A DNA stretch of 64,000 nt, from assembly GCA_964345045.1 (NCBI GenBank), contig CAYFPM010000001.1, positions 467,784-531,783 on the forward strand, in the 5' to 3' direction. Numbering within the stretch: position 1 is the stretch's first letter; every line of letters starts with the position of its first letter. Shown one piece after another: positions 1 through 64,000 of this stretch. The position numbers and the translations under genes are program-made. Origin of the DNA: an uncultured Gammaproteobacteria bacterium (GTDB lineage Bacteria; Patescibacteriota; Patescibacteriia; Magasanikbacterales; UBA922). The notes below the pieces were generated by a model. It was not told where the DNA came from, did no database searches, and saw only the letters and a list, made by a program, of their open reading frames with translations.

Positions 1-492
1 AAGTGAAAATTTGTTTACCTGCCAAACTACTTTTTCTGGCTCAATTGAATGCATTCCATCGAGATGTTCACCACTATTGTTTCTGGCAATAGTTATATGG
101 GGGTGCCATTCTTTGTTGCCAGTATCAAAACCATGCCCGTGCAAAGCTGTAGCTAGGTCTTGGCGCAAGAGTTCTAGTTTGCGGTGTTCATTGGCCACAG
201 CTACATTGACTATATTTGGTTTGGACTTACTTGGAAAACCATTTATTTTGTCTAACCACAAATCCAAAGATTGGTGAGACGTAGCAATTTCTTGACCTAC
301 TTTGGTCACAGCTTCTATAGCCTGATCTGGCCACTCTCCCAAAAAAGCCAAAGTGAGATGAAAATTTTCTGGGGCTGTCCATCTCAAGTGTGCCTTTTTG
401 TTTAAAAATTCTAATTCTTTTTGTAGTCTTTGCAACTCTTGGCTTACTTCTTTGCTTACCTTTAGTGCAAGAAAAAGTCTTTTTTTGTCCAT
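1..492 (-). CDS. thpR: RNA 2',3'-cyclic phosphodiesterase / 2'-5' RNA ligase family (2H phosphoesterase); partial, 3' end runs off window start
   Basis: Not in the ORF track because it has no in-window stop. Manual reverse-complement translation from ATG (492..490) gives MDKKRLFLALKVSKEVSQELQRLQKELEFLNKKAHLRWTAPENFHLTLAFLGEWPDQAIEAVTKVGQEIATSHQSLDLWLDKINGFPSKSKPNIVNVAVANEHRKLELLRQDLATALHGHGFDTGNKEWHPHITIARNNSGEHLDGMHSIEPEKVVWQVNKFSL... with the two H-x-T/S-x motifs (HLTLAFLG, HITIAR) diagnostic of LigT/ThpR 2H phosphoesterases. Confidence 0.65.
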   Translation of the reverse strand, partial: MDKKRLFLALKVSKEVSQELQRLQKELEFLNKKAHLRWTAPENFHLTLAFLGEWPDQAIEAVTKVGQEIATSHQSLDLWLDKINGFPSKSKPNIVNVAVANEHRKLELLRQDLATALHGHGFDTGNKEWHPHITIARNNSGEHLDGMHSIEPEKVVWQVNKFSL

Positions 493-527
493 ATTTTAGC
501 AAAATTATGCTATAATCATAACACAAG

Positions 528-557
528 TTGACAGTAAAATCCAGTATGATATATTAT
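528..557 (+). promoter_or_regulatory. sigma70-like promoter for clpB (TTGACA-N18-TATATT)
   Basis: TTGACA at 528-533, 18-nt spacer, TATATT at 552-557; directly followed by the CIRCE inverted repeat and located ~65 nt upstream of the clpB ATG. Confidence 0.45.
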
Positions 558-583
558 TGGCACTCTTAGGATAAGAGTGCCAA
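557..583 (+). promoter_or_regulatory. CIRCE element (HrcA operator) upstream of clpB
   Basis: TTGGCACTC-N9-GAGTGCCAA is a perfect 9-bp inverted repeat with a 9-nt spacer. It matches the CIRCE consensus TTAGCACTC-N9-GAGTGCTAA with one mismatch per arm. It overlaps the -10 region of the heat-shock chaperone gene clpB. Confidence 0.65.
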
Positions 584-622
584 TAATATTAACTTCGTAT
601 TTTCGTAATTTCGCACATAACT

Positions 623-3259
623 ATGATTCCCCAAAATTTTACCAACAAATCCCAAGAAGCTTTACAAAGAGCCTCTCAAATTGCCAATGAAAATGGCCAG
701 CCACAAATGGAGCCACCTCACTTGTTCTCCTCTCTTTTAGAACAAGAAGACGGCGTTGTGGTGTCTGTATTAAAAAAACTAAACGTTAATTTGGTAGAAC
801 TAAGAGCAGAAACCAAATCTATGATTGGCCTAATTCCTAAGCAAGGTACGGCTATGTCTGGCAATATTGGCCAAATCCTTATGGGGCAAGCCATGATTTT
901 TATTTTGCAAAATGCAGCCCAAGAATCACAAAAGATGGGTGACGAATACATTAGTGTAGAACATTTGCTTCTTGCTTTTCTTACCAACAAAAATCCGGTT
1001 AGCGATATCATGTCGAAGCAAGGTGCTCAGTATGATGATGTGCTAAAAGTTTTGGCTACAGTCCGTGGCACCCAAAAGGTAGATTCCCCTGCTCCAGAAG
1101 CCAAGTACCAAGCTCTGGAAAAATATGGCAAAAACTTTACCGAGCTCGCCAGAAAAGAAAAATTAGATCCGGTAATTGGGCGAGATGATGAAATAAGAAG
1201 AGTAATGCAAGTGCTTACCAGAAGAACCAAGAATAATCCTGTCCTGATTGGTGAACCTGGTGTAGGTAAAACTGCTATTGCCGAAGGTTTGGCCCAAAGA
1301 ATTGTAAATGGAGATGTGCCGGAAAGTTTAAAAAACAAAGAAATTATTGGACTAGATGTAGGATCTCTAGTAGCTGGTACCAAATTTCGTGGAGAATTTG
1401 AAGAAAGATTTAAGGCTGTTCTAAAAGAAGTTAGTGATTCTCTTGGCAAGATAATTCTTTTTATAGATGAATTGCATACTATTGTAGGCGCTGGCTCTAG
1501 CGAAGGAGCGGTGGACGCTAGCAATATGCTAAAACCTGCACTCGCTAGAGGCGAACTGCATACTGTAGGAGCGACTACTCTAAAAGAATACCAACAGTAT
1601 ATAGAAAAAGATGCTGCTTTTGAACGCCGCTTTCAACCCGTAATGGTTCTCGAGCCAGATACAGACGATGCTGTGGCTATTCTTCGTGGTGTCAAAGAAA
1701 AATACGAAGTTCATCATGGTGTGCGTATTACAGACCCGGCTATTGTATCGGCTGTAGAACTTTCCAATCGTTATATTAGTGATAGATTTTTGCCAGACAA
1801 AGCGATTGATCTAATTGACGAAGCTACTTCTGCCCTACGCATGGAGATTGATTCTATGCCAGATGATTTGGACAAAATGAAACGAAAAATGATGAAAATA
1901 GAAATTGAACTTTCTGCTCTAAAAAAAGAAAAAGATCAAACTTCCAAAGATAGAATGAAAAAATTAAAAGAAGATCTGGAAAACCTGCGTGAAAAGAGTA
2001 ATGAACTGGAAGTACATTGGAAAAATGAAAAAGAAATTATTACCAAAATTCGTGATCATAGAAAACAAATTGACAAAATAAAACAACAAGCCGAGATAGA
2101 AGAACGTAAAGGGAATTTGCAAAAAGTAGCCGAGCTTCGTTATGGCAAAATTCCAACACTCGAAGAAGCTATAAAAAAAGACGAAGTTAAACTAGCCGAA
2201 ATTCAAAAAGGGAGATCTATTCTAAAAGAAGAAGTAACAGAAGAAGATATTGCAGCTGTAGTAGCCAGATGGACTGGAATACCAGTACAAAGAATGCTAG
2301 AGGACGAAACTATAAAATTAGCCAGAATGGAAGAGGAATTGAAAAAAAGAGTGATTGGTCAAGAAGAATCCATTATTTCTGTAGCCAATGCTATAAGACG
2401 TTCTAGAGCTGGTTTGTCCGAAGAAAAACGCCCTATTGGTTCATTTATATTTATGGGGCCTACCGGAGTTGGCAAGACCGAACTAGCCAAAGCCTTGGCT
2501 GAGTTTATGTTTAATGATGATGAAGCTTTGATCCGAGTAGATATGAGTGAGTTTATGGAAAAACACGCAGTTAGCAAAATTATAGGTTCTCCGCCAGGAT
2601 ACGTGGGCTACGACGAAGGTGGTCAGCTAACCGAAAAAATCAGAAGAAAACCTTATTCTGTAATTCTTTTTGATGAGATTGAAAAAGCACATCCAGATAT
2701 TTTTAACATGATGCTTCAGATTCTTGAAGATGGTCATGTGACCGATGCCAAAGGTAGAAAAGTAAACTTCAAAAATACAGTTATTATTATGACCAGTAAT
2801 ATTGGTTCTGAATCTATAATGCAAATGGGTAGAGCTGGTGAATTTGGTTTTGGCGACAGTGGAAAAGGTTCTAGTAAAAATAAGGAAGACAAAATTAAGG
2901 AAAAAGTTATGGATGCTCTTCGTGAGCATTTTAAACCAGAATTTTTGAACAGAATAGATGAAATTATTATGTTCCATCCCCTATCTCAAAAAGAGATTAT
3001 GGAAATTGTAGAAATTCAAATTGCCAAAGTTATTGAAAGATTGGCCGAAAAGAAAATTGAAATTAATGTAACAAAAAAAGCCAAAGAATGGCTAGGTAAA
3101 AAAGGTTATGACCCGAATTTGGGAGCTAGACCACTTCGCCGAGTAATTCAAACAGAATTGTTGGATCCTTTGGCTATGATGATGATTGAGGGTGGGGTTG
3201 AATCTGGTAGTGTGGTAGGGATAGATGTAAAAGCTGATAAATTGGTATTGAAAAAGTAA
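623..3259 (+). CDS. clpB: ATP-dependent chaperone ClpB (disaggregase)
   Basis: 878 aa. It has an N domain, two AAA+ modules (GEPGVGKT Walker A in NBD1; [12 protein letters not shown] Walker A in NBD2) and a long coiled-coil middle domain (about 130 aa) characteristic of ClpB rather than ClpA/C. Confidence 0.95.
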
Positions 3260-3270
3260 AAATTATTTAT

Positions 3271-3298
3271 AAAAAGACAGCCTAATGGCTGTCTTTTT
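3271..3298 (+). terminator. rho-independent terminator (bidirectional) after clpB
   Basis: AGACAGCC-TAAT-GGCTGTCT stem-loop flanked by an A-run on the left and a T-run on the right. Confidence 0.6.
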
Positions 3299-3596
3299 AT
3301 TCCCCTGGAAAAATTTTATGGCCATCTTTGTCATAAAGATGAACTGCCAAGACCGGACAAGATTGCGCAGACATTATTAAAGTATCATCGTCTTCGTATT
3401 CTTCTTCATTTTCAGTTACATAAGCCAAATTTTCATCATCCATTTGAAAAGTTTTTTCGGCCACCAAAACACAAGATCTAGCCCCTATACAGCCTTGTCT
3501 GTCTACTACAATTTTTCTTATCCGACCAGTCTTTTTGGTGCCAATAGATACATCCTCAAATTCTTCTTTGATTTTTTTGTCTAGTTCGTCTTCCAT
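3297..3596 (-). CDS. small [4Fe-4S] single-cluster ferredoxin
   Basis: ORF 3297..3644; the likely start is the internal Met (MEDELDKK...). Motif CIGARSC...CP (C-x2-x-x2-C...CP) is typical of single-cluster ferredoxins. It has an acidic C-terminus and is the last gene of the suf operon. Confidence 0.5.
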   Translation of the reverse strand: MEDELDKKIKEEFEDVSIGTKKTGRIRKIVVDRQGCIGARSCVLVAEKTFQMDDENLAYVTENEEEYEDDDTLIMSAQSCPVLAVHLYDKDGHKIFPGE

Positions 3597-3858
3597 ATTA
3601 AATAAATTACATCGTCTTGCTTTAACCAAGAGACAATGAATCAACTTTGATAATACAAATAAGTGTAATCTGCGTTTATTAAAGATCTCCCAAAAAATTA
3701 TTAGCCTCTATAATTTCTTCGGCCTTTAGACTTTGATTTGGTTCAGATTTGTCTTTTACAATGTCGTCTGCAGGGTTGTCTCCACCTTGAATTTTTAGTG
3801 GGTCAATTTGATTTTGTTTTTTTTGATTGTTGTTATGATCGTCACACATATTTAGAAA

Positions 3859-4155
3859 TTAATTACTTGGTAATCCTAAGGCAGCTTTTAATTCTTCCGA
3901 AGGCTGCCATGGTGGGTCAAACGTTACATTTATATCTATATTTTTAAATTTTAATAGCTTTAGACTTTCTCTTATATCTTCTTTGATATGTTCACCCAGC
4001 GGACACATTGGGCTGGTATATGTCATGGTTATTTTTATATCATCTTTGTTTTGTATATCAATATCATAAATAAGCCCCATTGTCCATATGTCTACCCCTA
4101 TTTCCGGATCATCAACCGTTTCTAGCATTTGAATTACATCTTCTTTGGTTGCCAT
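3859..4155 (-). CDS. sufT: DUF59 / MIP18-family Fe-S assembly protein (SufT-like)
   Basis: 98 aa with DDPEIGVDIW...TMTYTSPMCPLGE. The conserved Cys in a TSP-x-CP context is typical of the DUF59/SufT family, and the gene lies inside the SUF cluster. Confidence 0.7.
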   Translation of the reverse strand: MATKEDVIQMLETVDDPEIGVDIWTMGLIYDIDIQNKDDIKITMTYTSPMCPLGEHIKEDIRESLKLLKFKNIDINVTFDPPWQPSEELKAALGLPSN

Positions 4156-4198
4156 ATCAATTATTCGTAAATTCGTGTTATTAGTATTTCGTACATAA

Positions 4199-5461
4199 CT
4201 ATGTAAACATCAACCACTCTGGTTTGAAAATGAGTAATAGACCCAAAATCAACATTAATAATCCGGAAACAAGTTGTACAAATTTGGCATATTTACCATT
4301 GCCACCACTAGTGGCCTTTAGGGTTACCATGGCAATCCCAAAAACAATCATATCGTCTATCATGTAAAACAAAATATAGCCGCCCATGTATAGATATCTT
4401 TCTAACGAGGTTACTTCTGCCAAAGCTAATATCTGTACAAACAAGGCTGGGAAACCAGCTGAACAAGCCAATTCTACCAGATTAACAGAAAAACCAAGTA
4501 AGGTAATTCCAAAGATAGACCATAACAAATTTTTGCGGTGAACTATTTCTTTTAGTTTATCAAAAATATTTTTACTACCTTTCATTCCAGAAACTTTGCA
4601 AGCAACCCCTTCTAATTTTCTATTTTTCCAATAATCTTTTAGGCTAACAGTACCTACTCCAACTGCCAAAGTTCCAATTAACAAACGAACAACCAAAGCT
4701 ACTCCAATAAATAAAATTAATTCTAACCAAGCTGCCATGAACACATAATAAGAAATCCCGCTGGTAAGAATAAATATTGAACCTAGTAACCAACGTTTTT
4801 TGGGTTCTTGCATTGGCAAAAGTAAAGAAATAAGAAATAACAAAACCCACATGGCACAGGGATTGAAACCATCTAATAAACCAATTACCAAGGTTAAAAG
4901 CGGCAAAGATACATTTGTAGCATCAACTTTTCCAAGAAAAGGTACTTCAATATTATTATTTTTTTCTCCAGAAAGGGCTGCTTCTATGGTATTAATTATT
5001 TGTTTTCCGGTTACATCATCGCTAGAATATCCTATGATTAGATCATTTACTCCAATAAAGGCTGCTGGTACTCCAGAAGCTTTTACTTGTCTTTCTTCGG
5101 CCATTTTTTTATAAAGAGCCGCATTGGCCGGATCAGATACTTCAAAAATTTGTATATCTAATTTGTCACCAAATTGTGGTTTGACAACAGACTCTATAAA
5201 AGCAATTTCATCTTTGCAATGTGGGCAAGTATCCAAATGAAACAAAACATACGGTATCTTTTCACTGGCTATTTGCAATTCTGTAGCTTCTTTATCCGCC
5301 ACTTCCAAATCAGCAGCACAAGTGGCTTCGCCATCTTCTGTAACTGCGCAGGGTTCTAAAATAATATCTTCTTCTGCCTTTACATGGTTGAAAAAAAATA
5401 AAAAGCCAAAAGTAAAAAGTATTAGCGTTAAAAATATTTTTGATTTATTTTTAAATATCAT
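4199..5461 (-). CDS. DsbD-like thiol:disulfide interchange protein (periplasmic thioredoxin/glutaredoxin-fold domain with CPHC fused to a polytopic CcdA-like membrane domain)
   Basis: Signal/anchor MIFKNKSKIFLTLILFTFGFLFFF; redox motif LDTCPHCKDE; C-terminal multi-TM region with conserved Cys in TM segments (GFNPCAMW, LACSAGFP) as in DsbD/CcdA. Confidence 0.5.
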   Translation of the reverse strand: MIFKNKSKIFLTLILFTFGFLFFFNHVKAEEDIILEPCAVTEDGEATCAADLEVADKEATELQIASEKIPYVLFHLDTCPHCKDEIAFIESVVKPQFGDKLDIQIFEVSDPANAALYKKMAEERQVKASGVPAAFIGVNDLIIGYSSDDVTGKQIINTIEAALSGEKNNNIEVPFLGKVDATNVSLPLLTLVIGLLDGFNPCAMWVLLFLISLLLPMQEPKKRWLLGSIFILTSGISYYVFMAAWLELILFIGVALVVRLLIGTLAVGVGTVSLKDYWKNRKLEGVACKVSGMKGSKNIFDKLKEIVHRKNLLWSIFGITLLGFSVNLVELACSAGFPALFVQILALAEVTSLERYLYMGGYILFYMIDDMIVFGIAMVTLKATSGGNGKYAKFVQLVSGLLMLILGLLLIFKPEWLMFT

Positions 5462-5470
5462 AATTTAAAT

Positions 5471-6208
5471 TTATTTTATAAATTGGTCATAACCATTTTT
5501 TTCAACCTCGTGAGCTAGTTCTACTCCCCCACTTTTTATAATTTTACCATTTGTCATAATATGTACAAAATCTGGCTCTACATATTGCAAAATTCTGTTG
5601 TAGTGAGTAATAAGCAGTACCCCGTGTTTTGGTGATTTGAACTTGTTAATTCCTTCGGCCACGATCTTGAGAGCGTCTACATCTAGCCCAGAATCTGTTT
5701 CGTCTAGAATAGCATATTTGGGATTTAGGGTTAGCAGTTGCAAAACTTCCATTCTCTTTTTCTCTCCCCCAGAAAAGCCCACGTTCAAGTAACGATTGGC
5801 AAAATCTGAATTCATGTTTAGTTCTTTCATTTTCTCAAGAAGTGCTCTGTGGAATTTGACTGGATTTAATTTTTCACCAGTAAGCGCTGCTACAGAAGTA
5901 CGCAGAAAATTGCTAATAGTGACCCCACCAATTTCTGGTGAGTACTGCATAGATAAGAATAAACCTTGTTTAGCTTTTTCATCTACTTTGGCTTCGGTTA
6001 TATCTTCATTTTCTAGTACTAAATTTCCTTCGGTAATTTCGTATTTTGGATGCCCCATGATGGTATTGGCCAGGGTTGATTTGCCAGAACCATTTGGCCC
6101 CATAATCACATGAACTTCCCTTGGTTTAATTTCCAAATCCAAACCATGTATAATTTCTTTATCTTCTTCGGCAAGTTTTACTTTTAAGTTTTTTATTTGT
6201 AGGGACAT
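5471..6208 (-). CDS. sufC: Fe-S cluster assembly ATPase SufC
   Basis: 245 aa ABC ATPase: Walker A GPNGSGKST, signature FSGGEKKR, Walker B ILDETDSGLD; closely matches SufC. Confidence 0.9.
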   Translation of the reverse strand: MSLQIKNLKVKLAEEDKEIIHGLDLEIKPREVHVIMGPNGSGKSTLANTIMGHPKYEITEGNLVLENEDITEAKVDEKAKQGLFLSMQYSPEIGGVTISNFLRTSVAALTGEKLNPVKFHRALLEKMKELNMNSDFANRYLNVGFSGGEKKRMEVLQLLTLNPKYAILDETDSGLDVDALKIVAEGINKFKSPKHGVLLITHYNRILQYVEPDFVHIMTNGKIIKSGGVELAHEVEKNGYDQFIK

Positions 6209-6223
6209 ATTTTAAAATTAAGA

Positions 6224-6598
6224 CTAAAATTTAGATTGAGTTAGAGATTTTTTGATTGTATCCAATCCCAAGGTCGCACATTTTTTTCTAGTATAACTTA
6301 TTTCAATTCCAAGTAATTCATAAATATCTTGGTCAGTTATTTTTTCTATTTCTTCCTTATTTTTGCCAATCATTTCATCACTAAGCAAAGACATGGCGGC
6401 TTGCGAAATTGCACAGCCATCTCCTTGCCAGCCTATCTCTTTTATTTTTTCATTATCAAACTTTACTCTTACAGTAATATCATCCCCGCAAAGTGGATTA
6501 AGACCTCTTTTTTCTATATCAAAATCATCTAGAACTTTCTTGTTTAGAGGATTGCGGTAGAGATCTAATATAAATTGCTTGTATAGTTCTTCTTGCAT
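6224..6598 (-). CDS. sufU: SufU/IscU-like Fe-S scaffold / sulfur acceptor
   Basis: ORF 6224..6619; the likely start is MQEELYKQFILDLYRNP. Conserved Cys in NPLCGD, GDGCAISQA and RKKCATLG are the three Cys ligands of the NifU/IscU/SufU family. Confidence 0.8.
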   Translation of the reverse strand: MQEELYKQFILDLYRNPLNKKVLDDFDIEKRGLNPLCGDDITVRVKFDNEKIKEIGWQGDGCAISQAAMSLLSDEMIGKNKEEIEKITDQDIYELLGIEISYTRKKCATLGLDTIKKSLTQSKF

Positions 6599-6669
6599 AA
6601 TGTATGGAACACGGATCAAACAGATTTAACGAATTTGTTTTTATTCGTTTGATTCGTTAAGTTAGTGTT

Positions 6670-7890
6670 CTATTCAAAAGTTTTAATAACCTCTTTTATT
6701 CCTTTTACTAGCTGATCAATATCTTTTTTATTATTATAAATCCCAAGCGAAGCTCTGGCTGTACCATTAATCCCCAAATATTTCATTAGAGGCATAGTGC
6801 AATGATGCCCAGCTCGGACGGCCACATTATTTCTATCCAAAATAGAAGCAATGTCATGTGGATGTACTCCATCAATTACAAATGAAAAAGCCAAACCTCT
6901 GTCGGCTATTATGGTTCCGACTAATTTTACTTTGTCTATTTTTTCTATTTCATTCAACAAATATTTGCTTAATTCTTGGCTATGTTCCCAAATATAATCG
7001 TAACCAATAGAATTAACAAAATCCACAGCGGCCCCTAGCCCAATAGCTCCCGCAATATTTGGTGTGCCAGCTTCTAATCTATTTGGCAGTTCGGCAAAAG
7101 TTGAGCTTTCATAGGTAACTTCGTTTATCATGTCCCCACCAAAAAAGATTGGATCAATTTTTTCTAGTTTTTCTTTTTTACCATAGAGAACCCCAATTCC
7201 AGTCGGTCCATAAATTTTGTGTCCAGAAAAAGTTAAGAAATCACAATCAAATTTTTTCACATCAATTTGGAACTGGGTTAGTGTTTGCGCTGCATCAATA
7301 ATAGTTGTTGCTCCAACAGACTGAGACATTTTGATAAGAGGTTTGATAGGACTAATAGTGCCCAAGGCATTGGAAATATGACAAAAAGAAACTACCTTAG
7401 TATTCTTATCAATTTTTTGGCTAGCATCTTTTAAATCTAAATTAAAATCATTTTCCTTTTCTTCTATATTATTACTCTCTAATTCTATAAACCTAATCTC
7501 AAAACCATATTTTTTACTCATCTCTTGCCAAGGCACTAGATTGGCGTGGTGTTCCATTCTGGTTAGGACTATATTATCTTTCTCACTCAAATCCTTACAA
7601 AGTGAATGCGCTAGCATATTCAAACTCATTGTCACTCCAGAGGTAAATATTACTTCATCATGTTCGGCATTTAGAAAGTGAGCTACTTTGGCGCGAGCAT
7701 TTTCGTATTCTAGGGTAGCTTCTTCACTAATTTTATAAACTCCTCTATGCACATTGGAGCGATACTTTTTGTAGTAATCATTTATTTTTTCAATTACAGA
7801 GTTGGGTGTTAGAGTGCTAGCTGCACTATCAAGATAAGCTAGTTTTGGGTTAGCTTTTAGCACTGGGAATTGTTTTCTTATATTTTTCAT
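6670..7890 (-). CDS. sufS: cysteine desulfurase SufS (class V aminotransferase, group II)
   Basis: 406 aa; PLP-lysine region FSGHKIYGPTGIGVLYGK; active-site Cys loop RAGHHCTMPLM typical of SufS/CsdA. Confidence 0.9.
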   Translation of the reverse strand: MKNIRKQFPVLKANPKLAYLDSAASTLTPNSVIEKINDYYKKYRSNVHRGVYKISEEATLEYENARAKVAHFLNAEHDEVIFTSGVTMSLNMLAHSLCKDLSEKDNIVLTRMEHHANLVPWQEMSKKYGFEIRFIELESNNIEEKENDFNLDLKDASQKIDKNTKVVSFCHISNALGTISPIKPLIKMSQSVGATTIIDAAQTLTQFQIDVKKFDCDFLTFSGHKIYGPTGIGVLYGKKEKLEKIDPIFFGGDMINEVTYESSTFAELPNRLEAGTPNIAGAIGLGAAVDFVNSIGYDYIWEHSQELSKYLLNEIEKIDKVKLVGTIIADRGLAFSFVIDGVHPHDIASILDRNNVAVRAGHHCTMPLMKYLGINGTARASLGIYNNKKDIDQLVKGIKEVIKTFE

Positions 7891-8483
7891 AGTTTGATTG
7901 CTATTTTTTCTTCGAAATCTTGTTTAACTTTCTCATCTTCTATTTTATTAAGTACCTCACCAAAATGTCCTTTTACAATCGTCTTAACTACTTCTTCTTC
8001 TGGGAGCCCACGAGATTGCAAATAAAATTTCTTGATTTCATCGATATAAGTAGTTGCTACACTGTGCGAGGCACTCACATCATCATTGGCAATTTCTAGA
8101 GCTGGGACAGCGTCTACCTTGGCATCACGAGAAAGTAATAGCGTATCTTCCTTTTGGTCACCGGAGCAGCCTGCTGTCCCCTTCTTTATATCAATCAGAG
8201 AGGTGTAATCCATCTTGGCTTTGTCATTCAAGACTCCTTTGGTAAGTAATTCGGATTTAGTATACGCAGCTATATGACGGACAATGTGAGAAGATTTGAA
8301 AACTGTTTCTCCACTTCCAAAAAACAATCCATATAGTTCAACTTTAGCTCCCTCGCCTTCGAGCATTACTTCTATATGTCTTTCAGCATTCTCATTATCC
8401 AAAATAATATCAAAAATCACTAGCTCTTCACCACTGGCAATTGATATTTTTTCTGATTTGGTTGTAAATAGTATTTTTTTCAT
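7887..8483 (-). CDS. sufD: Fe-S cluster assembly protein SufD (short form)
   Basis: ORF 7887..8507; the likely start is MKKILF, whose ATG overlaps the upstream GNAT stop as ATGA. C-terminal HSVATTYIDEIKKFYLQSRGL matches the SufB/SufD conserved C-terminal helix region. Confidence 0.7.
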   Translation of the reverse strand: MKKILFTTKSEKISIASGEELVIFDIILDNENAERHIEVMLEGEGAKVELYGLFFGSGETVFKSSHIVRHIAAYTKSELLTKGVLNDKAKMDYTSLIDIKKGTAGCSGDQKEDTLLLSRDAKVDAVPALEIANDDVSASHSVATTYIDEIKKFYLQSRGLPEEEVVKTIVKGHFGEVLNKIEDEKVKQDFEEKIAIKL

Positions 8484-8941
8484 TTTAGATTGATTTTGTA
8501 TATACATTTTTTTCTTTCACCACGAGTGTACATATCCATATCTTTTGGTAAATCTACTATATCTACCAATTCCCCACCAAGTCTTTCACAAGTTTTTTTA
8601 GAAGCTTCATTGTCGGGATTACAAGTAATTAATAAAAAGTCTAAATTGTGTTTTTTGGCTAACCCCAGTAATAATTTCACACTTCTGGCTGCATAGTGAT
8701 GCCCTCTAAAATTTTCATGAACTTTGTAGCCAATATGACCTCTATACTTAATATTCTCATTGTTGCCAATTCTTAAATCAATTTGCCCCATTTCCTCTTT
8801 CGTACTTGCGTTAACCATTTTGAATTTATAAGCTGGTACATAATCTTTTTCTGGAATAGCTGGATTTTTCTCAATCAAAATCAAACTAAGCTCATTATCA
8901 ATAAGCTCCTCCGGATCTAAAAATTTAAATTCTTCTTTCAT
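8480..8941 (-). CDS. GNAT-family N-acetyltransferase inserted between sufB and sufD
   Basis: 153 aa; core GHIGYKVHENFRGHHYAARSVKLLLGLAKK resembles GNAT motif A (acetyl-CoA binding). It is translationally coupled (ATGA) to sufD. Confidence 0.5.
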   Translation of the reverse strand: MKEEFKFLDPEELIDNELSLILIEKNPAIPEKDYVPAYKFKMVNASTKEEMGQIDLRIGNNENIKYRGHIGYKVHENFRGHHYAARSVKLLLGLAKKHNLDFLLITCNPDNEASKKTCERLGGELVDIVDLPKDMDMYTRGERKKCIYKINLK

Positions 8942-8974
8942 AAAATTATAAAATCAAAAATCTTAAATCTGCAT

Positions 8975-10387
8975 TTATCCAATACTTCCTTCCATCTCCA
9001 GCTCAATTAATTTATTAAGCTCGAGAGCATATTCTAATGGCAAAGCTTTTACTACAGGCTCTATAAAGCCCGCTACCACCATTTGCATAGCTTGTTCCTG
9101 ACTCATTCCCCTACTCATAAGGTAAAAAATTTCATCATCCCCAATCTTACCAACTCTGGCTTCGTGAGCAATGTCTACCAGGTTATTATCAATCTTCATA
9201 TATGGGTGCGTGTTCGAAACTGACTCTGGATCCATGAGCAGAGCATCACACTCTACGTTCACAGCCGATCTTTCGGCTTTTTTTAAAACCTTTACTAGTC
9301 CACGATAAGTAGAAATTCCCCCACCAGCCGAGATAGACTTGGCAGCTATGGTTGATTTGGTTTCTGGAGCAGCATGAATTACTTTGCTACCAGTATCTTG
9401 ATTCTGGCCTGGCCCTGCAAAAGCTACCCCCAAACTATCGCTCCTAGCGCCCCGACCACGGAGGACCGAACAAGGATAAAGCATAGTCACTCCACTACCC
9501 ATATTGCCATTGATCCACTCTACTACTCCATTCTCGTCAACAATGGCTCGCTTGGTATTTAGGTTATAAGTGTTTTTACTCCAGTTTTCAATTGAATAAT
9601 AACGAACCCGAGCATTTTTCTTTACAAAAATTTCTACTCCACCAGCATGCAAAGAATTTTTGGTGTATCTGGGGGCGCTACAACCTTCTATATACTGTAC
9701 ATCACTGCCTTCGTCGGCAATTATTAAGGTATGTTCAAACTGGCCACCAGACTCGGCATTCATACGGAAATAAGCTTGGAGGGGCAAATCAACCTTTACT
9801 CCTTTTGGTACATAGATAAAAGTTCCACCCGACCAAACTGCGGCATGCAGCATTATAAATTTGTGATCATTGATCGGGATGCACTGCGTCATGAAGTATT
9901 CTTTGATTAGCTCAGGATATTTCTCTACGGCCACATCCATGTTTTCAAAAATAACGCCCTTTTCTTCCAAATCTTTTTTAATATTGTGGTAGACCACATC
10001 GCTGTCGTACTGGGCACCTACGCCAGCCAGAGCTGTTTTTTCGGCCTCTGGAATGCCCAGTCTATCAAAAGTATCTTTGATATCTTCCGGCACATCTTCC
10101 CAGCTAGTTGCTTCTTCTGTTCCGGGGCGAATGAAATAAACGATTTCATCTAAATTAAGATTTGATAAATCCGGCCCCCAAGTTGGTAGCGAAGTTTCCT
10201 TATAAAGTTCCAAAGCTTTCAATCTTTTTTCCAGCATCCATGCTGGTTCATTCTTTTGTTTTGAAATTTCTTTAACCACCTCTTCGCTTACACCAGGTTT
10301 GGATTTATAAGAAGATCGATCGATGTTGGCATCGTCGTATAGAGTACGGGAAGGTGAAAATGGGAGTTGGGTTTTGGTATTAGTCAT
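8975..10387 (-). CDS. sufB: Fe-S cluster assembly protein SufB
   Basis: 470 aa with full-length similarity to SufB (e.g. ...SGGTFIYVPKGVKV..., HEARVGKIGDDEIFYLMSRGMSQEQA). Confidence 0.95.
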   Translation of the reverse strand: MTNTKTQLPFSPSRTLYDDANIDRSSYKSKPGVSEEVVKEISKQKNEPAWMLEKRLKALELYKETSLPTWGPDLSNLNLDEIVYFIRPGTEEATSWEDVPEDIKDTFDRLGIPEAEKTALAGVGAQYDSDVVYHNIKKDLEEKGVIFENMDVAVEKYPELIKEYFMTQCIPINDHKFIMLHAAVWSGGTFIYVPKGVKVDLPLQAYFRMNAESGGQFEHTLIIADEGSDVQYIEGCSAPRYTKNSLHAGGVEIFVKKNARVRYYSIENWSKNTYNLNTKRAIVDENGVVEWINGNMGSGVTMLYPCSVLRGRGARSDSLGVAFAGPGQNQDTGSKVIHAAPETKSTIAAKSISAGGGISTYRGLVKVLKKAERSAVNVECDALLMDPESVSNTHPYMKIDNNLVDIAHEARVGKIGDDEIFYLMSRGMSQEQAMQMVVAGFIEPVVKALPLEYALELNKLIELEMEGSIG

Positions 10388-10839
10388 GCTTGACTTTTAA
10401 AAAATTTGGTGATATTAAAGTTAGTATGCTGGTAGAATTTATCCGAGAAACGTACTCAACTTTTTTTGGGGTTATTATCCTGTGTTGGCTAGTTTGGCCA
10501 GCCACGCCCTGGTATAGAAAGGATGACCTAGCAAGGTATTTGATCGCAATTTTCGTCAGTTTGACCTTGGGGGTCACGGGGTCTATGATTCATTGGGGGG
10601 TAGTCAAATGGCTTTGATCTGGATCTTGACGATTACCGGTCTACTTCCGGCAGTTTTGGGGGCAGCTCTATTCTGCTTTGTCAAGAGAGATAGATATGGG
10701 CATACTAGTTGGAAGGTAAAACTCTCAACTGGATGTTTGCTCTTGGCTAGCTTGCCTGGTTTGTTTCTGGTACTGGCTACCAGCTAGGTAATCTCAAACA
10801 AAACTACCCACAATCAATAAAGTCATAAAAATTGTGACT

Positions 10840-12084
10840 TTATCTTTTCTGGGTAGTTTTTGTTTTTGTCAGATTTATGACTTCTTTTATCTTCTTTACA
10901 GTATAATCAATCTCTTTTTTTGTATTACTTTTTCCCAAAGTAAATCTAATGCTCTGCTTAGCCTCTTTTTCACTCAAACCACAAGCAAGTAAAACATGAG
11001 AAACTTCGTCACTGTCTGTAGTACAAGCCGAACCACTAGAACACATTATCCCAAATTCACTAAGTCGCAGGATTAATTCTTCCGCATCAATATTATCAAA
11101 AACAACATTCAAATTGTTTGGCAAACGATTCTCTCCAAATTCAGGTCCATTCAATTTGACACTCTTAATTTCCCGCTTAAGCTCTTTCCAAAAGTAATTT
11201 CTCAATTCCTCAATTTTACTACTTATTGTTAATTGTTTACTGTTTAGTGCAATTGCTTTGGTCAATCCTATAATTTCTGGCACGTTTTCCGTTCCGGGAC
11301 GTAAACCAAATTCTTGCCCACCGCCGTAGTTCAAAGATTCCAACTCTACTCCCCTTCTTTTGTACAAAACGCCTACGCCTTTTGGTGCATAAATTTTGCT
11401 ACCGTTTATAGACATCAAATCAACATGAGTTTTCTCAACGTTCAAATTTAGATAGTTTGTAGCTTGGCAAGCATCTGTATGAAAAAATGGAAAAGCTGAT
11501 TTATTCTTTTTTCTAAACTTTAAAACTTCCTTCCCAATATCATTAATTGGTTGAATACTTCCAATTTCATTGTTCGCAAACATAATTGAAACCAAAACAG
11601 TTTCTGGTCGAAGAGCTTTTTTAAAATCATTTATATTTATTAATCCATTTTTATCAACATTGAGATAAGTAACTTCCCAACCTTCTTTTTCCAATTTTTT
11701 AATGGGTTCAAGCACGGCATGATGTTCTATCTTAGTGGTAATAATATGTTTTTTTGCTTTTTTGCCACCCTTCGGGTGATCAGCCGAAGGCTGATTTTCT
11801 AGTTTTTTTGTTAACCCTAATATAGCTAGATTACAAGATTCTGTACCACCGCTAGTAAAAATAATATTATCCGGGTGGGCAAAAAATTCTTTTGCCACTG
11901 TTTCTCTGGCTTCTCTGAGTTTTTTCTTGATTTCTGTTGCCCCTTGGTACAAAGCTGAGGGGTTAAAGTAAAGTTCGGAAAAATACGGTTTCATGGCAGC
12001 CAAAACCTGACTATCTATAGGAGTAGTCGCTGCGTGATCCAAATAAACTTGTTTTTTGGTATTTTTTGGCTTAAATAAGCGCAT
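10840..12084 (-). CDS. cysteine desulfurase, NifS/IscS-like (class V aminotransferase); carries an in-frame palindromic-element insertion
   Basis: 414 aa; YLDHAATTP N-terminus, PLP-Lys motif SINGSKIYAPKGVGVLY, active-site Cys loop SSGSACTTDS. An extra loop LENQPSADHPKGGKKA is encoded by the repeat at 11765-11802. Confidence 0.85.
   Translation of the reverse strand: MRLFKPKNTKKQVYLDHAATTPIDSQVLAAMKPYFSELYFNPSALYQGATEIKKKLREARETVAKEFFAHPDNIIFTSGGTESCNLAILGLTKKLENQPSADHPKGGKKAKKHIITTKIEHHAVLEPIKKLEKEGWEVTYLNVDKNGLININDFKKALRPETVLVSIMFANNEIGSIQPINDIGKEVLKFRKKNKSAFPFFHTDACQATNYLNLNVEKTHVDLMSINGSKIYAPKGVGVLYKRRGVELESLNYGGGQEFGLRPGTENVPEIIGLTKAIALNSKQLTISSKIEELRNYFWKELKREIKSVKLNGPEFGENRLPNNLNVVFDNIDAEELILRLSEFGIMCSSGSACTTDSDEVSHVLLACGLSEKEAKQSIRFTLGKSNTKKEIDYTVKKIKEVINLTKTKTTQKR
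11765..11802. repeat. 38-bp double-hairpin palindromic element, copy 1 (in frame inside the cysteine desulfurase gene)
   Basis: CCACCCTTCGGGTGATCAGCCGAAGGCTGATTTTCTAG contains two adjacent stem-loops (CACCC-TTCG-GGTG and CAGCC-GAAG-GCTG). It is the perfect reverse complement of the copy at 12542-12579. Confidence 0.8.
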
Positions 12085-12147
12085 AAAGTGTTTACATTTG
12101 TAAGGACTATGATATACTTTTTAGACCAATTTGTCAATCCTATAAAT

Positions 12148-12873
12148 ATGCAAAATTTAGCTAAATATACAGTAAAAGTCCTAGAAAAAACGCCTCTTAC
12201 AGCCGATGTGTATCATTTGAAATTGGAAAAACCAGTTGATTTTGGGTATCAGGCAGGCCAATTTATCCAATGGATTTTGAATAAAGAAGATAAAGAAATA
12301 TTTCGTTCATACTCACTTTGTTCTACTCCTCATGCCCCCACTCTAGATCTTTGTATAAAAATTGTCCCTGGTGGAGCCGCTTCGGAAGAAGTCAAAAAAT
12401 TACAATTAGGAGATGTTATTACAATCCAAGGCCCAAGAGGAAGATTTGTGCAAACTGATACTGAAAAAAATCAATTCTACATTGCTACAGGAGTTGGTCT
12501 TGCGCCAATTTTGGGAATTATCAAAGATGAGCTAGAAAATCAGCCTTCGGCTGATCACCCGAAGGGTGGTAAAAAAACAAAACAAAATATTTATTTACTA
12601 TTTGGTGTAAGAAGTGAAAAAGATGTTTTTTGGAAAAATGAATTAGAACAATTGAGTAAAGATTTTTCAAACTTTAATTTTGATATCACTCTGTCTCAAC
12701 CGGATTCAACTGATTGGGATGGGCTATCTGGTAGAGTTACCAATCATTTGGAAGAGCACTCTGCCGAACACAAATTTTATTTGTGTGGCAGTGCGAATAT
12801 GGTAAAAGATGTAAGAAAAATTTTGTTGGAAAAAAAAGTGGAGCCAGGAGACATCCACTTTGAAATATTTTAG
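12148..12873 (+). CDS. ferredoxin-NADP reductase-like FAD/NAD(P)-binding oxidoreductase; carries an in-frame palindromic-element insertion
   Basis: ORF 12088..12873; the likely start is MQNLAKY. FAD motif RSYSL (R-x-Y-S), GGAASEE, NAD motif ATGVGLAPI. The inserted loop LENQPSADHPKGGKKT is encoded by the repeat at 12542-12579. Confidence 0.6.
   Translation: MQNLAKYTVKVLEKTPLTADVYHLKLEKPVDFGYQAGQFIQWILNKEDKEIFRSYSLCSTPHAPTLDLCIKIVPGGAASEEVKKLQLGDVITIQGPRGRFVQTDTEKNQFYIATGVGLAPILGIIKDELENQPSADHPKGGKKTKQNIYLLFGVRSEKDVFWKNELEQLSKDFSNFNFDITLSQPDSTDWDGLSGRVTNHLEEHSAEHKFYLCGSANMVKDVRKILLEKKVEPGDIHFEIF
12542..12579. repeat. 38-bp double-hairpin palindromic element, copy 2 (in frame inside the FNR-like gene)
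   Basis: CTAGAAAATCAGCCTTCGGCTGATCACCCGAAGGGTGG is identical to the reverse complement of 11765-11802. The two copies form a perfect inverted repeat 739 bp apart spanning the divergent gene starts. Confidence 0.8.
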
Positions 12874-12878
12874 TTTGT

Positions 12879-13454
12879 CTAAAACGGCAAAGTCATATTT
12901 ACACCACTAGCAGTTTGTTGCTCGGAAACTGGTGGTGGTTCAAAATCCACGGCAATAGGTTTCAAATCTCCTGTTAGCGAACTATAGTAAAGCATCTTAT
13001 TTTTTTTGCCGTATTCGTAGACTTCTTTGGTTACTTTTACATCTTGTTCACAGTATTTTTTAATTTCATCAATTTTTCCTTCTTCGTACCATTTTACAGC
13101 TTGCAAACCATCGGCACTTTTGGATATTTGGAGAGTAGCTTTGGCAATATCATCTAGTTTGTATCTGCTACCAGACATTTCTTTTATCACTTTTAACAAA
13201 TCCAAATGAGGAATATTTGTCAATTCTCCAGTGTAATATCTATCCAAAATTGGAAGATCAAAACTTTCACTATTGTAACCAATTAGTCTTTCGGCTCTTT
13301 CCAAAATAGGCCAAAGTTGACCAAGTTCATGTTCGTCAAAAGATGTATATCTATCATGTTCATACTCATAAATAGATACTACGGTTACCTTTAGATTGGC
13401 TTGATTTCTAATGTCTCCAAAAGTTTCTATATCAAAAACTATTTCTCTAGACAT
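12879..13454 (-). CDS. DEDD-family 3'-5' exonuclease (DnaQ/RNase D-like)
   Basis: ORF to 13493; likely start MSREIVFDIETFG (Exo I DxE). GYNSESFDLPIL (Exo II) and YCEQDVKVT (Exo III, Y-x3-D) motifs are present. Confidence 0.6.
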   Translation of the reverse strand: MSREIVFDIETFGDIRNQANLKVTVVSIYEYEHDRYTSFDEHELGQLWPILERAERLIGYNSESFDLPILDRYYTGELTNIPHLDLLKVIKEMSGSRYKLDDIAKATLQISKSADGLQAVKWYEEGKIDEIKKYCEQDVKVTKEVYEYGKKNKMLYYSSLTGDLKPIAVDFEPPPVSEQQTASGVNMTLPF

Positions 13455-13599
13455 AATTATTTTTTTACAAATACAAAAAGAAGTGTAACACACTTCTTTT
13501 GAAAATTTAAGTTACCTTTCATTTCTTTTCAAAAGATAAAAAGAAAGGGAAGGTGACAAGTAGTTTGTTTAGCTAGGTGTAGGGGCAGTTGGTCGTGTT

Positions 13600-15207
13600 C
13601 TACTTTACGCCATGCATGCCGCGGTTCAAAAGTGGAACCAGCAGAAGCAAGAGAAAAGCAGCCGCCAAAGCAACGTATCCCAACGGTCCAAAGACCGATG
13701 AGAAGTTCGCCAGGCTATCGAACGAAGACAGCAATTCTGGTGAGTAATTTTGATTTTCACTCAAAATTCCCGCCATTTTTGCTGCCTCCCCTGCTACCAG
13801 ATTGGTTTCTCCAGACCCGGCGGTAAGCTTGGCAATCACTCCGCCAGCATGGTGCGCCATAGCCACCGACAAGAACCAAGCTCCCATGACAGTTCCGCCC
13901 ATCTCCTTGGGGGTGAGCTTGGTAACGAGCGACAGACCAATTGGCGAAAGGCAAAGTTCTCCGGTGGTGTGCAACAGATACCCTACGAGCAAGAAGATCA
14001 TGGGAATGACTGCCGCTTGTTTCACAACCGTGTCCGTTCCCTCGGTCACACTGATATCGGCAACCGAAACAAACCGAACTGACCATGCCAAAACCAGGAA
14101 ACCCAGCCCAAGCTGAGCCAGCCCCAACACAAACTTGGTGGGGGCGGATGGTGGCCAGCGGCTCTTGGCCAACCACTTCCACAGTTTGTCGAAAGGAGTT
14201 GCCAGAAGCAGAATCAGTGCGGGGTTCACAGATTGGAACCATGCTGTGGGGACTTCGAATCCGGCGATCGTTCTGTTCACGTTGGAATTGGTGAACAAAT
14301 TGATCGAAGATCCAGCCTGCTCGAAAAAGGCAAAAAAGATCATGGTGAAGACGAAGAGCGTCAAGACCACGAAGAGTCTATCCCTCACGATTTTCTCACT
14401 ACGAAGGGCTTTCACGAAGATGTAGAGCAACACCAGAATGCAGAAGGGAGTGAGGATATTTCCCATCAGCTCGTAATTCTTCATGAGCCAGGCGAAAAGA
14501 ACCACGCTCAAGAAAGACAGGATGTAGATGGAGTTTTCTGTGCTCACCCCGGGCAGAAGGTTCTTTTCGAGTTTCTGCCTATCGGGCGGATCCCCATTCG
14601 GACCAAGTTTCCCCTGCCCTAGGCCAAAGGTGATCAACCCGATTAGCATACCAACTCCGGCGATTCCAAATCCGTAGGACCAGCCAAATTTGGCTCCGAC
14701 CCAGCCACACAAGAGACCCGAGATTACTGCTCCCAGGTTGATCCCCATGTAGAAGATGGTGAACCCACCATCCCTTCGAGCATCGTTCTCTCGGTAGAGG
14801 CCGCCAACCATATTTGAAATGTTCGGCTTGAACATGCCATTGCCAACGATCAAGAAGGCCAAGGCAATGTAGAGGAAGGTTTCGGTTTCGATGGCCATCA
14901 CGAAGTGACCAATAGCCATGAGAATCGCCCCGAGCAGGACAGTCTTCTTGAAGCCAAGGTATAGATCCGCGATCCGGCCTCCGATGAAGGGCGTGGCGTA
15001 CACCAGAGCTCCGTAGGCGGCGTAAATACCGTAGCTCTTGGCCTTGGCCGCCTCTGTACCCATCTCGTAGAAGAGCGTGCTGGTGAGATAGAGTACGAGC
15101 AAAGCTCTCATGCCGTAGAAGCTAAAGCGCTCCCACATTTCGGTCATGAAGAGCATGAAGAGCTCCGGTGGGTGCTTTTCTTTGGTTGTGATTTCTTCAG
15201 TCGTCAA
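13600..15207 (-). CDS. proton-dependent oligopeptide transporter (POT/PTR2 family, DtpT-like)
   Basis: 535 aa; signature EMWERFSFYGMRALLVLYL (ExxERFxYYG), 12-14 TM helices. The whole gene is about 50-55% GC in a roughly 33% GC background, which is why both strands show many overlapping spurious ORFs. Confidence 0.85.
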   Translation of the reverse strand: MTTEEITTKEKHPPELFMLFMTEMWERFSFYGMRALLVLYLTSTLFYEMGTEAAKAKSYGIYAAYGALVYATPFIGGRIADLYLGFKKTVLLGAILMAIGHFVMAIETETFLYIALAFLIVGNGMFKPNISNMVGGLYRENDARRDGGFTIFYMGINLGAVISGLLCGWVGAKFGWSYGFGIAGVGMLIGLITFGLGQGKLGPNGDPPDRQKLEKNLLPGVSTENSIYILSFLSVVLFAWLMKNYELMGNILTPFCILVLLYIFVKALRSEKIVRDRLFVVLTLFVFTMIFFAFFEQAGSSINLFTNSNVNRTIAGFEVPTAWFQSVNPALILLLATPFDKLWKWLAKSRWPPSAPTKFVLGLAQLGLGFLVLAWSVRFVSVADISVTEGTDTVVKQAAVIPMIFLLVGYLLHTTGELCLSPIGLSLVTKLTPKEMGGTVMGAWFLSVAMAHHAGGVIAKLTAGSGETNLVAGEAAKMAGILSENQNYSPELLSSFDSLANFSSVFGPLGYVALAAAFLLLLLVPLLNRGMHGVK

Positions 15208-15263
15208 GGTTGTCCCCTTCTGTCTGCGAGCGATCCACTCTTTGTTTGTTTTTTCTAGCTAGT

Positions 15264-15317
15264 ACTAGAGGATCGCCAAAATAGATATAAAGCATATTTA
15301 CTTTGAAGATCCTCTAG
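15264..15317. promoter_or_regulatory. 11-bp inverted repeat (ACTAGAGGATC ... GATCCTCTAGT) in the 5' region of the POT transporter gene
   Basis: Perfect 11-bp arms separated by 32 nt, 57-110 nt upstream of the transporter start codon; a candidate operator or attenuator structure. Confidence 0.3.
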
Positions 15318-15438
15318 TTATTTACTACTTGTCAGGAACTCTCCTTAATAATAAATAAAAAGAGTAATATATTACCCTTTTTATTATCAAAAGCAGTTTA
15401 CTGATTAATTTTGTTTTGGTCAAATCTGCTAACTTAAG

Positions 15439-15792
15439 TTAAACTGCTTTTTTGAAACTAACCTTGAAATTAGGTTCGTACTGGTTGCCGTATTCGTCTT
15501 CTACTTCTACAGTTTCCCCTTTCATTAGCGTTGTCATGGCAATATCTGTCAAAACTTCCATATCGCTAGCTATATCAATTTTCAAATCTTCAAGTTGAGT
15601 TAACTCACTAGAAAATTGTTCTTTTATTGTTAGTTCTATTTGTTTTTTCTTTTCTTTCAAATTTTTTAATTTGTCGGTAATGTCTTGATACTCCATAGAT
15701 CCGGCCAGAGCATCTTTGTAAGCAGTCTTTAGGTCTTTTTGTTTCTTTTTGGATTCTTGGATTCTACTAAAAATTTCTTGGATTGATTGCAT
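15439..15792 (-). CDS. hypothetical coiled-coil protein
   Basis: 117 aa, highly charged with heptad-like K/E-rich segments; no recognisable catalytic motif. A hairpin plus T-run lies downstream at about 15362-15390. Confidence 0.4.
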   Translation of the reverse strand: MQSIQEIFSRIQESKKKQKDLKTAYKDALAGSMEYQDITDKLKNLKEKKKQIELTIKEQFSSELTQLEDLKIDIASDMEVLTDIAMTTLMKGETVEVEDEYGNQYEPNFKVSFKKAV

Positions 15793-15845
15793 GTTATTTT
15801 TTTAAAAATAAGTTTGAACATTATAGCACAAACTTATTTTGTCTA

Positions 15846-16403
15846 CTACTCCCCTTCAATTAGGGATATTATTTCACTTTCTCTTGTGTCTTGGCTGGAA
15901 ATATTTTGTATATAGCCATTTTTATCTATATAAATATGGGTATTGGTAAATCGAATACCATATAGATTGGATACTTGACCTTTGTCCAAAGCAATTGGAA
16001 ATTCTATATCGTTGGAATTAACAAATTTTTCTATAGTCCCAATATTTTCACGTAAATTTATTCCAATTATTTCTACATCATTTTTATATTTTTGATAAAA
16101 CTTATTTAATTTTGGCATATCCCTTTGGCAATTGTGGCACCAAGAAGCCCAAAAATCCAATATAACCGGTTTTTGGCCACGAAAGCTAGACAAGGTCACA
16201 GTGCCCCCATCCAAAGTTGACAGGGTGAAATCTGGAGCTAATTCTATATCATTGTTGTGACTGTTATCAGTTTTTAAAATAGAATTGGAATCTGCAGAAA
16301 AATTATTTATTCCTCCCCTACTTTCAATAGATTTAAAAAGTAAAAAACCCAAACCAACTGCAAAAATCATACCATAAACCAACGGCTTTTTGTTTTTAAT
16401 CAT
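15846..16403 (-). CDS. TlpA/ResA-like periplasmic thiol-disulfide oxidoreductase (thioredoxin fold)
   Basis: N-terminal membrane anchor; active site WASWCHNCQRDMP (W-C-x-x-C). Confidence 0.75.
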   Translation of the reverse strand: MIKNKKPLVYGMIFAVGLGFLLFKSIESRGGINNFSADSNSILKTDNSHNNDIELAPDFTLSTLDGGTVTLSSFRGQKPVILDFWASWCHNCQRDMPKLNKFYQKYKNDVEIIGINLRENIGTIEKFVNSNDIEFPIALDKGQVSNLYGIRFTNTHIYIDKNGYIQNISSQDTRESEIISLIEGE

Positions 16404-16408
16404 ATTTT

Positions 16409-17173
16409 TTATAAGTAATCGAGGAGTGCCTCGTATCTAATAAAATTAAATAATTTGTAAGAATACGCCAACCACACATTCATACTATCTGTCACCAACA
16501 AAATTCCTAAGAAAAGCAAAAATAATCCACCAATAAAAGAAATTATATTAAGATATTTTGTTAATTTTTTAATATATTGAGTTGCATGGCCTACTCCTAA
16601 AGCAATTATTAAAAATGGAATAGCCAAACCAAGTGAAAAAACAAACAATAAGAAAGTACCTTCTAGGATGGTCCCCGATGTAGAAGCCAGCAAAAGAATC
16701 GTTCCCAAAATAGGCCCTACACAAGGAGTCCAGCCTGCCGCAAAAGTCATCCCAAACAGAAAAGAACTAGAAGGTTTGCCTGGAGTTAGTGAATTAGCAA
16801 ATTGTAATTTTTTTTCTCGATTTAAAAAATTAAAAAATGGTAATTTAAAAACGTGCATTAAATAAAGACCAAAAAATATTACGAAAATTCCACCAATTCT
16901 ACTAATCCAAATTCTGTATTGAGCCAAGGCTGATCCTGCCAAACCAAAAATTGTACCCAGTAATATAAATACCAAACTAAAACCAATTACATATAACAAA
17001 CCATTTAAAAGTATTTTCCTTTTGGCTTGTTTTAGTTTTTCTGGATTTTTTAGATCAGTTACAGACACACCACTAATAAAGGCCAAGTACCCAGGTATCA
17101 GAGGTAGGGTGCAAGGTGCCAAAAAAGTAATTATGCCGGCAATAAAAGCTGGTATTATAAGAGATATGTCCAT
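16409..17173 (-). CDS. ccdA: cytochrome c-type biogenesis / thiol-disulfide transporter CcdA (DsbD transmembrane-domain family)
   Basis: 254 aa, about 6 TM helices. Conserved FLAPCTLPLIPGY in TM1 and a second Cys in AAGWTPCVGP match CcdA. Confidence 0.8.
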   Translation of the reverse strand: MDISLIIPAFIAGIITFLAPCTLPLIPGYLAFISGVSVTDLKNPEKLKQAKRKILLNGLLYVIGFSLVFILLGTIFGLAGSALAQYRIWISRIGGIFVIFFGLYLMHVFKLPFFNFLNREKKLQFANSLTPGKPSSSFLFGMTFAAGWTPCVGPILGTILLLASTSGTILEGTFLLFVFSLGLAIPFLIIALGVGHATQYIKKLTKYLNIISFIGGLFLLFLGILLVTDSMNVWLAYSYKLFNFIRYEALLDYL

Positions 17174-17177
17174 AATG

Positions 17178-18287
17178 TTATTTGTATAATTCTGTATCAG
17201 GATGAGCTGCTACCCAGCTAAACCAAAAATTAGGAAAAGGATTAATTCTTTCTAAATCCCCATTTTCAAGCTTTTCAAAAATTCTGACAGCATCAATTTC
17301 CGGTTCATATTTTATCAATAAATTTTTGCCTTCAAAATTATCCTCCAATTCACCAATTCTTTTTATACTTTCTGGTAGATATGCTTTGGCTTGTCCATTT
17401 ACTACGATACCTAGTACAAAATCTTTTTGGCTTAATCTATCATCTTGCCCTCTAACCGGGAAAAATATTTCTTCTCTCGTGTAATAATCTCCATAAGGAT
17501 CTGAACCATAAAATCTAACTGCTCCAGTTTCTCTAGATAATACTTGTCCATTTTGGTGTTCTTTTTTCCATTCACCAAATTGAATTTGATCAGAAGGTAA
17601 TACTTTTAGTTCGGCTCCTGTCATTTCTCCTACTATTGCTTCTCCCAAAATTTGTGACCAATAAGAATCTGTTTTTCTGTCGTACATTACCAAGTTTGAT
17701 TGCCACAGTTTTCCACTAGTCCCAAATTCCACTCTCTCTCCTTTTACCAGTGGATCAAAAACTACTCCCGAAATACAAAGTGGGCAGTATGTTACCAGCA
17801 CTTTGTCTCCGGCAAAATCATCATTTACTATTTCGTGCCAAACCAAAATTTGGAATGGATAAAATCTATCAATCCCGTTTATGGAAACTGCTAGGCCGGG
17901 TTCTTCGTCACTCAAAAAAGTAACTTCGTCAGTGGGTATAAATTTTGGATTATCTATAGAAGGAATTCCATCTTTTGGAGGTCCTCCACCAAGAATTTCT
18001 TTTAGAGGTACGCTATGACGCAAACCATCGGTAATAAAAATTTCTTTTTGTTCTATATCTTTTTCACTTTTACTATCCAAATTTTCACCAAGATTTTTTT
18101 CTTTGACTACTACGTCAATTATTTCATTATTATCCGACTCCAAAGTTATAGTTTGGGTAATTGTTTCTGCCTCTTCGGAAACTACAAAAGACTGATTATT
18201 GTTTATGGAAACTTTGCTCAAAAAAATAAACAGTACAATAAGAAAACCAACTGCTAAAAAAACTACTGGAATTATATTTTTGTTCAT
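17178..18287 (-). CDS. DUF3179-like secreted/membrane-anchored protein
   Basis: 369 aa, N-terminal TM anchor, Y-C-P-L-C motif (VTYCPLCISG). The family assignment is from memory of the DUF3179 motif and is tentative. It lies between ccdA and msrB. Confidence 0.45.
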   Translation of the reverse strand: MNKNIIPVVFLAVGFLIVLFIFLSKVSINNNQSFVVSEEAETITQTITLESDNNEIIDVVVKEKNLGENLDSKSEKDIEQKEIFITDGLRHSVPLKEILGGGPPKDGIPSIDNPKFIPTDEVTFLSDEEPGLAVSINGIDRFYPFQILVWHEIVNDDFAGDKVLVTYCPLCISGVVFDPLVKGERVEFGTSGKLWQSNLVMYDRKTDSYWSQILGEAIVGEMTGAELKVLPSDQIQFGEWKKEHQNGQVLSRETGAVRFYGSDPYGDYYTREEIFFPVRGQDDRLSQKDFVLGIVVNGQAKAYLPESIKRIGELEDNFEGKNLLIKYEPEIDAVRIFEKLENGDLERINPFPNFWFSWVAAHPDTELYK

Positions 18288-18354
18288 ATTATGTTATTTA
18301 GGCTTATATAGATTCAGTATATTTTTTGAGTCCCGCAGGGTCAATTGTGGATAA

Positions 18355-18741
18355 TTATTGATCCTCTTTTGCAAAATTAAGTGCTACTGAATTTATACAA
18401 TATCTTTTGCCACTTTCTCCTGGACCATCGTCAAATACATGCCCCAAGTGAGAGTGACATTTACTACAAACAACTTCCACTCTGTTCATCCCCAACGAAG
18501 TGTCTTCTATAAGTTTTACAGCTTTGGAATTGAGCACATCGCTAAAGCTAGGCCAACCAGAACCAGAATCAAACTTGTCCTGGGAAGAAAAAATTACATT
18601 ATCGCAAGCCGCACATCTATAATTGCCACTTTCTTTATTGTGTAATAATTCTCCTGTAAAGGGGGTTTCTGTGCCCTTTTCCCGTAAGATTTTATAGGCT
18701 TCTGGGCTTAGTTCTTTTTTCCATTCTTCATTTGTTTTCAT
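18355..18741 (-). CDS. msrB: peptide-methionine (R)-S-oxide reductase MsrB
   Basis: 128 aa; CAAC and CSKCHSHLGHVF zinc-binding Cys pairs, GWPSF, catalytic RYCINSVAL; matches MsrB (SelR). Confidence 0.9.
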   Translation of the reverse strand: MKTNEEWKKELSPEAYKILREKGTETPFTGELLHNKESGNYRCAACDNVIFSSQDKFDSGSGWPSFSDVLNSKAVKLIEDTSLGMNRVEVVCSKCHSHLGHVFDDGPGESGKRYCINSVALNFAKEDQ

Positions 18742-18795
18742 ATGTTTTTAATGGTTAATTTTTTGCTTAAATAAGGCAAAAAAAGGGTTTTTAGT

Positions 18796-18824
18796 CTTGA
18801 CAAAAAGCTATTTTTTTGTTATAC
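18796..18824 (+). promoter_or_regulatory. consensus sigma70 promoter TTGACA-N17-TATACT
   Basis: TTGACA 18796-18801, 17-nt spacer, TATACT 18819-18824. This implies a transcript start near 18831, so the downstream ORF more likely begins at the Met at 18865. Confidence 0.55.
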
Positions 18825-18864
18825 TTCTTTGTCTTATACTAACATAAATTTAATAATCAAGCTT

Positions 18865-20400
18865 ATGTTTGGTAAAAAAAGCTTTACAAAATTAATCACT
18901 TCTCTCCTTGTACTTTTTGGAATTTTTGTAGCTGGCGAAACTTTGGCTATGGAATTGCCTTCCGGGAGCTTGGTAAAAGCAGCTGGGAATCCTTCTGTAT
19001 ATTATTTGTCAGAAAATGGAACAAAACATCAGTTTACCAACGCTCAAACTTATCATACTTGGTACAGTAATTTTAGAAAAGTAAAAAATGTAAACCAAGC
19101 AGATCTTAATTTGATAAAAAGTGGGAAAAAAGTAACAGTTCACCCTGGTTTGGCTTTGGTAAAATTTCCAAATAGTACCAAAGTCTATGCTGTAGAAACC
19201 GGAGCAACACTCCGATGGATCACTAGCGAACAAGCTGCCAAATCTTTGTATGGATACAATTGGGTAAAAAGAATTATAATCTTACCGAATTCTGACCAAG
19301 AGAATTATAGTTTTGGTAAAAATATTGTAGATTCTACAGATTACCAAAGAAACCAAAATGTTATTGATGCTAAAACTATTGATTTGGAACTAAAAAATAT
19401 CGAAAACAAAACCAAAGTTAAGGTTATCAAAAAAATTGAAAAAGATGTAAAATCCACCTACGCCAAAAGCTACGGTGTGATAAAAGAAAAACAAGTTATT
19501 AAAGATAATAAAGTATATGAACCGAGTTTGAATTATCTAAATACTGGTTTAAGCAATAATATTAATCCTAATTTTCATCCAAACTACACTTATTATAGAG
19601 TAAATGCCAAAGCCGAAGAATCCAAATTAAAACTATCATTATCCGCACAAGACCCAAAAGCCAAAATCAGCGTAAATGGACTTGAATTTATAAATGGTAC
19701 CAGTACTTATTATCCACTTAATTTTGGTAGAAATAAGATAGCCATTAAAATAACTACTAGGCAGGGTAAAACCAGAACTTATAATTTAATTGTTACTAGA
19801 GAAATATTGGAAAATAACAATTTGTTAAGCAGTCTAAACGAAAATATTTTGGATGAGCTATCCCCTGCTTTTGCACCGGGAGAAACTTATTACAAACTAC
19901 GAGCTGCCAGTCATGAACAAAGTATAGATATAAAGGCCAATACATCGGACAACAAAGCCAAAGTGTCTATAAATGGAAATGAAGTAAGATCTGGTTGGAA
20001 TTACAATCTATATTTAGAACCTGGTTTAAATATTGCTAATATCACCGTGACTGCCGAAAATGGTTCGGAGAAAAAATACAAACTAGAAATCTACAAATCA
20101 AGATTTGCCAATGCCGATGCCCTAGACTTGGATCAACTTGAAACAAGTTTAAACAAAGAATTAAGACCAAATTTTGATCCAGATAGATTAAAATATTATA
20201 TAAAGGCTAAAAGTAATGATGAAAGAATAGATATCTATGCCAGAGCTAAAAAGAATTATGCCTATGTTTATATAAATGGCCAAAAAACAGAACATAAATC
20301 CATCCGATTGTTTTATGGAAAAAATAATGTAGAGGTAATGGTAGAGCTAGATTCTGGAGAAAAAAAGGTTTATAAATTAGAAATAGAAAGACCTTTGTAA
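18865..20400 (+). CDS. secreted protein with three cadherin-like beta-sandwich repeats
   Basis: ORF from 18829; the likely start is MFGKKSF... with a signal peptide LLVLFGIFVAGETLA. Three roughly 85-aa repeats (LSxxFxPxxxxYxxxAxxxxxxIxIxAxxxDxKAKVSINGxE...GxNxIxIxVTAEnGxxKxYxLxI) match the cadherin-like beta-sandwich domain pattern. Confidence 0.6.
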   Translation: MFGKKSFTKLITSLLVLFGIFVAGETLAMELPSGSLVKAAGNPSVYYLSENGTKHQFTNAQTYHTWYSNFRKVKNVNQADLNLIKSGKKVTVHPGLALVKFPNSTKVYAVETGATLRWITSEQAAKSLYGYNWVKRIIILPNSDQENYSFGKNIVDSTDYQRNQNVIDAKTIDLELKNIENKTKVKVIKKIEKDVKSTYAKSYGVIKEKQVIKDNKVYEPSLNYLNTGLSNNINPNFHPNYTYYRVNAKAEESKLKLSLSAQDPKAKISVNGLEFINGTSTYYPLNFGRNKIAIKITTRQGKTRTYNLIVTREILENNNLLSSLNENILDELSPAFAPGETYYKLRAASHEQSIDIKANTSDNKAKVSINGNEVRSGWNYNLYLEPGLNIANITVTAENGSEKKYKLEIYKSRFANADALDLDQLETSLNKELRPNFDPDRLKYYIKAKSNDERIDIYARAKKNYAYVYINGQKTEHKSIRLFYGKNNVEVMVELDSGEKKVYKLEIERPL

Positions 20401-20416
20401 ACAAAAAGACCCAAGT

Positions 20417-20450
20417 AAAAAACTGCTCTAGAAAGAGAGCAGTTTTTTTA
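20417..20450 (+). terminator. rho-independent terminator
   Basis: ACTGCTCT-AGAAAG-AGAGCAGT hairpin followed by a T7 run immediately after the stop codon at 20400. Confidence 0.65.
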
Positions 20451-20584
20451 TTTTTATATACATGGAGATTTGTTTCTATCTTATATTGTGTGTCTAGATA
20501 AGTAAGGTCAAATCGTACTACAGCCCCCCCAACTCCCCCTATTAGGGGGAGAGTTTTTTGACGTAGTTTTTTTATTTCTATAAA

Positions 20585-21388
20585 TTATTTTTTGAAGGAA
20601 CTTATAATTACTCCCAGTATAAAAATAGTTGCCCCCAACAAAACTATAGTTGCTCCGGAAGGAAGATCAAATATATAAGAAATAATAAGCCCCAGATTTA
20701 CCAAAAAAAGTGTGGTTATTATAGAAAAAAATCTATAGGATTTAAAAGATTGGGCAAAAAGACCACTTATCGAACTAGGTATAATCAAAAGAGCGCTAAC
20801 CAGAACAATCCCTAATAATTTGATAGAAAGAACTATAGCTATAGTGACAGCTATGTACAAACTATAATCAAAAAACCAATTGGACTGTCCATGCAAATAA
20901 GCTCCCTCTGGATCGACTGTAGCAAAAGTTAATTGTCTGGAAAAAATATATAAAAACAGCAAAAGAGTCAAACCTACAATAAGAGTAAGCACAAAGTCTG
21001 TAGTATTTATTGCCAAAATATTTCCAAATAAATAACTTACTAACTCTGGTTGGTAGCCGGAATAAAAGTTTAGCAAAATTACACCCAGAGCCATACCGGA
21101 TGTAAAGAAAATTCCAATTGCAGCATCGCTGCTAATATTGGTTTTTCTCTCTACAAAAAAAATAATCGAGGCAATAGTGATAGCAGCTACCATGGCTACA
21201 TAAGTAGGCGTCCACCCTAGCAAAAGAGCCAAAGCTACTCCGGCCAGTGAGGCATGGGCAATTCCATCACCCAAAAAACTCATTTTCTTGGCGACAACAA
21301 AAATGCCCAACCAACCCAAAAGAATAGCAATAAAATTGCCTGCCAAAAAAGCTCTTTGCATAAATGGTAGTGTGAATATCTCCAGCAT
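20585..21388 (-). CDS. znuB: metal (Zn/Mn) ABC transporter permease, ZnuB/MntB-like
   Basis: ORF to 21481; the likely start is MLEIFTLPFMQRAFLAG. About 8 TM helices and the conserved GDGIAHASLAGVA region typical of ZnuB/TroC permeases. Confidence 0.8.
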   Translation of the reverse strand: MLEIFTLPFMQRAFLAGNFIAILLGWLGIFVVAKKMSFLGDGIAHASLAGVALALLLGWTPTYVAMVAAITIASIIFFVERKTNISSDAAIGIFFTSGMALGVILLNFYSGYQPELVSYLFGNILAINTTDFVLTLIVGLTLLLFLYIFSRQLTFATVDPEGAYLHGQSNWFFDYSLYIAVTIAIVLSIKLLGIVLVSALLIIPSSISGLFAQSFKSYRFFSIITTLFLVNLGLIISYIFDLPSGATIVLLGATIFILGVIISSFKK

Positions 21389-21389
21389 A

Positions 21390-22121
21390 CTATTTTTCGC
21401 AATGATGATGATAAGCTCCGGCATGATGACCGTACATTTCTTCCAAAATTTTGGCAGTAAGTACAGATTTTGGTACACCATGACAAACCAATCTTTTGTT
21501 TATACAAAGCACATGAGAAGCATATTTGAATACCATATCCAGCTCATGAGATACAATCAAAGTGGTAATCTTTTTTTCTTTTTGCAACTTTAACAACAAA
21601 TCGTAAATAGTTTGTTCTCCGGCCACATCTATATTGGCTGCCGGCTCATCCAAAATCAAAATATCTTTTTTGTGGATCAAAGCTCTGGCTACCATAAGAC
21701 GTTGAAATTGCCCCCCAGACAATTTGTTTATTTGTTTATCCCAAATATTATTAAGGTCAACATTCTCTAGAGCCTTTTTGGCAGCTTGTTCTGTTTTGTG
21801 TTCGCTATATTCACACCGGGAAAGAAGTAAAAATTCTTTAACAGTTATGGGTACTTTGGCAGCAAATACCAATTTTTGAGGAACATAACCTATATGTTCT
21901 CTTATTTCCTGAGGAGATTTGCCAAAAATTTTTACTTCACCCGAGCTAGGTTTTTCCAAACCTAAGAGTAATTTTACCAGAGTGGTTTTTCCTGCTCCAT
22001 TTGGTCCAATCATTACAACCAAAGAACCTTTTTCTACAGAAAAACTTATATCATCCAATATTGAAGTGGTTTCATACAACTTTGAAACTTTATTTACTTC
22101 TATGATTTTTTGACCACTCAT
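21390..22121 (-). CDS. znuC: metal ABC transporter ATP-binding protein, ZnuC-like
   Basis: 243 aa; Walker A GPNGAGKTT, signature LSGGQFQRL, Walker B ILILDEP; His-rich C-terminus. Confidence 0.85.
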   Translation of the reverse strand: MSGQKIIEVNKVSKLYETTSILDDISFSVEKGSLVVMIGPNGAGKTTLVKLLLGLEKPSSGEVKIFGKSPQEIREHIGYVPQKLVFAAKVPITVKEFLLLSRCEYSEHKTEQAAKKALENVDLNNIWDKQINKLSGGQFQRLMVARALIHKKDILILDEPAANIDVAGEQTIYDLLLKLQKEKKITTLIVSHELDMVFKYASHVLCINKRLVCHGVPKSVLTAKILEEMYGHHAGAYHHHCEK

Positions 22122-22130
22122 AAATGAGTT

Positions 22131-23219
22131 TTACTTTTGAGTATTGATAATGCTATTTACATTATAGTCTATCAAATCTATGTAAGTTTGTCTTTCTTTT
22201 TCCCCACCAAGAGGATCCAAGATCCCCAAGCTAACATTATTATCATTAGCAAAACTTTCCAAACTAGCTGCAGAAAATTGTGGTTCTACATACATAGCTT
22301 TTATATTTTTTTCTTCAATAATGTGTTCCAAATTAGCTAAATATTTTGGAGTAGGTTCTTTGCCTGCAAAAGGCTCAAATGTTGCCAAAATATTTAGACC
22401 AAAATGATCTGCAAAATAATCAAAAGCATCATGAAAAGTTACTAAATTCTTATTATTTACTTTTGCTATTTTTTCTTTCCATTCTTTGTTTTTTGTTTCG
22501 AGTTCATTTATAAACAAATCTCTACGAACTCTAAAATCTTTTTCCAAAGCTGGATAATCTTCGCTCAATTCTGTGTAAATAACGTTGGCTATTACTTTGG
22601 CATTATCTGGGCTAAGCCAGTAATGTGGATCGTTTTCTCCATGAGCATGCTCATGTTCGTGTTCATGATCACCTTCGTGGTCATCATGGTCTTCGTGATG
22701 AGACTCTTCATCATGATGATCTTCATGAATTTCTTCATGTTCGTGGTGGTCATGATCTGCGTGTTCTTCGTGTTCGTCTTCATGATGTTCACCTTCCTCT
22801 TCATGTTCCTCGTGATCATCATGCTCTTCAAACTCTTTCAAATTAATACTCTGGCTAAGATCAACTAGCTCGGCAGAATCTATATTGTCTACAATCTTTT
22901 CTACCCAACCATCTAGCTCTTGGCCGATCATAAAAATAGTCCCGGTTCCCTTTAAGTTTTTTAACAAACTAGGATTGACCTCAAAATAATGAGGGCTGCC
23001 GCCTGGTGGCAAAATTGAAACTACTTCCAAATCCTCTCCTCCGATTTGTCTAGTAATGTCATAGATCGGAAATATAGTAGCGGCCACTTTTGGCTTGTTT
23101 TCTTTGTTTGTTCCTTTTATCTCCTTATCTGAATCTAGATTTAAAATAGCAAATACGCCTAAGATAGTGGCTATTATAATTCCAGCAACTACAATTATTT
23201 TCTTACTTTCTTTTTTCAT
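22131..23219 (-). CDS. znuA: metal ABC transporter substrate-binding lipoprotein ZnuA-like with a roughly 60-aa His/Glu/Asp-rich loop
   Basis: ORF to 23243; the likely start is MKKESKKIIVVAG (signal). The TroA/ZnuA fold is interrupted by HDDHEEHEEEGEHHEDEHEEHADHDHHEHEEIHEDHHDEESHHEDHDDHEGDHEHEHEHAHGE, the characteristic Zn-binding His-rich loop, here unusually long. Confidence 0.85.
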   Translation of the reverse strand: MKKESKKIIVVAGIIIATILGVFAILNLDSDKEIKGTNKENKPKVAATIFPIYDITRQIGGEDLEVVSILPPGGSPHYFEVNPSLLKNLKGTGTIFMIGQELDGWVEKIVDNIDSAELVDLSQSINLKEFEEHDDHEEHEEEGEHHEDEHEEHADHDHHEHEEIHEDHHDEESHHEDHDDHEGDHEHEHEHAHGENDPHYWLSPDNAKVIANVIYTELSEDYPALEKDFRVRRDLFINELETKNKEWKEKIAKVNNKNLVTFHDAFDYFADHFGLNILATFEPFAGKEPTPKYLANLEHIIEEKNIKAMYVEPQFSAASLESFANDNNVSLGILDPLGGEKERQTYIDLIDYNVNSIINTQK

Positions 23220-23224
23220 ATTTA

Positions 23225-23596
23225 TTATGAACATTTTATACATAGTCCGGTTAGGACAAATGAATGATGAATATTTTTAAAACCTTTTATTTTTTTATCT
23301 TTAAAATCACAACCTATACAACTTGTTTTTTCACATTTTGTACAAACCACATGGTGGTGGTGTTTTTTTCCATGCTTTTCAAAATGTATTTCTCCATGAT
23401 TGGTAAAAGCCGGATGAATTAAATCTAGCTCTACCAACAAATCCAAGGTTCTATAGATTGTAACTTTGTCCAAGCTTGGCAGTTTCTGCATTAGTTCCCT
23501 AGCAGAAAACAGGCCTTCTTGACCCTCTATATAATTAATGATTGTTATCCTGTTTGTGGTTAACTTATACCCTTTTTCTTTTAATTCTTTTTTCAT
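23225..23596 (-). CDS. zur: Fur-family metalloregulator, probably Zur
   Basis: ORF to 23665; the likely start is MKKELKEKGYKLT. Winged-helix N-terminus, HHHH plus C-x2-C...C-x2-C metal sites (CTKCEKTSC, CIGC). Lies immediately upstream of znuA-znuC-znuB. Confidence 0.75.
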   Translation of the reverse strand: MKKELKEKGYKLTTNRITIINYIEGQEGLFSARELMQKLPSLDKVTIYRTLDLLVELDLIHPAFTNHGEIHFEKHGKKHHHHVVCTKCEKTSCIGCDFKDKKIKGFKNIHHSFVLTGLCIKCS

Positions 23597-23801
23597 AAGA
23601 TTTAAAAAAGCAGTGGGGATACTTTTAAAGAAGGACAAGGTGACAAACAAATTTACTCCTAGCATTTAAATCCATCCCCACCACTTTTTGTAATATAATG
23701 CAACTGAGTTTCATTGTCAACACTGCCTGTGGATAATAACTACCCTAAATCAAAATCCCAAAAATTTTTATTTATGGTATAATTATTTAAACATAAACAA
23801 A

Positions 23802-24482
23802 ATGATTAGTCTAACAAATATAACAAAACAATACACAGCAGACAGTACAGGTTTAACAGATGTACATTTGCATATAGATCATGGTGAGTTTGTCTCTGTA
23901 GTCGGCGAAAGTGGTAGTGGAAAAACTACCTTGGTTAAGCTTTTGATTGCCGAAGAAAGACCTTCTGCAGGTACTATCAATATAGGCGGCTGGGATATTA
24001 CAGACATTCCTTATAGAGATATTCCCCTACTCCGCCGACAAATTGGCGTAATTTTTCAAGATTTCAAACTTTTACCCAAAAAAACTGTTTTTGAAAATGT
24101 GGCTTTTGCTTTGCAAGTTTCCGGAGAATCTAGATCTAGAATCAAAGATATTGTTCCCAAAGTACTGGATATTGTAGGGCTGGGGCACAAAGCCGATCGT
24201 TATCCCGGGCAATTATCTGGTGGTGAACAGCAAAGAGTTGTTATAGCCAGAGCCTTGGTACATAGACCCAAGATTCTGGTGGGAGACGAACCTACAGGAA
24301 ATCTAGATTCTATAAACACCGAAGAAATTATAGAAATTTTCAAAAAAATAAACGAGTTTGGCACCACTATCTTACTAGTAACTCACAATCGAGAAGTTGT
24401 TAATAAACTAAACAAACGAGTAGTTACTATCCACGAAGGTAAAATAATTTCTGACGAAAAAAAAGGTAAATACAGATTATAA
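23802..24482 (+). CDS. ftsE: cell-division ABC ATPase FtsE
   Basis: 226 aa; Walker A GESGSGKTT, signature LSGGEQQRV, Walker B LVGDEPTGNLD; followed directly by ftsX. Confidence 0.9.
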   Translation: MISLTNITKQYTADSTGLTDVHLHIDHGEFVSVVGESGSGKTTLVKLLIAEERPSAGTINIGGWDITDIPYRDIPLLRRQIGVIFQDFKLLPKKTVFENVAFALQVSGESRSRIKDIVPKVLDIVGLGHKADRYPGQLSGGEQQRVVIARALVHRPKILVGDEPTGNLDSINTEEIIEIFKKINEFGTTILLVTHNREVVNKLNKRVVTIHEGKIISDEKKGKYRL

Positions 24483-24484
24483 TT

Positions 24485-25393
24485 ATGTTAACTTTTTTAA
24501 GAGTTTGTAAATTTGCTGTTCAAGATATTATTCGTAATATCAGTTTGTCACTCATGACAATACTTATTTTAATTTTAATGCTTTTGTCAGTTAATACTCT
24601 TTTTATAATTAGATTTTTGACTATAGAAGCTACTCACACTATAAAAGATCAGATAGATGTGAGTGTATTTTTTTCTCATACTGCTACCGAAGCACAGATA
24701 ACCGAAGTAAAAAATTATATAAATTCTTTTCCAGAAGTAACTGAACTAAAAGAACAATCTAGAGAAGAAGTTCTTAACCAATTTAAAGAACAATACAAAG
24801 ACAATCCAGACATAGTAGCCTCTATAGAAGAATTGGGTGAAAACCCACTTGGCCCTACTATGATTGTAAAAACTCGTCGTCCGGATGATTATCACAAGAT
24901 TATAAAATCTTTAGATGTGCCAGAATACCAAAGAGTGGTAGTAGCCAAAACATTTGCCAATAGTGAGCAAGCTATCGCTAGGATAAACACCATAACTACT
25001 CAGGTAGAAAAATTTAGCATAGCTCTAACAACCTTATTTGCTATTATTGCCTTTTTAATTATTTTCAACACTATTCGCGTAGCTATTTATACTCACAGAA
25101 TTGAAATAAGTATAAAGAGGCTGGTTGGGGCTACTAACTGGTTTATCCGCACTCCCTATATCATAGAATCCTTTATTTTTACCTTTATTAGTATTGGAAT
25201 TACCATGCTTTTGCTCTTCTTGGCTACCCGTTTTCTAGATCCGTTTATAGCAGTTTTGTTCGATAAATCCAGCTTATTGACAAATTACTACATTTCTAAT
25301 ATAATCATGCTGTTCGGTTTGCAGTTTTTGGCAGTTTTGGTGCTAACCGTAGTCTCTAGCTCTCTAGCTATGAGAAGGCATTTGAGAGTCTAA
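24485..25393 (+). CDS. ftsX: cell-division permease FtsX
   Basis: 302 aa; N-terminal TM, large periplasmic domain, three C-terminal TM helices; position after ftsE. Confidence 0.85.
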   Translation: MLTFLRVCKFAVQDIIRNISLSLMTILILILMLLSVNTLFIIRFLTIEATHTIKDQIDVSVFFSHTATEAQITEVKNYINSFPEVTELKEQSREEVLNQFKEQYKDNPDIVASIEELGENPLGPTMIVKTRRPDDYHKIIKSLDVPEYQRVVVAKTFANSEQAIARINTITTQVEKFSIALTTLFAIIAFLIIFNTIRVAIYTHRIEISIKRLVGATNWFIRTPYIIESFIFTFISIGITMLLLFLATRFLDPFIAVLFDKSSLLTNYYISNIIMLFGLQFLAVLVLTVVSSSLAMRRHLRV

Positions 25394-25428
25394 GTTATTG
25401 CACTTAGTAAACTCTAACTCAAATACAT

Positions 25429-25499
25429 TCGGGGGTCGTCTAATGGTAGGACTCCAGGTTTTGGTCCTGGCTATCGGGGTTCGAATCCCTGCCCCCGAG
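25429..25499 (+). tRNA. tRNA-Gln(UUG)
   Basis: Hand-folded cloverleaf: acceptor TCGGGGG/CCCCCGA (U1-A72), D arm GTCT-AATGGTA-GGAC, anticodon stem CCAGG/CCTGG with loop TTTTGGT (anticodon TTG), T arm CGGGG-TTCGAAT-CCCTG, discriminator G. Confidence 0.7.
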
Positions 25500-25552
25500 C
25501 GAAGCTAAGTAAACTAAGTTTTCTAGGTTTACTGAGTTGCTCAAGTTATTTA

Positions 25553-25581
25553 TTGACGGCCAGTTTTTTTCTTGTTAAACT
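25553..25581 (+). promoter_or_regulatory. candidate promoter TTGACG-N17-TAAACT upstream of the intron-containing tRNA
   Basis: -35 TTGACG 25553-25558, 17-nt spacer, -10 TAAACT 25576-25581; about 85 nt upstream of the tRNA 5' end. Confidence 0.3.
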
Positions 25582-25666
25582 GTTCACGTTTACATATTAT
25601 TTGTATAACAAAATAACTTAGACAACTCAGTTTACTTATATTGTAACTTAGTAAACTTAGATATAT

Positions 25667-26069
25667 TCGGAGGTAGCTCAGTGGTAGAGCAGTTGGCTGT
25701 AAAGACTTAGCAGCTCTCGATGGAAACGTCGAGATGAATAACGGAGTGAACTGTCAGGAACCCTACGTCTCCTTGTGAGATACGGGAATCTGCAGCCAAG
25801 CTAGCTAGTTAATTTTGTCCGCTTTACGAAGCGGTTTGTAGCTATCTAGAAGGTTCAGAGACTATCCCATGCCCCACTTTGTGGGTCTGTACGGGAGTAC
25901 TCTTTGGTAATTTTTTACCAAAGGGGAAGCGCTCCGCACCCTAGCGTCTTCGCACTTTGACGAAGTGTCCCCCGGGACAACGGCGAGGGTGATGATATAG
26001 TCCACGCTCTTGGGAAACCTAGAGAAACGTGTAACCAATTGGTCGCGGGTTCGAATCCCGCCCTCCGAG
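25667..26069 (+). tRNA. tRNA-Asn(GUU) gene interrupted by a group I intron (exons 25667-25700 and 26032-26069)
   Basis: 5' exon TCGGAGG-TA-GCTCAGTGGTAGAGC-A-GTTGG-CTGT; 3' exon TAA-CCAAT-TGGTC-GCGGG-TTCGAAT-CCCGC-CCTCCGA-G. Joined, these give a 72-nt cloverleaf with acceptor TCGGAGG/CCTCCGA and anticodon loop CTGTTAA (GTT). The exons are separated by 331 nt. Confidence 0.7.
25701..26031 (+). other. group I self-splicing intron (331 nt) inserted between anticodon positions 35 and 36 of tRNA-Asn
   Basis: Conserved group I core elements are present: R GTTCAGAGACTA (25853-25864), S GATATAGTCC (25994-26003), Q AATCTGCAGCCAAG (about 25786-25799), P-like TACGGGAA. P1 pairs 5'-exon GCUGU with intron GCAGC (25710-25714), with the U·G wobble at the splice site. 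P10 pairs intron TTA with 3'-exon UAA. The intron ends in G (omegaG 26031). No ORF lies inside. Confidence 0.75.
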
Positions 26070-26073
26070 CACA

Positions 26074-26103
26074 TAAAAAATTGACTTAATGAAGTCAATT
26101 TTT
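26074..26103 (+). terminator. rho-independent terminator after the tRNA cluster
   Basis: AAAAAATTGACTT-AATG-AAGTCAATTTTTT: perfect 10-bp stem plus T-run. Confidence 0.7.
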
Positions 26104-26150
26104 TATTGATTTGCATTGGACGGTTCGAACTTCTAATGTTATTCTTTTTA

Positions 26151-26573
26151 TATATGAGAAATAAATATAAACATTTTGACTGGCATTCAGTAGGATTTAA
26201 TTTTGGAAATTGGGAAGAAGAATTGATTTGGGCATTAGACATGCCTGTTCAGAAAATAAACATTGATGAACTTACTTGGCATCTTGATATTCCATATTGG
26301 AAAAATGACAATGGAGAACGTTGGGCGATATCACCTCGAGATGTGATAAATAAAGAAGTAGGAAGTGTAAAAGAACAGAATAGAGTACACGACGTTGATA
26401 TATCTTATCCTATTGATTTGTATAAGCACGATGGAAAGCTATTTGTACTTGATGGTCTCCACCGACTTGTAAAACAATATGTGGATGGTGCAAAACGTAT
26501 TCAAGTAAGGATTGTTCCCAAAGATCGTTTTCATGAGGTTGCTTCTGAACATCCATTTGAATTGCCAAATTAG
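26151..26573 (+). CDS. ParB/sulfiredoxin-like nuclease-domain protein (hypothetical)
   Basis: ORF from 26106; the likely start is MRNKYKH (after the terminator). C-terminal ISYPIDLYKHDGKLFVLDGLHRLV resembles the ParB N-terminal/Srx fold motif (h-x-DG-H/h-HR). Confidence 0.45.
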   Translation, partial: YMRNKYKHFDWHSVGFNFGNWEEELIWALDMPVQKINIDELTWHLDIPYWKNDNGERWAISPRDVINKEVGSVKEQNRVHDVDISYPIDLYKHDGKLFVLDGLHRLVKQYVDGAKRIQVRIVPKDRFHEVASEHPFELPN

Positions 26574-26662
26574 AAAATTGAATTAATTCACCATAAAGAT
26601 AGTTCTGAAAAAGCCTTGGCAATTATAAAAAGATGGGAGCAAAATTAAAATAATAATATTTT

Positions 26663-27430
26663 ATGAAAGAAATATACAATGACATAACAAATTACCTTGT
26701 TGAATCTGGAAAACGGATAAAAACTAAAGCTGGACAAATAGAAGACATTGGCGTTACAAAAAAGTATTTGACCCACGAAGATTTGGCTATTGAAAATGGA
26801 TTAAAAGATATAATAAAAAATTATAATTCAAATCATCAATTTTTTGCTGAGGAAGAGAATGACGTTTTTAAAGAAGCCGATGATATTTGGATTTCTGACC
26901 CAATTAGTGGAACACGTGCTTTTGTAAATGGACTAGCCCACTATGGTATGGCCATAGCACATGTACACAAAGGGAAAGTACAATTTTCTGCAGTATATGA
27001 TCCATCTGTTGACGATCTATACACTGCTTATAGAGGAGAAGGAGCTTTCTTTAATAATACTCCACTTATTATTAAAGAAACAGATGAAAAACCAAAGGTG
27101 CAATTCCAATTGGCCAGCACTAGAAAAGATGAAAAAGCTGCTGTAGAGATTTTTACTCATCTAAGTAGTAAATTTAACCTATATAGAACATATAGTTCTC
27201 AGGCTATTAATTATTGCCACGTAGCAAAAGGTATATATAGCGGAATGGTCTGCTTTGCAAAAGATAGTTTTGCAGATTTTGCCTCCTCGCTAATTATCCA
27301 AGAGGCGGGCGGGGTATTTACAAATATAGAAGGAGAAAGTAATATCAAACAAAGCGATAGGACTTTTGTGGCTGGAGATAAAAATATCCATAAAGAACTC
27401 CTCTCCATTGTAAGAAAAGTTATTGAATAA
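26663..27430 (+). CDS. inositol monophosphatase family protein (SuhB/CysQ-like phosphatase)
   Basis: 255 aa; metal-binding motifs FFAEEEN (EE), WISDPISGTRAF (DPIDGT), and a C-terminal WD-x-AAG-like region (SSLIIQEAGG). Confidence 0.8.
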   Translation: MKEIYNDITNYLVESGKRIKTKAGQIEDIGVTKKYLTHEDLAIENGLKDIIKNYNSNHQFFAEEENDVFKEADDIWISDPISGTRAFVNGLAHYGMAIAHVHKGKVQFSAVYDPSVDDLYTAYRGEGAFFNNTPLIIKETDEKPKVQFQLASTRKDEKAAVEIFTHLSSKFNLYRTYSSQAINYCHVAKGIYSGMVCFAKDSFADFASSLIIQEAGGVFTNIEGESNIKQSDRTFVAGDKNIHKELLSIVRKVIE

Positions 27431-27712
27431 ATAACATATATGCTAAACAAAGTTATCAAAAATTTAAAAAAGAATAATTCGAAAATTCCTAATTTAGGAT
27501 CTTCGTCTTACAACCAAACTTCTTCTAGCAAGAAAAGTCATAATTCTGGCTTTCATACCAAAGGTAGTAGTGAGGCAGGTGCCAAAAGGCAAAGAAGCAT
27601 GGGAAACCGAAATACAAAACCACCCAGATAAAACAGTCCACAAGAGGCTGTTTTTTGATTTGACTAAATTTAAAATAAATGAAAAAATTTAGTTATGGTG
27701 GTATACGCAGTG

Positions 27713-27898
27713 ATGGAGATAACAGCCAAGATTTACCCAAAGGGTACTCGCAGGCTTTTTCGCTGTCCAAACTGTGGAAATGGAGCACACTGCAAATATA
27801 AAAGAGGAAAGAGTCGGAGGAATAGTAGACTTCACTTTTGGAAATGTCCTGGATGCAAGGCTATATTCACAACACCCAAGCGTATGGATACTCCATAG
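27713..27898 (+). CDS. small zinc-ribbon protein (hypothetical)
   Basis: 61-67 aa with two C-x2-C pairs (CPNCGNGAHC ... CPGCKAIF) and a basic composition. It lies on the + strand between flanking terminators, which favours this frame over the overlapping ORFs. Confidence 0.3.
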   Translation: MEITAKIYPKGTRRLFRCPNCGNGAHCKYKRGKSRRNSRLHFWKCPGCKAIFTTPKRMDTP

Positions 27899-27980
27899 TA
27901 AAGTCAAAAGAAAATCTAGTTTCAGCGGTTCTAGAAAGCATATGATAGACTACTACCAAAAATCGCCAAGTCACAAAAAT

Positions 27981-28008
27981 AAAAACACCTCTCGTTAGGT
28001 GTTTTTTG
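27981..28008. terminator. bidirectional rho-independent terminator
   Basis: AAAAACACCT-CTCGTT-AGGTGTTTTTT between convergent genes. Confidence 0.6.
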
Positions 28009-28013
28009 AATTC

Positions 28014-28463
28014 CTAATTCCATCCAAAATAACTTAAAGGCTCCCCCTTTTGCCACTCTTTAAACATTTGTTGATAATAATCTATCAAATTATTTGGGAG
28101 AAATTCTAGGCTGTGCCATGACAGTTCCTCACATTTGTTAGGCTCTGTATTAATAATATCTCCTCTCCATTTTTTACATAAGAAGAAATAATCCACTCTT
28201 TCATGATCTCCACAATAACGATGCATTGTATGAACTAATTCCAAATTTTTTTGATCAATGTTTATTCCCACTTCTTCCTGGGCTTCACGAACCATAGCCC
28301 TATGGAGAGTTTCCCCGCCATCTACATGACCTGCAGGAAGACCATATTCTCCATCACAGTAACCTGTATTTTGCCTTAATAATAAAAGAATCTTTCCGTC
28401 ATCTTGCTGAAGTATTAAATATACAGATAAAATTGCTTTAAATTTTTCTTTCCAATTCCCCAT
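28014..28463 (-). CDS. NUDIX hydrolase
   Basis: 149 aa; Nudix box GLPAGHVDGGETLHRAMVREAQEEVGI (G-x5-E-x7-REUxEExGU). Confidence 0.8.
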   Translation of the reverse strand: MGNWKEKFKAILSVYLILQQDDGKILLLLRQNTGYCDGEYGLPAGHVDGGETLHRAMVREAQEEVGINIDQKNLELVHTMHRYCGDHERVDYFFLCKKWRGDIINTEPNKCEELSWHSLEFLPNNLIDYYQQMFKEWQKGEPLSYFGWN

Positions 28464-28540
28464 AATTTTATTTTTATAAATAAAGCCAATAATCGGAATC
28501 GAACTGGTAACCTACGGTTTAGCTGCCCGCAATTTGTTTG

Positions 28541-28614
28541 AGCCATGAGCGAGATTTGAACTCGCGACCTACGCGTTACGAGTGCGTTGCTCTACCTGCT
28601 TGAGCTATCATGGC
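28541..28614 (-). tRNA. tRNA-Thr(CGU)
   Basis: Minus-strand cloverleaf GCCATGA-TA-GCTC-AAGCAGGTA-GAGC-A-ACGCA-CTCGTAA-CGCGT-AGGTC-GCGAG-TTCAAAT-CTCGC-TCATGGC-T. Anticodon CGT; a 31:39 A·C mismatch, as seen in some Thr tRNAs. Confidence 0.75.
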
Positions 28615-28620
28615 AAATAA

Positions 28621-28650
28621 AAAAGCAGTAAAATCAAATTCACTGCTTTT
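28621..28650. terminator. terminator hairpin between the YceI-like gene and tRNA-Thr
   Basis: AGCAGT-(12 nt)-ACTGCT flanked by an A-run (left) and a T-run (right). Confidence 0.5.
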
Positions 28651-28659
28651 TTTGTCTAA

Positions 28660-29430
28660 TTATTTCGTCAAAAATACATTAAATCTAACTTCCATTTCAT
28701 TGTCTACAGTATATACATTGGCCAATTTAGGAGGCTGTACATTAAAATCAGACATCTTGATATTGGCAGTACCATCGGCAGACATAGCCTCTCCACTACT
28801 AACTCTTACAGAAAAAGGAACACTCTTGGTAACACCATTGATGGTAAGATTCAAATTAACATTTTTTCTGCTACTTCCGCTAAGATCCAAATCCAAGTCA
28901 TTTCCAGAAACCAAAATTTTCTCCCCCAACAACCCTTTTACTATACCGTCTCTACTACCCGATCCACTAGCAAAAGTTACCTCTATCTCAGCCTTTACTT
29001 CTACTTTTTTATTTTCTTTTACTACCACCTTACCGGTTATATCATTGGTCGTACCAATTACTTCTTCGGTTGGTCTAGAAAAAAACTTTTTTTGTACTAC
29101 ATAACTAGCTTTGGAATTACTAGCAATTTTGTAAGAAACAGCTTCTTCTGTTGTGGCTTGAGTATTTTCATTAACTTCGGGAGCAGTTTGTGCATTATTT
29201 GCATTGGTATTTGTAGCTGGAACAGTTTCTTCTTTTACCTCGCCAGAATTCGCCGCAGGACGAGCGTCGGCGGGTTTGTTTTCTTCTTCTACAACTGGGG
29301 TAGTACTTTCTTTTGTTTCTATTTTGGATTCTAGATTAGAATCTGATACTTCCTCTGTAGAGGTCAAAAAGTAATAAGCACCAATAACTAAAATTAATAG
29401 TCCCACTATTATAGCCAAACCTTTTTTCAT
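28660..29430 (-). CDS. YceI-like periplasmic/secreted protein with membrane anchor and low-complexity linker
   Basis: 256 aa; signal/anchor MKKGLAIIVGLLILVIGAYYFL, a T/E/N-rich linker, and a C-terminal roughly 170-aa YceI-like domain (YKIASNSKASYVVQKKFF...TGKVVV...FASGSGSRDGIVKG). Confidence 0.65.
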   Translation of the reverse strand: MKKGLAIIVGLLILVIGAYYFLTSTEEVSDSNLESKIETKESTTPVVEEENKPADARPAANSGEVKEETVPATNTNANNAQTAPEVNENTQATTEEAVSYKIASNSKASYVVQKKFFSRPTEEVIGTTNDITGKVVVKENKKVEVKAEIEVTFASGSGSRDGIVKGLLGEKILVSGNDLDLDLSGSSRKNVNLNLTINGVTKSVPFSVRVSSGEAMSADGTANIKMSDFNVQPPKLANVYTVDNEMEVRFNVFLTK

Positions 29431-29515
29431 ATTTTGCTATTTATTATATAAAAATCCCACAGTGTTGCGGGATTTTATTTTATGATTTTATAGACTAGTT
29501 GTCAACTTGTGTATT

Positions 29516-30577
29516 TTATTCTGTATCCTCTTCTTCATGAGCCTCACTCCCCTCTTTCATATCTACCAATGGCTCCAAACCTTCAAAAGGATTGTGAACT
29601 GGCAAAAGAATTTCAATTTTGGCAGACCGAACTTGGTCATCCATAAATCTCACAAAATCTCGAACTTGTCTTTTTTCGTCTACTTTTACAATATGAAAAC
29701 CAAATTGGGTTTCTACCAAACCATCATAAAGTTCCCCTCTTTCCAAACCAAATACAGCTTTTTCAAACTCTGGGACCATTACGCCCTGTCCAAACCAACC
29801 CAAATCTCCACCAAGATCTTTGGTAGAATCACTACCATACTGTCCAGCCAATTCAGCAAAACCCTCTCCATTTTTTATTCTTTGCAAAACTTCTTCAGCC
29901 TGGTTTTTGGTTTCTTGTTTTTTTTCTTCGTCTTTAAAAAGAATATGTCTGGCACGCACTTGTTCTCCAGCGTTATACTCACTATAGTTTTCATCGTCTG
30001 CCAATGAAAATGCTTCTTGAAAACTTTGTTCTAAAGCAAATGGCACAATTATTTTTTCTATATATTTATCAAACTCCCAACCGTACTGATCCATCAAATC
30101 AGCGGCTGCTGCTTCTTGATTTTCATAAGGTGCCAGTAGTTCTTGTTTTAAATTTTCAATGTTTTCTTCTGTGGCCTCTACTCCAAAATCATCTGCCAAA
30201 TCTTTTACCAAAGTATTGATAAGCAATCGACTCAAGACTTGATCAGAGATTTGTTCTTCGGAAAATTCCGGAAATCCGGCTGGTTGTTTTTCGTAAAAAG
30301 CTTTGAGAGTTTTTAATTCATCGGCATAATCTGCATACAAAACTTTGTTGCCATTTATCTTGGCTACGGGTGTATCAAAAACTCTGGATACACTTACTGC
30401 AAAATTGTCTGTAGAAGCTTGTTTAATCTGATTATTTGCCCAAAATACAGCGGCTACGGCTAATAATACAACTATGGCTAAAATACCTCCAAAAAAGGGC
30501 TTAAGGCCATTTTTGGGCTGTGAACTCATCTCAAGCTTCCTTTCTTGGTCTTTTGGGGTTTTGTCTTTATTTTCCAT
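29516..30577 (-). CDS. PpiC-type (parvulin) peptidyl-prolyl isomerase, PrsA/SurA-like, membrane anchored
   Basis: 353 aa; N-terminal TM; parvulin domain [11 protein letters not shown]...[23 protein letters not shown]...FGFHIVKV. Confidence 0.8.
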
Positions 30578-30581
30578 ATCT

Positions 30582-30995
30582 TTAGTTAATAATTTTATCT
30601 TTATTGATAAAGTAATATAGCCATTTTATAGGATTGGATAATTCTTGTCTATTGTTAGTATCTTCTATGTTATTTATATTTTTACTAGCATGTCCGGCAT
30701 TCAATACCAAAACTTTTTCTCCAGGTTTTTTTAAATTAAGCTCTGTCCTGGCTTTTTCTTCTACAAAGCTATCACTAAGCACATAATCTAACAGCTCCAT
30801 TGATTCTATTTTTTTTCTTTCCAAATTTTTTATTTCGTTTTCTAATTCTGCTATTTCTTGATTTATCTTGTAGCCACTGTAGTAAGATCTTAAAAAACCA
30901 AATATAACTAAAATTGTAATAGGAATAGCAAAAATCAAAAACAGACGTGATTCAAAAAAACGTCTTAGAGAACTGTTTTGTCTGGTATTTTCCAT
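30582..30995 (-). CDS. FtsL/FtsB(DivIC)-type septum formation initiator
   Basis: 137 aa; single N-terminal TM, coiled coil, conserved [16 protein letters not shown]-terminal motif; immediately upstream of a Mur ligase gene, as in dcw clusters. Confidence 0.6.
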
Positions 30996-31016
30996 GTCGG
31001 TATTATACCATCAAAA

Positions 31017-32366
31017 TTATTTTTTATCTCCTTTTTTTTGTAGAGCTTGTCTAACTTTTTTTCTGTCGTCCCAATCTATCATTTTTCCACCAGCCACACA
31101 CATTTTTTGTTCACTACCTTTGCCAGTTACCAAAACCAGGTCTCCTGCTTGTGCCATGTCCACGGCTTTTTGGATAGCTTCTCCCCTATCCAAAATTTTA
31201 TAATAATTTTTTTCTAAGTTTTTGCCATAATCTTCCAAACCTTTGGCCACATCGTTTATGATCTCCATAGGATCATCATCGTAAGGATCTTCGTCTGTTA
31301 CAATCGCAATATCTGCTTTTTCGGCTATAATTTTGGCTAGTGTAAAGCGTCTCTCTTTGTCTCTTCCTCCACCAGTAGAGCCAAAAACATGAATAACTCG
31401 TTTGGGTTCTAATAATTCTACAACTTTATAAAGTTCTTCCATAGCCACAGGTTCAAAAGCATAGTCCACTATTATTTTAAAATCAAAATTTTCGGCCTCT
31501 TTTATAAATTCAATTCTACCTGGAACAGATTTGAGATCATTGACAGCTTTTTGGATATTTCTTTCTTCTAGTTTGAGTGTTTTTGCCACAGCTACTGCAA
31601 CGGCTATATTCATAGCATTATAAACTCCATAAAGAGAAGGATGAAAACGATGTTCTTCTATTGTAAAACTTAAACCTTCTTTATCAACTTCTAAATTTTT
31701 TATTTTTATATCGGCTTTTTTACTACCAAAAGTTAGCTTTTGAGAAAAATTATATTTTAAAAATTCCGAAGTGTAATCCAAATCTCCGTTTACCAAAGCT
31801 GTTTTGGGGATCCTACCTGTTTTTTGGGTTTGATTGGTTTGTAAATTTGGTAAGTCTTGAATTTGTTTTACTTTACAATTTGCTACATATTCAAAAATAC
31901 CGAGTTTGGCAGCTTTGTAATTTTCAAAGCTACCATGAGAATCTATGTGTTCCGGATACAAATTGGTTAAAATCATTTGATCATAATTTATAAATCTATG
32001 ACGATGTTGCAAATATCCTTCTGAAGTGGTCTCTACAATCGCAATATCACATTTGGCCTCTACCATTTTTCGTAGGTACTTTTGTATTTCCATCTTGCCT
32101 AGCATGGTCATTTTTTTGTCATTTAACCTGCACTCACCTGCCACACAAAATTCTATGGTAGATAGCACCCCAACTTTAAAACCCATATTTTCCAATATTT
32201 GTTTTAAAAAATAGCACGTACTGGATTTGCCACTGGTCCCGGTTACTCCTATCACTAGTATTTCTTCCGAAGGATGTTTGTATTTAAAGGCTCCATACCA
32301 AGCAAAAAAAAGATGCCTTAAATTTAAGAGCAATTTGGGTATAATTTTTTTAATTATAGTTTTCAT
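31017..32366 (-). CDS. murE: Mur ligase, most similar to MurE (UDP-MurNAc-L-Ala-D-Glu:diamino acid ligase) with a short N-terminal domain
   Basis: 449 aa; ATP site GVTGTSGKSST; TNLYPEHIDSHGSFENYKAAKLGIF (Mur ligase central motif); C-terminal GGRDKERR...VTDEDPYDDDPMEIINDV...LVLVTGKGSEQ resembles the MurE C-terminal domain. Confidence 0.55.
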   Translation of the reverse strand: MKTIIKKIIPKLLLNLRHLFFAWYGAFKYKHPSEEILVIGVTGTSGKSSTCYFLKQILENMGFKVGVLSTIEFCVAGECRLNDKKMTMLGKMEIQKYLRKMVEAKCDIAIVETTSEGYLQHRHRFINYDQMILTNLYPEHIDSHGSFENYKAAKLGIFEYVANCKVKQIQDLPNLQTNQTQKTGRIPKTALVNGDLDYTSEFLKYNFSQKLTFGSKKADIKIKNLEVDKEGLSFTIEEHRFHPSLYGVYNAMNIAVAVAVAKTLKLEERNIQKAVNDLKSVPGRIEFIKEAENFDFKIIVDYAFEPVAMEELYKVVELLEPKRVIHVFGSTGGGRDKERRFTLAKIIAEKADIAIVTDEDPYDDDPMEIINDVAKGLEDYGKNLEKNYYKILDRGEAIQKAVDMAQAGDLVLVTGKGSEQKMCVAGGKMIDWDDRKKVRQALQKKGDKK

Positions 32367-32443
32367 ATTTTACTAGAGTTTAGCTTATTTATCTTCTAAA
32401 ATCAAGATAATTGACTTAAGCAATTTTTTGTTGTAATTTCATT

Positions 32444-32884
32444 TTGGAGGTTCTGTTGAGCAATTTTTGGACATGGGTAATAATCAGACCGTGTCCTATT
32501 TGCAAGACACGACCTGGTTACAATAGAGCGGCCTCTCGCTATAGAAAATCCAATAGAAGGGAGATTATCTACGGATACACTGAATGCACTCTATGTGCAG
32601 GATCCTGGTATATTAGAATTACCAGATGCAGTACCTGCAAGACAAAAGGCAACAGACGATGTACTGAATGCTTTGGGGAATTGTGGGTTTACGAACCCAA
32701 TATCATTTGCCCAAACTGTTATGGATGGGGCAAAAAGGGCATGTTTGATTGCCTAAGATGCCTTGGTGAAGGTACAATACCTAGACTTTGCGAGTACTGC
32801 TGTGGCAGGAAAACTCTAGGTAAAGGCAGCAGCACTAGACCCTGCAACGGATGCAATGCCGATGGCAAGGGCAGACGCTACTAA
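32444..32884 (+). CDS. Cys-rich small protein with eight C-x2-C motifs (DnaJ-zinc-finger-like C-x2-C-x-G-x-G repeats)
   Basis: 146 aa, 17 Cys: CPIC, CTLC, CSTC, CTEC, CPNCYGWG, CLRCLGEG, CEYCCG, CNGCNADG. The local GC is about 45%, against about 30% in flanking DNA. A clean terminator follows at 32913-32942. Confidence 0.4.
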   Translation: MEVLLSNFWTWVIIRPCPICKTRPGYNRAASRYRKSNRREIIYGYTECTLCAGSWYIRITRCSTCKTKGNRRCTECFGELWVYEPNIICPNCYGWGKKGMFDCLRCLGEGTIPRLCEYCCGRKTLGKGSSTRPCNGCNADGKGRRY

Positions 32885-32912
32885 AGTAACCAGGAAATAA
32901 CTTCATAATTAA

Positions 32913-32942
32913 AATCAACTTACAAAATAAGTTGATTTTTTA
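32913..32942 (+). terminator. rho-independent terminator
   Basis: AATCAACTT-ACAAAAT-AAGTTGATT followed by a T7 run. Confidence 0.7.
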
Positions 32943-33020
32943 TTAAATATATAATCTTTTTTGTAATATTAAAATTGACAATTATTAATTATCTTGTTAT
33001 TTATTCTTTAGGGGAAAAAT

Positions 33021-33293
33021 ATGTTAAGGAGAAGCGCATTTGTATTGTTGTTTGTACTATGGTTAAGGAGTATTGACCAGATAAAATACCAGGAAGAGAC
33101 AAAACCAATCTTTGCCTTACAAGGAGTAAGGGAAGAAACCATATCTACATATACTTTGGTGGGGAGGACAGTACCAAAAATCCATTGTATACTTTGTCTC
33201 GATACGGGACTACGAGAATATCACACCGACCATTACCAAAGATATTTGGCTCCCTGCAAAATGTGCCAAGCATGGAAAAAGCTAAGAGGGTAA
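33021..33293 (+). CDS. small secreted Cys-containing protein (hypothetical)
   Basis: 90 aa; signal-like N-terminus MLRRSAFVLLFVLWL; two C-x2-C pairs (CILC, CKMC); followed by a terminator at 33345-33376. Confidence 0.3.
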   Translation: MLRRSAFVLLFVLWLRSIDQIKYQEETKPIFALQGVREETISTYTLVGRTVPKIHCILCLDTGLREYHTDHYQRYLAPCKMCQAWKKLRG

Positions 33294-33344
33294 ATTTAAG
33301 AACCGCGGCTATAGAGGCCCTGGCCAGCGGATCAAATCAAAACC

Positions 33345-33376
33345 AAAATCCCAAGTTATTACTTGGGATTTTTTTA
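33345..33376. terminator. bidirectional rho-independent terminator
   Basis: AATCCCAAGT-TATT-ACTTGGGATT followed by a T7 run; A-rich on the left side. Confidence 0.7.
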
Positions 33377-33391
33377 TTGTAAAAAATAATC

Positions 33392-33970
33392 TTATCTTTG
33401 CAAGCTTATATCGTAAACCACTTTTTCAATTTTACTATTGGCTTGCTTGGCCTGATCAAATTTGTTTCGCAAATAACTAGTCAAATCAAATTCTATCAAC
33501 TCTCCTATTATTTCATTAGAAGCTTCGGCACATTTTTTTACCATTGTCTCATCTTTGTTGGTAGCCGCTTTTATAGCATAGCGGTATAGTTCCCCAGGCA
33601 AATCACAAAGCCCCGCAAGGAACACTCCTTCCTCTATATTTAAGTTAGCTACTTTGCTTACTTTTTTATTATCAATAAAATTCATAAAAAGCTGCGCTTC
33701 TACAAATTCTTCTTGGGCAGCTTTGAGAGATCCTTCTTGCAGCATATTGCCATCTTTTTTGTAGGCCGTGTGCAGTGATTTTAAGATTTGTAAACTTTGT
33801 TTTAATTTTTCACGAGCTTCTTTGGTATTCCCTCTGTGCAAATCAAAGATAACTCTTTTTGACAAATGGAGTGAATCGCCGCTTCTTTTTATGATATCTC
33901 GTCTTTTTTCAGCTCTTTTGTGCAAAAAAGTTTTCAATGAATTTATGTATTTTTTGTCTACAAATTTCAT
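33392..33970 (-). CDS. hypothetical all-alpha protein
   Basis: 192 aa, charged and helical; no motif I can assign. Confidence 0.35.
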   Translation of the reverse strand: MKFVDKKYINSLKTFLHKRAEKRRDIIKRSGDSLHLSKRVIFDLHRGNTKEAREKLKQSLQILKSLHTAYKKDGNMLQEGSLKAAQEEFVEAQLFMNFIDNKKVSKVANLNIEEGVFLAGLCDLPGELYRYAIKAATNKDETMVKKCAEASNEIIGELIEFDLTSYLRNKFDQAKQANSKIEKVVYDISLQR

Positions 33971-33971
33971 A

Positions 33972-36662
33972 TTAATTAGTTAATTTAGTTAGTTTAGTTC
34001 GACTTATAAATAAAAATTTAATTAATTCTATAATAAACAAATTCATAAGTCCAAATCCAAGTATGAGTAACCAATAAAATGGTTCTAACGGAACTGTGCG
34101 AAGGATAGTTTGAAATGGTGGCCAATATATAGCCAAAATCAACATTATCCAACCAAACAAAAGTGCTGTGTTTAGATATTTATTACTAAAAGGATTGAGC
34201 TGCCAAAAGTAATGTCGCATACTTCTAACTGAATAAATATAAACTTGAGCGGCGACACCTAATCCCAAAAACATCAAAGTCCTGGTAAAATGAATGTCCC
34301 CTGTTTTTTTCCAAAAATATACAAACAAACTAAACAGAACTAGATTCGAAACTACACTAATAGTAGTTACCATATATTTCATTTCTTTATCTAATATTTT
34401 TTCATTACTTTTTCTTGGGGGCATAAACATATTCTCCTTGTCTCCCTTGTCAAAAGCCAAGGCAATATTTGGGAAAGAATCTTGGATTACATTGATCCAA
34501 AGAATTTGTGCTGGTAAAACTGCCAAGGGGAAACCAGCAATTAAACTCCCTGATATCAAAATCACTTCGGAAAAACTACTGGCCAACAAATAAAGAACTA
34601 CTTTTTTTATGTTTTGATATATAGTTCTCCCCTCTTCTACGGCGGCCACAATCGTTTCTACACTATCGTTCAAGAGTACCAAATCAGATGTTTCTTTGGC
34701 CACATCGGTACCAGAACCCAGAGCTACTCCAATATCAGCCCCTTTTAGTGCTGGAGCATCATTAACTCCATCTCCGGTCATAGCAACCACGTCGCCATTC
34801 TTTTGAAAAGCTCTAACTATTTTTATTTTGTGCTCCGGATTGACTCTGGCAAAAACAGTTACATTTTTTATAAGATCCGCCAAATCTTCTTCCGATACCT
34901 TATCTAATTGTTGTCCTTCCACAATATTTTTATCAGCAGAAGGCAAACCAATTTGCTTGGCAATAGATCCAGCAGTGTGCGCATGGTCCCCAGTAATCAT
35001 CACTATATGAATTCCAGCTTTTCTGGCCACCTCTAAGGTTTCGTAAACTTTTGGTCTAAGTGGATCAGACAATCCGGTTAACCCTACAAATACCAATTCT
35101 TTTACATCTGATTTATTTAATTTATTTTTATTTTCATCAAAATTTTTAAATCCTACACCAATTACTCTCAATCCTCCTCCGGTCATTTCTTCAATTTTGT
35201 TTAGGTAACTAATCTGTTTTTCTTTGGTCATCTTTCGTACTTTTTTTCCATCAAAATAATGGGTAGCATTTTTAAGGATTACTTCTGGGGCTCCTTTGAT
35301 ATACATTTTTTTATCATCATCTTCTTTATTTAAGGTAGCCATAAATTTGGTACTACTCGAAAAAGGGATTTCATCCAATCTTTGATATGTGTTATCAAAT
35401 TTTACTTTGTCCAAACCAGCCAAAACTGCGGCTTGAAGCAAAGCTATATCGGTAGTGTCTCCCAAAAAGCCAAATCTGTTTTTGGCTTCTTCATTAATTT
35501 GTAAAATAGCATTGTTACAAAGTAAACCTATTTTCAAAGCAAAAAATTCTAAATTATCTCTAGTTTTATTGGTATATTGTAATTTTTTTATATCGGCAAA
35601 ATTAATCTCTCCAGCTTCGGTATAGATCTTTGTTAATTTCATTTTGCCTTCTGTCAGCGTCCCTGTTTTGTCTGTACATATTACACTTACAGAACCCAAC
35701 GTTTCGGCAGCTACCAATTTTCTAACTAAAGATTTTCTCTTTAAAATATGTTGCATCCCAATGGCCAAAATAATAGTCAAAGAAATTACTAAACCTTCGG
35801 GGATAGCGGCTACGGCTACGGCTACAGAAGTTTTAAAAACTTCCAAAAAAGTATAATGTTCTTCTCTTCTAGCCAAACCCAAAAAGAATATAAAAGTTGC
35901 CAAAATCACAATTATAACAGATAAGATTTTGCCCATCTGAGAAAGTTGCTTTTGCAAAGGAGTTTGTTCATCTGTTGTTTCTTTTACTAATTCGGCAATT
36001 TTACCAATTTCGGTACTTTTACCTGTGGCAGTAACCAAAACTTTGGCTTCTCCATCTACTGCCGCAGTCCCACGAAACACCATGTTTACTCTGTCCGCCA
36101 ATCTTACTTCCGTACCCAAGACTTTTTTATTTTTGTGTACCGGTTCTGATTCCCCTGTCAAAGCTGATTCATCTATTTTCAAATCTTTTTCTTCTATTAT
36201 TCTCCCATCTGCTTGAATCTTGTCTCCGGCCGACACAAGTAAGATATCTCCAGGCACAATTTCGTTACTAGATATTTGGATCTTTTCACCATCTCTTATT
36301 ACCAAGGCTTTGTACTCTACCAGGGACTGTAGTCGCGACAAAGCTTTATTTGCTTTGTCTTCTTGAAAAAAACCAATCATTATATTTATAATAGCTGTCC
36401 CCAAGATAATAGCCATATCCAAAGTCTCTCCAAGTAAACCACTTACCAAACCAGCTACAATCAAAATTAGAATAAGTGGACTTTTCCATTGATCCAAAAA
36501 AGTATTTAATCTATTAAAACCGGCATCAGATTTTGACAAGATATTCGAACCATATTTGCGCAATCTTAGCTTTATTTCTGATTCTGACAAACCCTTTTCT
36601 CCTGTACCGAACTCCCTAAATAAATCTTCTATTTTGTAGCTATATAGCATAGATATTGACAA
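33972..36662 (-). CDS. P-type cation-transporting ATPase (P2-type, Ca2+/Mg2+-ATPase-like)
   Basis: 896 aa; phosphorylation site ICTDKTGTLTEG, MITGDHAHTAGSIAKQIG, hinge VAMTGDGVNDAPALKGADIGVALG, 10 predicted TM helices. Confidence 0.9.
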   Translation of the reverse strand: MSISMLYSYKIEDLFREFGTGEKGLSESEIKLRLRKYGSNILSKSDAGFNRLNTFLDQWKSPLILILIVAGLVSGLLGETLDMAIILGTAIINIMIGFFQEDKANKALSRLQSLVEYKALVIRDGEKIQISSNEIVPGDILLVSAGDKIQADGRIIEEKDLKIDESALTGESEPVHKNKKVLGTEVRLADRVNMVFRGTAAVDGEAKVLVTATGKSTEIGKIAELVKETTDEQTPLQKQLSQMGKILSVIIVILATFIFFLGLARREEHYTFLEVFKTSVAVAVAAIPEGLVISLTIILAIGMQHILKRKSLVRKLVAAETLGSVSVICTDKTGTLTEGKMKLTKIYTEAGEINFADIKKLQYTNKTRDNLEFFALKIGLLCNNAILQINEEAKNRFGFLGDTTDIALLQAAVLAGLDKVKFDNTYQRLDEIPFSSSTKFMATLNKEDDDKKMYIKGAPEVILKNATHYFDGKKVRKMTKEKQISYLNKIEEMTGGGLRVIGVGFKNFDENKNKLNKSDVKELVFVGLTGLSDPLRPKVYETLEVARKAGIHIVMITGDHAHTAGSIAKQIGLPSADKNIVEGQQLDKVSEEDLADLIKNVTVFARVNPEHKIKIVRAFQKNGDVVAMTGDGVNDAPALKGADIGVALGSGTDVAKETSDLVLLNDSVETIVAAVEEGRTIYQNIKKVVLYLLASSFSEVILISGSLIAGFPLAVLPAQILWINVIQDSFPNIALAFDKGDKENMFMPPRKSNEKILDKEMKYMVTTISVVSNLVLFSLFVYFWKKTGDIHFTRTLMFLGLGVAAQVYIYSVRSMRHYFWQLNPFSNKYLNTALLFGWIMLILAIYWPPFQTILRTVPLEPFYWLLILGFGLMNLFIIELIKFLFISRTKLTKLTN

Positions 36663-36766
36663 TTAAGTAAAATAAGTATATCATAGTCATCATCTAATAT
36701 ATAAGCTAGCTAATTCGGGAAGAAAATTAGATAAAATAGTTTTTTGGGGGAAATTATATTAAACAT

Positions 36767-36830
36767 GGTTTGGTAGTAGAAGCAGCTAGAGCAGCCCCGA
36801 CTTTACGTCGGGGACGGTCGTGGGTTCGAC
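36767..36830 (+). pseudogene. tRNA-like 5' fragment (acceptor/D-arm and T-arm 5' half only), upstream of tRNA-Lys
   Basis: GGTTTGGTAG...AGCAGCCCCGACTTTACGTCGGGGACGGTCGTGGGTTCGAC shares the 16-nt run ACGGTCGTGGGTTCGA with the downstream tRNA-Lys. It lacks a T-stem 3' strand and acceptor 3' strand and contains a 6-bp hairpin CCCCGA-CTTTACG-TCGGGG. Confidence 0.3.
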
Positions 36831-36874
36831 TAATTATAGATCAATTTCGCTAGCAAAAATTACAATACATACAT

Positions 36875-36947
36875 GGTTCGGTAGCTCAGTTGGTAGAGCA
36901 GTGGCCTTTTAAGCCAACGGTCGTGGGTTCGAATCCCACCCGAATCA
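36875..36947 (+). tRNA. tRNA-Lys(UUU)
   Basis: GGTTCGG-TA-GCTC-AGTTGGTA-GAGC-A-GTGGC-CTTTTAA-GCCAA-CGGTC-GTGGG-TTCGAAT-CCCAC-CCGAATC-A; anticodon TTT. Confidence 0.8.
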
Positions 36948-36953
36948 CAAATT

Positions 36954-37172
36954 ATGAACACTCTCAAACCCGGTATTTATCGGCATTACAAAGGTAAAGA
37001 ATATCAAGTTATAGCCGTAGTCAAACACAGCGAAACTCTAGAAGATTTGGTTTTGTACAAAGCTCTCTACGACAATCCAAAATCAAAACTGTGGGTACGC
37101 CCGCTCGAGATGTTTTTGGAAAATGTAATAATAGAAGGAGTTCCAAAACCAAGATTTGAATTTGTAAAATAA
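36954..37172 (+). CDS. DUF1653-family small protein
   Basis: 72 aa; YRHYKGKEYQVIAVVKHSETLEDLVLYKALYDN...WVRPLEMF matches the DUF1653 consensus pattern; terminator at 37172-37199. Confidence 0.55.
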   Translation: MNTLKPGIYRHYKGKEYQVIAVVKHSETLEDLVLYKALYDNPKSKLWVRPLEMFLENVIIEGVPKPRFEFVK

Positions 37173-37253
37173 AATCCCCCTTTCAATGGGGATTTTTTGT
37201 TTATGATACAAACCTATAATACAAATAAACATTTTGTGATATAATTTTTCTGT

Positions 37254-38210
37254 ATGCAATCAATTGTTAATTCCATATTACCGGTTTTCACTCTTATTTT
37301 TTTAGGAGCTATTTTGAAATTAATTCAAAACCTTCGTCATCCTTTTGCAGTTAGACTTTGTCGAGCTACAGGACACTGCGACGAAAAATGGAGCCAAGTT
37401 TTAAACAAATATGCTCTTTATATTGCTTTGCCAGCGCTTATTATAAATGGACTAGCCAATACAGAAAAAGCTCGATTAATTTCTACAGAAATAATAATTA
37501 TCACTTCATTAATATTGGTTGGTTTTATATTAATAATTTTTTTGCTTACCAAACTTTTTAAACTACCAAAAGAGTTGGCCAATACATACCTAATGGGAAG
37601 CTTCTTTGGAAATATCGCTTATATTGGAGCGCCCTTTATCTTGTCTTTGTTTCCCGGCACGGCTGGCAATATAAGTATAATAATTGCTATTCACATTGCA
37701 GTTGCCTTTTCATTAGGTATTTATATATTGGAATTTAGCAAACACAAACATCCCAATTTTGATGAAATAATCAAAGGAGTGTCTACCAACCCTCTAATTA
37801 TAGCTGTCGTCTTTGGATTACTTTTGATGTTTATAGATAACCCTTTACCAAATTTTATAAACACCACCCTTAGTATGCTGGCAGCCAGTGCTTCTCCGGT
37901 TGTATTGGTAGCCATTGGTATGTTTATTACTGGTAATTTTTATCTAGACAAAGGTATTATTCACGCTTTTTCTATTAGTGCCCTCAAACTTATTGTTTTA
38001 CCTTTTATCTTTATACTTTTTGCCAATATTATTGGCCTCGATGGCAATTTTGATATCGCTATACTAGAAGCCGGAATGCCGGTGGCACTAACAAACTTTG
38101 CTCTGGCCGAAATTTATCCTATCAACAAAAAAATTATGGCAAAGACCATAATTATTAGCACCATAGCTTCGATATTTAGTTTATCTCTATTAGCCAATTT
38201 TGTTATCTAA
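37254..38210 (+). CDS. AEC-family (auxin efflux carrier / MdcF-like) transporter
   Basis: 318 aa, about 10 TM helices, typical N-terminus MQSIVNSILPVFTLIFLGAIL and ...YIALPALIINGLAN. It contains a roughly 23-aa GC-rich in-frame extra segment NLRHPFAVRLCRATGHCDEKWSQ. Confidence 0.7.
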   Translation: MQSIVNSILPVFTLIFLGAILKLIQNLRHPFAVRLCRATGHCDEKWSQVLNKYALYIALPALIINGLANTEKARLISTEIIIITSLILVGFILIIFLLTKLFKLPKELANTYLMGSFFGNIAYIGAPFILSLFPGTAGNISIIIAIHIAVAFSLGIYILEFSKHKHPNFDEIIKGVSTNPLIIAVVFGLLLMFIDNPLPNFINTTLSMLAASASPVVLVAIGMFITGNFYLDKGIIHAFSISALKLIVLPFIFILFANIIGLDGNFDIAILEAGMPVALTNFALAEIYPINKKIMAKTIIISTIASIFSLSLLANFVI

Positions 38211-38224
38211 AAATTTGCTAATAA

Positions 38225-39298
38225 CTAAATTAGCGAATCAAATATTCTTTTTATATCTTCCGATTTTGCTGGTGGCAATTTTTTGTGCAAATTATTTCCC
38301 ATCTGCTTACGCTTTTTTTCATCCAAAAGTAAATCTTTAATCAAAGCTGCCAAATGCAAACCATTGGTAGTTTTTTCACTAACCAAAGCTATGGCTTCGG
38401 CTCTTTCCAAAAAACGTACATTTTCTTCTTGATGACCTGGCTTGGGTACAATTATAGCCGGCTTAGACATAGCCCCCAGTTCGGACAAAGTTCCAAATCC
38501 TCCCCTACCTATTACCAAGTCGGCAATTTTGTAGGCATGTTTTAATTCTCTATCCAAAAATGGATAAGTTTTGTAATGATCAAATTGCTTGGTAGCTCGC
38601 AAAATCATTTCCGAAGGTCTTTGTTTACCATATACATGAATAATATCTGCCATACCTTTTAAATGAGGCATTGCTTCCAAAATTAATTGATTTACTCTAG
38701 CAGAACCTGTTCCCCCTCCCATAGCCAAAATTACATATTTGTTAGTTAAATTAAATATATGTTTGGCGTCAGTTTCTTTCCCCAAAAGAATATTTTCTCT
38801 TATAGGATTCCCCAACCACAAAGTTTTCTTTTTATCAAACATCGCTACATGATCTTCCAAAGAAGTAGTAATTACTTTTGCAAATGGAGCCATTAGTTTA
38901 ACTGCTAGCCCTACTTTTACATCTTGTTGGTGCACCCAGGTTGGCACCCCAAACAACCAAGCTGCCCAATGAAGTGGTACAGAAGTATATCCCCCGGCCG
39001 AAATACAAACATTCGGATTATCTTTCCAAATTATCCAACAAGCTTTGAAAAAAGAAAACAAAAATCTAAAAATGTCTACAAAATTTAATGGTGACAAATA
39101 GCGTCTAAGTTTCGCTGTTGGAAAAGTAAAAAAACTAATATTTCTAGTTAATATAATTTCTTTTTCAGGACCTTTTTTGGTGCCATACCAAACAAACTCT
39201 GCTTCTGTATACGAGTTTTTTATTATAGAATGTATGGCCAAAAGTGGCGTAACCGGCCCAAGAGTTCCACCTCCGGAAAATAATATTTTTAACTTCAT
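38225..39298 (-). CDS. murG: undecaprenyldiphospho-MurNAc-pentapeptide beta-GlcNAc transferase MurG
   Basis: 357 aa; N-terminal SGGGTLGPVTP (G-loop), C-terminal GGFGTLSELGAMSKPAIIVP; adjacent to ftsW. Confidence 0.85.
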   Translation of the reverse strand: MKLKILFSGGGTLGPVTPLLAIHSIIKNSYTEAEFVWYGTKKGPEKEIILTRNISFFTFPTAKLRRYLSPLNFVDIFRFLFSFFKACWIIWKDNPNVCISAGGYTSVPLHWAAWLFGVPTWVHQQDVKVGLAVKLMAPFAKVITTSLEDHVAMFDKKKTLWLGNPIRENILLGKETDAKHIFNLTNKYVILAMGGGTGSARVNQLILEAMPHLKGMADIIHVYGKQRPSEMILRATKQFDHYKTYPFLDRELKHAYKIADLVIGRGGFGTLSELGAMSKPAIIVPKPGHQEENVRFLERAEAIALVSEKTTNGLHLAALIKDLLLDEKKRKQMGNNLHKKLPPAKSEDIKRIFDSLI

Positions 39299-40398
39299 GT
39301 TGAATTTTTTGAAACATTCATAAGTAAACCTACAGCTGTCATAGCAATAATCAAAGCAGTCCCACCATGACTAACAAACGGTAGTGGAACTCCGGTAAGT
39401 GGCAAAACCCCCACCATGGCTCCAATATTCAAAAAAGATTGAGCCATAAACCAAATAATAATCCCAGCTACTAATAATTGGCCAAACTTATCTTCTGATT
39501 TTTTGGCTAATTGTAAACCTCTGTAAGCAATTAGTATTAAGAGTACCACCAACAAGCTTGCAAAAACAAAACCCATTTCTTCGGAAATAACAGCGTAGAT
39601 ACTATCAGCATGAACTTCTGGAAGATATTCAAACTTTTGTCTAGAATGCCCCAAACCAAGCCCAAACCAACCACCCGTACCAATCGCCAAGAAGGCTTGA
39701 TTGATATGATACCCAATCCCCAAAGGATCTAATTCTGGGTGCAAAAAAGTAGTTAATCTAGCGGCTCTATAAGGAGCAATCAAAATCATAGTAATAAAAC
39801 CCAAAACACCAGCTAGAGCCAAACCCAAGATATGTACCAAGCGACTACCTGCCAAAAATAGCATTCCAAAAATTATAACGAACAAAATTGAAGAAGTTCC
39901 AATATCTGGCTGTAATACTACTAGACCTACTGGTAACAAAGCTATACCCAAAGTCGGCAAAAAACCAGTTTGCAAATTGTATAGATTGTCTTTTTGGATA
40001 GCAATATAAGCTGCCAAAAAAAATATAATACCAAGCTTGGCAAACTCTGCCGGCTGAAAAGAATAACTACCAAAAACAAGCCAACTTTTGGAACCTGTCC
40101 CAAGAGTAGCTCCCAAACCGGGAATAAACACCAATAACAAAAGTAATGTAGAAAATAAAAAAGCCGGAAAGGCAATTTTTTTTACAAATTGATAACTTAT
40201 TTTTGAAGCGATAATAAAACCTATTAGACCCGGCAAAAAACCAAATAACAATTGTCTTTTTATAAAAAAATACTTATCTCCAAACTTGTCATAACCAATT
40301 GGAGCGCTAGCCGAAGTAAGCATGAGCAAACCAAAAATAAGTAATATTACAAAATAAATTAACAAAACATGATCTGCGCTTCTTTTGGAAGAAGTCAT
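39295..40398 (-). CDS. ftsW: SEDS-family peptidoglycan polymerase FtsW/RodA
   Basis: 367 aa, 10 TM, conserved ...PDIGTSS... and ...GGTALI... segments; 4-nt overlap with murG. Confidence 0.8.
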   Translation of the reverse strand: MTSSKRSADHVLLIYFVILLIFGLLMLTSASAPIGYDKFGDKYFFIKRQLLFGFLPGLIGFIIASKISYQFVKKIAFPAFLFSTLLLLLVFIPGLGATLGTGSKSWLVFGSYSFQPAEFAKLGIIFFLAAYIAIQKDNLYNLQTGFLPTLGIALLPVGLVVLQPDIGTSSILFVIIFGMLFLAGSRLVHILGLALAGVLGFITMILIAPYRAARLTTFLHPELDPLGIGYHINQAFLAIGTGGWFGLGLGHSRQKFEYLPEVHADSIYAVISEEMGFVFASLLVVLLILIAYRGLQLAKKSEDKFGQLLVAGIIIWFMAQSFLNIGAMVGVLPLTGVPLPFVSHGGTALIIAMTAVGLLMNVSKNST

Positions 40399-40401
40399 AT
40401 G

Positions 40402-40767
40402 TTAGGCATTTAAGAAGATAAGCAAACCGGCCATTACCAACAAAAATATCTGACAAATTAAACTAATCGAATTTACTACTAAAGATACAAATTTATCTTT
40501 TGCAAACAAAAACCATCCAATTAAAAAATTAACCAACAAAATAGCAGTGCCAGTAGCCGGTACTCCAAAAACTCTCCACCACTCCCCTATATAATCTATC
40601 CCAAACAATATATTGTAATGTAGATAAATAGCATTTTCTTGTGGGGTAATTGAAACAGCCAACCATATCCAAGTAGCCACATTTAATAAAAGAGCTAGCC
40701 CAATAAGAAGCCAACTTACTTTGTACTTAAGGTAGAGCTTAATAGGATATATTTTTTCGTGAGACAT
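40402..40767 (-). CDS. hypothetical small membrane protein
   Basis: ORF to 40818, but a strong + strand promoter occupies 40812-40840; likely start MSHEKIYPIK. Four predicted TM helices. Confidence 0.35.
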   Translation of the reverse strand: MSHEKIYPIKLYLKYKVSWLLIGLALLLNVATWIWLAVSITPQENAIYLHYNILFGIDYIGEWWRVFGVPATGTAILLVNFLIGWFLFAKDKFVSLVVNSISLICQIFLLVMAGLLIFLNA

Positions 40768-40811
40768 AAAAATAGGTATTTTTAGACTAATTATAGGGCA
40801 AATTGAGCCTA

Positions 40812-40840
40812 TTGACAAACCAGGGATTAATTGGTAGTAT
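40812..40840 (+). promoter_or_regulatory. sigma70 promoter TTGACA-N17-TAGTAT for rpmA
   Basis: TTGACA 40812-40817, 17-nt spacer, TAGTAT 40835-40840; it yields a roughly 75-nt GC-rich 5' UTR. Confidence 0.5.
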
Positions 40841-40921
40841 ATTCAGGATTTAATTAGCGACATGGTTAGCGACGCATTGGTCAAGGAGGACAGGGCGGGC
40901 TGCTTAAGTGAACCATAGTAT

Positions 40922-41206
40922 ATGGCACACAAAAAGGCTGGTGGTAGTACCAGACTGGGACGTGATTCCCAACCCAAGTACCTCGGCACCAAAGTTGGTG
41001 ACGGTCAAACGGTAAAAGCAGGAGCAATTTTGATTCGCCAAAGAGGCACCAAAATTCATCCTGGTAAAAATGTCAAAAAAGGTGGAGACGATACTTTGTA
41101 CGCCAAACTTGCTGGCAAAGTAAAGTTCAACCAAAAAAAGCGTACTCGCTTCGATGGCACCTTGAAAATGACAAAATTTGTAAATATTATTCCAAGTGGA
41201 AAATAA
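40922..41206 (+). CDS. rpmA: 50S ribosomal protein L27
   Basis: [29 protein letters not shown]...[14 protein letters not shown] matches the L27 N-terminal signature; terminator at 41209-41236. Confidence 0.9.
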
Positions 41207-41208
41207 AA

Positions 41209-41236
41209 TAATCCCCCGATATATCGGGGGGTTTTT
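41209..41236 (+). terminator. rho-independent terminator after rpmA
   Basis: CCCCCGATATATCGGGGG perfect palindrome followed by a T5 run. Confidence 0.7.
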
Positions 41237-41270
41237 ATTTTGTTGAGCAATTTGTTAATATAAAATAAAT

Positions 41271-42086
41271 ATGCAAGAATTTTTTATAAACGTATTAAAA
41301 GCCCTCGTAAGCCAAATCATAGGTGTGTTTGGTATTTTTTTTCTGCTTGGCTTTTTGTTATCTTTGATTCAAAATCATACAAGAAAACTATATTTAAACA
41401 CTGTTGGCTGGAAAGGGATTTTATGGACTTCTTGGATTGGCACTCCTATTCACGAATTTGGTCACCTGCTTTTTGCCAAAATATTTCGCCACAAAATAAC
41501 CAAAGTAGCTATTTTTCAACCCAACGAAGAAACCGGAGAACTAGGTAGTGTAGACCATAGTTACAACCCCAGAAGCCTTTATCAAAAAGTGGGTAATTTT
41601 TTTATTGGTTCTGCTCCTATGATATTTGGCTCTATTTTTATTTGGCTAATGGTTTATTTACTTTTACCGGGCGGAGACAAAATTTATCAAACTCTATTTA
41701 CATCTAGCGATTCTCTTCAATCTATTTTTTCATCTACAGTCAAAATGCTAATTATATTGTTTCACCCCCAAAATTTTTCAACTTGGACTTATTGGCTTTT
41801 TTTGTATATTACCTTTGCAATTGCCTCTCACCTGGCTCCCAGCCAGGTCGATAGAAAAGGTATGTGGCAAGGCTTCTCTTGGATTATTTTAATTTTATTT
41901 TTTGTAAATATTTTTTCATTGGCTTTACAACTAGATCCTACTACCTATATTTTAAAGATAAACCAATATATCGGATTTTTTATAGCAATTTTCACCTATG
42001 CGCTCATTGTTTCAATTTGTCATCTTCTCTTCTCCAGTGTAATATTAGGAATATTCAATCACCTTGCCGCAAGCAACGGAAGATGA
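41271..42086 (+). CDS. polytopic membrane protein with HExxH motif (putative zinc metalloprotease, DUF3267/M50-like)
   Basis: 271 aa, about 6 TM; HEFGHLLFAKI (H-E-x-x-H) in a membrane-proximal loop. Confidence 0.45.
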   Translation: MQEFFINVLKALVSQIIGVFGIFFLLGFLLSLIQNHTRKLYLNTVGWKGILWTSWIGTPIHEFGHLLFAKIFRHKITKVAIFQPNEETGELGSVDHSYNPRSLYQKVGNFFIGSAPMIFGSIFIWLMVYLLLPGGDKIYQTLFTSSDSLQSIFSSTVKMLIILFHPQNFSTWTYWLFLYITFAIASHLAPSQVDRKGMWQGFSWIILILFFVNIFSLALQLDPTTYILKINQYIGFFIAIFTYALIVSICHLLFSSVILGIFNHLAASNGR

Positions 42087-42164
42087 ATCTGAAATTTCTT
42101 TACAGCACTTAGAAAGCTAAGAGCAATCTTGTCCCGATTTATCGGGATTCAAAAAATAATAATT

Positions 42165-43238
42165 ATGTTAAAACAAAAAATAAAAAGCATCCAAACAGAG
42201 TTAACCAAGCAAAATTTAAGTGGTTTATTTATTGGAAATTTTGGTTTTACTCAGGCAGATACTTTGCTTTATTATCTTTTGTTAGCACAACCAGAATATT
42301 TGCTTTGTTTTATCCCGCAAAAAGGTAAACCAGTTTTGTATACAATTCCTTTTGAGGCAGAAGAATTGAAAAAAAATTACCCTGAATTTAAAGTAAGAAA
42401 ATTTGATAAGACTATTGTAGAGCTGCTCGAAGATAATATAGCCGAAAAATCCAGGGTTGGAATTCGCATTGGTAGTTTACCGGCTTCTGTATACCTAGGA
42501 ATAAATATCATAAAAAAAGTAAAATTTGTTGATTTTAAAAATGAAGAAAAAATTGTGGCCAAAAAACAACCTGAAGAAATAAAAATATTAAGCAAAGCCT
42601 GTCAAATAACTGATCAAGTTTTTGAAAAAACTATAAAAAATTGGAAAAAATTCAAAACCGAAAAAGAATCTAGAAACTTTATAAAAATTGAATTTGCCAA
42701 ACTGGGTTTGGAAGAATCCTTCCCTACTATTATTGCTTCGGGTGCCAATGCTGCCAACCCCCACTACCACACCAAAAACCAAATTATCCAAAAAGGGTTC
42801 TGTGTAATCGACATGGGAATTAAATACAAAGGATATTGTTCTGATATGACTAGAACAATCTATGTAGGGACTCCTAGCCAAGAAGAAATAGACCTATATA
42901 ATCACTTACTGCTTATCCAAAAACAAACTATTGAAAAAGTAAAAGTTGGCACAAACGTAGGAGAACTTGATACTTTTACACGCGATAGAATGGGCAAAAA
43001 ATTAAACAAGTTATTTATTCACGGTCTGGGACACGGACTAGGTAGCCAAGTTCACGAATGGCCAAGTGTAAGTAAAAGCCAAAATATAATTTTGGAAGAA
43101 AACATGGTAATTACTATTGAACCTGGAATTTACCAAAAAAATAAGTTTGGAATAAGAATAGAAGATGATGTGGTAGTTTCTACAGGAAGACCCAAAATAC
43201 TAAACAAAGCCACAAAAAATTTGATAATCAAAAAATAA
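42165..43238 (+). CDS. M24-family Xaa-Pro aminopeptidase/dipeptidase
   Basis: ORF from 42129, but a hairpin occupies 42131-42150; likely start MLKQKI. Metal ligands in CVIDMGIKYKGYCSDMTRT, HGLGHGLG, MVITIEPGIY, GIRIEDDVVV. Confidence 0.8.
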   Translation: MLKQKIKSIQTELTKQNLSGLFIGNFGFTQADTLLYYLLLAQPEYLLCFIPQKGKPVLYTIPFEAEELKKNYPEFKVRKFDKTIVELLEDNIAEKSRVGIRIGSLPASVYLGINIIKKVKFVDFKNEEKIVAKKQPEEIKILSKACQITDQVFEKTIKNWKKFKTEKESRNFIKIEFAKLGLEESFPTIIASGANAANPHYHTKNQIIQKGFCVIDMGIKYKGYCSDMTRTIYVGTPSQEEIDLYNHLLLIQKQTIEKVKVGTNVGELDTFTRDRMGKKLNKLFIHGLGHGLGSQVHEWPSVSKSQNIILEENMVITIEPGIYQKNKFGIRIEDDVVVSTGRPKILNKATKNLIIKK

Positions 43239-43243
43239 AAACA

Positions 43244-43293
43244 AATTAAAAAAAGGGATAATTTTTCACTCAACCTTAGAGTAAAATTATCCC
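43244..43293. terminator. bidirectional terminator (14-bp stem)
   Basis: AAAGGGATAATTTT-(17 nt)-AAAATTATCCCTTT followed by a T-run. Confidence 0.6.
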
Positions 43294-43305
43294 TTTTTTT
43301 TCTTA

Positions 43306-43623
43306 TTAAATAGCCTTAAACGGGCTATTTTTTGTTAATTCACTTTTCAATCTAGCAGCTTCGGCTTCTACCAACTCTCCACCATATTCTCCACTGTGAG
43401 CAGTATGTTTGCCATAGCTGGCAGCTTTTTGATCCAAATGTAGATTTACCCTTATTCCTCTGTTTGTTTTGTCTATATAAGCATGAAATCTAGGGTATTC
43501 CGCCCCAGCAATCCTTCTTACATAGCTAACTTCTCCTCTTCTATTTATTTTTTCGGCATAACCAGCTCTTCTTATTAGCATCCTAATATTTGTATTTGTG
43601 GCCAAATCTAGATCTATTTTCAT
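43306..43623 (-). CDS. hypothetical protein
   Basis: 105 aa; no confident family assignment. Confidence 0.35.
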   Translation of the reverse strand: MKIDLDLATNTNIRMLIRRAGYAEKINRRGEVSYVRRIAGAEYPRFHAYIDKTNRGIRVNLHLDQKAASYGKHTAHSGEYGGELVEAEAARLKSELTKNSPFKAI

Positions 43624-43626
43624 AAA

Positions 43627-44043
43627 TTAACCAAAAGCTAAAATAATTTGTGACATTATCACAAAACCAAATAGACTATAAAAATAATTTATAGCCCATA
43701 GATTACACTTGCGTCCAGCATATTTGTAATCTACCAAACTGGTAGTTGCCACAAACCCAACCCAAATCATACTTGCTACTTTGAATGCTTCTGCAGGGGT
43801 TGTTACTTGCAAAAGTATTATAAAATTTGCCAAAAAGAAAGCTGCGAGCAAAGATGTAACAAAGCTGGTGATATGAGCTGGTGTTTGTTCTTTCATTTTC
43901 TTTTTTACTTCTGCTTTGGACATATCCCCCATGCCCATAAGCTTTCGCCATTTTTGGCCAAACAGCATGTTTGACCACCAAATCATGCCAAACAAAACAT
44001 TGGCAATAGCAGCTACCAAGACTGCCAAAAAATTTACTTCCAT
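43627..44043 (-). CDS. DUF1761-family membrane protein
   Basis: ORF to 44079; likely start MEVNFLAVLVAAIANVLFGMIWWSNMLFGQKW, matching the DUF1761 N-terminal pattern; 4 TM. Confidence 0.5.
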   Translation of the reverse strand: MEVNFLAVLVAAIANVLFGMIWWSNMLFGQKWRKLMGMGDMSKAEVKKKMKEQTPAHITSFVTSLLAAFFLANFIILLQVTTPAEAFKVASMIWVGFVATTSLVDYKYAGRKCNLWAINYFYSLFGFVIMSQIILAFG

Positions 44044-44079
44044 ATTTTTTGTGTTAAGATTAAAAAATACTTTTAACAA

Positions 44080-45231
44080 TTATTTTTGCGGTTCAAACAC
44101 ACCTACAGAATCTTCTATTTTTATAACGGTTTCATCTTCTTCGTCTTCTATATCAAATATTTGCAACAAAACATCTCTCAAGTGATTTACCTTTTTATCT
44201 ATCGATTTGCCTTGATCCTTGGTCATATATATCCTTTTATTTATCTCCATAGAAAAAATAAATACATCCGGAAATCTGTGTTTGAACCATTGCAAAATAC
44301 CGCCACCACCAAATGGTTTATTCCTTTGTACATCATCACACCCCAATCTCTTCATTTTGTTTTGCATACTTCTTACTACCGGCATATAAAAATTGGGGAT
44401 ATGTTCTGTGCCAAAACTAATATCTGGTCTATCTTCACTATCTTTCATAGAATGCCCATCAAATATGATATTAAATCTATATGTTTCGATCAATCTTTCT
44501 AAAGCAAAATAAAACTCATCATAACTATCCAAAAGTTTTTCTTTTTCCTTCTTGCTCAAAGGTTCTTTCCAAAATTTTTCTACCCACTTTTCGGAATTGT
44601 TTTCGTATATGGCTCTGTCCCGCGGTCTATTGAAATCACAGGCAAATCTAGATTGTTTGGTATTGATCCAAATCCCATTTTTTTTCAAAACCAAATCCCC
44701 GTAAATTAGATTAGTATCGGTATCTTCTATCAAAGATTTTTGTTTGGCAGATATGTTTTGTTTTTTCTGGATTTCTTTTGGAACCAATTCTCCAGAATGT
44801 ATAGTCAACAAAAGAAGATTAAAACTATTTTTTTTGTAATTATCGTAAATAATAACCCCCCTTTTTGTAATAGTAACTTTTACTTCGTTATTTTTTTCGT
44901 AAACCCATTCTATCTCTTGTTTGACTGCTCTATATGTATCCAAATCTACAAAAAAATGCTTAAAATACGACTTGTTCCTATCTCTATAAAATTCATGCAA
45001 ATTTCCATTCAAAAACTTACCCAAAACTTTGTAATGTTTTAGGGCGCTAATAAAATTTAGATACGGATCATCTTCTATTCTTTTTGTTAATTTTTGTATT
45101 AGATCAAATAGAAAAAACCTTTTGGATATACCTACAGTAAGAGAAGTTAAACTAGGATTAATTACTATAGGACTAATCGTCTCAAATAACATTTTTAACT
45201 CTTTTATTTTGTCTGTTTTTTTAGTTGGCAT
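44080..45231 (-). CDS. N-formylglutamate amidohydrolase (FGase)-family zinc hydrolase homolog with N-terminal extension
   Basis: 383 aa; LLLTIHSGELVP and NIIFDGHSM resemble the conserved HSG...P and D-x-HSM motifs of the FGase family (PF05013). Confidence 0.4.
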   Translation of the reverse strand: MPTKKTDKIKELKMLFETISPIVINPSLTSLTVGISKRFFLFDLIQKLTKRIEDDPYLNFISALKHYKVLGKFLNGNLHEFYRDRNKSYFKHFFVDLDTYRAVKQEIEWVYEKNNEVKVTITKRGVIIYDNYKKNSFNLLLLTIHSGELVPKEIQKKQNISAKQKSLIEDTDTNLIYGDLVLKKNGIWINTKQSRFACDFNRPRDRAIYENNSEKWVEKFWKEPLSKKEKEKLLDSYDEFYFALERLIETYRFNIIFDGHSMKDSEDRPDISFGTEHIPNFYMPVVRSMQNKMKRLGCDDVQRNKPFGGGGILQWFKHRFPDVFIFSMEINKRIYMTKDQGKSIDKKVNHLRDVLLQIFDIEDEEDETVIKIEDSVGVFEPQK

Positions 45232-45552
45232 AATTTTTTTTCTGCAAGAAATAATATCTTTCTTCTATAATTTTCAAATTATACTGCTTGGTTTTTAATA
45301 AATTTTTCTGCATATTTTTATACCCCTAATATTACTACAAAAGCGTTGATAATTAAAATAAACTTATTCAAAAAATCAAAGCCTTTGTTTTGCTCTAAAA
45401 TCCACAGATATAGGACAAAATCTTGACAATTACCCTAAATTGTACTATATGCTCTTATCGTCGCAGACTATGTGAGAGCTATACCTAGCTTTGACATGGC
45501 CTGCGAGCCAAAAAACAGAGGCAAAAACGCCTCCAAGAAGGAGTCACAAAAA

Positions 45553-45921
45553 ATGAAGGTCCTAATAGTAGACGACAGCCGTGCCATGCGAGCGATTATC
45601 CAGAGAACGCTACGGCAGGCAGGGTTCAACATCCAGATCAAAGTCGTCGAGGCAACCAACGGCCGAGAAGGACTGGAGAAGGTCGCGAAGGAATCGCCTG
45701 ACCTAATTCTGTCCGACTGGAACATGCCGGAAATGAACGGCCTGGAGTTCCTCCAGGCGCTACGCCGTGATGGCAACGAAACCATCTTTGGCTTCGTCAC
45801 CTCGCTCGCCACGCCGGCGATGCAGAGGGAGGCGACCTCTTCGGGGGCTTCGTTCTACATCACCAAGCCGTTCCGTGAGCAGATCTTCAAATCTGTCTTG
45901 GAGCCGTACTTCAACGGCTAG
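45553..45921 (+). CDS. single-domain CheY-like response regulator (GC-rich orphan)
   Basis: ORF from 45472; likely start MKVLIVDDS, preceded by AAGGAG 11 nt upstream. Receiver residues DD (N-terminus), D in LILSDWNMP, T in FGFVTS, K in YITKPF. About 55% GC. Confidence 0.7.
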   Translation: MKVLIVDDSRAMRAIIQRTLRQAGFNIQIKVVEATNGREGLEKVAKESPDLILSDWNMPEMNGLEFLQALRRDGNETIFGFVTSLATPAMQREATSSGASFYITKPFREQIFKSVLEPYFNG

Positions 45922-45930
45922 GCCCTAGAC

Positions 45931-45971
45931 GAGTAGGCGGTGACCGCACATATCGTGGTCACCGCCTACTC
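45931..45971 (+). terminator. perfect 15-bp GC-rich hairpin immediately after the response-regulator stop (no U-tract)
   Basis: GAGTAGGCGGTGACC-(11 nt)-GGTCACCGCCTACTC. Confidence 0.45.
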
Positions 45972-45999
45972 CCAAATTCTCAAATAATAATTACTACTT

Positions 46000-46027
46000 A
46001 AAAAAACAGCTTTATAGCTGTTTTTTC
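46000..46027. terminator. bidirectional rho-independent terminator
   Basis: A-run, CAGCT-TTAT-AGCTG, T-run; between the regulator (+) and tRNA-Ser (-). Confidence 0.6.
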
Positions 46028-46046
46028 GAACCTATCCCGATAAGAG

Positions 46047-46131
46047 CGGAGAGGACAGGATTCGAACCTGCGAAGGCTTGCACCTTACACGCTTTCCAAG
46101 CGTGCTCCTTAAACCACTCGGACACCTCTCC
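46047..46131 (-). tRNA. tRNA-Ser(GGA)
   Basis: Minus strand: GGAGAGG-TG-TCCG-AGTGGTTTAA-GGAG-C-ACGCT...; anticodon stem CACGC/GCGTG with loop TTGGAAA (anticodon GGA); long variable arm; T arm GCAGG-TTCGAAT-CCTGT; acceptor 3' CCTCTCC-G. Confidence 0.8.
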
Positions 46132-46178
46132 GCCCTGATCGGGACGCACTAGACCACTATGCCTGCCCTGCCGCAGCT

Positions 46179-46964
46179 TTAGCGGAGGCGGGCGAACCTT
46201 CCTTTTTTAATCTTTTGGAAAAAATTAATCCCCAAAAACACGAGAAGAATACTAAAATATTGAGCTGGCGTCAAGCCAAGGTATCTGGCATCGGCCTCTG
46301 CAATGTCCCTAGCTCGAAAAAAATCCAAGACAAAACGAAGTACTCCATAATAAACAAACAAGACAGACAAAAACCAACCAGCTGGTTTTTTCTTTTTTCT
46401 AGAAATAAAAAAGAGTATTGCCAATGGAATTAAAAAAATAATTTCCAAAAGAGCCATTTCTAATCTAGGTCCATCCGGAGTATTTATTGCCAAAAAACAA
46501 TTACATTTCATACCCAAATGATCGTGGATACTAAAACACCCTACTCTACCTAGCATCCAACCATACACAGCCCCAAAAGCTAACAAATCTGCAATTTTTA
46601 TTAGTCTAGAATTGTTATAATTAATTTTTTTAAATTTTATATAAAACAAAACAGCAGCAATAGCCCCAAACAATCCCCCAAAGGACGACAGCCCACCATG
46701 CCAAATTTTGAATAATTCTCCTGGATTTTGCCAAAAGAAAGTTAATTCATAAAAAAAGATATGGAATAATCTGGCTCCCACTACTCCACCAACTACTGCC
46801 CAAATAGCAATGTCGAGCATTTGTTCTTTATTCTCTTTGTAAAAATCAGCTCTTTTGGCAATTATAATCATAGACAAAATCATGCCCAGAGCTACAAAAA
46901 ATCCCCACACTTGTATAGGAAGACCAAAAAAATTAAATTCTGTAAATTTAAACCAAGGCAACAT
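46179..46964 (-). CDS. lgt: prolipoprotein diacylglyceryl transferase
   Basis: 261 aa; conserved ...GGVVGARLFH..., IWHGGLSSFGG, and MLGRVGCF regions of Lgt. Confidence 0.85.
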   Translation of the reverse strand: MLPWFKFTEFNFFGLPIQVWGFFVALGMILSMIIIAKRADFYKENKEQMLDIAIWAVVGGVVGARLFHIFFYELTFFWQNPGELFKIWHGGLSSFGGLFGAIAAVLFYIKFKKINYNNSRLIKIADLLAFGAVYGWMLGRVGCFSIHDHLGMKCNCFLAINTPDGPRLEMALLEIIFLIPLAILFFISRKKKKPAGWFLSVLFVYYGVLRFVLDFFRARDIAEADARYLGLTPAQYFSILLVFLGINFFQKIKKGRFARLR

Positions 46965-46969
46965 TTTTG

Positions 46970-48343
46970 TTATATCTTATGATGATTATTAAACTTGTGT
47001 TGGCTTTCAATTACTTTCAAAACTCCATCTACATCATCTACAATTTGATACAATTCGTCGTCTTCATCTGAAATTGTTTTTTTGCCATGAACTAGGACTT
47101 CCTTTATATAATTGTGCAAAGGTTGCCAAAAAGCATGGTCTACCAAGATTACCGGAACTTTTGGCATTTTGAAAGTTTGGATAAGTGTAAGTACTTCAAA
47201 AAGTTGATGCAAGGTACCAAGACCACCAGGGAAAAACACAAAAGCTTTGGTAGGAGCAGTTACAATTAATTTTCGAGTAAATGGAAAATCAAATTGAATA
47301 GACCTATTCATATAAGCATTCAAATCACTCCTTTTTCCTACCTTCATACCAATTCCAATAGATTTACCTCCATGCTCAAAAGCACCTTTGTTGGCTGCTT
47401 CGGCTACCCCGTTTTTACCACCTGTTACTACGGAAAATTTATTTTTGGTCAATTCCTTGCCCAAATCATAAGCCAAATCATAATAAGGAGTTTCTTCTAA
47501 AATGCTCTTGGTTCCAAGCACAGTAACTGCATCTTTCATACCAGTTACAAACTCAAAACCTTCTACCAACTCGGCCATAACTCGAAAAATCTTCCAATCA
47601 ATATTACCTTCGCAATGAAAATTATTTGGAGAAAGATCGCAACTTTTATCTATATCTTCTACATGTTTTACAATTTCGTAGGCTTCTTCGGCACTATCCA
47701 CTATATGCCAGGTAGATATTTGCTCAAGAGTAATAGAACCAACAGTATCACACTGAGAAGCCAAAAAATCTATAAGAGGTTGCCAAAAACTTTTGCCTAC
47801 CAAAACAATTGGTACTTTGGTAAGCATTTTTAATTCCATCAAATCTGCCACTTCAAAAAATTCATCTAATGTTCCAAAACCTCCTGGGAAAAACACAAAA
47901 GCATTGGCCGGAGAGGTCAGCATGACTTTTCTAGTAAAAAAATAATGAAAAGCCGTAGATTTTTTTACATAGGGATTTATTCGTTGCTCAAATGGAAGTT
48001 GAATATTTAAACCAACCGATTCTCCCTTGGCTTCAAAGGCTCCTCGATTGGCAGCCTCCATAATTCCTGGTCCTCCACCGGTAATAGTGGTAAAACCACC
48101 TTTGGCTAGTAGTGCCCCAAATTTTTTAGCTTCTTCATAACAGTCTTCTTTTTCTTCTATTCTGGCAGAGCCAAATATAGTAACTTCATTTTTCAGAGTT
48201 GCCAAAAAATTATAGCCTTCTACTAACTCGGCCATAACCCGAAAAATTCTCCAGGTATCTCTATAATCTTCAAATTCATGAATCGGATGCATTACATCTT
48301 TGTCAGATTGTTCTTTTAATTTTTGGAGAGTTTTTTCGTCCAT
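46970..48343 (-). CDS. tandem-duplicated LOG-family (TIGR00730; Rossmann-fold nucleotide N-ribohydrolase-like) protein
   Basis: 457 aa with two homologous roughly 190-aa halves. Each has ...GGGPGIMEAANRGA.../...GGKNGVAEAANKGA... and the PGGFGTLDEFFE / PGGLGTLHQLFE motif characteristic of LOG/YgdH(PpnN)-like proteins. Confidence 0.6.
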   Translation of the reverse strand: MDEKTLQKLKEQSDKDVMHPIHEFEDYRDTWRIFRVMAELVEGYNFLATLKNEVTIFGSARIEEKEDCYEEAKKFGALLAKGGFTTITGGGPGIMEAANRGAFEAKGESVGLNIQLPFEQRINPYVKKSTAFHYFFTRKVMLTSPANAFVFFPGGFGTLDEFFEVADLMELKMLTKVPIVLVGKSFWQPLIDFLASQCDTVGSITLEQISTWHIVDSAEEAYEIVKHVEDIDKSCDLSPNNFHCEGNIDWKIFRVMAELVEGFEFVTGMKDAVTVLGTKSILEETPYYDLAYDLGKELTKNKFSVVTGGKNGVAEAANKGAFEHGGKSIGIGMKVGKRSDLNAYMNRSIQFDFPFTRKLIVTAPTKAFVFFPGGLGTLHQLFEVLTLIQTFKMPKVPVILVDHAFWQPLHNYIKEVLVHGKKTISDEDDELYQIVDDVDGVLKVIESQHKFNNHHKI

Positions 48344-48353
48344 AAAATAATTA

Positions 48354-49802
48354 TTATTTTGCTAAACCTTGCAAGACTTTTTCTAAATTGTAACCAACTT
48401 GCATAATTCTAGATTCTTGCATTCTAGGACCAATTATTTGCAAACCAATAGGCAAACCAGATTTGGTAAAACCACTTGGCATAGATATAGCCGGCAAACC
48501 GGCAACAGAAGCTGGTGCCACAAATACATCGGCCAAATACATCTCTAGTAAATTGTCTTTTTTTTCTCCCAGACCAAAAGCAGGAAAAGGCGAAGTAGGT
48601 GTAACCAATATATCTACAGAGTTAAAAACTCGTTCAAAATCTTGCTTTATCAAAGTTCTAACTTTTTGGGCTTTTTTGTAATAAGCATCGTAGTAACCCG
48701 CAGACAAACTATATGTACCTACCATAATTCTTCTTTTAACTTCTTCTGGGAAACCTTTGGCTCTAGATTCTGTATATATTTGGTACAAATTTTCGGCTTC
48801 GTCACTTCTTACTCCATACCTAATTCCGTCCAATCTAGCCAAATTGGAACTATCTTCACTAGGTACTACAATATAATAAACAGGTATAGCATATTTGGTA
48901 TAAGGGAGTGAAACATCTACCACTTGGCAGCCTGATTTTTTTAGTTGTTCTACAGCATCCATTACATTTTTTCTCACTTCTTCGTCTAGGCCTTCTAGAT
49001 GGAAATATTCTTTTGGAATCCCAACTCTAAGACCGGCAAAATCTTTTTTGATTTCTTTGGTATATTTTGGAACAGAATCTGAAACAGTAGTAGCGTCTTT
49101 TGGGTCTACCCCAGCAATAACCTCCATTACCATAGCCATATCTTCTATAGTTTTGGTCATAGGCCCTACTGTATCTAGAGAAGATGCCATAGGCATAATG
49201 CCATAACGAGAATTGCGACCATAACTAGGACGCAACCCCACTACTCCACACAAACTGGCTGGCTGACGAATAGAACCTCCAGTATCCTCGGCAATAGAAA
49301 AAATACACTGATTATCTGCTACAGCTGCTGCCGAGCCTCCGCTACTACCACCGGCGACCTTGGTCTTGTCGTGTGGATTGTGTACAGGTCCATACATAGA
49401 ATTCTCATTGCTAGCTCCATGACCAAAAGCATCACAATTTTGTTTGCCTACCAAAATCCCACCTTCTTCATTTATCTTGTTTATAACAGTAGCTTCAAAT
49501 GGAGGTTTGTAATTATCCAAAATTTTGGCAGCTCCGGTAGAGCGTACATCTTCTGTACATATAGCATCTTTGGCTCCAAAAGGAATACCTGTAAGCAAAC
49601 TAGATTTACCAGCAGATATTAGATTGTCGGCTTCTTTTGATCTTGCCAAGGCCAAATCTTTGTTAATGCTAATAAAAGCATTGATATCATCATTATCTGC
49701 TTCAATTTTTTCGAGGCAAGCTTTTGTTAATTCTGTAGCCGAAAATTGTTTGTTGTCCAAACCTTTTCTAGCTTCTCCAATTGTAAGTTCGTTCAAAATC
49801 AC
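48354..49802 (-). CDS. gatA: Glu-tRNA(Gln)/Asp-tRNA(Asn) amidotransferase subunit A
   Basis: 482 aa amidase-signature enzyme: GGSSGGSAAAVA, catalytic Ser-cisSer-Lys context. Confidence 0.9.
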   Translation of the reverse strand: MILNELTIGEARKGLDNKQFSATELTKACLEKIEADNDDINAFISINKDLALARSKEADNLISAGKSSLLTGIPFGAKDAICTEDVRSTGAAKILDNYKPPFEATVINKINEEGGILVGKQNCDAFGHGASNENSMYGPVHNPHDKTKVAGGSSGGSAAAVADNQCIFSIAEDTGGSIRQPASLCGVVGLRPSYGRNSRYGIMPMASSLDTVGPMTKTIEDMAMVMEVIAGVDPKDATTVSDSVPKYTKEIKKDFAGLRVGIPKEYFHLEGLDEEVRKNVMDAVEQLKKSGCQVVDVSLPYTKYAIPVYYIVVPSEDSSNLARLDGIRYGVRSDEAENLYQIYTESRAKGFPEEVKRRIMVGTYSLSAGYYDAYYKKAQKVRTLIKQDFERVFNSVDILVTPTSPFPAFGLGEKKDNLLEMYLADVFVAPASVAGLPAISMPSGFTKSGLPIGLQIIGPRMQESRIMQVGYNLEKVLQGLAK

Positions 49803-49881
49803 AAAAATTATCCAAAATTAATAGTCATTCAATATTATTACAAAAACAAAAATCTGCGTAATCTATAAAAAATCAGTGCAA

Positions 49882-50178
49882 TCAGTCCTTAAATACAGCT
49901 TTTACTTTCAAAAATTCACCTAACTTTTCTGGGAATTGTTTTATTAATTTCATTCTGGTTTCCGGATCACATTCTACTACTACATCTTCTCGAAAAACAT
50001 TATCCAATCCTGTAACTTGGCAAGTCTCTTCTACCCCATTAGTTTCTACTTCTGAAAGAGTCTCTACATAATCAAAAATTACCGAAAGTTCTCCGGCATA
50101 TTTTTCTTTTTCTTTATCATTTAGCTTTAATCTAGCCAAATCTGCCACAACTTCAATTGTTTCAATATCTATTTTTGA
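49882..50178 (-). CDS. gatC: Glu-tRNA(Gln)/Asp-tRNA(Asn) amidotransferase subunit C
   Basis: ORF to 50223; likely start MSKIDIETIEVVADLARLKL; typical GatC length and sequence. Confidence 0.8.
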   Translation of the reverse strand, partial: SKIDIETIEVVADLARLKLNDKEKEKYAGELSVIFDYVETLSEVETNGVEETCQVTGLDNVFREDVVVECDPETRMKLIKQFPEKLGEFLKVKAVFKD

Positions 50179-50310
50179 CATACTCATTATGCTCATTTTA
50201 CCTAGAAAAATAAGATCTGACAAGGATTCCCTTCTATTTATCTAAAAACAAACTCGCTTTTGCAAGTCTGTTTATTTTTTTAACTACAATTTACATGATA
50301 AAATATTTCT

Positions 50311-50389
50311 GTCCGCGTAGCTCAGCCAGGTAGAGCGCTCAGTCTACTAAACGAAGCAGAGGTCGTCGGTTCAAATCCGATCGCGGACA
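50311..50389 (+). tRNA. tRNA-like gene with canonical acceptor, D and T arms but a non-canonical, 5-nt-expanded anticodon region (identity undetermined; possible pseudo-tRNA)
   Basis: GTCCGCG-TA-GCTC-AGCCAGGTA-GAGC ... GTCGG-TTCAAAT-CCGAT-CGCGGAC-A. The 27 nt between the D stem and T stem (GCTCAGTCTACTAAACGAAGCAGAGGTC) cannot be folded into a 5-bp anticodon stem with a 7-nt loop. GCTCAG occurs twice (50320-50325 and 50337-50342). Confidence 0.45.
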
Positions 50390-50401
50390 TCTCTCTAAAA
50401 A

Positions 50402-52459
50402 CTACCCGACTAATTTTAAAAACTCCGTTTCTGACAAAATATTTACTCCCAATTGCTTGGCTTTGGCAAATTTACTACCAGGATTTTCTCCTACAATCAC
50501 ATAATCTGTTTTTTTGCTAACAGAGCCAGACACGTCTCCCCCTTTTTCACGAATTTTTTCTTTGGCTTCGTCTCTACCCAAAGACTGCAAAGTCCCTGTC
50601 AATACAAAAATCTTTCCAGATAACTTTTTATTTTTAGTTTTTGATTTTTGGTTTTTTACAACTATCCCGGCTTTTAACAAATTATTTATTAATCTTTGAT
50701 TATCAATATCTTGAAAAAATTCAAAAATAGATTCGGCTACTTTTGGACCAACATCGTCAACTTGTTCCAATTCTTCTTGACTTGCTCCCATTAGATTATC
50801 TATATTTTCAAAATTATCTGCCAATCGAACAGCTGTCTCTTCTCCAACTTGATTAATACCAAGTGAAAATACAAATCTAGATAAGGTTATACTTTTTGAC
50901 TTTTCTATAGCTTCTATTAAATTTTCAGCAGATTTTTCTGCAAATCTTTCAAGAGGTTCTAGATCTCCTTTTTTAAGATTAAAAATATCAGCCACATCTT
51001 TTATCAAACCACACTCTACCAATTGTTCTACAATTTTTTTACCAAGGCCATCTATATTAAAAGCTTTTTTGGCTACAAAATGAATAATTCTGTTTAATTC
51101 TTGTGCATAGCATTTGGAATTGGAGCAAAACAAAGCTGCAGAAATAGCTCCCTTTTTACTACTTACATTTTTTCTAATTACATCCGATTTACAAATTGGA
51201 CATTTTTTTGGCTCTTTAACTTTTTTCTCTTCACCTGTTCTCATTTTATCCAAAACTTTGACTACCTTTGGGATAATGTCCCCGGCCTTTTCTACCACCA
51301 CAGTATCCCCAATTTTTATTCCCAATCTTTTTATTTCATCAAAATTATGCAAAGTAGCGTGTGTTACAGTGGTCCCTGCCAAATAAACTGGTTCCATAAA
51401 AGCTACAGGGGTAAGCGCTCCGGTTCTACCCACTTGAACATAAATATCTTTTATTTTGCTAATCCCTTCTTCGGCAGCAAATTTTAGAGCTATAGCCCAT
51501 CGCGGAGCTTTGCCTGTAAAACCCAAAATGTCTTGATATTCTTTACTATTAACTTTTATAACAACACCATCTACCCAAAAAGGTCTGGAATGTTTTTCTT
51601 TTTCCCATTTTTTCCAAAAAGAAATAATTTTTTCTAAGCTATTTGTTTTTAGCCAATTATTATCGGTAAGAAATCCCAGATCTTTGAGAGTTTCTAGTTC
51701 ACCAGCTTGATCTTTGGTAGCTTTTTCTACAAATTTTTCCGGCAAAGAAATATCTCTATCTACTTTTGATATATCATAAGCAGTAAAAGACAAACCTCTT
51801 TTGGCCACAATATTTGGATCTAGCTGTCTTATAGTACCGGCAGCTACATTTCTAGGATTAGCATATTTTGTTTGGCCTTTTTCTTCTCTTTCTTTATTTA
51901 TCTTGTCTAGCAAAGCGCCAGAAAGCCAGATTTCTCCCTCTACAACTCCGGAAAAAGGTTTTTTGAGACGCAGTGGTACAGATTGAATAGTTCGTACATT
52001 TTGAGTTACATCTTCTCCCACTTTGCCGTCTCCTCTTGTAGCAGCATTTACCAATTCTCCATTTTTGTAAGTCAAAACTGCATGTAGACCATCTATCTTT
52101 AATTCTGCGGTATAAACAATTTCTTTATCCCCCAAATGAAACTCTTTTTCTAAAAATTTTTTTACCCGATCTTGCCAATTTTTTAAATCTGTTTCATCAA
52201 AAGCGTCATTAAAAGACCACTGTGGTACAGTGTGCTTAATTTTTTTAAACTTATCGAGAGGCTTACCTGCCACCCGCTGAGTAGGAGAATTTTTATCTAC
52301 CAAATTTGGATATTTTTCTTCTATTTTTCTCAGTTCATCCATCAGCCCCTCGTACATTTTATCTGTTACTTCCGGATCATTTTTTACATGATATCTATAA
52401 CGCAAATCATCTATTTGTTCTCTTAATCTTTTTACTTTTTGTTTTAATTCTTTATTCAT
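50402..52459 (-). CDS. ligA: NAD-dependent DNA ligase
   Basis: ORF to 52480; likely start MNKELKQKVKRLREQIDDLRYRYHV. Adenylation motif KIDGLHAV (K-x-DG), OB fold, Zn-finger C-x2-C...C-x-C, HhH and BRCT regions. Confidence 0.9.
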   Translation of the reverse strand: MNKELKQKVKRLREQIDDLRYRYHVKNDPEVTDKMYEGLMDELRKIEEKYPNLVDKNSPTQRVAGKPLDKFKKIKHTVPQWSFNDAFDETDLKNWQDRVKKFLEKEFHLGDKEIVYTAELKIDGLHAVLTYKNGELVNAATRGDGKVGEDVTQNVRTIQSVPLRLKKPFSGVVEGEIWLSGALLDKINKEREEKGQTKYANPRNVAAGTIRQLDPNIVAKRGLSFTAYDISKVDRDISLPEKFVEKATKDQAGELETLKDLGFLTDNNWLKTNSLEKIISFWKKWEKEKHSRPFWVDGVVIKVNSKEYQDILGFTGKAPRWAIALKFAAEEGISKIKDIYVQVGRTGALTPVAFMEPVYLAGTTVTHATLHNFDEIKRLGIKIGDTVVVEKAGDIIPKVVKVLDKMRTGEEKKVKEPKKCPICKSDVIRKNVSSKKGAISAALFCSNSKCYAQELNRIIHFVAKKAFNIDGLGKKIVEQLVECGLIKDVADIFNLKKGDLEPLERFAEKSAENLIEAIEKSKSITLSRFVFSLGINQVGEETAVRLADNFENIDNLMGASQEELEQVDDVGPKVAESIFEFFQDIDNQRLINNLLKAGIVVKNQKSKTKNKKLSGKIFVLTGTLQSLGRDEAKEKIREKGGDVSGSVSKKTDYVIVGENPGSKFAKAKQLGVNILSETEFLKLVG

Positions 52460-53235
52460 TATAAAAATGCTAAGTACCAATCTAAAATATTTTTACCCCA
52501 AAACATGGTTATAATTGTCCCCAAAACCAAATATGTCCCAAAGGCAGTTTCGCCTTTCCAAGTTTTTTTCTTTAGTATAATTTGAATCACACTAAAAATT
52601 GCTCCTAGGACATAAGCCAAAATGAGAGCAACCAGTACCAATGGCCAGCCCAAAATTGTTCCCATAAGAATTCCATAACGAACATCTCCCCCACCTATCC
52701 AAGTACCTTTTGATAAAATATACATCAGAAAGAAAAAACCAGCCCCAACCAAAATTCCCAAAAGCATAGAATCCCAACTATGCCAACCAAAACCAATAGA
52801 AATTACAAACAAAAATATACTTAAAGTAACGGTGGTAAAAGTAAGAATTTCTCTATAATAAAGATCATAAAGAAATATAAAAGTTAAAAAAACAATTAGC
52901 ATCCAATCTCTAATCATTTCTGGGTTCATACTCCAAGCCATAGGTTTGTGATATATGCTTATACCCAAAAAAGCCAATCCCATCCATATCTCCACAATTG
53001 GATAATTTTTGTTTATTCTGCACTTACAATTTCGACATTTCCCAAGCAAAGTAAGATAACTAAAAACAGGAACATTATCGTACCACTTTATTTGGTATCT
53101 ACAGTCTGGACACATGGATCTCGAACGACTAATACTTATATTCTCCCTAGTCCTCCAAACCCAAGCATTAACAAAGCTGCCAAAAGCAGAACCTGCTAAA
53201 AAAATTATTATTTTGTAAATTATATCCATACCCAA
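52459..53235 (-). CDS. pilD: type IV prepilin peptidase (A24 family) PilD
   Basis: 258 aa; N-terminal tetracysteine CPDCRY...CRNCKCRI; conserved Asp-containing TM loops (ISKGTWIGGGDVRYGILMG). Confidence 0.8.
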   Translation of the reverse strand: MGMDIIYKIIIFLAGSAFGSFVNAWVWRTRENISISRSRSMCPDCRYQIKWYDNVPVFSYLTLLGKCRNCKCRINKNYPIVEIWMGLAFLGISIYHKPMAWSMNPEMIRDWMLIVFLTFIFLYDLYYREILTFTTVTLSIFLFVISIGFGWHSWDSMLLGILVGAGFFFLMYILSKGTWIGGGDVRYGILMGTILGWPLVLVALILAYVLGAIFSVIQIILKKKTWKGETAFGTYLVLGTIITMFWGKNILDWYLAFL

Positions 53236-53271
53236 TTAAATATGTTGCTCCTTATAATTATAGCAGTTTGG

Positions 53272-53300
53272 CAAAAGAAAAAAACCCCCTGTCGGAGGTT
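53272..53300 (-). terminator. rho-independent terminator after the pilin gene
   Basis: A-run, ACCCCCTGTCGGAGGTT imperfect hairpin, T-run (on the minus strand the T-run follows the stem). Confidence 0.5.
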
Positions 53301-53315
53301 TTTTTGTGACTATTT

Positions 53316-53747
53316 CTATTGGATACCTACTGGGCTGGCGGAAATTCCACCGGCGTTTAGATTGGCCACACCTGTTTCTAGAGTAGTAGATACGGTATAA
53401 GTACTTCCATCAACAGAGTAATATGTATAAGAACCACTAGCCAATGGATCGGCAGGGACCAAACCTAGGTAAGGTGAAGAACATCCAGCAGTACCCCATC
53501 CACTTGAGTTAAGACAAGCATAACTTCCGGCACCAAGTGTTACAGCAGGATCTGCTGTTGGATAAGCATCGTTTTGACTAAAGTAACTTTCCAAAGCGGT
53601 TTGGATAGCTTTCATGTCGGAAACTCTCTTAGAATCTCTGGCTTGCTCACGAGCACTATTTAGAGCTACAACTGCCAAAGTTGACAATAGACCAATAATA
53701 GCGATTACAACCAACAACTCAATAAGGGTAAAACCTTTTTTATTCAT
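53316..53747 (-). CDS. type IV pilin / pseudopilin (prepilin-type N-terminal cleavage/methylation domain)
   Basis: MNKKGFTLIELLVVIAIIGLLSTLAVVALNSAR: class III signal (G|FTLIELLVV) with Glu+5; 143 aa. Confidence 0.8.
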   Translation of the reverse strand: MNKKGFTLIELLVVIAIIGLLSTLAVVALNSAREQARDSKRVSDMKAIQTALESYFSQNDAYPTADPAVTLGAGSYACLNSSGWGTAGCSSPYLGLVPADPLASGSYTYYSVDGSTYTVSTTLETGVANLNAGGISASPVGIQ

Positions 53748-53793
53748 GTTCTCACCCCCTTTCTCGTGTAAAATTTAATTAACATAATACGCA

Positions 53794-54207
53794 TTATAAT
53801 TTCAAAGCTTTTTTAACCTTGTCTACTGTTTCCGATGGTTTAAAATGAGCTTTGATAAGGTAATCTACTGCACCAAGTTTTATACCTTTGTCTACGTCAT
53901 CTTTTTGTCCCAAGTTGGTAAGCATAATTACAGGGACTTTTTCTGTTTTTTTATCGGCTTTTAATTTTTTTAATATTGTAAAGCCATCCATTTTTGGTAA
54001 AAGTACATCTAGCAAAATAATATCCGGAGATACTTCTTTGGATAGTGTTAGACCTTTGTCTCCACTTTCGGCGACTTCTACTTCAAAACCTTCCATCTCA
54101 AATTTTGTTTTGTAAATATTAGCCAAAAAAGTGTCGTCTTCCACTAATAGGATTTTTTTATCTTTTTTATCTGCCATATCTTTTTTTAAATTACGTTTAT
54201 TATACAA
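53794..54207 (-). CDS. single-domain response regulator (CheY/PilH-like)
   Basis: 137 aa; receiver residues LLVEDD, ILLDVLLPKMDG (phospho-acceptor Asp), LTNLG, YLIKAH (Lys). Confidence 0.75.
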   Translation of the reverse strand: MYNKRNLKKDMADKKDKKILLVEDDTFLANIYKTKFEMEGFEVEVAESGDKGLTLSKEVSPDIILLDVLLPKMDGFTILKKLKADKKTEKVPVIMLTNLGQKDDVDKGIKLGAVDYLIKAHFKPSETVDKVKKALKL

Positions 54208-54249
54208 AATTTATTTTTTACTGTGAAGGTTACTGTGGATAGATACAAA

Positions 54250-55419
54250 TTATTTTTTGTTATCTACCATTCCTCGTAGAGCCAAACCAATAGTTACAGC
54301 CATACGTGGACCATAACTATCTAAAATACTCTTTAGACCTTGTTGGTATACGACTCTGGCCCAAGGATCTCCTACAAACACCTTTAACGGAAAATTCTCT
54401 TTTATTATTTCTGCTATTGGTGGGAAGACACTAGCCCCTCCTGTTAAAATTATTTTTTCTGGATGTTTGTTTTCATTGCCTGTTTGGCTTAAAAACAAAT
54501 CAAAACTATATTGAATTTCTTTTATAATTGGGTCTAATAAATTTAAAAATAAATCGGTTGGAATTTTGCCTATTCCTAACCTAGAAATATCTGATTTTAC
54601 TATTTCTGTTAAATTTTTTTCTATCCCCAAAGATTCTTCTAAAACTGTACTAAAATGATTTCCTCCAACTTGGATACTACGATGTGTAACTGGTAAACCT
54701 TGATCTACTATAAAAAAATTAGTCCTCTCAGCTCCTACATCTACAATCATAGCCGTAGCTTTGTCTCTCCCCACCAAGCATCTTTCCAAAGCAAAAGCTT
54801 CTGTTTCTAATTCTTCTAGTTGGAAACCGGCTTTTTGAAAAATACTAGTATAAAAACGAACCAAATCTTTTGGAGCAGCCGTAACCAAAACTCTAATGCT
54901 TTTGCCTTTTTCGGATGGGGGCGATGGTACTACTTGATGCACCACCTGCATTTCTTCTATTGGACGTGGTAGCATTTTTTTCACCTTGGCCATTACATGA
55001 TGAGAAATTTCGTCTTTTGAAACCTTGGGCAAGGTAATAATGGCATGAAAAACTTGAGAAACAGGTAGACTAGCGGTAACTTTTTTGGTAGTTATTTTGG
55101 CAGCTTCGGCAGCAGCTTTTAGCAAATTAGCATACTTGTCTATGCGAGGATCTGCTTTTCCAGCCAAATTTTTGTTTAGTTGTTTTTCATCGCCTTTGTT
55201 TTCGTAAATTATAGTTTTGGCATCGCCTTTGCCCTCGGCCAAAAGATCTTGCGCTGTCTTGTCTTTATTAGTATCTACATGAATATCCAGATTTTGATCG
55301 GCCATGGCATAAGTCCAAAGCAAAGGTCTTCCTTTGACCTTGTGCAATTCGACTAATTTTATTCCACCGGCTCCAATATCTACTCCCAGTGAACTTTCAG
55401 TTTTGCTAAATAAACTCAT
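54250..55419 (-). CDS. pilM: type IV pilus assembly protein PilM (actin-like ATPase fold)
   Basis: 389 aa; N-terminal LGVDIGAGGIKLVEL and C-terminal ...ILTGGASVFPPIAEII... match the PilM/FtsA-like fold. Confidence 0.75.
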   Translation of the reverse strand: MSLFSKTESSLGVDIGAGGIKLVELHKVKGRPLLWTYAMADQNLDIHVDTNKDKTAQDLLAEGKGDAKTIIYENKGDEKQLNKNLAGKADPRIDKYANLLKAAAEAAKITTKKVTASLPVSQVFHAIITLPKVSKDEISHHVMAKVKKMLPRPIEEMQVVHQVVPSPPSEKGKSIRVLVTAAPKDLVRFYTSIFQKAGFQLEELETEAFALERCLVGRDKATAMIVDVGAERTNFFIVDQGLPVTHRSIQVGGNHFSTVLEESLGIEKNLTEIVKSDISRLGIGKIPTDLFLNLLDPIIKEIQYSFDLFLSQTGNENKHPEKIILTGGASVFPPIAEIIKENFPLKVFVGDPWARVVYQQGLKSILDSYGPRMAVTIGLALRGMVDNKK

Positions 55420-55529
55420 ATGGAAACATTATACCACACTTTGATTATCTTTGTGGATATTCCCCCATATTTTTGTGGCTAGACAAAGCCTACTCTCTCT
55501 CGTATACTTCTATAAAATAACATTTTTTT

Positions 55530-56882
55530 ATGCTCAAACTTTTTAATACCTTGGGTCGAGAAGTTCAAAATTTTATACCTCTAAAAAATACATCCGTTGG
55601 GTTGTACTCTTGCGGGCCAACTGTTTATAACTATGTTCATATTGGCAATCTGCGTGCTTATATCTTTGCTGATATTTTAAAAAGAGTTTTGGAATACAAT
55701 GACTACACTGTTAACCATGTAATGAACATTACAGACGTAGGGCATTTGACCGATGATGCTGATTCTGGTGAAGACAAAATGGAAAAAGGTTCAAAACGTG
55801 AAGGCAAAACTGCTTGGGAACTGGCTGATTTTTATACCAAATCTTTTTTGGGAGATATACAATCAGTAAATATAAAAATGCCAAATATTATGCCTGTGGC
55901 TACAGAGCATATACAAGAACAAATTGATCAAGTTCAAAAATTAATTGATGGTGGCTACACATACGAAACAAAAGACGGTATTTATTTTGATACCACCAAA
56001 ATTGACGACTACGGCAAACTAGCTCTACTAGAAAAACAAGATTTACGTGCCGGAGAACGTGTAGAAATGGGAGAAAAAAAGAATCTTCATGATTTTGCTT
56101 TGTGGAAATTTAATAAACCAGGAGAAGAAAGACAAATGCAATGGGAAGCTTTTGGGAAATTGGGTTTTCCTGGTTGGCATATAGAATGTTCGGCTATGAG
56201 TATGAAATACCTTGGTGACCAGTTTGATATCCATACCGGAGGGATTGATCATGTCCCAATCCACCACACCAACGAAATTGCCCAAGCCGAAAGTACTACC
56301 GGCAAAAAACCTTGGGTAAAATATTGGCTGCACAATGAATTTTTGAATATTGGTAATGAAAAAATGGCCAAATCCGGCAACAACTTTATTACTTTACAAA
56401 CTCTTAAAGACAAAGGAATTGAACCTCTCGCCTACCGTTATTTCTTACTGCAATCACATTATAGAAAACAAGTTAATTTTAGCTACAAAGCTTTGGAAGC
56501 TGCTCAAACAGCCCTTAATAAATTGAGAGAGCACATATATAAAAACGAAACTGAAACCACCAAGGGAGAGATAGAAAAAAAATTTTTGGCAGCCATAAAC
56601 GATGATTTAAATACTCCAGAAGCTTTGGCTTTACTTTGGACTACTTTAAAAAACAAAGAAATTAGCAACGAAACTATTTTCAAATTTGATAAGGTATTTG
56701 GTCTTGATCTAGCCAAGCCACAAAAACAAAAAGAAATACCGACAGAGGTAAAAGAAATTTTAGAACAAAGACAAAAAGCTAGAGAACAAAAAAACTGGGC
56801 AGAAAGTGATAAGTTAAGAGATGAAATTGCCAAACTTGGTTTTAAAGTAGAAGATACAGACGAAGGACAAAAAATAATTTAA
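55530..56882 (+). CDS. cysS: cysteine--tRNA ligase
   Basis: 450 aa class I aaRS; HIGN (VHIGNLRAY), Zn ligands including the CSAMSMKYLG region, and KMAKSGNNF (KMSKS). Confidence 0.9.
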   Translation: MLKLFNTLGREVQNFIPLKNTSVGLYSCGPTVYNYVHIGNLRAYIFADILKRVLEYNDYTVNHVMNITDVGHLTDDADSGEDKMEKGSKREGKTAWELADFYTKSFLGDIQSVNIKMPNIMPVATEHIQEQIDQVQKLIDGGYTYETKDGIYFDTTKIDDYGKLALLEKQDLRAGERVEMGEKKNLHDFALWKFNKPGEERQMQWEAFGKLGFPGWHIECSAMSMKYLGDQFDIHTGGIDHVPIHHTNEIAQAESTTGKKPWVKYWLHNEFLNIGNEKMAKSGNNFITLQTLKDKGIEPLAYRYFLLQSHYRKQVNFSYKALEAAQTALNKLREHIYKNETETTKGEIEKKFLAAINDDLNTPEALALLWTTLKNKEISNETIFKFDKVFGLDLAKPQKQKEIPTEVKEILEQRQKAREQKNWAESDKLRDEIAKLGFKVEDTDEGQKII

Positions 56883-57703
56883 TGGACAAAATATTTCTTA
56901 TACAATTAATTACTTCTTTTTTGGTTGGTGGTTCTTTTATTGCCTTTATGTCATTTTTGGCAGAAAGAACCAACGACAAAATTTCTGGTATTGTTTTGGC
57001 CTTTCCTACTACTGTGGCTCTCGGGTATTTCTTTTTGGGTTGGTCGCAGTCACCAGAAGTAATATCCAAAATCGTCCCCACCACACTTATCCCTTTTGGA
57101 CTTGGGGTTTTATACCCTATTTTTTATATACTCACCGCAAAAAAAATAGAAATATTAGTAACTAATAAATTAAAACAAATTAGTCTTAGTTTTTTTATAA
57201 GTATAATCCCTTGGTTTTTGTTTTCTATACCAATTGCCTTAGCCAAATTTTCTAATTTTATTATTGGGACTTCTTTTTACTTTTTTTGTTTAATTATTTC
57301 ACAAAAATTTTTAAATAAGTACAACAGCCTTCCCAAACCAAAAATGCCTCAATATACTAATAAACAAAAAATATTTCGAGCTTTATTTGTAGGATTAGTA
57401 ATCTCTTTGGTAGTTTTTTTGGCCAAAGTATCTGGTCCTTTTACCGCTTCTATTTTTACCATGTTCCCGGCAGCATTTTCTTCTACCCTGATGGTCTTGC
57501 ACAAACAATACAAAGCAAGTAATTTATTACCTATTGCTAGAACCATACCAATTGGTTCATTGTCAATCTATGTATTTGTAATTGCCAGCATCTACACTTA
57601 CCCTATGTTTGGGATTTTTGGAGGAACTCTGGCTTCTTATTTTGTTAGTCTAATTTTTTTCTTAATACTTATTCAAAAAGTAAATACGAAAATAAAATTA
57701 TAA
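56882..57703 (+). CDS. hypothetical polytopic membrane protein with an internal two-fold repeat
   Basis: 273 aa, 8 TM; two halves share ...SGIVLAFPTTVALGYFFLGW... / ...SIFTMFPAAFSSTLMVLH.... Confidence 0.4.
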   Translation: MDKIFLIQLITSFLVGGSFIAFMSFLAERTNDKISGIVLAFPTTVALGYFFLGWSQSPEVISKIVPTTLIPFGLGVLYPIFYILTAKKIEILVTNKLKQISLSFFISIIPWFLFSIPIALAKFSNFIIGTSFYFFCLIISQKFLNKYNSLPKPKMPQYTNKQKIFRALFVGLVISLVVFLAKVSGPFTASIFTMFPAAFSSTLMVLHKQYKASNLLPIARTIPIGSLSIYVFVIASIYTYPMFGIFGGTLASYFVSLIFFLILIQKVNTKIKL

Positions 57704-57791
57704 TTTATTCACCTCTCTCCCCTTTTTTGGTATAATACTTTTAGTTAATTTAAAATAAGCGATCTTAAATCGCATATCTTTCTGTATTGGT

Positions 57792-58409
57792 ATGGCCGAT
57801 ACAAATCAACAACCCAGAATAAATCGAGAAACCGTCGATAGCCAAATGGAGCACTCTATAAACGAAGCTCCAAATTTGATGTCCGAGTATCAAGCAACTC
57901 CCCAATCTATAACTCCAGAAATCACCAAACCTGCAATAGAACAAGTTGGAGAAACCTTGCCCAAACCAGAAGTAGAAAGAAAAACCGAAATAGAACCATC
58001 CAAAGAATCAATTGAAAAAAAAGAGGAAGAAGGTTTCTTGGAAGATGCTCTAGAAGGGATAAAAAGTAAACTAGGTAGAGGCAAAAAGAAACAAGTCCAA
58101 ATACCACAAGTAAGAGACGAAATTACCCTAAAAGTAGAAAAAGTAATGGAAGAAGGACTAAAAGAAGCTTTTCACGCCATGACTCCGGTACAAAGACAAG
58201 AATTCAAAATAAAGGGAGAAGAAACTGCTATAAAAATTAGAGAACTTTTGAAAAGTACTCATGTAAAAGTAAAAAAGATTTTTACTCTTTTGGTAGAGTG
58301 GTTAAAAATGATACCAGGAGTAAATAGATTCTTTTTGGAACAAGAAGCCAAGATCAAAGCCGACAAAATAATTTCTCTAAAACATTTTGATAAGCACTCT
58401 AAAAAGTAA
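57792..58409 (+). CDS. hypothetical charged protein upstream of the T4CP-like ATPase
   Basis: 205 aa, E/K-rich, predicted helical. Confidence 0.35.
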   Translation: MADTNQQPRINRETVDSQMEHSINEAPNLMSEYQATPQSITPEITKPAIEQVGETLPKPEVERKTEIEPSKESIEKKEEEGFLEDALEGIKSKLGRGKKKQVQIPQVRDEITLKVEKVMEEGLKEAFHAMTPVQRQEFKIKGEETAIKIRELLKSTHVKVKKIFTLLVEWLKMIPGVNRFFLEQEAKIKADKIISLKHFDKHSKK

Positions 58410-58440
58410 GTCTTCTGCTGTTTCAAAGAGTAAAACTGAT

Positions 58441-61011
58441 ATGCTAACAATCTTTCAATTTGCCGCCACTCCAGACTTTACTAGTCCCCCAAGAGCCAAC
58501 CTTTTAGAAGATCCTTTTTTCTTTTGGCTTTTTTTTCTTTTGGCAATTGTTCTTATAATTTTAGGCTTTTTATTTTTGTTGCGTTCTCTTCTAAGAGGTA
58601 CTCACAGACAAACAAAAGCTTTTAATAGAGTGGTACTGCGAATACTTGTCCCCAAAGAAAGAAAATCAGAAGGCCAAGGAGGTCAAGCCGGACAAGAAGA
58701 TAGACTAGAACAAGTAAAAGAAGAAATTGGTATTACAGAAACTTTTTTTTCGGCCATAGCCGGACTCAAGGCCCAAAGAGGAATCCTAAACTGGCTACGT
58801 GGCAGAAATGATCATTTTTCTTGCGAAGTAGTAGTACAAAATGGTCTTATTTATTTTTATATAGATGTTCCGGCTCAGATGCGTCAAGGGATAGAGCAAC
58901 AAGTTCATGCTCAATATCCCTATGCCGAAATAGAAGAAATGACTGATTACAATATTTTTCACGAGCAATCCAAAATTGTTGGAGCTTATCTAGTATCCGA
59001 TCGAGGAGGTTCTTTTCCTTTCAAAACTTACAAAAAAATGGAGTCCGATCCAATGGTAGCGGTTTTAAATGTGCTTGCCAAAATAAGAAATGGCAACGAT
59101 GCCGCCGCTGTACAATTTGTATTACGATCGGCTCACAAAAAATGGCGTCGCAAAGGGATCGAGATAGTAAGAGAGGTTAAAAAAGGTAAAAAATTCGAAG
59201 AAGTAGCCCACAAAACTTGGGTATCCAAATTTTTTGGTTGGTTTGCCAAGGGTGTTTCTGAATCATTGCAAAAACCTGGGGAAAACAAAGATACTCCTTA
59301 TCAATTATCCCCTCTCGAAGAAGAAATGATAAAAGGAATGGAAGAAAAACTTTCCAAAGGTGGTTTGGGAGTCACCATTCGTTTGCTTAGCGTAGCCGAC
59401 AACTCCGAATCTGCCAAAATGAATTTGGACAACTTAATCAACTCTTTTAGCCAGTACAATTTGTATCGTTATGGCAATAGTTTCAAAGCTGTCCTACCAA
59501 AAAATCAATCTCTTTTGATAAGAGATTTTATATACCGTTCACACAATGACAAAAGAGAAGTAATTCTAAACACCGAAGAAATTGCTAGTTTGTGGCACTT
59601 GCCTTTGCACTCTACCGAAGTCCCAAATATCAAATGGCTCACTGGTAGACAAGCTCCTCCACCATCCAACCTGCCAACCTCTGGTCTATTGCTTGGCTAT
59701 ATTAATTATCGTGGCCACAGACAAGATGTGTTCCTAAAAGAAGCCGACAGACGAAGACATCTCTACATTATTGGTAAATCTGGTAGTGGTAAGTCTGTGA
59801 CTATTGCCAACTTGGCAATTCAAGATATTAAAGATGGAAAAGGAGTAGCTATAGTAGATCCTCATGGAGATTTGGTAGAAACAGTTCTAGAACACGTCCC
59901 AAAAGAAAGAGCCGACGACGTGGTGATTTTTGATCCATCGGATCTAGAGCGTCCTATAGGACTAAATATGCTAGAAGCTGGAGACGAAGATCAAAAAGAC
60001 TTTGCCGTACAAGAAATGATCTCTATCTTTTACAAACTTTTTCCACCAGAAATGATTGGTCCTATGTTTGAGCACAACATGAGAAATGTGATGCTAACTC
60101 TAATGGCTGATCTCAATGATCCTGGGACTATTATAGATATCCCTAGAATGTTTACTGATGACGAATATGTAAAAAAGTACTTGGTAAAACTAAAAGACCC
60201 GGTTGTAAAAGCTTTTTGGGAAAAAGAAATGGCCAAGACCAGTGACTTTCACAAATCTGAAATGCTTGGTTATCTTATTTCCAAAGTAGGTCGTTTTGTG
60301 GGCAATGAGATGATGAGAAATATCATGGGGCAACAAAAATCCGGCTTTAACTTTCGTGATATTATGGACAACAAAAAAATTCTTTTTGTTAATTTGTCCA
60401 AAGGTAAAACTGGGGAGGTAAATGCCAAACTACTTGGCCTAATCACCGTAGCCAAACTACAAATGGCGGCCATGGCTCGTGCCGATATGCCAGAAGAACA
60501 AAGAAATGATTTTTATCTATATATTGATGAGTTCCAAAATTTTGTAACTGATTCTATCTCGACTATTTTGTCCGAAGCTAGAAAGTATAAGCTAGATCTT
60601 ACAATTGCTCACCAATATATGGGGCAGCTGGCCGACGACAAAGGTAAGAATGATATTCGAGACGCAGTTTTGGGTAATGTAGGTACTATGATGGTTGGTA
60701 GGATTGGCCCAGAAGACTCAGAGATTCTAGCCAAAGAGTTTGCTCCTACTTTTGGTTCTTATGATCTGTTAAACACCCCTCAATATTCTTTTTATGCCAA
60801 AGAATTAATTGATAACCAGTCTAGTAAACCATTTTTGCTACGAGCTTATCCTCCGCAGTCTGGTAGCAAGGAATTGGCCAGCGCAATTAAAGAACTCTCT
60901 AGACTCAAATTTGGACGAGACAGAAATATTGTAATTTCGGAAATTATGGAAAGAACAAAATTGGATCAACCTGATCCAGGCAAAACCGATATGGTAGAAA
61001 CATCTTTATAA
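58441..61011 (+). CDS. membrane-anchored FtsK/HerA-superfamily ATPase of the VirD4/TraG/TraD (type IV coupling protein) type
   Basis: ORF from 58387; likely start MLTIFQF. N-terminal TM (FFFWLFFLLAIVLIILGFLFLL), a roughly 350-aa middle region, and a C-terminal ATPase: Walker A IIGKSGSGKSV followed by VAIVDPHGDL, Walker B FYLYIDEFQNF, and the conserved TIAHQYMGQL (Q-x3-QL), as in T4CPs. Confidence 0.6.
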   Translation: MLTIFQFAATPDFTSPPRANLLEDPFFFWLFFLLAIVLIILGFLFLLRSLLRGTHRQTKAFNRVVLRILVPKERKSEGQGGQAGQEDRLEQVKEEIGITETFFSAIAGLKAQRGILNWLRGRNDHFSCEVVVQNGLIYFYIDVPAQMRQGIEQQVHAQYPYAEIEEMTDYNIFHEQSKIVGAYLVSDRGGSFPFKTYKKMESDPMVAVLNVLAKIRNGNDAAAVQFVLRSAHKKWRRKGIEIVREVKKGKKFEEVAHKTWVSKFFGWFAKGVSESLQKPGENKDTPYQLSPLEEEMIKGMEEKLSKGGLGVTIRLLSVADNSESAKMNLDNLINSFSQYNLYRYGNSFKAVLPKNQSLLIRDFIYRSHNDKREVILNTEEIASLWHLPLHSTEVPNIKWLTGRQAPPPSNLPTSGLLLGYINYRGHRQDVFLKEADRRRHLYIIGKSGSGKSVTIANLAIQDIKDGKGVAIVDPHGDLVETVLEHVPKERADDVVIFDPSDLERPIGLNMLEAGDEDQKDFAVQEMISIFYKLFPPEMIGPMFEHNMRNVMLTLMADLNDPGTIIDIPRMFTDDEYVKKYLVKLKDPVVKAFWEKEMAKTSDFHKSEMLGYLISKVGRFVGNEMMRNIMGQQKSGFNFRDIMDNKKILFVNLSKGKTGEVNAKLLGLITVAKLQMAAMARADMPEEQRNDFYLYIDEFQNFVTDSISTILSEARKYKLDLTIAHQYMGQLADDKGKNDIRDAVLGNVGTMMVGRIGPEDSEILAKEFAPTFGSYDLLNTPQYSFYAKELIDNQSSKPFLLRAYPPQSGSKELASAIKELSRLKFGRDRNIVISEIMERTKLDQPDPGKTDMVETSL

Positions 61012-61024
61012 TTTGAATAACATT

Positions 61025-61145
61025 CTTAACTGTCATTGCGAGGGAGCGATAGCGACCGTCGCAATCTCAACTAAGAAAGTATTATAGATTGCCACCCTTC
61101 GACTTCGCTCAGGGCAGGATCGGACACAATGCTCCTCGCAATGAC
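61025..61145. repeat. GC-rich structured intergenic element closed by a long-range 17-bp inverted repeat
   Basis: CTGTCATTGCGAGGGAGC (61024-61041) pairs with GCTCCTCGCAATGACTG (about 61131-61147). The interior contains the hairpin GCGAC-C-GTCGC and the segment CCACCCTTCG, which matches the first 10 nt of the palindromic element. About 52% GC in an AT-rich spacer. Confidence 0.35.
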
Positions 61146-61293
61146 TGAAAAGTATAAATACAATTATCCACCTTCTCTCCCCTATCTATCCCCCACTCTT
61201 GCTGACAAGCAAAAACTAACTTGTTAAAATATATAAAAATAATTCAAACCTTCGGGTTTGATTTTAATTCAAAATAAAAATCCAAACAAAAAT

Positions 61294-62001
61294 ATGAACG
61301 CTCTCTCAGATATCCTTTCGAATAACGACGATATATTTCCACAACAGTCTGATGTTACTGAACAATCCTCAGTGAACAATGATATTGAATTGGAAACAAA
61401 CAAAGATAACTTCAACAATGGAACAATGGAACAATCGGACAATGAGAAATCAGAAGCAAACCTCGAGTCAACACACCACTCCCCGTCTAATCCAGACCTG
61501 CAACAACTAAAAACCATAATCTACTCTATGCAAGATCAGCTCTCTAGTATGCTCCGAATGATAAATGGTGAAGAGATCAAAAAACATGATCTAGCCACCG
61601 AAGGCAACAGCGAACTAATGCCCACTGGTGAGCAAATTGTAGAAGGAGTTTTCAATGGCGAAAAAATGATTGGCCCAGATGGCAAGGAATACTCTATCCC
61701 CCCAAACTATGCTAGCAAGTCTAAGCTAGTAGAGGGAGACATGATGAAGCTAACTATTACCAATCGTGGTCAGTTTATTTACAAATCTATTGCTCCTATA
61801 GAAAGAAAACGTCTAAAAGGAGAATTGGTTCATGATCCTGTCACCGGACAATGGAGCATTCTGGCCGATGGCAAAACCTATAAGACACTTACAGCCTCTG
61901 TCACCTATTTTAGGGGCAAAGCTGGAGACGAAGTAGTATTTTTTGTTCCAGAGACAGGAAACAGTGAATGGGGGGCGGTTGAGAATATTGTTGGTAAATA
62001 A
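61294..62001 (+). CDS. hypothetical protein with disordered N/S/E-rich N-terminus
   Basis: ORF from 61258; likely start MNALSD; no assignable motif. Confidence 0.35.
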   Translation: MNALSDILSNNDDIFPQQSDVTEQSSVNNDIELETNKDNFNNGTMEQSDNEKSEANLESTHHSPSNPDLQQLKTIIYSMQDQLSSMLRMINGEEIKKHDLATEGNSELMPTGEQIVEGVFNGEKMIGPDGKEYSIPPNYASKSKLVEGDMMKLTITNRGQFIYKSIAPIERKRLKGELVHDPVTGQWSILADGKTYKTLTASVTYFRGKAGDEVVFFVPETGNSEWGAVENIVGK

Positions 62002-62100
62002 GTAATTTTATAAAAGTAAAGAAAAAAAGGCATCTTGACAAAGATGTCTTTTTGGTTTAATTTAATATACTGCTTTATAGCAGTAGGAGGAAACAAAAGC

Positions 62101-62625
62101 GTGAAAACGATCTTTCGAATTACATTGATGATGCTCTTGCTTCTGGCCGCATGCAAAGAGGACAACACTCGCTGCAGCGGAAGGTTCCAAAACAGTAACA
62201 GAACGAAGACGTTCAATACCAACGTTGATCGTTTCATGAAACTGGTACTACAGGAGAACCCGGAGAGACAAATCGCTGTAGGTTTGCACAATGAGAACAA
62301 ATCTATCGAACGATTTGCCCACGGCCGCCACTTCCCAGATGGCAATGGGTACACGATTTTTCCAGACGAGGAGCCCTGGACGCACCTCATGTTCCATGAG
62401 TGCATCGAGGGGAAATGGAAATATTTTGGCGAAGTAGAACTACCTCGCCAGCCAATAATTCCCGATTCTCCACCCAAAACCCTGAAATTCGACCGTATTT
62501 CTACAAGAAAGGCAGAAAAAGACGGCCTCATCAACTGGCTTGCTCGAAAGCCAAGCTACCTCAAAGAAAAACCTCTCCTAGGTGGACAGGTAACGAGGTA
62601 TGTCGTAAAAAAGCCCGACTACTAG
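62101..62625 (+). CDS. putative lipoprotein (GC-rich gene)
   Basis: Alternative GTG start gives VKTIFRITLMMLLLLAACKED with lipobox LLAAC. About 50% GC; terminator at 62716-62746. Confidence 0.4.
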   Translation: MKTIFRITLMMLLLLAACKEDNTRCSGRFQNSNRTKTFNTNVDRFMKLVLQENPERQIAVGLHNENKSIERFAHGRHFPDGNGYTIFPDEEPWTHLMFHECIEGKWKYFGEVELPRQPIIPDSPPKTLKFDRISTRKAEKDGLINWLARKPSYLKEKPLLGGQVTRYVVKKPDY

Positions 62626-62715
62626 GTTCACTAGCCTACTGGCTAGTAATATAAGTAACCACCCTGTCGGCTCCACTCCAAACAGCAGCAAAAAATGATG
62701 CTTTTTGAAATAAAC

Positions 62716-62746
62716 AAAACCCACTATTGCAATAGTGGGTTTTGTT
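62716..62746 (+). terminator. rho-independent terminator (20-bp perfect palindrome)
   Basis: AAAACCCACTATTGCAATAGTGGGTTTTGTT. Confidence 0.7.
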
Positions 62747-62917
62747 ATTGACAAATCTACAAAAACGTGGTATTCTTAGACGTTCTTGCCTACCAGGCAG
62801 AACCACTGCTGGGGAGCAGTGAGCAACGCAATCGGCGTAGCTAAAATCATGCAGGCGGCTTTTAAAATGCCCACCTGATATGTGCCCCACGCGCCCTCAA
62901 CCTCTAAGGAGGCTCGT

Positions 62918-63217
62918 ATGGCATACCCCGACAAGATCAAATATTCACGAGAGTTCAAGACAGCAGTGCAGTCACTCCGCCGATGTGACAACAAAGCAGA
63001 AATGCTGAGGCTGTTGAAAGAAGGCTCCCCCTATCTAGGAAGGCATCTATCTACGCTGGCACAGAATACTATTGAGCCAGCAAGAATCCTAGAACTGCTT
63101 GATTCTGACGATACAGAGACGCTTCGAGAAGAAGCTCAACTGATTGCAGACTACCAGGCAGCGTACTCCATGTGGAGCAAAATCATAGACGCCCACACTG
63201 GCAACTGCAAGGCCTAA
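62918..63217 (+). CDS. hypothetical protein (GC-rich gene)
   Basis: ORF from 62882; likely start MAYPDKIKY, preceded by a strong SD AAGGAGG 6 nt upstream; 99 aa. Confidence 0.4.
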   Translation: MAYPDKIKYSREFKTAVQSLRRCDNKAEMLRLLKEGSPYLGRHLSTLAQNTIEPARILELLDSDDTETLREEAQLIADYQAAYSMWSKIIDAHTGNCKA

Positions 63218-63415
63218 TTGCTTATTATAATTGGTAGTAGGGTATGAGAAGGCAAGTAAAATCGTGTGCTAGTGGATGGCAACATCCCAGAGCACCGTGT
63301 AAGCCCTTCTCCCCAGAAAAAAGTTACTTACACAACAGCTAAGTGCCTTTTACCTGGAATTACAAAGAAAAAAACCGACTTACTATGTAAGTCGGTTTTT
63401 TAGACTCAAAGTTTA

Positions 63416-63688
63416 TTAAGCTTTGTCTGGGTCTGTCATGTGACCAGAAACCAATTTGGTCATGGCAAACATGTTTACTTGCTTTTGACCGTCGAATAGT
63501 GGCAACAATTTATCATCTGCAATAATTTCACGTTTGTTTTCTGGATTTTGCAAATCATTTTTCTTGATGTACTCCCAAAGTTTTTTTACAACTTCTCCTC
63601 TAGCCATAGGTCCTTTACCTACTACGGCTTCTAGTTCCTCTGAAAGGTTTAGCGGTTTCAGAAGAGCTGGGTTTGCTTTTCTTGGCAT
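63416..63688 (-). CDS. SWIB/MDM2-domain protein
   Basis: 90 aa; LSEELEAVVGKGPMARGEVVKKLWEYIKKNDLQNPENKREIIADDKLLPLFDGQKQVNMFAMTKLVSGHM matches the bacterial SWIB domain pattern. Confidence 0.7.
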   Translation of the reverse strand: MPRKANPALLKPLNLSEELEAVVGKGPMARGEVVKKLWEYIKKNDLQNPENKREIIADDKLLPLFDGQKQVNMFAMTKLVSGHMTDPDKA

Positions 63689-63722
63689 AGTATTATGCTT
63701 ATGTAATTAATTACTAAAAGTT

Positions 63723-63753
63723 CAGCCACAGGCTGACACCCGATGAGTCGGGT
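63723..63753. repeat. double-hairpin element, variant copy 3 (intergenic, upstream of dnaX)
   Basis: CAGCC-ACAG-GCTG-AC-ACCCGA-TGAG-TCGGGT has the same architecture (CAGCC-N4-GGCTG, then a 2-3 nt spacer, then an ACCCG...CGGGT hairpin) as the in-frame copies at 11765 and 12542. Confidence 0.4.
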
Positions 63754-63899
63754 TAAACTTATCCACACTATACCATAGGCTACCTAGAGAGTGCAAGGGA
63801 AATAAGAATAGAACCCTTTACCCCACCCCTTCACTCCGATATAATACTTCCATTAAAAAGTTTAAAAAATAAAAATTTTAATTTAGAAATTGTAAGATT

Positions 63900-64000
63900 A
63901 TGGCTCTCTACCACACTCACCGTCCGCAAGATTTTGACTCTATAGTAGGTCAAACTCATATCAAAGAAACTATCAAAAACCAAATCAAAACAAACAAAGT
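63900..64000 (+). CDS. dnaX: DNA polymerase III subunit gamma/tau, N-terminal fragment (continues beyond window)
   Basis: Not in the ORF track because it has no in-window stop. Translation from ATG 63900: MALYHTHRPQDFDSIVGQTHIKETIKNQIKTNK, the conserved DnaX N-terminus (Y-x-x-x-RPQ-x-F-x-x-VVGQ-x-H). Confidence 0.7.
   Translation, partial: MALYHTHRPQDFDSIVGQTHIKETIKNQIKTNK

Follow-up and report, generated by a model that had tools for sequence, protein, structure and literature searches.

Why do two adjacent, divergent and functionally unrelated genes carry the same short palindromic sequence within their reading frames? The window, a stretch of 64,000 nucleotides from a Patescibacteria genome, holds bacterial Suf, DnaX and tRNA-synthetase genes and finds its best homologues in Patescibacteria. 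It includes a NifS/IscS-like cysteine desulfurase gene and an FNR-like flavin oxidoreductase gene that are transcribed away from each other. An earlier note on this DNA described a 38-mer, CCACCCTTCGGGTGATCAGCCGAAGGCTGATTTTCTAG, at 11765-11802, and the sequence is present there. Its exact reverse complement also exists, but at 12532-12569 rather than at 12542-12579, a displacement of 10 positions. The two copies lie in different ORFs and share orientation and frame relative to their hosts, as the note had described. We propose that this feature is probably a miniature, non-autonomous selfish double-hairpin element of exactly 30 nt, which is tolerated when translated.

Table 1. Positions of the element copies, their flanks and their host genes. 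Positions are those of the window unless a contig is named; R1 is the covariance model of the 30-nt element.
Feature	Position	Strand	Description
Host gene 1, NifS/IscS-like cysteine desulfurase	10840..12084	-	414 aa; Pfam Aminotran_5 1.2e-70; solved cysteine desulfurases 8.7e-94
Downstream flank of copy A	11743..11764	-	CAAAAAAGCAAAAAAACATATT (KKAKKHI); H-I belongs to the invariant NifS HIITT strand
Copy A of the 30-nt element	11765..11794	-	NifS-like gene; identical to copy B; QPSADHPKGG, residues 98-107; R1 54.6 bits
Upstream flank of copy A	11795..11802	-	NifS-like gene; the same 8 nt as beside copy B, CTAGAAAA; inside the exact 38-nt identity
Host gene 2, FNR-like flavin oxidoreductase	12148..12873	+	241 aa from ATG 12148; Pfam FAD_binding_6 and NAD_binding_1
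Upstream flank of copy B	12532..12539	+	CTAGAAAA (codons L-E-N); native to the FNR-like gene; DELEN conserved in FNR homologues
Copy B of the 30-nt element	12540..12569	+	TCAGCCTTCGGCTGA/TCACCCGAAGGGTGG; FNR-like gene; QPSADHPKGG, residues 132-141 of 241 aa; R1 54.6 bits, E=4e-11
Downstream flank of copy B	12570..12591	+	TAAAAAAACAAAACAAAATATT (KKTKQNI); native FNR; 18/22 positions match the copy A flank
Intergenic double hairpin	63722..63754	+	TCAGCCacaGGCTGA-cACCCGAtgagTCGGGT; first-hairpin stem same as in the element; R1 12 bits, E=0.33
dnaX copy, same genome	L019 8632-8561	-	~1 kb past the window end, ~52 kb from the window pair; reads NQPSA-PARQSLGLQTMAGG-DHPKGD
L006 copy			rpoA, RpoA C-terminal tail; Patescibacteria; reads SQPSAGHPKGE
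L010 copy			Intergenic; Patescibacteria
L008 copy			tRNA-Glu remnant (truncated fragment)
L002 copy			Gammaproteobacteria MAG

The inserted unit is 30 nt long and encodes ten amino acids, QPSADHPKGG. It consists of TCAGCCTTCGGCTGA followed by TCACCCGAAGGGTGG, with boundaries set by aligning the host proteins to solved structures and to 120 homologues each. At the copy B site, the FNR homologues (n=120) read DELEN/KKT without an insert, and the solved NqrF domain 7qu3_A aligns to the FNR-like protein with a gap of exactly 10 residues. At the copy A site, the NifS loop is 10-12 residues shorter in most of the 120 homologues, and the solved cysteine desulfurase 9wep_A shows a 12-residue gap. Comparison with element-free homologues, which the earlier note had suggested, reveals a clean insertion; QPSADHPKGG was not found as a native peptide in NifS or FNR homologues (120 each). 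An in-frame insert had been recognized before, but its size had been given as 13-15 amino acids and 38 nt; in the FNR-like protein, LEN and KK belong to the host. A longer element of 38-60 nt was rejected for FNR because LEN and KK are conserved in element-free homologues. We also rejected an A-rich downstream tail as part of the element: KKAKK follows the NifS and RpoA (L006) copies but not those in dnaX, L008, L010 and L002.

Both inserts occupy surface loops, as had been anticipated. They coincide with gaps in homologues and are predicted by AlphaFold to be coils, located between helix 115-130 and strand 148-154 in the FNR-like protein and between helix 80-96 and strand 113-117 in the NifS-like protein. 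Model confidence falls to a pLDDT of ~61 at each insert, versus >92 overall. For the FNR-like gene, an upstream GTG at 12088 is also open, and other assemblies call a protein of 254 aa. Contigs from different assemblies and runs of PRJEB17505 encode both host proteins unchanged. Each host protein is the sole member of its 90% identity cluster, and existing records show neither a polymorphism nor an allele with an empty site. The earlier note regarded such insertion as unusual in this kind of genome. This is doubtful, because in other Patescibacteria the NifS loop and the FNR site each carry several hairpin inserts that are unrelated to the element and occur in different lineages.

The two window copies share sequence beyond the element itself. 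They are inverted, 745 bp apart and 100% identical, and are the only sites in the window within three mismatches of the 38-mer (dinucleotide-preserving shuffles with a match, 0/100). The inverted repeat reaches 60 nt at 93% identity (11743-11802 and 12532-12591). This flank identity is far above chance, and at their outer ends the flanks encode conserved residues that are native to the hosts. No more than 2-3 sites within 166 kb match the downstream flank at ≤4 mismatches, and CTAGAAAA occurs just 21 times in 166 kb, both strands included. In the NifS-like protein, H113, I114 and I115 are invariant or nearly so; EN at the upstream flank of copy A is found in only one lineage of NifS homologues (P0005 and its close relatives). 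The CTAGAAAA beside copy A was either copied together with the element or is a coincident native LEN.

The element is predicted to fold into two adjacent hairpins. Its minimum-free-energy structure is stable (-15 kcal/mol, z = -3.2) and comprises two 15-nt hairpins with 5-6 bp stems and triloops (UUC and GAA), not the UUCG and GNRA tetraloops described earlier. The modules read TCAGCC-TTC-GGCTGA and TCACCC-GAA-GGGTGR, and the second repeats the first in inverted orientation, except that one G:C pair is flipped to C:G. As in MITEs, there are terminal inverted repeats, since one 15-nt half, when inverted, matches the other at 12 of 15 positions. The fold accommodates two compensatory changes (U-A to C-G, at the outermost pairs) and one U.G wobble; this covariation amounts to two events and is statistically not decisive, with 86 of 500 shuffles reaching the observed score. 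The GC content of the element is 63%, versus ~35% for this AT-rich Patescibacteria genome.

Copies of the element extend well beyond the window pair. Copies are nevertheless very few: with exact-pattern scans of ~0.6 Tb of genomes, and of the JGI metagenomes in addition, the total stands at seven, namely the NifS-like and FNR-like copies, one in dnaX of the same genome, and one each on contigs L006, L008, L010 and L002. The last four differ by 0-2 positions each, as do the copies across five unrelated contigs taken together. A family broader than the two original copies, which the earlier note had suspected, thus exists. Three copies fall within the 83 kb of this genome that were covered. The dnaX copy is interrupted by a 42-nt nested hairpin, which brings the total insert to 72 nt. 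At least three genes of this Patescibacteria genome (NifS-like, FNR-like and dnaX) are therefore occupied, in one frame, and each in a surface loop or inter-domain linker.

Genic copies follow a single pattern. All four (NifS, FNR, DnaX and RpoA) have one orientation and one frame, read QPSA[D/G]HPKG, and lie outside domain cores, in loops, linkers or tails. Direct reading of the 30-mer finds four of its six frames free of stops; the chance that three further copies share the frame of the first is ~0.016 among open frames and ~0.005 among six. The core idea of the earlier note, that a palindrome of two hairpins spreads in frame within ORFs, holds up.

The element inserts without target-site duplication. 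On L008, an intact tRNA-Glu has GGTTTT/CATCC where a tRNA fragment close by has GGTTTT[30 nt]CATCC. The filled site exceeds the empty one by exactly 30 nt and no flank is repeated, a point at which the element departs from MITEs. Direct repeats that might represent such duplications do surround the dnaX copy (CAGTGAACA) and the NifS copy (CAAAAAA), but both are in low-complexity sequence. The 5' flanks vary (AAAA, AAAA, TAAA, AGAG, TTTT and GGTT), and most insertions adjoin A- or T-runs.

Similar hairpins occur in this genome and elsewhere. The motif CAGCC-N3-6-GGCTG is found five times in the 83 kb, versus 0.075 expected. The intergenic double hairpin near the window end had been put forward as a variant of the element at 63723-63753; its match to R1 is weak, and it is at best a possible distant relative. 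A supposed partial copy at 61100 lies within a different inverted-repeat unit and is unrelated. Among the matches to the search patterns, L003, L005, L009, L007 and L004 were rejected as family members, as their spacing and flanks differ; they are other tandem hairpins. Contig L004 is mitochondrial and is an example of the mitochondrial double-hairpin type. Searches of plasmid, phage and viral-contig collections for the element gave nothing, or only chance-level partial matches.

Several other explanations would account for part of these observations. The window pair could reflect a purely local event without any mobile family, in which template switching or gene conversion between similar inverted A-rich stretches made copy 2 from copy 1. 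The adjacent, inverted and identical copies would be expected from this, as would flanks that are shared far above chance and are partly native to both genes. However, the same 30-mer recurs ~52 kb away in dnaX and on the unrelated contigs L006, L008, L010 and L002, direct reading finds no microhomology at the NifS left junction, and the first copy would be left without an origin. We judge a local event unlikely and find that it fails as a full account, and we retain it within the best explanation for the origin of copy 2. To a similar extent, we doubt that the 30-mer has been selected for a function and is not selfish DNA; the function could be protein or RNA binding, mRNA regulation through its structure or, for QPSADHPKGG, the tagging of several proteins. 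Across phyla, its stems and loops show strong conservation and compensatory changes, and all four genic copies keep one frame. Yet NifS, FNR, DnaX and RpoA are functionally unrelated, their homologues work without the insert, and the inserts lie in low-confidence loops and tails. Copies also reside between genes and in a defunct tRNA fragment, and the element matches no Rfam family.

It is very unlikely that the inserts escape translation, either through intron-like RNA removal or through ribosome hopping of the kind known from T4 gene 60 and the Magnusiomyces mitochondrial byps. Byps resemble the element in size (30 nt) and hairpin nature, and one copy lies in a tRNA anticodon loop. That copy, however, is in a non-functional truncated fragment, at position 35/36 versus the canonical 37/38. 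The genic inserts are all multiples of three (30 and 72 nt, with the nested hairpin at 42 nt) and keep a stop-free, constant frame, neither of which skipping would require. There is also no stop after the take-off codon, and the flanking codons mismatch (AAT/AAC ... GGT/GGC/GAC), which does not fit bypassing. Even less probable is a switch in which the 729-bp divergent promoter segment would be inverted. The geometry noted earlier is correct: a perfect 38-bp inverted repeat flanks the 5' ends of both genes, and both frames stay open after inversion, giving in-frame chimeric ORFs of 471 and 219 aa. These FNR-N/NifS-C and NifS-N/FNR-C chimeras have no plausible function and would wreck both enzymes, no recombinase gene was found nearby, and all assemblies on record have a single orientation, with no evidence that inversion occurs. 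An assembly or sequencing artefact, such as adapter or chimeric sequence, is the most improbable of these explanations. It might be suspected of a short, GC-rich palindrome known from metagenome assemblies only, but the host genes continue exactly and in frame on both flanks, and several independently assembled contigs encode identical proteins. In addition, independent projects hold the element in other contexts, and plasmid and vector collections contain no match.

Our preferred explanation, a selfish double-hairpin element, suggests how the present arrangement may have arisen. The element would have entered either the NifS or the FNR gene first, into similar A-rich host sequence that was already there. 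LEN and KKT are native to FNR, which favours it as the first host. The second window copy would then most likely have formed by homology-assisted repair or ectopic gene conversion, with a little flank co-converted; one copy was probably derived from the other by such repair. Alternatively, the flanks shared by copies A and B could represent an unusually long target site. Once in place, the insert would be translated as a hydrophilic, Pro/Gly-rich loop and tolerated, and selection would purge copies in harmful frames or places. Longer-range spread would need a trans-acting activity that recognizes hairpins, for which a HUH/Y1-type single-strand transposase, or a structure-specific nuclease combined with repair, would be a candidate. 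Neither kind of gene was seen in the 83 kb covered, including the window and the 10-kb extensions on either side of it. A nuclease of the GIY-YIG or HNH kind does lie next to the L008 copy.

It is quite possible, if short of probable, that Patescibacteria (CPR) harbor an undescribed class of ultra-small hairpin mobile elements, built from a 15-nt module and a 30-nt unit. In bacteria, such elements might correspond to the double-hairpin elements and GC clusters of mitochondria; they might move between phyla and repeatedly enter the same Lys-rich loops of housekeeping proteins in frame, and might be a general source of loop-length variation in the CPR. Should genome-wide data bear this out, no smaller selfish element that colonizes coding sequence in frame would be known, and the Candidate Phyla Radiation would have its first described family of this kind. 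Confirmation would also provide a concrete mechanism for many short lineage-specific insertions in CPR proteins, and would join Rickettsia palindromic elements (RPEs), mitochondrial double-hairpin elements and GC clusters, and bacterial REPs, which have so far been treated apart. The near-identity of the 30-mer across phyla raises the question of its vector and enzyme. For annotation, such inserts give spurious "shared motifs" between unrelated proteins, and the short perfect inverted repeats that they create can destabilize both assemblies and genomes.

Known families of small palindromic elements share some of these properties. REPs and REPINs are non-autonomous imperfect palindromes of 20-40 nt, often arranged as inverted pairs, that show no target-site duplication. 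REPs are extragenic, reach high copy number, have a conserved GTAG at one terminus and are accompanied by a RAYT gene. In contrast, the 30-mer lacks the GTAG/CTAC tetranucleotide, four of its seven copies are inside ORFs, it has a low copy number in the DNA read, and no RAYT/Y1 transposase is found among the genes of the 83 kb. PATEs, derived from IS200/IS605, have hairpins at both ends and lack a duplication, suggesting a single-strand DNA mechanism. The element is similar in having hairpins at both ends and in inserting without duplication. PATEs, however, are longer than 30 nt and insert 3' of a fixed tetra- or pentanucleotide, whereas the 5' flanks of the element vary; no TnpA gene was found in the 83 kb.

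RPEs are ~150 bp long (100-150), form ten families restricted to Rickettsia, and insert in frame into ORFs (PMC10969869). The likeness is clear: palindromic selfish DNA lies in frame in unrelated housekeeping ORFs (here NifS, FNR, DnaX and RpoA) and encodes a conserved peptide at fold-compatible positions, in a small, AT-rich, reduced genome (PMC10969869). The element differs in consisting of two triloop hairpins only, far below RPE length, and in its occurrence in Patescibacteria and, with hardly a change, in other phyla. The comparison with RPEs made in the earlier note thus holds for behaviour and not for family (about 150 bp, Rickettsia): the 30-nt element is RPE-like but is not an RPE, being set apart by size and host range as described.

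Among mitochondrial GC clusters and double-hairpin elements, identical copies can occur in different species, clusters can be merged or nested, and tracts of co-conversion are seen (PMC4478555; PMC10085805). The double-hairpin elements of Allomyces and Schizosaccharomyces, together with yeast GC clusters, consist of two adjacent hairpins with CCTTCGG-type arms and form GC islands in AT-rich DNA (PMC10085805; PMC4478555). They lie occasionally in genes, and their nested clusters and, probably, their flank co-conversion have parallels here. They are organellar and mostly intergenic or in rRNA genes, whereas the 30-nt element is bacterial and, in this genome, has so far been seen only in protein-coding frames. 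Yeast GC clusters also have short AG/ACT terminal direct repeats, while no duplication is seen around the element. Regardless, the element forms a GC island of two hairpins and has near-identical copies across species, as the mitochondrial elements do, while residing outside mitochondria. Judged by architecture, its closest structural analogues are the mitochondrial double-hairpin elements and GC clusters.

The repeat in the window is a real feature and not a chance match. Judged from the sequence of few copies and 83 kb of genome, it is a double-hairpin mini-element, 30 nt long, that has been inserted in frame. An earlier note described a 38-mer at 11765-11802, which reads as quoted; its exact reverse complement, however, lies at 12532-12569 and not at 12542-12579. 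No other copy of the 38-mer was found in the window at up to three mismatches, and 0/100 shuffles of the sequence matched it. The inverted repeat reaches 60 nt at 93% identity. As the note held, both copies lie within open reading frames (ORFs), in the same frame relative to their divergent NifS-like and FNR-like host genes (nearest homologues 59% and ~50% identical, respectively). The source organism is an uncultured, Magasanikbacteria-like Patescibacteria bacterium (GC ~35%). Its suf cluster also carries a second cysteine desulfurase, besides the NifS-like host gene, and an acetyltransferase ORF between SufB-like and SufD-like genes.

Coordinates of the element, its hosts and other features (window positions unless a contig outside it is named)
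Feature	Location	Strand	Details
NifS-like host gene	10840-12084	-	Aminotran_5
FNR-like host gene	12148-12873	+	FAD_binding_6, NAD_binding_1
Copy A	11765-11794	-	NifS-like gene
Copy B	12540-12569	+	FNR-like gene
60-nt inverted repeat	11743-11802, 12532-12591		
dnaX copy	L019 8632-8561	-	~1 kb beyond window end
42-nt insert in dnaX copy	L019 8619-8578	-	CCTGCCCGCC...GGCAGGCGGG, element positions 13/14
RpoA copy	L006		in frame, C-terminal tail of Patescibacteria-like RpoA (...KKIKE-SQPSAGHPKGE-KKAKK)
L010 copy	L010		intergenic, adjoins PrgI-family gene
L008 copy	L008		anticodon loop of tRNA-Glu 5' fragment, adjoins GIY-YIG ORF and intact tRNA-Glu
L008 arrangement	L008 1741-2170	-	element-bearing tRNA-Glu 5' fragment, then 80-aa GIY-YIG ORF, then intact tRNA-Glu
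L002 copy	L002		intergenic, Gammaproteobacteria MAG, 56% GC
Loci with unrelated in-frame hairpin-rich inserts	L011 3001-3735, L012, L015 2367-3743, L022 474-1772, L016 2710-3987		39-170 nt, FNR site or NifS loop
MITE-like unit	61034-61146		intergenic, terminal inverted repeats GTCATTGCGAGG...CCTCGCAATGAC, internal CCACCCTTCGACTTCGCTCAGGGCAGG
Acetyltransferase ORF	8480-8941	-	Acetyltransf_3
Second cysteine desulfurase	6670-7890		
Translin-family protein	33392-33970	-	PF01997, 6e-19
Direct repeats	47120-48253		within ORF 46970-48343

Alignment with element-free orthologs, as the note had proposed, defines the insert. Among the 120 best FNR homologues, 117 read ...IIRDELEN/KKTxxEIRLLFGVR, with N directly before K, whereas the window protein reads DELEN-QPSADHPKGG-KKTKQNIYLLFGVR at the same site; aligned with it, a solved NqrF FAD/NAD domain leaves a gap of exactly 10 residues. 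Thus, LEN and KKT are FNR host residues, and the unit is 30 nt rather than a 38-bp element including LEN/KK. The NifS loop is 10-12 residues shorter in most of 120 aligned homologues, and a solved cysteine desulfurase leaves a 12-residue gap. One NifS lineage (P0005 and relatives, ...RKHENKKTRKHIV) corresponds to the window protein (...KKLENKKAKKHII) minus 10 residues. AlphaFold models of the host proteins (overall pLDDT 93.8 and 92.3) drop to ~61 only across the inserts, which are predicted to be coils running from a helix to the next strand, in agreement with the loops proposed earlier.

The 30-mer comprises two 15-nt hairpins (TCAGCCTTCGGCTGA/TCACCCGAAGGGTGG), each a 6-bp stem capped by a triloop (UUC and GAA, respectively), not by the UUCG/GNRA tetraloops first described. 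It folds at -15 kcal/mol (z = -3.2); DNA folding parameters also allow a single long imperfect hairpin. Hairpin 2 is hairpin 1 inverted, except that one G:C pair has become C:G. No stop codon interrupts four of the six reading frames (QPSADHPKG, SLRLITRRV, TLRVISRRL, and HPSGDQPKA). The differences among copies include two compensatory changes, from U-A to C-G, in the outermost pairs; the window copies have U.G there. This pattern fits a fold into two hairpins, although a pair of events is statistically not decisive.

The search for further copies that the note had suggested uncovered a family, with members in dnaX and at L006, L010, L008, and L002. Nine loci came up when genomes (one for each GTDB species) and the JGI metagenomes were scanned for the exact pattern AGCCTTCGGCT-N0-10-ACCCGAAGGGT; four of these loci hold the same 30-mer with 0-2 differences. 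At L008, the two tRNA-Glu copies supply an empty site (GGTTTT/CATCC, in the intact gene) and a filled site (GGTTTT[30 nt]CATCC, in the fragment), which differ by exactly 30 nt, without target-site duplication. The L008 arrangement looks like a GIY-YIG cassette that entered a tRNA gene and whose ribosome-binding site is made from the tRNA T-stem. At L002 and L010, CCGCC/GGCGG hairpins are found alongside the element; such hairpins also occur near L019 6840. Another pattern hit, L004 (Ga0206094_100412), is a mitochondrial contig with cox3, cox2, and sdh3; its intergenic regions are dense in CCTTCGG/CCGAAGG hairpin clusters, an example of the mitochondrial elements resembled.

Adding 10 kb to either end of the window from same-organism contigs (83 kb in total) revealed a third copy from this genome, in the linker following domain III of dnaX. 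Its sequence, CCAGCCTTCGGCT-[42-nt hairpin]-GATCACCCGAAGGGTGA, again translates in the same frame (N-QPSA-PARQSLGLQTMAGG-DHPKG-D); the nested, hairpin-forming insert is itself in frame. This genome therefore holds at least three copies in 83 kb, all three genic, and the genic copies, including that of L006, share one frame (4/4; probability ~0.016 among four open frames). Two more intergenic double hairpins that share the TCAGCC/GGCTGA stem lie at window 63722 and near L019 6840, and CAGCC-N3-6-GGCTG occurs five times in the 83 kb against 0.075 expected. The first of them, reported earlier as a variant at 63723, matches the covariance model of the element weakly, as does the L019 double hairpin.

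Copies A and B are identical and share flanks: CTAGAAAA upstream and 18/22 nt downstream. Both strands counted, 166 kb contain CTAGAAAA just 21 times, and the downstream flank is matched as well at 2-3 sites only; with flanks this rare, random independent insertion fails to account for the pair. At their outer ends, the flanks consist of native, conserved codons (HIITT in NifS, I-LLFGVR in FNR), so both genes had similar A-rich stretches, inverted, beforehand. Other copies lack these flanks, which speaks against a long fixed target. Most likely, one copy was made from the other via homology-assisted repair or gene conversion, in which a short flank would have been co-converted. FNR is more likely to be the donor than NifS, because LEN is native to FNR.

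An assembly artefact, which the note had considered, is unlikely, since the host proteins are unchanged on contigs of several PRJEB17505 assemblies. Database records of these proteins include no empty-site allele. The inverted repeat is also unlikely to be an invertible switch, because inversion between its arms would yield two in-frame chimeras (471 and 219 aa) predicted to be non-functional. Nor is the insert likely to be removed from RNA or bypassed by the ribosome: every insert has a length divisible by three, lacks stop codons, and keeps to one frame, all of which would be needless for skipped DNA. The element matched no Rfam family, and searching plasmid, phage, and viral collections did not turn it up. 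The genes of the 83 kb include neither a transposase nor a nuclease. The window also encodes a Translin-family protein; Translin is a single-strand nucleic-acid binding protein and, to our knowledge, uncommon in bacteria. Two ~650-nt direct repeats (71-76% identical, spaced 657 nt) are, by their sequence, an internal domain duplication.

Such insertion had been thought unusual in this kind of genome; however, the same sites hold other hairpins elsewhere in Patescibacteria. In L011 and L012, the FNR site is occupied by a 39-nt hairpin (z = -3.4). In the NifS loop, L022 has a nested hairpin of 39 nt (z = -4.6), L015 a multi-hairpin insert of 170 nt, and L013 and L014 the motif CCCTTYGGCT..GCTCAGGG. 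A closely similar motif is common to the MITE-like unit of the window and the NifS loop, where it is in frame ('GNPSADAQGKKG' in L013, 'GKPFGSAQG' in L014). This suggests that the FNR site and NifS loop are colonised recurrently by hairpin DNA. Because these sites host other hairpin DNA in other Patescibacteria, in-frame hairpin insertion appears to be a general and undescribed feature of the group; searches of the full-text literature turned up no account of it.

The earlier likeness to Rickettsia palindromic elements (RPEs) holds for in-frame behaviour, but the element itself is no RPE. Its closest counterparts, both structurally and in dynamics, are the double-hairpin elements and GC clusters of mitochondria. 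Such GC clusters in yeast, and the double-hairpin elements of fission yeast, show flank co-conversion, merged or nested clusters, and identical copies across species (PMC4478555, PMC10085805). Unlike these mitochondrial elements, the one described here sits in a CPR bacterium.

Follow-up and report, generated by a model that had tools for sequence, protein, structure and literature searches.

A peptide transporter gene of foreign composition, probably acquired horizontally, between two genes of a Candidatus Magasanikbacteria genome

How does a single GC-rich gene come to lie in an AT-rich bacterial genome? This question is raised by a gene for a proton-dependent oligopeptide transporter of the POT/PTR2 family, found in a 64-kb stretch of DNA that was analyzed as a whole and is called the window below. 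The original prediction, made from the sequence alone, described a GC-rich POT gene in AT-rich surroundings and took it for a probably recent horizontal acquisition, and the difference in composition is indeed there, with 52.6% GC in a block around the gene, 31% in the flanks and 36% in the window. Our analysis indicates that this single POT gene was acquired horizontally from an unsampled non-CPR donor of ~50-55% GC and inserted between two Magasanikbacteria genes, a reading to which we assign a probability of roughly 85%. Atypical composition, absence at the orthologous site and affinity to another lineage are all found at this locus.

Maximum-likelihood two-state segmentation of positions 12800-16000 placed the borders of the foreign block at 13572 and 15240, with a GC of 0.526 inside versus 0.311 outside, close to the abrupt switches announced beforehand for 13560 and 15240. 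The block (13572..15240, no strand assigned) thus comprises 1,669 bp, and the GC profile and the tetranucleotide distance set it apart as well. In 300-bp windows the GC rises from 0.30-0.34 to 0.52-0.55 across ~13500-15300 and then goes back down; the whole window has a GC of 0.359, and no other 1-kb bin of its 64 kb exceeds 0.45. The transporter gene itself has a GC of 0.524 and a GC3 of 0.655, the remaining real genes of the window having GC3 values of 0.21-0.37; higher GC3 was found only for ORFs inside an unannotated region at 62-63 kb and for ORFs overlapping longer genes. When scored with the host codon table, the synonymous-codon likelihood of the gene (z = -5.99) is the most extreme value in the window, as is the tetranucleotide distance of positions 13601-15200 (z = +7.1), and both measures, proposed with the original prediction as a check, mark the gene as foreign. 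Five additional ORFs of 96-161 aa, on both strands, overlap the POT gene within 13750-14622, in agreement with the spurious reading frames that had been described for it.

The surroundings of the block belong to another lineage. The gene downstream of the insertion (12879..13454, minus strand) encodes a 191-aa RNase H-like 3'-5' exonuclease with matches to Pfam RNase_H_2 and DNA_pol_A_exo1. Its homologues are 70-81% identical, and those carrying a lineage name are nearly all from Candidatus Magasanikbacteria or Patescibacteria, which identifies the host, by homology, as a CPR bacterium, and more precisely as a Candidatus Magasanikbacteria (Patescibacteria/CPR) bacterium. The gene upstream of the insertion (15439..15792, minus strand) encodes a conserved Magasanikbacteria protein of 117 aa, for which no Pfam or NCBIfam match was obtained and whose homologues, 50-74% identical, adjoin the exonuclease gene in 51 related loci.

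A first alternative is that the gene is native and vertically inherited, and owes its GC to the amino acids of a membrane protein or to selection on expression; protein-driven GC had been named from the outset as an observation that would speak against a transfer. An abundance of Gly, Ala and Leu in membrane proteins can lift GC1 and GC2 somewhat, and the GC2 of the POT gene (0.40) is at the upper end of the host values. However, its excess lies chiefly at synonymous third positions, with a GC3 of 0.655 versus ~0.26, and no such enrichment is seen for the genes of other membrane proteins in this window, for example that of DsbD at 16409-17173 (GC3 of 0.24). POT homologues in low-GC organisms have a GC of 31-40%, and homologues 58-61% identical to the protein studied here exist at 35-40% GC in low-GC contigs; as POT genes in low-GC organisms are themselves low in GC, the protein does not force a high GC. 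Across 84 homologous POT loci the difference between gene and flank GC is 0.007 +/- 0.042, against +0.169 for the gene in the window, a value exceeded at one locus only (L125). Therefore, GC tracks the flanks in the 84 POT loci and does not do so here, which disposes of protein composition as the cause. A scan of metagenomes for closer relatives yielded, among the matches listed (at least 600 stretches), mostly relatives at 40-50% identity, useful only as a composition control.

The native-gene reading also has to explain the absence of the gene from the same site in relatives. For this comparison we assembled 80 species-representative loci around the exonuclease gene, searched with the neighboring proteins of the window. 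At the equivalent site and up to 8 kb from it, the distance to which absence refers here, none of these 80 Magasanikbacteria loci contains a POT gene. In 51 of the 80 loci the exonuclease gene is preceded by the 117-aa gene on the same strand, and the gap between the two measures 7-92 bp in 27 of these 51, including 20 loci in which it is 7-25 bp. In about ten loci a glutaredoxin gene of 76-79 aa fills the gap, and a few loci have larger, unrelated insertions in it. The nearest relative examined (L178, with an exonuclease 81% identical) has the order 117-aa gene, glutaredoxin, exonuclease, and in the window the slot between the 117-aa and exonuclease genes measures 1,984 bp and holds the transporter. 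The insertion may have replaced the small glutaredoxin gene that some relatives have at this slot; no remnants of such a gene were detected in the flanks or in the rest of the window. Taken with the GC3 and homologue tests, the synteny comparison means that a native origin is already refuted.

An abrupt change of composition at both ends could equally come from a chimeric assembly, in which a piece of DNA from an organism of higher GC was wrongly joined into a Magasanikbacteria contig, and in lower-coverage runs several contigs do break off within the gene (window positions 14668/14671, 14063, 13794 and 15135). Coverage loss is often seen in GC-atypical DNA, and these contig ends fit such a loss. 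Over 21.5 kb, the window matches an ENA MEGAHIT contig of ERR2281803 with 100% identity. The junction on the exonuclease side was recovered with 100% identity in MEGAHIT contigs of ERR2281801, ERR2281802 and ERR2281803 and in a Logan contig of ERR2281802, and the junction on the side of the 117-aa gene, likewise with 100% identity, in MEGAHIT contigs of ERR2281800, ERR2281801, ERR2281802 and ERR2281803 and in a Logan contig of ERR2281803; the ERR2281800 contig has one SNP, away from the junction. No contig joining the two host genes directly was found. Since both junctions are base-for-base identical in three to four runs and with two assemblers, a mis-join is very unlikely. The block holds a single complete gene and its ribosome-binding site and no more, and on either side the gene order conserved in the host is taken up again, so that a chimera would require two precise mis-joins and is therefore very unlikely on this ground too; moreover, no copy of the gene was found on any other contig among 5.8 billion proteins. 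Judged from the assembled contigs, the case against a mis-join is strong.

The transferred gene is intact. It extends from a TTG start codon at 15207 to a TAG stop codon at 13600-13602 (13600..15207, minus strand) and encodes a protein of 535 aa with matches to PTR2 and TIGR00924. An exact look-up of this protein returned no record because public gene calls take an ATG start; the public call (P0001) begins at 15156 and gives 518 aa. The 17 N-terminal residues upstream of the public ATG align with the N-termini of homologues, M1, P13 and L16 being nearly invariant, and a putative Shine-Dalgarno-like sequence, AGAAGGGG (15214..15221, minus strand), is located 6 nt upstream of the TTG codon, inside the GC-rich block. 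For these two reasons the 535-aa reading is preferred over the 518-aa call.

Family membership is clear from profile searches. Pfam PTR2 (PF00854) matches residues 88-464 with 241.9 bits (cut-off 27, E = 1.5e-71), and TIGR00924, "oligopeptide:H+ symporter", matches with 363.3 bits (cut-off 130.2, E = 2.3e-108) over profile positions 7-474 of 475. The best solved relative is YePEPT (7q0l, E = 3.9e-79), and residues 11-459 align with YePEPT, GkPOT, DtpA/B/D and PepTSt with E values of 4e-79 to 1e-59. The scores for the equivalogs remain below their cut-offs (DtpA, 270 bits versus 728; DtpB, 256 versus 856; DtpD, 251 versus 623), so far below that the protein counts as a POT family member without being orthologous to any named E. 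coli permease. Of the original description as a complete DtpT-like POT transporter, completeness was borne out by the full-length TIGR00924 match, and the DtpT-like label is better replaced by "POT family, TIGR00924 subfamily". POT proteins have the fold of the MFS, with 12 core helices plus two extra helices in bacteria. The alignment to solved 14-helix POT transporters is unbroken over residues 11-459, a crude hydropathy scan giving merged and overlapping hydrophobic segments, and an extra hydrophobic segment is present near the C-terminus, at about residues 509-527, as a feature of the subclade.

Conservation was evaluated in an alignment of 67 sequences, the query and 66 homologues. The signature of TM1 reads E23-M-W-E26-R27-F28-S-F30-Y31-G32, that is, ExxERFxFYG, so that the ExxERFxYYG motif reported earlier is present with one difference, Phe30 in place of Tyr, and this Phe is common to at least 90% of the sequences in the alignment, the query included; E23, E26, R27, F28, Y31 and G32 are invariant. 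Structural studies of PepTSt and PepTSo have established that the ExxER residues couple the proton. Three further sites, K127 (in FKPNIS), E296/Q297 (in FFEQAGSS) and E417 (in TGELCLSP), are aligned with YePEPT and also fall in invariant columns (n = 67); from POT structures, we take the Lys of TM4 (K127), the Glu/Gln of TM7 (E296/Q297) and the Glu of TM10 (E417) to be the peptide-binding site. As far as the alignment tells, the protein retains all catalytic residues of proton-coupled peptide symporters and is an ordinary POT transporter, which, if expressed as predicted, would most likely import di- and tripeptides on the proton gradient.

Where the gene came from is indicated by its homologues. 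Among 5.8 billion proteins the best non-self match, P0002, is 65% identical and located on a 2-kb contig with flanks of 68% GC; identity is only 55-65% for the closest POT homologues and ~60% for the hits next after P0002. The gene itself is found in the public record on a 621-kb NCBI contig. The matches that carry names are from Bradymonadia, Myxococcota, Sandaracinus and Polyangiales, and further out from Bacteroidota, and none of the best 120 hits bears a Patescibacteria name. The homologue search suggested with the original prediction therefore shows that the closest relatives are not of the host lineage, the best being 65% identical, against 70-81% identity to Magasanikbacteria for the flanking exonuclease. 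A plasmid vector was considered and rejected, the closest plasmid-borne relative being only 46% identical. In a neighbor-joining tree, calculated without support values, the protein is sister to P0002 and nested among sequences of the Myxococcota/Bradymonadia type, on a longer branch than its sister. This longer branch could reflect relaxed constraint.

Composition gives some indication of the GC of the donor. From a regression of flank GC on the GC3 of the gene, the native context is predicted to have ~53% GC, and the GC1 (z = -0.86) and GC2 (z = -0.20) are as expected for a POT gene with a GC3 of 0.655 (n = 84). As GC1 and GC2 match GC3, the gene shows no trace of decay from an ancestor of very high GC, and an unsampled mid-GC donor is the simplest reading. 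An older transfer from a Myxococcota-like donor of high GC (62-70%), followed by partial amelioration towards the AT-rich host, would account for several observations: the three nearest high-GC homologues have a gene GC of 0.61-0.62 and a GC3 of 0.86-0.93, between which and the host the gene is intermediate, its branch exceeds that of its sister in length, and its nearest homologue is only 65% identical. We regard this alternative as unlikely, since under ongoing amelioration GC1 and GC2 should still be in excess of what fits the GC3, contrary to the z values just given, and since an equally close homologue (L177, 61% identical) lies in a contig of 37% GC, so that the clade is not uniformly high in GC. 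With a mid-GC donor as the preferred source, the age of the event still has wide bounds. The horizontal part of the original claim stands on composition, empty sites and affinity, and the word "recent" is bounded only loosely, because the composition is not ameliorated, yet no close donor has been sampled. As the nearest homologue is only 65% identical, direction and timing are read from composition and synteny alone.

How the gene was inserted was approached through the sequences at its borders. No integrase, transposase or IS remnant was found in 13455-15438, no attC-like site was detected, no Rfam family matched the region, and no tRNA gene lies within ~10 kb of the insertion, the nearest being at 25429. 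A tRNA or structured-RNA target was rejected, given the tRNA ~10 kb away and the lack of an Rfam match, and so was a mobile genomic island or integron cassette, with no integrase or transposase, no tRNA target and a border repeat of just 16/22. This repeat is an imperfect direct one on the plus strand, 16 of 22 positions matching, whose left copy (13564..13585) straddles the left composition border and whose right copy (15250..15271) lies 10 bp outside the right border and overlaps a palindrome. A repeat of this quality was reached in 1 of 300 mononucleotide shuffles, and ~2.3-2.6% of real 80-bp genome windows match equally well (empirical p ~0.02), which makes it a weak mark of insertion.

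The palindrome had been reported as an 11-bp inverted repeat upstream of the gene and proved to be longer. It is imperfect and spans 55 bp (15264..15318, no strand assigned), with 25-nt arms (15264-15288 and 15294-15318) that are 84% complementary, a 5-nt center and a perfect 11-nt core, ACTAGAGGATC, and is located a little beyond the GC-rich block, 57 nt upstream of the TTG codon. The core ACTAGAGGATC occurs in the window only in its own two arms (0.07 expected by chance), and in the 80 related loci no paired copies were found, the 7 single matches being scattered over 1.12 Mb. A repeated element was consequently rejected, the arms being unique in the window and never paired in relatives. The minus strand of 15200-15400 folds at -57.4 kcal/mol (z = -6.0), with the palindrome as the main hairpin. 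It is a candidate operator or 5'-UTR hairpin; alternatively, it may be debris of the junction.

Two further hairpins flank the insertion. One, AT-rich (15354..15385, no strand assigned), has 16-nt arms that are 94% complementary, lies downstream of the 117-aa gene with a U-rich tail on the minus strand, and is probably, from its position and structure, the terminator of this host gene. The other (13476..13500, minus strand) is terminator-like, with 11 pairs followed by a T run, and lies between the stop codon of the transporter and the start of the exonuclease gene. On the minus strand, the 117-aa gene is thus followed by the hairpin at 15385-15354, the palindrome at 15318-15264, and the GC-rich block with AGAAGGGG and the TTG start codon. 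In a scan for sigma-70-like promoters the region was no richer than shuffled sequence, and the only upstream match precedes a hairpin.

These observations suggest a simple course of events, in which a Magasanikbacteria genome would have taken up one complete POT gene with its own ribosome-binding site. The donor would be an unsampled, non-CPR organism of roughly 50-55% GC, the named members of the transporter clade being mostly Myxococcota/Bradymonadia. About 1.7 kb of DNA would have entered the short spacer between the 117-aa and exonuclease genes, most likely by uptake of free DNA and subsequent illegitimate or micro-homology recombination, and no mobile-element machinery traveled with the gene. 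CPR/Patescibacteria have minimal biosynthesis, and their amino acids must come from the surroundings or from a host. It is reasonable to suppose that imported peptides would provide amino acids to an organism with such limited biosynthetic capacity.

As a horizontal transfer of a single gene the event is ordinary, if an unusually clean case, and it reveals no new kind of system or mechanism. It shows a streamlined genome adding an uptake function gene by gene, without mobile-element machinery, and its controls (sharp borders, 80 empty sites and recurrent junctions) make it a possible reference example. Our searches found no literature connecting Magasanikbacteria with POT transporters or oligopeptide transport, and no paper mentioning PRJEB17505. 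The clade of the donor might give a clue to ecological partners. A more far-reaching possibility is that the donor, a mid-GC relative of Myxococcota/Bradymonadia, was the physical host or prey of an episymbiotic CPR bacterium, and that the palindrome and border repeats mark an integrase-independent capture of single genes at a recurrently variable slot. We consider this decidedly unlikely; if true, the gene would point, at the molecular level, to a pairing of host and symbiont not otherwise known.

Compared with known systems, the protein is like the POT/PTR2 symporters (TC 2.A.17; YePEPT, 7q0l/4w6v; GkPOT, 4ikv; DtpA/DtpB/DtpD; PepTSt, 4aps) in its full-length alignment, in the ExxER motif and in K127, E296/Q297 and E417. 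It is no equivalog of E. coli DtpA, DtpB or DtpD, its subclade has an additional hydrophobic segment at the C-terminus, and it differs from known POT symporters in its genomic setting, a CPR genome, with no protein named for Patescibacteria among its best 120 hits. With tRNA-linked, integrase-bearing islands and with integron cassettes the locus shares sharp borders, a position in an intergenic spacer, and short repeats plus a palindrome at one edge, but it is not a member of either class, having no integrase, transposase or attC-like site and its nearest tRNA ~10 kb off. Horizontal transfer into Patescibacteria has been surveyed in groundwater MAGs, and in the main text of that survey transporter genes, specifically an ABC transporter, are among the transfers examined (mSystems 2025, PMC12455944). 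The cargo differs, since the gene described here encodes a POT protein and the word "peptide" occurs once in the main text of PMC12455944, with reference to ABC-type antimicrobial-peptide transport. As far as the main text of that survey describes its transfers, the two cases are alike in that a compositionally atypical, non-CPR transport gene resides in a streamlined CPR genome, whereas the present one concerns a single gene of ~1.7 kb without mobility genes and is backed by 80 empty sites instead of an automated HGT caller.

Among the 84 loci encoding a POT transporter that were compared, only one, L125 (Ga0123335_1046279), showed a gene-minus-flank GC excess (+0.256) above that of the foreign, GC-rich POT gene of the window. 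The L125 gene (approximately 1272-2837), which is 41% identical to the window gene, has a GC content of 58% versus 33% in its short flanks; either an AT-rich genome may have received this gene in a separate transfer event, or the contig may be chimeric.

The spacer between the 117-aa gene and the exonuclease gene, the host genes that flank the POT insertion in the window, looks recurrently variable in relatives. Two related Magasanikbacteria/Parcubacteria loci, L073 (6550-7050) and L076 (4750-5250), have in this position, with the 117-aa gene on one side and the glutaredoxin/exonuclease genes on the other, a homologous GC-rich element roughly 400 bp long that includes blocks nearly identical between the two. 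The element has a GC content of 53-57% within loci of 38-39% GC, and matched neither Pfam nor Rfam. In other relatives the slot is occupied by an IrrE-like peptidase together with a NUDIX-like ORF (so labelled by sequence inspection alone, without a profile scan), by an AcrB pump, or by BipA and an ABC exporter. Dozens of public MAG records with Magasanikbacteria-type gene order (L003, L004 and many others), whose exonuclease genes are 64-76% identical, are titled 'uncultured Gammaproteobacteria bacterium', which looks like a placeholder or a wrong taxonomic assignment.

Two further regions of the window deviate in composition. A second, milder GC-rich stretch (62100-63300, GC 0.46-0.53), in which ORFs overlap on both strands, has a tetranucleotide z of +2.6, and ORF 61905-62534 has a codon-usage z of -4.4. 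Three plus-strand ORFs were scanned against Pfam (61258-62001, 62035-62625 and 62882-63217) and gave no match, and Rfam yielded no family at or above its gathering score; a further segment of foreign origin, or a structured RNA of unknown type, may account for this stretch. The SufB gene (8975-10387) is a mild GC outlier (GC 0.42, GC3 0.37, codon z = -1.55), and is probably native and highly conserved rather than foreign, given that Magasanikbacteria orthologues with 67-84% identity occupy the syntenic position.

An inverted repeat of 60-64 bp is present in two copies (11740-11802 and 12532-12595; 92-93% identical), each in frame within one of two adjacent, unrelated and divergently transcribed genes, encoding a cysteine desulfurase (10840-12084, minus strand) and an FNR-like oxidoreductase (12088-12873, plus strand). 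Both copies encode the peptide ENQPSADHPKGGKK, and two hairpins lie side by side in the repeat core, CACCC-TTC-GGGTG / ATCAGCC-GAA-GGCTGAT. Orthologues of both genes (about 12 relatives per gene) have a gap of approximately 8-15 residues exactly at the repeat site, of 10 residues in most FNR orthologues, and several metagenome contigs stop at or within the 12532-12595 copy. This repeat resembles the Rickettsia palindromic elements, which insert into coding genes.

Follow-up and report, generated by a model that had tools for sequence, protein, structure and literature searches.

An uncultured Patescibacteria-type bacterium carries, on the forward strand of the 64,000-nucleotide stretch of DNA analysed here (the window), a tRNA-Asn(GUU) gene (25667-26069) whose anticodon is interrupted between nucleotides 35 and 36. 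The locus is very probably a functional tRNA-Asn(GUU) gene from a bacterium near Candidatus Magasanikbacteria, split at this position by an endonuclease-free, 331-nt group I intron of subgroup IA. Introns of this class, at position 35/36 of tRNA-Asn, are not new and have been described in the literature of 2020 and 2026.

The split gene and the anatomy of its intron

The gene was not called by ARAGORN when run without an intron search, which found five other tRNAs in the window. In intron mode, the unspliced DNA was reported as tRNA-Asn (gtt) i(35,331). The 5' exon reads TCGGAGG TA GCTC AGTGGTA GAGC A GTTGG CTGT and the 3' exon TAA CCAAT TGGTC GCGGG TTCGAAT CCCGC CCTCCGA G; CCA is not encoded. 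The joined exons form a 72-nt cloverleaf with the anticodon loop CUGUUAA, called tRNA-Asn(GUU) by ARAGORN. An earlier note on this DNA had claimed that a tRNA-Asn(GUU) gene is split within its anticodon by a 331-nt group I intron and that removal of the intron yields a 72-nt cloverleaf; both claims are borne out by the ARAGORN calls and by the Rfam match described below. ARAGORN found no second tRNA-Asn within the 64-kb window. A 106-kb metagenome contig (ENA ERZ930068, project PRJEB17505) matches the window, and the split gene was identical in a second metagenome sample.

The earlier note had also suggested that the locus be scored against the Rfam group I intron model and compared with the tRNA-Asn loci of relatives. 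With permissive filters and a search region of 651 nt (25550-26200), RF00028 (Intron_gpI) matched 25691-26024 over the full length of the model (positions 1-253 of 253), with a score of 68.4 bits (E 3.1e-17) that exceeds the family's gathering score (50). When the whole window was scanned with Rfam under default filters at the gathering threshold, five tRNAs were returned and the intron was missed. Folded by itself, the intron had a minimum free energy of -117.6 kcal/mol, with z = -3.6 relative to dinucleotide shuffles, and the unconstrained fold recovered P2, P3, P4, P5, P6, P7.1, P7.2, P8 and P9. All three core motifs proposed from the letters are present: R at 25854-25865 (GTTCAGAGACTA), S at 25994-26003 (GATATAGTCC) and Q at 25787-25800 (AATCTGCAGCCAAG). 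The helices and flanking features are listed in Table 1.

The P1 helix had been proposed as GCUGU paired with GCAGC, with a U·G pair at the 5' splice site. The U·G pair stood, and was invariant in 11/11 aligned sequences, but the helix comprises 6 bp rather than 5; its outermost pair is G-C in six of the aligned sequences, G·U in four and unpaired in one. The proposed 3-bp P10 and the terminal G were both recovered, P10 being 2-3 bp long across the alignment. In the relatives, the P2 loop is likewise of the GNRA type and the distal part of P6 differs in length. The P7.1 loop of the window copy contains an extra hairpin, CCCAC-UUU-GUGGG, and this insertion and those in P8 are lineage-specific. 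All six pairs of P7 were invariant in 11/11 sequences; since both P7 and the base of P7.1 are invariant, they provide no covariation information. In the alignment to RF00028, the bases of the P7 5' strand fell in columns that are conserved and unpaired. P7 is presumed to be the guanosine-binding helix, as is general for group I introns.

Table 1. Features of the split tRNA-Asn locus and its surroundings, in window coordinates
Feature	Position	Strand	Details and basis
tRNA-Gln(UUG)	25429-25500	+	upstream; conserved FtsE-FtsX-tRNA-Gln-tRNA-Asn neighbourhood
tRNA-Asn(GUU) 5' exon	25667-25700	+	acceptor 5' strand, D arm, anticodon-stem 5' strand, loop nt 32-35 (CUGU); ARAGORN, spliced and unspliced
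P1	25695-25715	+	exon GGCUGU 25695-25700 with internal guide GCAGCU 25710-25715; U25700·G25710 is the 5' splice site; Rfam alignment
Group I intron, subgroup IA architecture, 331 nt	25701-26031	+	RF00028, fold, covariation
P10 guide UUA	25707-25709	+	with UAA 26032-26034; 2/3 pairs invariant in relatives
P2 hairpin	25716-25733	+	7 bp, GAAA tetraloop 25723-25726; 7/7 pairs compensatory; in fold
P3 5' strand CGGAGUG	25742-25748	+	with 25930-25936; 3/7 pairs compensatory (GG/CC to AA/UU), cells 100% paired
P4	25752-25758 (U25754 bulged) with 25789-25794	+	2/6 pairs compensatory; Rfam alignment, fold
P5/P5a	25761-25786	+	enclosed by P4; Rfam alignment, fold
P6 and long P6a/b extension	25795-25854	+	G25795·U25854, C25796-G25853; Rfam alignment, fold
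P7 5' strand G-[A bulge]-GACUA	25858-25864	+	G25858 and 25860-25864 with 25998-26003, A25859 bulged; pseudoknot with P3
P7.1	25865-25896	+	UCCC/GGGA base invariant 11/11; in fold
P7.2 hairpin	25900-25925	+	10 bp; in fold
P3 3' strand CGCUCCG	25930-25936	+	covariation alignment
P8	25938-25990	+	two-hairpin branch in window copy; basal 4 pairs conserved, one compensatory; in fold
J8/7 GAUGAUA and P7 3' strand UAGUCC	25991-25997, 25998-26003	+	invariant or nearly so; Rfam alignment
P9.0	AC 26004-26005 with GU 26029-26030	+	one of 2 pairs covaries (CG:6, GC:4, UA:1)
P9	26007-26024	+	GAAA loop; 6/7 pairs compensatory
Terminal intron base G26031	26031	+	directly after P9.0
tRNA-Asn 3' exon	26032-26069	+	UAA of anticodon loop, anticodon-stem 3' strand, variable loop, T arm, acceptor 3' strand, discriminator G26069
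AT-rich hairpin then T run (possible terminator)	26075-26104	+	directly 3' of the tRNA; seen in sequence

An endonuclease gene, either within the intron or adjacent to it, was sought and rejected. No forward-strand ORF of at least 40 aa lies inside the intron, and a 126-aa minus-strand ORF that overlaps it (25862-26242) matched no family in NCBIfam, the one collection against which it was searched. The downstream ORF (26154-26573, 139 aa, scanned as 26106-26573) had no match in Pfam and only a non-significant hit in NCBIfam. The intron is therefore considered to lack a homing endonuclease. A blastn search of the locus against a phage collection returned no match, and there is thus no evidence of recent phage origin.

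Relatives and covariation

Relatives were sought with a pattern that makes no use of the intron core: a tRNA D arm followed by any six bases, then CTGT, a gap of 4-24 nt and TAGCAG. This pattern matched at least 119 loci in a collection of species-representative genomes, and a further 13 viral contigs. Each match was then checked for a downstream G, TAA and the complementary anticodon-stem strand, followed by the T arm and acceptor strand. By this procedure, 101 of the 132 matches listed were verified as tRNA-Asn genes split at 35/36, with introns of 184-624 nt. Ten loci among the matches listed have both the acceptor-stem type of the window (TCGnnGn) and its intron core, and four of these align with the window locus over its full length at 66-69% identity.

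The window sequence and the ten relatives were aligned with MAFFT (11 sequences), and 76 pairs were counted across the helices of the intron, its P3/P7 pseudoknot and P10 among them, and across the acceptor, D and T stems of the tRNA. Pairing was found in 96.0% of cells, compared with 35-48% when the 3' partners were slid by 1-3 columns. Both sides had changed in 30 pairs, distributed over intron helices and tRNA stems, and the observed covariation score was reached by none of 500 shuffles. The comparison with relatives that the earlier note had proposed thus yielded helices that covary across 11 sequences. At P4, the window sequence was offset by one column in the MAFFT alignment because of the U25754 bulge. 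Within the tRNA exons, the acceptor and T stems showed compensatory changes and the D stem was invariant.

Relation to the published tRNA-Asn introns

According to the preprint of Williams (2020; bioRxiv 10.1101/2020.01.27.920355), the classes of tRNA intron were widened from 4 to 21; these include 'Asn.4Ug', as quoted in PMC13011429. Patescibacteria with subgroup IA introns at position 35/36 of their tRNA-Asn were then reported by Nakagawa, Amikura, Omae and Suzuki (2026, mSystems; PMC13011429), who found group I introns at this position in 15 tRNA-Asn(GUU) and three tRNA-Asp(GUC) genes from 95 complete Patescibacteria genomes. The published homologues were typed as IA by subgroup covariance models (GISSD; Selles Vidal 2025), 25 of the 28 introns at 35/36 being placed in IA, and the majority are without endonuclease genes (PMC13011429). 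In vitro, precise self-splicing at 35/36 was established for the tRNA-Asn intron of GCA_016700035.1 by sequencing of the mature tRNA, and a change of the intron's terminal G to C stops exon ligation (PMC13011429). The earlier note had regarded an Asn(GUU) host with an insertion at 35/36 as atypical; that holds against the classic list of Leu, fMet, Ile and Arg hosts, but not against a class listed in 2020 and detailed in 2026 (PMC13011429).

The window intron could be aligned with the GCA_016700035.1 intron (Table S3 of that study) through the whole core, with identical junctions (GGCUGU/...GUG/UAACCAAUUGG). A second alignment, with the introns of GCA_016700035.1 and GCA_016699245.1, contained long invariant blocks in P3, P4, P6/P7 and J8/7. 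The window intron has in common with the Patescibacteria class its host tRNA, its site, its boundaries (U at -1 and a terminal G), a tendency to be mis-registered as Thr(UGU), the IA core GCAGCCAAG ... GGTTCAGAGACTA ... GATATAGTCC, and the lack of an endonuclease gene. The P7.1/P7.2 layout (GACTATCCC...GGGAGTA...GAAGCGC) is also common to the window intron and the published Paceibacteria members. The window intron differs from the published class in the hairpin inserted in its P7.1 loop, its branched P8 and its long P6 extension, and at 331 nt is longer than the validated intron of GCA_016700035.1 (234 nt). The host lineage also differs, being most likely Magasanikbacteria-like in the window.

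Genomic context and host

The neighbouring genes are chromosomal and encode Fur, ZnuA, FtsE, FtsX, an inositol monophosphatase, a NUDIX protein and a PPIase. The same order of FtsE, FtsX, tRNA-Gln(UUG) and intron-split tRNA-Asn was found in Candidatus Magasanikbacteria CG11_big_fil_rev_8_21_14_0_20_39_34 (contig PCWN01000007), whose FtsE and FtsX proteins are 75% and 56% identical to those of the window. The presence of the intron at a syntenic locus, despite FtsX being only 56% identical, implies long-term retention. Among the matches listed, the closest loci include five labelled Magasanikbacteria, and six similar loci are labelled 'Gammaproteobacteria'. The host is most likely a Magasanikbacteria-like member of the Patescibacteria, an assignment drawn from synteny at a single locus and from how intron and tRNA cluster with the five Magasanikbacteria-labelled loci. 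Directly 3' of the tRNA, the AT-rich hairpin and T run may act as a terminator; a terminator scan called none, the hairpin having too few G-C pairs.

Magasanikbacteria presumably belong to the GTDB class ABY1. In the published survey, tRNA-Asn was detected by tRNAscan-SE in all four complete ABY1 genomes, and none of the four is in the intron table (Table 1 of PMC13011429). The occurrence of the intron in a clade of Magasanikbacteria is possibly, then, a small extension of the known range.

Subgroup, splice sites and integrity of the intron

The presence of P7.1 and P7.2 between P7 and the 3' strand of P3 is a hallmark of subgroup IA, and the two helices found there in the window intron place it in that subgroup. 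Phage IA introns such as those of T4 td and Twort orf142-I2 have P7.1 and P7.2 in the same place and an R/S core akin to that of the window intron; they interrupt protein-coding genes and often contain an endonuclease ORF, whereas the window intron lies in a tRNA gene and has none. The classic tRNA introns, of cyanobacterial and plastid Leu(UAA), fMet, Azoarcus Ile(CAU) and Agrobacterium Arg(CCU), are likewise self-splicing group I introns of the anticodon loop, from whose nucleotides their P1 and P10 are formed, and are small and mostly without an ORF, like the window intron. They belong to subgroup IC3, which has no P7.1 or P7.2, and are located at 33/34, 34/35 or 36/37 rather than 35/36. 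In favour of an IC3 intron of this type are the location in the anticodon loop, the modest length, the absence of an ORF and the GNRA loops that close P2 and P9, all of which IC3 tRNA introns share. However, an IC3 assignment does not accommodate the two helices between the P7 5' and P3 3' strands, and P7.2 is backed by compensatory change in 3/3 of the basal pairs tested. Compact introns found at the same site in other phyla, in which P7 runs straight to P3, have a different core sequence. Most published introns at 35/36 were classed as IA, and none of the Patescibacteria tRNA introns was classed as IC (PMC13011429). The probability that the window intron is of the IC3 rather than the IA type is consequently vanishingly small.

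Given a 7-nt anticodon loop, a U at -1 and a terminal G, only two splice registrations are available: tRNA-Asn(GUU) with the intron at 35/36, or tRNA-Thr(UGU) with the same intron shifted by two bases to 33/34, so that the exon ends at U25698 and the intron at G26029. The shifted registration also has a U at -1 and a terminal G; its product is accepted by ARAGORN, which made Thr calls for many of the loci from the pattern search. The spliced tRNA carries U1-A72 and the discriminator G73, a combination typical of bacterial tRNA-Asn. As the earlier note had held, the P1 of the Thr registration is the poorer one: U25698 pairs with A25712 within P1, and the wobble pair is U25700·G25710. Covariation in P9.0 fixes G26031 as the last intron base, two bases beyond the G that Thr would require, and the G required for Thr is absent in 75 of the 101 verified loci among the matches listed. 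In the same set, the Asn 3' exon was found in 101/101, with a discriminator G wherever that base was printed. The spliced tRNA is 62-64% identical to the tRNA-Thr(CGU) of the window (28541-28614), against 88.9% to the validated tRNA-Asn of GCA_016700035.1; its identity to a published Paceibacteria tRNA-Asn is 83%. Homologues are often called Thr by ARAGORN and tFind, and these programs often place introns of the 35/36 site at 33/34, so that the tRNA is miscalled as Thr(UGU) or as Ala(UGC), but the sequenced spliced tRNA of a homologue with identical junctions is tRNA-Asn (PMC13011429). The Thr registration is thus extremely unlikely, and the Asn(GUU) registration is adopted. It is also very unlikely that the locus is a decayed relic, in which the intron no longer splices, the tRNA is a pseudogene and Asn codons are decoded by another gene copy. 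The extra insertions in P7.1 and P8 would be compatible with decay, and the number of tRNA-Asn genes is known here from 64 kb of the genome alone. Against decay, every core position that is invariant in the ten relatives is intact in the window copy, compensatory changes maintain the helices, the exons form a clean cloverleaf by ARAGORN, and the same intron is found at the diverged syntenic locus. Moreover, intron-bearing and intronless copies of a tRNA with the same anticodon rarely occur together in one genome (PMC13011429).

Proposed splicing and function

For an intact tRNA-Asn(GUU) gene with an IA intron, splicing would be expected to proceed by the two steps of group I chemistry. A single precursor would be transcribed, possibly jointly with the upstream tRNA-Gln. 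The P3-P9 core would then fold, braced by P7.1 and P7.2 and probably also by predicted contacts of the GAAA tetraloops on P2 and P9. Free guanosine bound in P7 would attack after U25700; G26031, placed by P9.0, would subsequently replace the guanosine, and the 5' exon would attack after G26031. CUGU would thereby be joined to UAA and the anticodon loop CUGUUAA restored. The window copy probably splices in this way in the cell.

A regulatory role for such introns was raised by Nakagawa et al., as speculation only (PMC13011429). As this may be the sole tRNA-Asn of a reduced genome, and as the first step of splicing depends on guanosine or GTP, the intron could serve as a gate through which the supply of mature tRNA-Asn depends on guanosine-nucleotide status or RNA-folding conditions. 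Such gating is improbable, but if it occurred it would explain why deeply diverged Magasanikbacteria have kept the intron at one syntenic locus.

Distribution of tRNA-Asn 35/36 introns and significance

The 101 verified loci among the matches listed are widely distributed. Patescibacteria is the most frequent label (26 loci), followed by Clostridia/Bacillota (20) and Omnitrophota (16). Nine loci are on viral contigs, eight carry third-party 'Gammaproteobacteria' labels, seven are from other or unclassified bacteria and six from Planctomycetota/PVC; the remainder are labelled Cyanobacteria/Melainabacteria (four), Deltaproteobacteria (three) and archaea (two).

Eight of the introns from outside Patescibacteria and from viral contigs were viewed by eye, and were compact at 185-214 nt, with a different core in which P7 leads straight to P3; RF00028 matched five of these eight, at 41-94 bits. 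The compact introns, found in Omnitrophota, Planctomycetota, Clostridia, Melainabacteria and viral contigs, have the same host tRNA, site and TAGCAG guide as the window intron, but are 184-240 nt long, with another core and no helices between P7 and P3. On these features they are a structural lineage distinct from that of the window intron, which implies that two structural lineages use the same site in tRNA-Asn. A 624-nt version of the intron, in a Romboutsia genome and a viral contig, contains an ORF for a PD-(D/E)XK endonuclease (PF11645, E 6e-24).

Both the default Rfam scan and tRNA finders that are blind to introns miss the split gene. Genomes in which it is missed would seem to have no tRNA-Asn, and would be scored as less complete (see also PMC13011429).

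The understanding of group I introns is unchanged by any of these observations. Most of the verified 35/36 introns among the matches listed lie outside Patescibacteria, which suggests a hotspot of wider reach than was apparent in the survey of complete genomes, and this side observation on distribution may matter more than the window copy itself. To the described class, the window copy adds one more lineage, most likely Magasanikbacteria-like, in which synteny points to vertical retention of the intron over a long time.

Introns at tRNA-Asn 35/36 outside Patescibacteria

The pattern search, run over species-representative genomes and viral contigs, yielded at least 101 verified loci among the matches listed (L005-L136), i.e., tRNA-Asn genes split between anticodon nucleotides 35 and 36, with a G and then a 3' exon made up of TAA, an anticodon-stem strand, a T arm and an acceptor strand. 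Twenty of the 101 carry Clostridia/Bacillota labels, 16 Omnitrophota, six Planctomycetota and four Cyanobacteria/Melainabacteria, with nine more on viral contigs; these are counts among the matches listed, not frequencies. Group I introns at this position are common outside Patescibacteria, among the matches listed.

The site is occupied by two intron lineages. Eight compact introns (185-214 nt), the non-Patescibacteria and viral cases inspected, lack P7.1 and P7.2, and their core (GCTAATTCAGGGAA ... GTGCAGAGACTTTACACCC ... AAGAGAAAGTCC) is unlike that of the window intron. The compact loci in the table match the Rfam group I intron model (RF00028) at 41-94 bits.

A longer intron was found in a viral contig and in a metagenome-assembled genome (MAG) of Romboutsia. 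Within it lies an ORF for a 165-aa PD-(D/E)XK endonuclease (PF11645, E 6e-24; checked in the viral copy). The viral contig and the Clostridia genome have introns of equal length in an identical exon context, and phage-mediated mobility is thereby suggested.

Six loci (L017, L026, L040, L053, L096 and L106) lie on third-party MAG contigs labelled 'uncultured Gammaproteobacteria', and their tRNA-Asn exons and IA introns group with those of the window and of the Magasanikbacteria-labelled L071, L084, L092, L103 and L113; the 'Gammaproteobacteria' labels look doubtful. Two MAGs with archaeal labels (L052, Pacearchaeota; L109, Woesearchaeota) contain a tRNA-Asn of bacterial type, interrupted by a group I intron (~206 nt). 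Both are probably cases of mis-binning, as was suspected in a similar case by Williams 2020 (bioRxiv 10.1101/2020.01.27.920355).

Flanks of the split gene and an odd tRNA-like gene

The spacer that separates tRNA-Gln from tRNA-Asn is 166 nt long and contains a promoter-like site ~85 nt upstream of tRNA-Asn. The hairpin on the 3' side is a possible terminator in a genome of low GC content; it was not called by the terminator scan, which passed over it because it has fewer than three G-C pairs. For the ORF directly 3' of the split tRNA, an annotated gene on the source contig, Pfam gave no match (range scanned, 26106-26573) and NCBIfam none that was significant. Elsewhere in the window lies a tRNA-like gene whose anticodon stem is 6 bp long and contains C·A and A·G mismatches. 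Its anticodon begins with A34, and its variable region is ~9 nt, where a normal tRNA-Ser would need a longer one.

Features of the window and of the loci compared
Feature	Location	Strand	Description
Promoter-like site	25553-25581	+	TTGACG, 17 nt, TAAACT, TG upstream; consensus match only
Hairpin	26075-26104	+	AT-rich, perfect, AAAAAATTGACTT/AAGTCAATTTTTT, then T run; six bases 3' of tRNA-Asn
ORF	26154-26573	+	139 aa
tRNA-like gene	50310-50391	+	ARAGORN: tRNA-Ser(ACU); Rfam tRNA model, 49 bits
Compact intron	L021:3158-3348
Compact intron	L034:4998-5208
Compact intron	L039:917-1125
Compact intron	L130:3655-3850
Compact intron	L127:2678-2860
Locus with longer intron	L136:5429-6100		624 nt, tRNA-Asn 35/36; viral contig IMGVR_UViG_3300045988_163932
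Longer intron	L028		624 nt, tRNA-Asn 35/36; Romboutsia MAG

Detection of the window intron

When the whole window was scanned with Rfam at the gathering threshold and default filters were kept, the window intron was not reported. With relaxed filters and the short stretch 25550-26200, it scored 68.4 bits against RF00028 (gathering score 50). Under routine annotation, the genome would appear to be without a tRNA-Asn.
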